A stretch of DNA of 12,614 nucleotides from contig CAWGVG010000030.1 of NCBI GenBank assembly GCA_963825865.1, positions 1-12,614 on the forward strand. The letters run 5' to 3'. The notes beneath the pieces were generated by a model that saw only the letters and a list, made by a program, of their open reading frames with translations, made no database searches and was not told the origin of the DNA. Positions 1 through 12,614 of this stretch are shown in pieces. Position 1 is the first letter of the stretch. Every line of letters starts with the position of its first letter. Source of the stretch: an uncultured Nitrososphaeraceae archaeon (GTDB lineage: Archaea; Thermoproteota; Nitrososphaeria; Nitrososphaerales; Nitrososphaeraceae). Both the position numbers and the translations under genes were made by a program.

Positions 1-100
1 ATCATACAACCAAGTGAGAAGAGCTCACTCACTCAGTCTTTCTTTCTTTGACCTTGCAGAAATACTTTTCACATTGCTGTGTTTATTTATTCCTTGTAGG

Positions 101-1747
101 TTGAAATCGGACAGAAATTCTCCTTGTCCATGTGGTAGCAAGAAGAAATACAAACATTGTTGTCTTAGTCTGGACGAGGAAAAATCGAGATGGGATGATT
201 CAGAGGACGACTCAGGGGACAAATAAACGAATACTGTAACGAATTCTTCGACAGAGAAGATGCCTTGATAGCTGATGGAAAAGAAGACGTGAATAACCAT
301 AGCGACCTTGCTGACAGAAGGTTGTTTTATGATTGGTATATACACGATTACATTGTACCTAACAAAAATAATACTATAATCAAGTTATTTACTAAAGAAT
401 ATGAAAGCACTCTTACTGATCTAGAAAAAGATACTGTCAAAGAAGGGTCTATTCTGTATCGAGGTTTTTAGAAATTTTAGAGATTCGAAGAGGAGTAGGT
501 TATAAGGTAAAAGATATTTTCAATGAAACCAATGAGTTTTTTGGACATGATAGGTCATCTTCTCAATCTTTGAACAAGTATGACATTCTATATTCAAGAC
601 CATATCCTATAGGAAATATAACTAGACTTGCAGGAAGCGGGATTTTACTGGCTCATCATTTTTTGCCTCATGTTAAAAAATATGTTTTGTATAACCTTCG
701 GATCTCAAGAGAATTTCACCAGTTAAACGATAATACGGGAAATCTAGCTTTTGACACATATTTAAGGAATGAAAGTCTTTCAATTATACATTATTTGGAT
801 TCATTAAAAGAATTGAGTCCAACAGTCATGACTCCTGAAGGCGATATTTCAGTATTTTGTAAGAGTGAATTTGCTATTAAAAAAAACAGGCGTAGCGTTC
901 TGTTAGCACTAAACTCTTCAAAAAAAGAGTTTGCGCGTTTAGAAAATGAAGGAAAAACGATAAGATATGATTGGATTGAAGAATTAGAGAATAACAAACA
1001 ATTTGGTTATGAAAATGGTGATCATCATCAGGATGTAAACACAGGCACACGCAGAGGGGAGCAGAAAACAGACTATGTATCAGAACCAGAAAAGCTGACC
1101 TTCAGGACAATCCTGTGGTTGCCGCCTAACGAGGAGAAAGATACTTCGTTGCATTCAAGCAGCAAAGGCAAAAACAAAAAAGACAAAAAAGACAAAATAG
1201 GAGAACAATATACGCCCTATCGAGTCCTTGGAAATCTATCACTAACAGCAAAGACACTAATAGTTGAGTGCTTATCAGACAGGTTACTCGAAAGGTGCAA
1301 TGACACAATCCTGCGTCTAGTTGGTAGCAAACATCTCATACACCTTGGCGATAGTTACTCCGAGTTGATGCCACCTAATACTGCAGGTATAAGACAGGAC
1401 TCTTGGATGGAATATGAAAAACATGAGCATGGATTGAGTGAGGATGAGGAGAAAGAGAACGAGGAGTACAAGAAGATTATACCGAGCAAGAAGTTCTTGA
1501 AGATAAACTCCCTAATGAAGTAAAACAGCAAATCGATAATTACTTTGAAGAATACTATGAAAATTGGCTTTACTTGAAAATACCTGCACTTGACAACATG
1601 ACTCCCGTAGAGGCAGCTAAAACAGAGAAGGGTAGAAATGTGTTAAAAGAACTTTTTAAGGATATCGAAAATACAGACGCAAGAAATTCCAGAAAGAATC
1701 TGCCTCCATTTCCTGTTGCAAAGATGAAGAAAAAGCTGGGATTGTAA
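101..1747 (+). pseudogene. SEC-C zinc-motif protein with C-terminal Xre/MbcA/ParS-like domain; about 549 aa when three single-base frameshifts are repaired
   Basis: TTG at 101 opens RNSPCPCGSKKKYKHCC (SEC-C motif). The reading continues in frames +2, +1, +3, +2, with one base missing near 207, 450 and 1465. The last segment, absent from the ORF track, reads YFEEYYENWLYLKIPALDNMTPVEAAKTEKGRNVLKELFKDIE...KKKLGL* (stop 1745-1747), the W-L-x-x-x-x-P-A-L-x-x-x-T-P pattern of the MbcA/ParS C-terminal domain. The gene may be intact in vivo if the indels are assembly errors. Confidence 0.75.
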
Positions 1748-1898
1748 ACTCGAAGAATCAGATGTGTGAGTTGAGCCGGTTGTGTTAAGGTTAACAGTCG
1801 TATCTGACTAATATAGGATTGAAACAACCACAAGACACCCTAATTCAAAAGCTGATTATAATAATGATTCATTAGTTGCTCCCATGCTTTTTTGATGA

Positions 1899-2490
1899 CT
1901 ACTGAGATACATTCAAAATACCAGAACTGTATAATGTTTGTGCCATTTGATTAACATGGCTCTGATCATTAATGTTTCCTAGTGCAGATATCAAAGCTTT
2001 TAATTGATTGCTTTGTACTTCAAGCCTGCTTCTTTTCAATCAGGTCAATTTTCTCTTCTCGTCTTTGTGCTTTTGTTCTTTAAGCGTTTCTTGGTAGCCG
2101 GAAAATGACAAAACAACCATGCTGCACCTGAACATCATTTGAGATTTTTGATATTAGCTTCATTACAGTTGCTGCAGTAGCAGACTGGCTTTAGCTTTTC
2201 AACTTCAGAACCTTCATCTGATACAAAGCCCTCCGCTTTTAGCACTGCGTTACTTTCTTGATTGATTGTTAAACCAATGGATATAGCTAAATGCGTCTTT
2301 GAATTTTTGCTCTAACCACTGTACTGTCGGAGTTCGGTACTCATGAATCTGTTTTGCACGTTGGGTCAGGCATATATGGCGACAGACTTTATCCAATTTA
2401 GTAAGTAGTTATTGTTTTAGCTCCAATCATGCTCATTGCTTTGGCTGAGTATAGATGGCAATTAATAATTCTCAGACTAGCCTCGGGAAA
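1899..2490 (-). pseudogene. Degraded C-terminal half of a thaumarchaeal-type tyrosine recombinase/integrase with zinc ribbon and coiled-coil tail
   Basis: Manual minus-strand translation across frameshifts: ...LLTK..VCRHICLTQRAKQIHEY/ELRQYSG*SKNSKTHL/YIHWFNNQS/SNAVLKAEGFVSDEGSEVEKLKPVCYCSNCNEANIKNLK*C/RCSMVVLSFSGYQETLKEQKHKDEK/.../LEVQSNQLKALISALGNINDQSHVNQMAQTLYSSGILNVSQ*. RH lies at 2381-2376, G(W>stop)S has TAG at 2314-2312, the catalytic Tyr codon is at 2285-2283, CxxC is at 2176-2165 and the stop is at 1901-1899. The upstream boundary is approximate. Confidence 0.8.
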
Positions 2491-2502
2491 AGCCCGGGTC
2501 TA

Positions 2503-2676
2503 CTAAAAACCTAGGTGATATTTTACTGCAGTTATCTCACTAGGATCGTTGACTGCATCTAATCCACTGCCCGTCAGTATATCAAATGTTGCACGTTGGC
2601 CTGGAGATATTGTTGCTGGTTGCGGTGCACCATATTCTATGGCTAAGGTTTTGACATTCATTAACTGATGTATCAA
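2503..2676 (-). pseudogene. C-terminal fragment of an FxLYD-like beta-sandwich domain protein
   Basis: The open frame reads ...MNVKTLAIEYGAPQPATISPGQRATFDILTGSGLDAVNDPSEITAVKYHLGF* (ATG 2661, stop 2505-2503). P-x-T-I-x-P-G-Q-x-A-x-F resembles the second half of FxLYD domains. The FxLYD motif and a signal peptide are absent. Confidence 0.5.
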
Positions 2677-2715
2677 TTCCTCGATGGTAACTGTGTTACC
2701 ATTTTTACTTCCCTG

Positions 2716-2739
2716 TTTTATATTTTTATATTTTTATAT
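2716..2739. repeat. Tandem repeat (TTTTATAT)x3
   Basis: Three exact 8-bp copies read directly from the sequence. Confidence 0.85.
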
Positions 2740-2832
2740 CTGGATAGATAGACAGATATATCGTTTTTACGAGCGGTAGGTAGGTCATTTTGGTATATCA
2801 AAAAATCACATTATGATGTTTTCAAATCCCAT

Positions 2833-3291
2833 CTAGCCGAATCCTAAATTCCATATTTCACCAGCAAGCTTTTTTGCATAACCTGGCATTAGCAATGTAG
2901 TTTCGTCAGCAAATTTCTCTATGATACGTACCTTTTTATCTAAAGATTCCTTTTTCTCCTTATTTTGTGACGAAGAATGCGAATCCTTAGCAAGGGCTCT
3001 AAATAGAAACTGGATTCGCTTGGGAATAATCTCATTATATCTTTCGTATGACACTATGCTAAGGTTGACAAGTAGGACTATAGTCAAGGTGCCTTCAGTA
3101 ATCTCTTCTGCTATCATCAAAATTGTTCCTAGCAAAGAAAGGATTGATTCTTCGCTATCTATCTGAGATATTATTATCGTATTGATTGGTGTTGAATGTC
3201 TAACAATTTGAAATTGGCATACCAAATCTACTAGCTGGTGAGAATAAAACAGCTTGGATATAATATTACATATATAAAATACAAGGCACAA
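2833..3291 (-). other. Possible hypothetical protein fragment
   Basis: 152-aa ORF. Only the C-terminal half (KKVRIIEKFADETTLLMPGYAKKLAGEIWNLGFG) looks protein-like, and the 5' end overlaps the opposite-strand topoisomerase fragment. No family recognised. Confidence 0.25.
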
Positions 3292-3732
3292 GTTGGATAT
3301 TATAGTTCTTCGTCTGCACCTAAGAGCAATAGTAATCCAGAAGAAGTAACCCCCTCATCAACAACTCATATACAGTTTCCATTTTTGGTAGAGATTGCTG
3401 TTATTCGTACATCAGATCTTCCATATGCTCTATTTTATTGCGAAGGTATCAACGCATCACCAAAACACTACTATTCTTTTCTGCAAGATGATGATCTTGT
3501 CTGGACTTCTAAGGGTGGTAGGATAAACTTCGCATACCATGTTGAACAGCTTTTGGAAAAATATGGCTACTCTATACAGAAAGACAAATCCAAAAAACTA
3601 AGGAGTATCATAATGGTAAATTTATGGTCTCCTAGGATAGAGTATATAGACTATGGCAAATCACATATAGACCTAAAACCATTTTCTAAAACTATTGTAG
3701 AGATTAAGTTGGACAAAAAAGAGGAGGAATAG
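3238..3732 (+). pseudogene. Transducer-domain fragment of a type IIB topoisomerase-like protein (Topo VI subunit B / Topo VIII-like)
   Basis: FPFLVEIAV...GINASP...LLEKYGYS...IIMVNLWSPRIEYIDYGKSHIDLKPF resembles the end of the transducer domain with its switch lysine (compare Topo VIB IPYKSAGKESI). An in-frame stop at 3232-3234 precedes it. No GHKL ATPase domain upstream and no WHD/TOPRIM domain downstream were recognised. Confidence 0.65.
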
Positions 3733-4198
3733 TACAAGTAAATTATTAGTTGAGCGTAAATAAGAAGTAAAAGAATTATCGCTTTGTGTATGATATAGCA
3801 TACTTGGCACTTTTAAATACGCATATCTACTAGCTTCTTTTTTTTCATATTGCAATTTTTCAAGCCCTCTTCATGCTACCTCTTAAAATCCTCTGCTACC
3901 ACAATATAGCCTTCTAACATTTCCTTATAAAAAATGAGAACTTAACTAAATTTATACAAAATAGGCTTTAAAAGTAATTTATTGTCAGCTGTATATTCCC
4001 TTTGTTAGTATGATATATTACAATAGAAATGCATCACTCATGGTTTTAATTCCCTCTAGGTCAGTTTCAAACAAGGCTTATGTTAACGAGTTTGACTATC
4101 TATAACTAACTAACAAAAAATAAGTTCAAGGGGCATTGCTAGAACTAATGAATACAAAAAAAATATCAAATGGAAGAATGTCTAACATTTCAGAATAG

Positions 4199-4340
4199 TT
4201 TTTGTTAACAAAAAATTTTCCTTGTTAACATAAAATTGTAATTGTTAACAAGAAGTTGGCCTTTAACATCCTTTTGTTAACATTTTTGTTAACAATTTGG
4301 CGTCATTAGAGATCAAATTACCTTCAAAATTGTTAACAAT
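4199..4340. repeat. Array of six perfect TGTTAACA palindromes (iteron/centromere/operator-like)
   Basis: Copies start at 4203, 4223, 4243, 4275, 4287 and 4331, each preceded by T. Degenerate copies lie at 4081, 4179 and 4261. The first copy extends to a 16-bp palindrome, TTTTTGTTAACAAAAA (4199-4214). The region is non-coding. Confidence 0.9.
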
Positions 4341-4580
4341 CTCTTTAAAATGAGTTCAAAAGACGCGAGTACTTCTACCGCACTAGATTAGTGGACTGGG
4401 TGGATCCACATGGATTTCTGTACACTCATCAAGATTTAGTCGTTTCTGTCAGCACTTGCTTTACCTGTCCGGGACTCATCCCTATATTGTATGTAGTCGG
4501 TGTTAGTCTATAGCTTGATAGACGACTGGATACCACAGAGGTCACTAACAACGTCATCGAACAAATTTCTCGTCAATAAG

Positions 4581-5075
4581 ATGATGATCGTACATAATAA
4601 GGATTATAATTCTGAATCTTTCTCTCGTCATTTACAAGATCAAGAATCAAATTCAGATGTCTCTTTTACAGAAAGAGGAAGAAGAACAACAAATGAATCA
4701 ATACTATATCCAAAAAAGATTCTTCTTGTCGACGATGATCCTGACATTACTCTAGCGTTCAAAGTGGGTTTAGAAGATGATACATCATTTGAAGTGTATG
4801 CATATACCGATCCCCTAGAAGGGCTATCAAGCTTCAAGCCTCATTTTTATGATCTATTATTAGTAGATATAAATATGCCAAAAATGAATGGCTTTGAATT
4901 ATGCAGCAGGATATTAAAGATAGATGTTAACGTAAGGATTTGTTTTATTACTGCTGGTGACACAAATATAGAAGCTTTAAGGGAAATATATCATACATCA
5001 AGCTTAGGATGTTTTATTAAAAAGCCAGTTACAATAAGTCATTTGATTAAAAGACTAAAGTCTGAATTAGATTAG
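4581..5075 (+). CDS. Stand-alone response-regulator receiver (REC) domain protein
   Basis: Contains KKILLVDDDPD, phosphoacceptor LLLVDINMPKMNGFEL, FITA and FIKKP, with no output domain. ATG at 4581 (or 4584) is preferred over GTG at 4500. Confidence 0.93.
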   Translation: MMIVHNKDYNSESFSRHLQDQESNSDVSFTERGRRTTNESILYPKKILLVDDDPDITLAFKVGLEDDTSFEVYAYTDPLEGLSSFKPHFYDLLLVDINMPKMNGFELCSRILKIDVNVRICFITAGDTNIEALREIYHTSSLGCFIKKPVTISHLIKRLKSELD

Positions 5076-5294
5076 TCATAATAGTAGTGGCAATATTGAG
5101 ATTAAAGAGAAGCTAATATTATCTTTCTGTAACTTCAATTCGTATTTGTTATTATACATACTGTGGGTTCAGGCATACGCTTCTTTTCATAAATACCATC
5201 TGCAACTGATTCAAGCGAGAAGAACAAAAATAATAATAACAGATTAATCTAATTGATAGGATATCCTTATGGAAAATTTACTTTAATTATCTAG

Positions 5295-5594
5295 TCAATC
5301 TATAGTTACCGAATTTGATATTATCATATTTACTATTTGTACTAACTCATCATTGCTAATTGGCTTTTGAATATAGTTGATCTTAGTTAGTTCCGGAAAA
5401 TACTCATTTCTAAACTTCTTATAATATGCCTCAGAAGCTGTTATAAAGATGATATGTACTGCTTCATCAACCTCTCTTACCTTTTTACAGAGCTCAAATC
5501 CGTTTAGTACAGGCATTTTAATATCAAGTAAAATCAAATTATAATAGTTAGTTCTGAATTCTCGTAGTGCTTTAACTGAATCTGTATATAGCAA
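5295..5594 (-). pseudogene. N-terminally truncated response-regulator receiver domain
   Basis: Retains LILLDIKMPVLNGFEL, FITA and YIQKP. The beta1/alpha1 segment with the acidic DD/DE pair is missing and I could not find it in any frame immediately upstream. Confidence 0.8.
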
Positions 5595-6135
5595 AAACTG
5601 ATTATTAATTGGTTTATTTATAGCGCACTTTCACTTTCACATGTTTATTAATTGATTGATTGTTGAGTTACTTCCTCAGAATGAAGCAGTCAAGCATACA
5701 AATAGTAATAATAAGAGTTATACTTTCACCTGCTGTCTAATCTATTAGATCTCATGTTTCATTCCTGCTTCTATATTTCATTTGGTTAGTAGTAAAAAGT
5801 ATTGATAATCTAGAATAAAAGATAGTTGAGCCTGAATGCACTCACTACTATTTAATTATAAGACTATTAAAAACTCTACATTCCTGCTTGTACTCAAGGT
5901 TGAATGCTAACAACGTATGTAATATTGTAGCAGTGATATTAAATTTCGAAACTTTGTTAAATTTGATTATGGCAATACTACTGCATGGTACGCGTTTAAT
6001 GAGGTATCTGTAACAAGATACCGGGTAATCTACCAAAGATTTCAAAGTCTTTTTGGCTAATATGTCCAACGTACCATCCTGAAGTAATGGATAAAGACGC
6101 TGCCAATTATAGACTTGTTCTCTCCCTCTTTAGAG

Positions 6136-6219
6136 TTATTGCTTTTTGTCTCTTTCTGTTTGACTAATTACTCTTTCTGCATCCTTTTCGCCTTCTGCTA
6201 TTAATTTCTTTATTCTAGT
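6136..6219 (-). pseudogene. Short gene-tail remnant resembling the C-terminal helix of thaumarchaeal patatin-like phospholipases
   Basis: Reads TRIKKLIAEGEKDAERVISQTERDKKQ*, with an in-frame stop immediately upstream. The resemblance (IKKLIxxGExDAE) is recalled and covers only 27 aa. Confidence 0.3.
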
Positions 6220-6430
6220 TCAGTTGTTTTCTTATCACATTTTCCGGAAAATTCTGTTGTCACTTCATAGAAGTATATCACTAGACAAGGTTCTTATCAG
6301 TTTTATCACCTCTATTCAGAAACATACATAACCTTTTTTGTTTTTTCGTTTATGATCATTAATATCATAAAGTAGCCTATTACTGTTGTTATTGCAGTAA
6401 TGAAAGGAGATCATCTAAGATCTATAACAA

Positions 6431-7669
6431 CTACGATGATGATGACAACAACATATCATCTTCTTTTTTATAAGATTTCTTAAGCCATATAGGAGTAATG
6501 ATTGTAGTTACTGCTACCATTATAATTACGGCAGTATAGATATCTGCAGATAAGGCTCCGGATGTCACTCCTACTCCTGCTACAATTAAGCCTACTTCTC
6601 CTCTTGAAATCATTCCAATTCCTACTCTCATTGATTTGGTCCTGTTTCTTAGAAATATCATTGAAGGAAGACCACAGCCAATTAACTTTGTGACAATAGC
6701 TATAGATACAATTACGCCTGAAAGCAAAAGTACGTTAAAATTAACTCCACGTAGATCTACTTGAGCTCCAATTATAGCGAAAAACAAGGGCGCAAAAATT
6801 ATTTGTAATTTTTCAACGTATTCTTCTACACGTTTGATTATTTTGGTACTTGATACAGCCATACCTACTGCAAATGCCCCCACTATTGGAGATAAATTCA
6901 TAAATGCTGCCATACCTGCTGCTCCAAAGAAGGCTGCTGTCGTAATGCCTTCTATACTGCCTTTAGATTTCCATAGCTTTTCTACATGTAGAATCCTTGG
7001 AACTATGAGAACAGCTCCTATTAACAATGCTGCAAAAAGTCCAAGTATTTTTAAAATAAGGAGTGTTATGCTTATAATATCTGGGGATACATTTCCTGTC
7101 TGTACCATAGTTATAACAACAGATAATGCTGCAATAGCAAGAATATCGTCAACTATAGCAGCGCCTAAAATTAATCTAGCCTCTTTTGACTGCATCTTTC
7201 CTAATTCTGTTAGCACCTGAATTGATATTGCTATGCTAGTGGCTGTTAAAGCGGTTGCAACAAGTAAAGATTCTATTGCTTTTAGACCAAATGCAACAAA
7301 TACAAAGTAACCAACAAAGAACGGTACAATTACGCCAATTGAGCCTATAGTAAAAGAAGCAGCTCCTCCCTTCAAAAATTCCTTAGGTGTAATTTCAAGG
7401 CCGGCTATAAATAAAATAACTATGGCTGATATTTGGCCTATATTCCGCATAGTTTCATCAAGAACTACAAGAGGCTTTCCATCAAAAAAAGGAAAACTAC
7501 CTAATGCAAAAGGACCTACAACAATCCCAGCTAAAAGTTCGCCTAATACAATGGGCATCTTTATTCTGTGGAAAAGTTCAGCAAATAACTTTGAGGCAAA
7601 TAACAATATACCAAGTGAAAGCACAATGTGAAGAAAAGTTGCTCCTTCTGCTGCGGTAGATACCACCAA
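6431..7669 (-). CDS. Cation:proton antiporter, CPA2 family (NapA/KefB-type Na+(K+)/H+ exchanger)
   Basis: Intact 412-aa polytopic membrane protein with GELLAGIVVGP, ILFIAGLE, ATSIAI, GAAIVDDI (the DD motif), PLFFAIIG and GMISRGEV. Confidence 0.96.
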   Translation of the reverse strand: MVVSTAAEGATFLHIVLSLGILLFASKLFAELFHRIKMPIVLGELLAGIVVGPFALGSFPFFDGKPLVVLDETMRNIGQISAIVILFIAGLEITPKEFLKGGAASFTIGSIGVIVPFFVGYFVFVAFGLKAIESLLVATALTATSIAISIQVLTELGKMQSKEARLILGAAIVDDILAIAALSVVITMVQTGNVSPDIISITLLILKILGLFAALLIGAVLIVPRILHVEKLWKSKGSIEGITTAAFFGAAGMAAFMNLSPIVGAFAVGMAVSSTKIIKRVEEYVEKLQIIFAPLFFAIIGAQVDLRGVNFNVLLLSGVIVSIAIVTKLIGCGLPSMIFLRNRTKSMRVGIGMISRGEVGLIVAGVGVTSGALSADIYTAVIIMVAVTTIITPIWLKKSYKKEDDMLLSSSS

Positions 7670-7707
7670 TAATTGTTATCGATTCATAATGGAAGGGCAG
7701 CCCCTGT

Positions 7708-7720
7708 CTTAAAAGTTTGG
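7708..7720 (-). promoter_or_regulatory. Putative archaeal BRE/TATA box for the antiporter gene
   Basis: Minus strand CCAAACTTTTAAG lies about 40 bp upstream of the TTG start. Confidence 0.45.
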
Positions 7721-7779
7721 TTATTGCATGGGAATATATGTATTTTATATTTATAGGAATTTAAGAATAAGACAACTAA

Positions 7780-8211
7780 TTAAAACAAACATGGAGGTTC
7801 TTGTTGTTGTTGTTGCTGCTCTTCATCAGATTCATAAAGATAGCCTAACACTGTCTCAGCAACATCGCCTGGGGATGTATGACTCTTGGCTAATACAACT
7901 ATCATGCGATTTGATTCATGAATCTTAATAACCTTTATTTTGTCATATTCTGAAATATCCCAAAAGTGTCTTCCAAGAAGATTTGTTGATGGTTGTATTT
8001 CTTCTTCTACTTCTTCTTCTGTAGTTTCTTCCACTGTTTCAAATTTAAGATTCAATTTTGATATTATAGTTTCAATAAATGGACCATCAATCTTCGCGTC
8101 AGGAGCAATAAATAAATCAGACATCTTCCCATTAGAATCTACAATAAAAACAGCCAATATCTTTTCGTCTACTTCTACTATGTGTTTTATCTTTTCATAG
8201 GTTAACAGCAA
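7780..8211 (-). CDS. Hypothetical protein, possibly roadblock/profilin-like fold (DUF6659-like), with acidic and poly-Gln tracts
   Basis: Open frame co-oriented in the msrA-msrB-antiporter run. The pattern IVEVDEKILAVFIVDSNGK...LGRHFWDISEYDKIKVIKI...IVVLAK suggests this fold. The start is uncertain (TTG 8211 versus 8286). Confidence 0.7.
   Translation of the reverse strand: MLLTYEKIKHIVEVDEKILAVFIVDSNGKMSDLFIAPDAKIDGPFIETIISKLNLKFETVEETTEEEVEEEIQPSTNLLGRHFWDISEYDKIKVIKIHESNRMIVVLAKSHTSPGDVAETVLGYLYESDEEQQQQQQEPPCLF
7801..7818. repeat. Trinucleotide microsatellite encoding Gln6
   Basis: (TTG)5CTG on the plus strand, which is CAG(CAA)5 on the coding strand. Confidence 0.8.
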
Positions 8212-8379
8212 TATATCTAAGACAGAACGTACATCAGCGATAAGATATTTAAATTCATTTTGTAATTCATGTAGGCCACAAACCAATATGCCTCTCTTGT
8301 GGATTTTGTTACTATTGTAGGGAGTTTAGTTGCTTTCATCATGAAAGACACTAATCACATGAAAGAAAAGTAAATAACA

Positions 8380-8790
8380 TTAGGAATTATGCTTATCTAA
8401 TTTTAAAGCCACGGAATTTATGCAATATCTTTTTCCTATGGGGGCGGGCCCATCATTAAATACATGTCCTAGATGTGCTCCGCATTTGGCGCATTTAACT
8501 TCTTTTCCGATCATCCCATGACTCAAATCTAACTTCTTTTCAACATTTTCAGCTTTGATTGACTGAGTGAAGCTCGGCCAACCAGTTCCTGAATCAAACT
8601 TGTCATCTGCATTGAACAATTCATTACCACAGCATATACACTTGTATATTCCCTTCTCTTTGGAATTAACGTATTCTCCTGAAAAAGGAAGTTCTGTTCC
8701 TTTTCTTCTACAGATCTCATATTGCTCAGTGGTTAGCTGCCTCTTCCATTGCTCATCTGACTTATTGTCGACTATTCGTTCAACAACCAT
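8380..8790 (-). CDS. msrB: Peptide-methionine (R)-S-oxide reductase MsrB, zinc-binding type
   Basis: Contains GTELPFSG, CICC, KFDSGTGWPSF, CAKCGAHLGHVFNDGP and catalytic RYCINS. Confidence 0.97.
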   Translation of the reverse strand: MVVERIVDNKSDEQWKRQLTTEQYEICRRKGTELPFSGEYVNSKEKGIYKCICCGNELFNADDKFDSGTGWPSFTQSIKAENVEKKLDLSHGMIGKEVKCAKCGAHLGHVFNDGPAPIGKRYCINSVALKLDKHNS

Positions 8791-8832
8791 GTTGTTATAT
8801 TATCACCGCTTTCACCAATACCTAATATCATA

Positions 8833-9363
8833 TTATAGATAGCGAGCTTCCGCCATCCACGCCACTCTTTTTATAATATTTCTGATGGTATTCCTCAGCT
8901 TTGTAAAATGTTGAGGCTGGTACGATTTCAGTGACAATCATTCTTCTTCCATTGAATTTTCCAGATCTCTCTAAATCCTCTTTTGACTTTTTGGCAAGTA
9001 GTCCCTGTTCTTGTGTATGATATGCAATCATCGAGCGATATTGCGAGCCTATATCTGGGCCCTGTCTATTTTTAGTTGTAGGATCATGGACAGACCAGAA
9101 TACACTGAGGAGGTATTCATAGGAAACTTCATTTGGATCAAACTGTACCTGTATGGCCTCTGCATGACCAGTTTTGTCTGTGCACACATCTCTATATGTT
9201 GTATTGTTAAACCGTCCTCCAGTATAACCTACCATAGTTGATTTTACACCTTTTATCTTACGGAAAGCCTCTTCGACTCCCCAGAAACAGCCCGAGCAAG
9301 TGTTGCTAATTGCAGGTTTTTTGTTTTTGTGTTAGCTTGAATAATAATCTTCTCTTCGCTCAT
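8833..9363 (-). CDS. msrA: Peptide-methionine (S)-S-oxide reductase MsrA, with two apparent single-base indels
   Basis: ATG at 9363 gives MSEEKII...LQLATLA. One base is missing near 9295, just before GCFWGVEEAF (GCFWG at 9292-9278). It continues with GYTGG, TGHAEA, HDPT, QGPDIGSQYRS and AEEYHQKYY. Removing one base at 8844 gives the ending GGSCYL* (stop 8835-8833), restoring a likely resolving Cys. Confidence 0.92.
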
Positions 9364-9654
9364 ATTAACATATATTGGCTCTACTGTAATATGCTTTTTT
9401 CCAAATTACGTCCAAATTTATCCCATATGTTCTGTAACTTAACTCCATATTGATACTATCAATACTATTTTAATTTGGATATTATATCGTTTTAATTTTA
9501 CAACTTCATATACTGGTTATAAAGCATAAGTTTCAATCCAGCATGCATTAAATGACATTACCTTCTTTGACTTCTCATCTACAGCTATGTGCAGCTTTTT
9601 TTCTCGCGTATTCATTTCTCTTCTCTATAATGGAGTAGCCTGTTTCTTCTCAAG

Positions 9655-10173
9655 TTATGTCTTTAGCTCTGCACTTCCAAACAGGTACAGAGAAATCTTT
9701 ACACCATATCAAAGCCATATTGTATTTCGCCAGGTCTGTTCCATCAGGTATATTGTAATTTTGATTCCCGTTATTTGCTTTCAACCTTCCAAGATCTATG
9801 AAATTTGAGGTCGTTTTATCAATAGAGATAAAGATGAACATTAGGTCCATTAGTAGACTTGAAGTTTTCCATCTCCTAAGGGAATTACTTTTGCTAATCC
9901 TTCTGCATTGTGAAATCCGTCACCAGCTCCGATGAAAGAACCCGTCCATATTTTGGAGGTGATGGTTGCATTGACTTGTTGTTGTTTGATTGTTCCCGGA
10001 GTCATGGCATTAACAGTATTGTTTATCTGACCAGCTCCTATCATAACCATATTTTTCTCCCTTTGACTCATCTGTTTAGCGAGCATTCATTCTATCTTGT
10101 TCATTCATGGAAATGAATTTTTGATACTCCTGCGATACTGAATTTTTATTTACAATGGCAGCAGTTGTTGGTA
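9655..10173 (-). pseudogene. DM13 (putative electron-transfer) domain protein, 5'-truncated and multiply frameshifted
   Basis: Reconstruction: PTTAAIVNKNSVSQEYQKFISMNEQDRMNA/AKQMSQREK...TGSFIGAGDGFHNAEGLAKVIPLGDG/ENFKSTNGPNVHLYL/IDKTTSNFIDLGRLKANNGNQNYNIPDGTDLAKYNMALIWCKDFSV/LFGSAELKT*. Lesions are at 10081, about 9868, about 9825 and about 9685. GP-x-x-x-x-YL, LG-x-LK, NQNY-x-IP and IWC are DM13 motifs. Confidence 0.85.
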
Positions 10174-11302
10174 TCGTCGTCAGTCTTTGCCGTTGATGTA
10201 GCGCCTGCTCCACCTTCTATTGGAGCTGGTGTACCACTGACTTACTTTCGACCTGCTCCTTCTATGGTCCAACGTGAACTAATTGGTCCTTATCAACTGC
10301 TCAAGGCAGGTCAGGTTGACTTGAATGCTGGTACTATTACACTTCCACTTTACCAAGGACAAGTAAAGGTTAATGACGCAGGAGGGCAGCATAACAAACA
10401 AAGTAGTATGGTATATCCTCACTGATACAGACGATAAAGGTAACGCTGATGCCTTAGGTCTTAACTGGTCTCCAAAGCTGACCTACGCAGCTCACGGAGC
10501 ACGAAATGCAACACTAGAAAAGAATACTACTCTGACATTCAACGGAGGAACTGTAGATTTCAAGCCTGCTCATATGTTAACACCTGGCAATGCTCCAAAT
10601 TCCTTTCCACCTAAGGCTCTTCAGCCAGGGTCCATAGGCGATAAGGATTACACTCCACTTGTTCGCATAGAGAATGCTGGAAATCATATTTACAATGCGC
10701 CTGCTGTAGCTTTTGACGTTAATGCCAAACAGCTGAACTCATTTTGTAATGGCAACCCAGACTATCGCCTAGTACATGATAAGGTCGTAAAGATCTGTCC
10801 TGAGCAAGGTACCGTAACTATAAAACTAACGCCTGGTTTTAGCTTTGCTCGTCCAGTTCTTTATTTGAGCATGGATGCAAGTAACCCTCTTGCGGCATCT
10901 ATGGAAAATGCCACATTCTCAATCAAGCTTGGTGCCATAGCTACAGGACATGATGACAGTGCATTTAGTGCGGTAGAAAGAATCTTTGCCTTCATAAATG
11001 GCCCTACAGGTAGAGATAATCCACAAAGACAAGGATTTAATAGTGCTCTAACTGATGGTCTGTCGCCCCTAAATGTTCTAGGAGGTATACCGACGATTGC
11101 CACAGACTATAGTCCAATGTGGGATCTTAATATAGGACAGTGGACGCAGAAAGCCATCGACAACGGCTATCGCTCCAGAATGATAGAGGAATTCCAGATT
11201 CTGGGTTTTGTTGAGAAAGGATGGATAACTGGCCCTAGTGGATCTCCATATGGTTCAGCTGGCATAGTTGTAAACTGTCCAATAGTATACCGATTCTTGT
11301 AG
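10165..11302 (+). pseudogene. Conserved, probably secreted hypothetical protein (DUF7482-like), about 378 aa, with one frameshift and a truncated signal peptide
   Basis: ORFs 10165-10425 and 10373-11302 join at about 10394-10402 (CATAACAAACAAAGTA, an apparent 4-nt duplication), giving ...TITLPLYQG...HNKVVWYILTDTDD...DYSPMWDLN...VNCPIVYRFL*. It begins LLVSSSVFA-VDV, like the end of a signal peptide. The family label is recalled and unverified. Confidence 0.75.
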
Positions 11303-11333
11303 AAACTATAGAAATGAACTGCGGACATCATCC

Positions 11334-11346
11334 TTTTTTTTCTTTT
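11334..11346 (+). terminator. Putative archaeal oligo-T terminator
   Basis: TTTTTTTTCTTTT lies about 30 bp after the stop at 11302. Confidence 0.4.
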
Positions 11347-11615
11347 ATTACAATTTTCAAAAAATCAAGTTTGGTCATGATTCCAATTATAAAGCACCTG
11401 TAAGTAACTGATATCAGAATTATTAACCACCGCAATTCTTATAAAATAAATAATGATGTAAATGCATATAGAATAAAATAACCTTGGTTAATTAATGGAT
11501 GTTTCTTTCTGTGATCTTGCTTCTGTATTATTATCTATTATGTTAACTGGTAGACATCATTTCCAGGTTCGCTCACTCTAAAAATGACATGCAAGATTTT
11601 GTTTTTTGGCTTAGT

Positions 11616-12238
11616 CTATGATCTCGGTTTTCTTACTAGTAGGGAGTTTCTGATATTTTTTTCTTTGAGGAAACTGCTTAATGCTTTTGAATAAATTTCA
11701 TAAATAATGCTCTCATCACCATGATTAACGACCTTGTCTTCATAAGACTTAGCAGTTTTAACAAGAAAACGAGATAGGTTTTCTGATATCGCATCAATAG
11801 ATTCTGGAGTCTGGTCAATAGCATACATTGAAGATTGTGGTGGGGTGATGATGATGATGATGATGACAGGACTTTTCTATTCAACATAAGCAAAGATACA
11901 ACTACTGCTCTTGCTCTTTCAAGGCTAACAGGATAGAAATATCGAGCAATACTTTTTGGCAATGAATCTAAATTGTATACAAATAGATATGCTGTTGTTG
12001 AGAAAAATATTTGCATTATTCTATGTCTTTCGACTTCTTTCTTTGCTATAGTTACCAATTTTTTAGATCTAAGTATATTCATATGATAATTAAGAGAAGC
12101 TGCTGTCAACCCCAATTCATTAGCCAATCCTGCCTGTGTCATAGGCCTTTGCCTGAGTAGACCTAGAATAGCTCTTCGCATTGGATCAATGAGTACTTTT
12201 GCAATTTTTGCATCATCTACAATATATACTGCTTTCAT
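11616..12238 (-). CDS. ArsR/SmtB-type winged-helix transcriptional regulator, about 207 aa, with one frameshift
   Basis: AKVLIDPMRRAILGLLRQRPMTQAGLANELGLTAASLNYHMNILRSKKLV is an ArsR-type HTH. One missing base near 11830-11860 joins it to ORF 11616-11828 (MYAIDQTPESIDAISENL...). Confidence 0.88.
11846..11866. repeat. (TGA)7 microsatellite encoding Ser7 in the regulator
   Basis: Read directly from the sequence. Confidence 0.85.
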
Positions 12239-12614
12239 TTTTTTAATAAATCACTCAATTTGCCATAATCTTTAGTCTAAGTATTATTATTATTATTAAG
12301 TATATTGAATCAGGCAGATAAACCTAATTATTAGATCTAATGTCTCATCCATAGTTACCTCTCTAATACCTAACCCAGAATTGCCACCGCTGCAAATATA
12401 TAACATCTGATATGTCGCTTGCAAAGTGTTCTGTCCATTTCTTATTCCTATACAAGTCCAAAAAACAATGAAACCAAAAGTACCAGCCTTGTTAGTAGCA
12501 CTCTGTCAATGTTTACATCTAGCATATCTTAGAATGTGACGTGATTATGATCAATATAGTTTCCCTAGTCAAAGATAATCATCTTCCTCCTATTCAGAAA
12601 AAGAGTAATACGAA

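Follow-up and report, generated by a model that had tools for sequence, protein, structure and literature searches.

A palindrome array beside a tRNA-Ala remnant as a candidate accessory arm of an archaeal att site

In the attP arms bound by lambda Int, Xis and IHF, short repeated sites extend over ~150–200 bp beside the core and their positions are fixed relative to it; an integrase gene and a small gene of winged-helix type accompany arms of this kind, and the 3′ end of a tRNA gene is the target. Classical arm-type sites (lambda, HP1, L5) are asymmetric and lie on both arms, and lambda borrows the host protein IHF as an architectural factor. Archaeal tyrosine integrases are usually described as acting on simple att sites. 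Clustered, roughly phased repeats in AT-rich DNA, next to a small gene for a DNA-binding protein, also characterize plasmid iterons, which typically measure 17–22 bp, and the centromeres of small centromere-binding proteins (parC with ParR, the omega heptads and the sites of AspA of pNOB8). Palindromic 8-mers are typical as operator half-site pairs, and MetJ ribbon-helix-helix dimers bind tandem 8-bp palindromes in the metbox operators.

Arm binding by lambda Int is mentioned in PMC8371274, and in the accessible portions of a 2021 review of archaeal tyrosine recombinases it is discussed for lambda only, with no mention of an arm-type or heterobivalent archaeal integrase. According to the consulted portions of Krupovic et al. 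(2019; PMC6563490), the integrated elements of Thaumarchaeota encode a tyrosine recombinase, target the 3′ part of tRNA genes and are bounded by short att repeats (8–26 bp for most, median 17 bp), and they frequently decay or form tandem or nested insertions. A tRNA-Ala target is absent from the main text and supplementary files of that paper as far as these were covered, so the target and family described below do not appear to be among its 68 mapped elements; no description of a repeated binding-site array beside att was found in the same portions. Topoisomerase VIII occurs on free and integrated plasmids, according to the parts consulted of two papers (PMC4117785, PMC7671362).

The window considered here (the whole stretch of DNA analysed, 12,614 nucleotides from an uncultured Nitrososphaeraceae archaeon) carries six perfect copies of the 8-bp palindrome TGTTAACA at positions 4203–4338, a span of 136 bp. 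These sites, annotated without strand, are S1 (4203..4210), S2 (4223..4230), S3 (4243..4250), S4 (4275..4282), S5 (4287..4294) and S6 (4331..4338), and their starts are 20, 20, 32, 12 and 44 bp apart. A preliminary description of this DNA had reported them with the same spacings, together with a single further perfect copy at 10575, which is indeed the only one outside the array in the whole window. Seven copies are observed in the window against 0.38 expected (~0.004 per 136 bp when the window mean is scaled by hand), and none of 200 dinucleotide shuffles of the window reached seven copies. Tandem Repeats Finder recovers the reported 20-bp units (2.5 copies at 4202–4251) as well as a 12-bp unit (2.2 copies at 4272–4298). 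Among the three degenerate copies that had been named, TGTTAACG (4081..4088, annotated without strand) is a true one-mismatch variant, at a position not conserved in the alignment of related loci; the copy at 4179, TGTCTAACA, contains an inserted base and is absent from the list of one-mismatch variants, and that at 4261, CTTTAACA, has two mismatches.

Helical phasing of the sites, also part of the preliminary description, is weakly supported: the mean resultant length in the window is 0.73 at 10.5 bp per turn, a value reached by 3,208 of 100,000 random spacing sets, and it is 0.54, 0.74 and 0.68 in the related loci L007, L051 and L036. The AT-rich tract to which attention had been drawn at 3920–4030 is not distinctive, its GC content being 0.295–0.30 compared with 0.278–0.297 at 5001–5800. 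The region had been called non-coding, and across 3856–4499 of the window no ORF attains 50 aa; 4112–4180, however, is the remnant of a broken small gene. Folding of the array as single-stranded DNA gives z = −3.9, which is to be expected because repeated palindromes make such folding likely. Searches of the window with Rfam and ARAGORN returned no match, and a scan for sigma-70 promoters and terminators carries no information for archaeal DNA. Two promoter candidates were discarded: a TATA-like TTTAAAA at 4345–4351, just after S6, is common to L084 only, and no related locus pairs the array with the receiver-domain gene at 4500–5075 whose promoter it might have formed.

The array recurs in other genomes. 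A scan for three or more clustered copies of TGTTAACA, of the kind that the preliminary description had called for, listed at least 120 loci, at least 20 of them from Nitrososphaerota, and the spacing pattern of the window is common to at least seven of these (L007, L036, L051, L055, L075, L084 and L094), four of which have an integrase gene beside the array. In L007, for instance, the spacings are 21, 20, 33, 12 and 45 bp, compared with 20, 20, 32, 12 and 44 bp in the window. The Nitrososphaerota loci listed (n = 20) fall into two types: 13 lie next to Orc1/Cdc6 genes in Nitrosopumilales and Nitrosotalea, and seven are tRNA-Ala/integrase arrays in Nitrososphaerales. Clusters of TGTTAACA also appear in many unrelated bacteria among the loci listed by the same scan. 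In the 100 other loci listed, which are not from archaeal ammonia oxidisers, a tRNA 3′ end lies within 65 bp of the array in only six; all six are from Chloroflexota (tRNAs Leu, Ala, Gly and SeC), with three copies located 37–62 bp past the tRNA. A literature search for TGTTAACA or GTTAAC in ammonia-oxidising archaea yielded no motif description, and the matches listed for TGTTAACA came from primer or construct contexts.

Across the window and the seven related loci, pairwise identity is 96% over 48 site columns and 43% over 162 spacer columns, a difference that is partly built in, since the loci were picked by three perfect sites and MAFFT aligns on the sites. Individual pairs show the same pattern: L007 and L055 differ at none of 48 site columns compared with 19 of 166 other columns (p = 0.006), the window and L051 at one of 48 compared with 73 of 166, and the window and L007 at none of 48 compared with 91 of 162. 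S1 and S3 are perfect in all eight aligned loci, S2 and S6 in seven (S6 with one mismatch in the eighth), S5 in six (one mismatch in one) and S4 in five (one mismatch in two), S4 and S5 both being deleted in L084. In the orphan array of L075 three of the six sites are mismatched, and this array abuts ORFs that resemble lipoyl synthase and a glycine-cleavage protein, judged by eye from their translations. The alignment indicates that six W-TGTTAACA-W palindromes have kept both their sequence and their place with respect to the presumed crossover region while the intervening DNA drifts, in keeping with the earlier proposal of a binding platform: the array appears conserved, constrained and of binding-site type.

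The positional reference for this comparison is what remains of tRNA-Ala(CGC) in the window, 13 nt of its 3′ end at 4391..4403 on the minus strand, ~60 bp from the last array site. This stump aligns with the tRNA 3′ ends of L007, L055, L084 and L094 and is presumed to be the remnant of the att core. Neither this stump nor the octamer of Nitrosopumilales figured in the preliminary description. ARAGORN detects no tRNA gene in the window and a tRNA-Ala(CGC) gene in four of the seven related loci (L007, L055, L084 and L094), 54–62 bp from the array; the remaining three loci and the window have tRNA stumps of 9–24 nt. Measured from this anchor, the sites of the window start at −189, −169, −149, −117, −105 and −61, and S1 to S6 run from −194 to −63 in L007 and from −190 to −61 in L051, with S6 at −59 to −63 in seven loci. 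In seven loci the offsets of S1–S6 relative to the tRNA end vary by no more than a few bp, except for a block shift of ~10–11 bp; S3 and S4 are 32–33 bp apart in three loci and 43 bp apart in L036 and L094, about one helical turn more. The array keeps a constant distance to the tRNA end, whereas the interval from S1 to the start of the integrase gene varies (120, 358 and 429 bp in L007, L051 and L036, respectively). The loci therefore combine repeated sites at conserved distances from the core, as in an accessory arm with arm-type sites, with a tRNA 3′ part as target and a short att repeat, as in integrated elements sensu PMC6563490. A second copy of the stump, with up to three mismatches, was not found in the 12.6-kb window beyond a chance-level match at 8853; the element may extend past the window, or it may be too decayed.

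Integrases of the archaeal phage type (Pfam PF16795) adjoin the array in L007, L036, L051 and L055, which agrees with the earlier assignment to an integrase-type mobile element. A profile of this integrase family matches in exactly four of 121 sources, namely these four, and in all of them, where the flanks are adequate, the array sits between the tRNA end and the integrase gene. Flanks are only ~300 bp long in L084 and L094, and two loci, L075 and the window, have array and stump with no integrase. A small gene reads into the array in four loci, encoding a winged-helix protein (63–80 aa) in L051 and L084 and an AbrB protein (57 aa) in L036 and L094; since its ORF ends 8–75 bp before S1, the array lies downstream of the small gene and outside its promoter. 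The integrase is the only gene common to all three subfamilies, and its N-terminal region of ~100 aa is conserved. This region matched no family when three N-terminal pieces and 25 members were searched against Pfam, and no protein in sequence and profile searches of the PDB, and a search for shorter homologues of the integrase retrieved only truncated integrases. A ribbon-helix-helix fold, suggested for the N-terminus by its sequence pattern, found no support in the Pfam and PDB searches or in hhalign against ribbon-helix-helix proteins (probability 0.8%). The integrase family comprises at least 185 clusters from soil Nitrososphaeraceae, and neither integrase nor array DNA found a match in collections of phages and plasmids.

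We consider it about evenly probable that the array is the integrase-proximal, accessory arm-type arm of the att site of Nitrososphaerales integrative elements that target the 3′ end of tRNA-Ala(CGC), a reading drawn from comparison of the loci. In intact relatives, along the direction of the tRNA, tRNA-Ala is followed by a spacer of ~60 bp, by S6 to S1 and by the integrase gene, with a small winged-helix or AbrB gene between S1 and the integrase in two subfamilies, reading toward the array. The palindromes would serve as accessory arm-type protein-binding sites, and the bound array would wrap ~140 bp of DNA next to the core, helping to assemble or steer the recombination complex. More tentatively, the integrase could bind the sites through its conserved N-terminal domain, with the small protein (winged-helix or AbrB) as a possible directionality or accessory factor. 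The geometry resembles that of the lambda arms, and there are differences as well: the sites are not asymmetric sequences but perfect palindromes of 8 bp (10 bp if the W flanks are counted), a single arm is visible, and the integrase combines an SSV-type catalytic domain (PF16795) with an N-terminal domain that has no family match. The palindromic form of the sites and the single visible arm speak against the arm model, as do the lack of a family match for the N-terminal domain and of a second att copy in the window. As a physical model for the sites, the cooperatively bound 8-bp palindromes of the metbox may be the simplest, although metboxes abut and the array sites lie 12–44 bp apart.

The window itself holds a relic of such an element. 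An integrase was searched for in the window with tblastn (best E = 0.73) and with the family profile (no match), and translation of 3600–3900 on the minus strand in three frames revealed no integrase remnant to the left of the array. The integrase gene that elements sensu PMC6563490 contain is thus missing, and because it is present in L007, L036, L051 and L055, the window is best classed as a relic and not as an intact member. Of the winged-helix gene whose counterparts in L051 and L084 read into the array, a broken remnant survives at 4112..4180 on the plus strand, with a frameshift as well as an in-frame and a premature stop (frames 'NKK*VQGALLELMNTKK' and 'NIKWKNV*'); it was recognized by tblastn with the 63-aa protein of L051 (E = 0.002), and blastn links 4124–4181 of the window to the same locus. 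With the integrase gone and this gene broken, the preliminary description was right that no cognate binding protein survives. ORFs of the left flank and 15 stop-to-stop frames, compared with Pfam, NCBIfam and PHROGs, gave only a weak rve_2 match (E = 0.013) at 2253–2408 on the minus strand. The window is accordingly a fossil: the tRNA is reduced to a 13-nt stump and a Topo VIII-like gene to a fragment, the gene for the winged-helix protein is broken and an integrase is missing, and all six sites are still perfect.

The Topo VIII-like fragment, which had been noticed earlier, is present as an internal part of a putative type IIB topoisomerase gene at 3238..3705 on the plus strand, corresponding to about residues 290–440 of proteins of ~860–970 aa, and is taken as a relic of the decayed element. 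It has 65 relatives at E ≤ 1e-3, and tblastn places only this ~155-aa internal piece in the window. The long relatives show weak, sub-threshold matches to the Pfam families HATPase_c and DUF2399, their profile matches Topo VI B structures (E = 7e-4), and their consensus contains an ExxxNAxD-type motif and a Toprim-like E...DxD. On these weak profile matches, the family is tentatively given a Bergerat-type ATPase N-terminus and a Toprim-like C-terminus, and it is comparable in these ends and in length with Topoisomerase VIII, from which the window differs in retaining the internal piece alone. No link between a Topo VIII-like gene and the array was seen in the other loci, and a relative compared with the phage and plasmid collections found no match.

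The preliminary description had favoured an origin or centromere, possibly of an undescribed replicon class. That the array is an iteron origin or partition centromere of an excised element, on which a Rep-like or centromere-binding dimer loads cooperatively, is in our estimate unlikely. The tandem units (20 bp in 2.5 copies and 12 bp in 2.2), the weak but present phasing and the AT-rich DNA would suit such a function, as would the adjacent small gene (winged-helix or AbrB) that points into the array, which may recall the genes of small centromere-binding proteins, and the same octamer is conserved in the ORB-bearing, Orc1/Cdc6-adjacent intergenic region of 13 Nitrosopumilales loci. However, rep, orc1/cdc6, parA, parB and parM are absent from the window and from the 2-kb flanks of L007, L036, L051 and L055. 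Repeats are present, but no rep-like domain accompanies them in the window ORFs or the flanks of relatives; ParA, ParM and ParB domains are likewise missing, leaving the relatives with a lone winged-helix or AbrB gene, and neither a Cdc6 domain nor an ORB-like match was found. The best ORB match in the window and the seven loci has E = 8.2, compared with 3e-8 in the control locus L015; the profile used was derived from 31 ORB-like repeats in Nitrosopumilales loci, from which a Nitrososphaerales ORB could differ. The octamer is also shorter than a typical iteron, and no free replicon with the integrase and array is known from the phage and plasmid collections, where neither found a match. The array geometry follows the att core, for which an origin or centromere would have no need; because the sites keep their distance from the tRNA end and not from any gene start, a recombination arm fits better than an origin, and the proposed replicon class is not borne out by the genes of the window and its relatives' flanks. 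A chromosomal provenance of the array, in place of the element, keeps some weight, because L075 and the window have array and stump with no integrase. The array might instead be an operator, at which the winged-helix or AbrB protein or the integrase binds and thereby controls integrase expression or blocks read-through between the small gene and the tRNA that converges on it, and we think this improbable too. It would be consistent with an extra site, S0, which in L007 and L055 falls within the open frame ahead of the annotated start of the integrase, with an integrase frame that stays open to within 4 bp of S1 in L007, with the use of palindromic 8-mers in operators and with the three sites directly upstream of a gene in Nitrosopumilales. 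In L051, L084, L036 and L094, however, the array is wholly downstream of the stop codon of the small gene, and at 358–429 bp from the integrase start (L051, L036) it is outside a divergent promoter region; the same invariant octamer accompanies non-homologous small proteins (winged-helix, AbrB or none), and an operator would not need as many as six sites, spread over 136 bp and kept at one distance from the att core.

The octamer of Nitrosopumilales bears on a further possibility. There, three to five conserved copies are interleaved with ORB-like repeats beside orc1/cdc6, in a putative oriC, and three sites lie directly upstream of a gene for a 129-aa protein, the last of them ending 22 bp before the ATG in L015. 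As a minority reading, this could indicate a host factor or a role at an origin. In one form, for which we see little likelihood, TGTTAACA would be the site of a new, sequence-specific DNA-binding factor of ammonia-oxidising archaea that acts at the chromosomal origin and on mobile elements, the array being the origin of the element or a borrowed, IHF-like platform. More doubtful still is a host-encoded, sequence-specific binder, also active at the chromosomal origin, that the element borrows architecturally or for replication. All 20 Nitrososphaerota loci listed are of the origin-region or the tRNA-Ala/integrase type, and the six sites of the window are still perfect though the element's own genes are gone, which would agree with such a binder; yet the 129-aa protein is dissimilar to the winged-helix protein of the element (E = 27), its relatives listed (120 of 4,038) are all Nitrosopumilus-type, the orphan array of L075 has decayed, and the occurrence of this AT-rich palindrome in many unrelated bacteria leaves room for convergence. 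A chance low-complexity repeat, a decayed coding repeat or an assembly artefact has next to no probability: AT-richness and short tandem units in the region would suit it, but no shuffle reaches the observed count, no open frame spans the array, and seven independent assemblies have the sites at these six positions, with spacers that have diverged.

If the reading as an accessory arm is true, the array would be a first archaeal candidate for a complex att site that depends on accessory sites. It offers biochemistry a concrete, testable DNA target in a group that, to our knowledge, has no genetic system. The signature of tRNA stump, ~60 bp of spacer and array may be used to find and date integrated elements and their fossils in the genomes of ammonia oxidisers, and the octamer in the origin region of Nitrosopumilales and its copies beside tRNAs of Chloroflexota are separate leads.

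The window carries seven perfect copies of the palindromic octamer TGTTAACA: six (S1 to S6, starting at 4203, 4223, 4243, 4275, 4287 and 4331) form an array, and the seventh, at 10575, is the sole further copy, as the preliminary description had stated. This clustering is non-random, given that 0.38 copies are expected and that none of 200 dinucleotide-preserving shuffles attains seven. Tandem Repeats Finder resolves the array into a 20-bp unit repeated 2.5 times and a 12-bp unit repeated 2.2 times. No ORF of at least 50 aa spans 3856–4499, which bears out the claim that the array is non-coding, and there is no tRNA or Rfam match anywhere in the window. Among the degenerate copies previously listed, the one at 4081, beside the array, is recovered by a one-mismatch search, whereas the one at 4179 has an inserted base and the one at 4261 two mismatches, making both weaker. 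Some helical phasing exists (resultant length 0.73), but it is modest, as 3,208 of 100,000 randomly drawn sets of spacings reach this value. The upstream "AT-rich tract" is not distinctive, since other parts of the window are equally AT-rich. The octamer array itself is real, strongly non-random and conserved.

Species-representative genomes were scanned for three TGTTAACA copies with 4–34 bases between them, which returned at least 120 loci (numbered with the prefix L). Among the 120 listed, 20 are Nitrososphaerota by record title, and these fall into two types. The first comprises seven listed loci from Nitrososphaerales, Nitrososphaeraceae, Nitrososphaera and Nitrosopolaris assemblies (L007, L036, L051, L055, L075, L084 and L094) in which the spacing seen in the window recurs, so the array is not confined to it. 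Sites are spaced 21, 20, 33, 12 and 45 in L007, identically but reversed in L055, and 21, 20, 44 and 44 in L051; by blastn, window 4124–4403 matches L051 and L084 at 78–87% identity. When the loci are oriented as the window, the 3′ end of an opposite-strand tRNA lies about 60 bp past the last site. ARAGORN finds tRNA-Ala(CGC) beside the array in L007, L055, L084 and L094, and the gene is reduced to a 3′ stump of about 9–24 nt in L051, L036, L075 and the window, where alignment with the related loci places 13 nt of it at 4391–4403, with no second copy of the stump within the window. A second orphan is seen at L075 1880–2110, where a tRNA stump and a partly decayed array stand without an integrase and adjoin ORFs whose translations, judged by eye, resemble lipoyl synthase and a glycine-cleavage protein. 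Window 9665–9868 is 75% identical over 200 bp to L075 29–232, which lies 1.7 kb from the L075 stump and on the same side of it.

Eight loci were aligned, anchored at the tRNA end. Measured from that end, the window sites lie at −189, −169, −149, −117, −105 and −61, and those of the other loci fall within a few bp. Pairwise identity is 96% over 48 site columns versus 43% over 162 spacer columns, a contrast that is partly built in because a locus had to contain three perfect sites to be chosen and because the sites steer the aligner. Both the conservation of every one of the six positions and the substitution counts between pairs exceed this selection effect. Perfect copies of S1 to S6 occur in 8, 7, 8, 5, 6 and 7 of the eight loci, respectively, the remainder mostly having one mismatch; S4 and S5 are absent from L084. 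L007 and L055 differ at 0 of 48 site columns and 19 of 166 others (p = 0.006), the window and L051 at 1/48 and 73/166, and the window and L007 at 0/48 and 91/162. The gap between S3 and S4 measures 32–33 bp in three loci; in L036 and L094 it is 43 bp, about one helical turn longer. Beyond the octamer the motif extends to W-TGTTAACA-W and no further.

The preliminary description had also tied the array to mobile-element genes, and the related loci uphold this. An archaeal phage integrase (PF16795) adjoins the array, on its far side from the tRNA, in L007 (345 aa), L036 (386 aa), L051 and L055, the gene being split by frameshifts in the last two. A profile of the family, run on six-frame translations of the 120 listed loci and the window, matches these four only, the flanks of L084 and L094 being too short. 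In the tRNA's reading direction the order is tRNA-Ala, S6 to S1, integrase; an ion-channel gene lies on the tRNA's far side in L007 and L055. Two of the three subfamilies have a small gene between integrase and array, directed at the array. Its product is winged-helix-like in L051 (63 aa) and L084 (80 aa), with weak matches to many HTH families (best HTH_40, 1.4e-5), and of AbrB/MazE type in L036 and L094 (52–57 aa; PF04014 at 27.6 bits in L036 against a cutoff of 24.7). L007 and L055 lack a small gene; in both, the open integrase frame comes within 4 bp of S1 and encloses an extra site. The integrase is the only gene common to all three subfamilies, and an alignment of 25 members shows good conservation of its N-terminal region, about 100 residues long; an impression that this region is ribbon-helix-helix was unsupported by Pfam, PDB and hhalign comparisons. 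Frameshifted or truncated members are frequent in Nitrososphaeraceae (L051 2407–3595, L055 2098–3253 and 145 short proteins), which suggests widespread decay of the elements.

In the window, the winged-helix gene survives at 4112–4180 in damaged form, interrupted by an in-frame stop, a frameshift and a premature stop, and no integrase remnant was found by tblastn, minus-strand translation of 3600–3900 or the family profile. To the right of the array lie two receiver-domain genes (4500–5075 and, on the minus strand, 5295–5594), followed by a Na+/H+ exchanger, msrB, msrA, a DUF7482 protein and an ArsR-type regulator. To the left, Pfam, NCBIfam and PHROGs give nothing above noise except for the ORF at 3238–3732, an internal piece corresponding to residues ~290–440 of proteins of ~860–970 aa; by tblastn, 3238–3705 (+) is the sole piece of such a protein in the window. 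The consensus of the long relatives shows an ExxxNAxD motif of Bergerat type together with a Toprim-like E...DxD; these proteins match HATPase_c and DUF2399 weakly, and their profile matches Topo VI B structures (E = 7e-4). The Topo VIII-type (type IIB topoisomerase) label given earlier is therefore plausible, but for a fragment and not a whole gene. Same-strand ORFs at 2–226 (SEC-C motif), 265–471, 570–1523 and 1574–1747 (+), with no further family match, are possibly a single frameshift-broken gene, and a sub-threshold rve_2 integrase-core match at 2253–2408 (−; E = 0.013) is possibly an insertion-sequence trace.

The sites keep constant distances to the tRNA end, whereas S1 lies 120, 358 or 429 bp from the integrase start, and in four loci the array is downstream of the small gene's stop codon rather than in a promoter. 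Together with the integrase as the common gene, these features point to an arm of an att site: the array would serve as an accessory platform for arm-type binding within the att site used by a family of integrative elements specific for tRNA-Ala(CGC). Judged by its conservation, the array is probably bound by a protein, and, one step further, the integrase N-terminus may be the binder. Confidence is high that a conserved, putatively protein-binding array forms part of an integrated element at its integrase/att end; for a specific arm-type role in recombination the chances appear evenly balanced. The preliminary description had instead taken the array to be most likely the origin or centromere of the adjacent element, a proposal that finds little support: there is no rep, orc1/cdc6 or partition gene in the window or the flanks of its relatives, a Nitrosopumilales ORB-like repeat profile finds nothing near the arrays (best E-value 8.2 versus 3e-8 in the control), and integrase and array have no match in phage and plasmid collections.

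An origin or centromere stays a minority explanation because the second locus type adjoins Orc1/Cdc6. It comprises 13 listed Nitrosopumilus, Nitrosotalea and Nitrosopumilales loci sharing one conserved intergenic region (L015 1597–2076; likewise L018, L031, L038, L050, L054, L065, L077, L093, L106, L111, L112 and L119), bordered by an Orc1/Cdc6 gene (Cdc6_lid, Cdc6_C) and a conserved 129-aa hypothetical gene. The region contains an AT-rich stretch and a repeat, in two direct copies and one inverted, which we take to resemble the archaeal origin recognition box. Three TGTTAACA copies spaced 30 and 16 lie just upstream of the 129-aa gene and one or two more between the ORB-like repeats, giving 3–5 conserved copies altogether. 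It looks like a chromosomal origin with an additional conserved motif; the single origin of N. maritimus is reported to have been mapped (Pelve et al., 2013, per PMC4010727). The 129-aa protein has no similarity to the element's winged-helix protein, and its relatives are all Nitrosopumilus-type among the 120 matches listed of 4,038. In Nitrosopumilus, a 53-aa AbrB/MazE-type gene (L015 2471–2632, −) adjoins the 129-aa gene; its fold class is also that of the array-side gene in L036 and L094, which may be coincidence.

Among the 100 other loci listed, only six have a tRNA gene, called by ARAGORN, whose 3′ end is no more than 65 bp from the array, and all six are Chloroflexota/Dehalococcoidia (L020, L025, L032, L035, L057 and L081; tRNAs Leu-TAA twice, Ala-TGC, Gly-CCC twice and SeC). 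In every one, three TGTTAACA copies lie 37–62 bp beyond the tRNA 3′ end, spaced 21 and 12 (12 and 23 in L020). Converging small Xre-type HTH genes follow the sites in five of the six, three of which (L032, L035 and L057) also have a gene read as weakly ribbon-helix-helix; in L081 the HTH frame ends ahead of the sites. These clusters possibly represent the end of another family of integrative elements that employs this octamer. Other clusters include 12 copies within 700 bp on a Methanobacteriaceae contig (L080 1383–2078), 13 copies with a 9-bp period on a Metamycoplasmataceae contig (L110 301–416) and, in Methanosarcina, three copies spaced 20 bp apart (L014 2001–2048).

Integrated elements of thaumarchaea have been mapped in tRNA genes in 39 of 68 cases, all but one of these in the 3′ part, with a median att repeat of 17 bp (Krupovic et al., 2019, PMC6563490). 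In the available parts of that text and its supplementary files neither "tRNA-Ala" nor "Ala" appears, so the tRNA-Ala(CGC) target would fall outside the set mapped there. The accessible portion of a review of archaeal tyrosine recombinases (PMC8371274) names accessory proteins for SNJ2 alone and mentions arm binding solely for lambda. No description of the octamer or its hexamer core was found in the full-text ammonia-oxidiser literature searched. The best explanation for the array is that a decayed integrative element left it behind as the relic of a complex arm of its att site, and the window would be a fossil of a tRNA-Ala(CGC)-specific element family.
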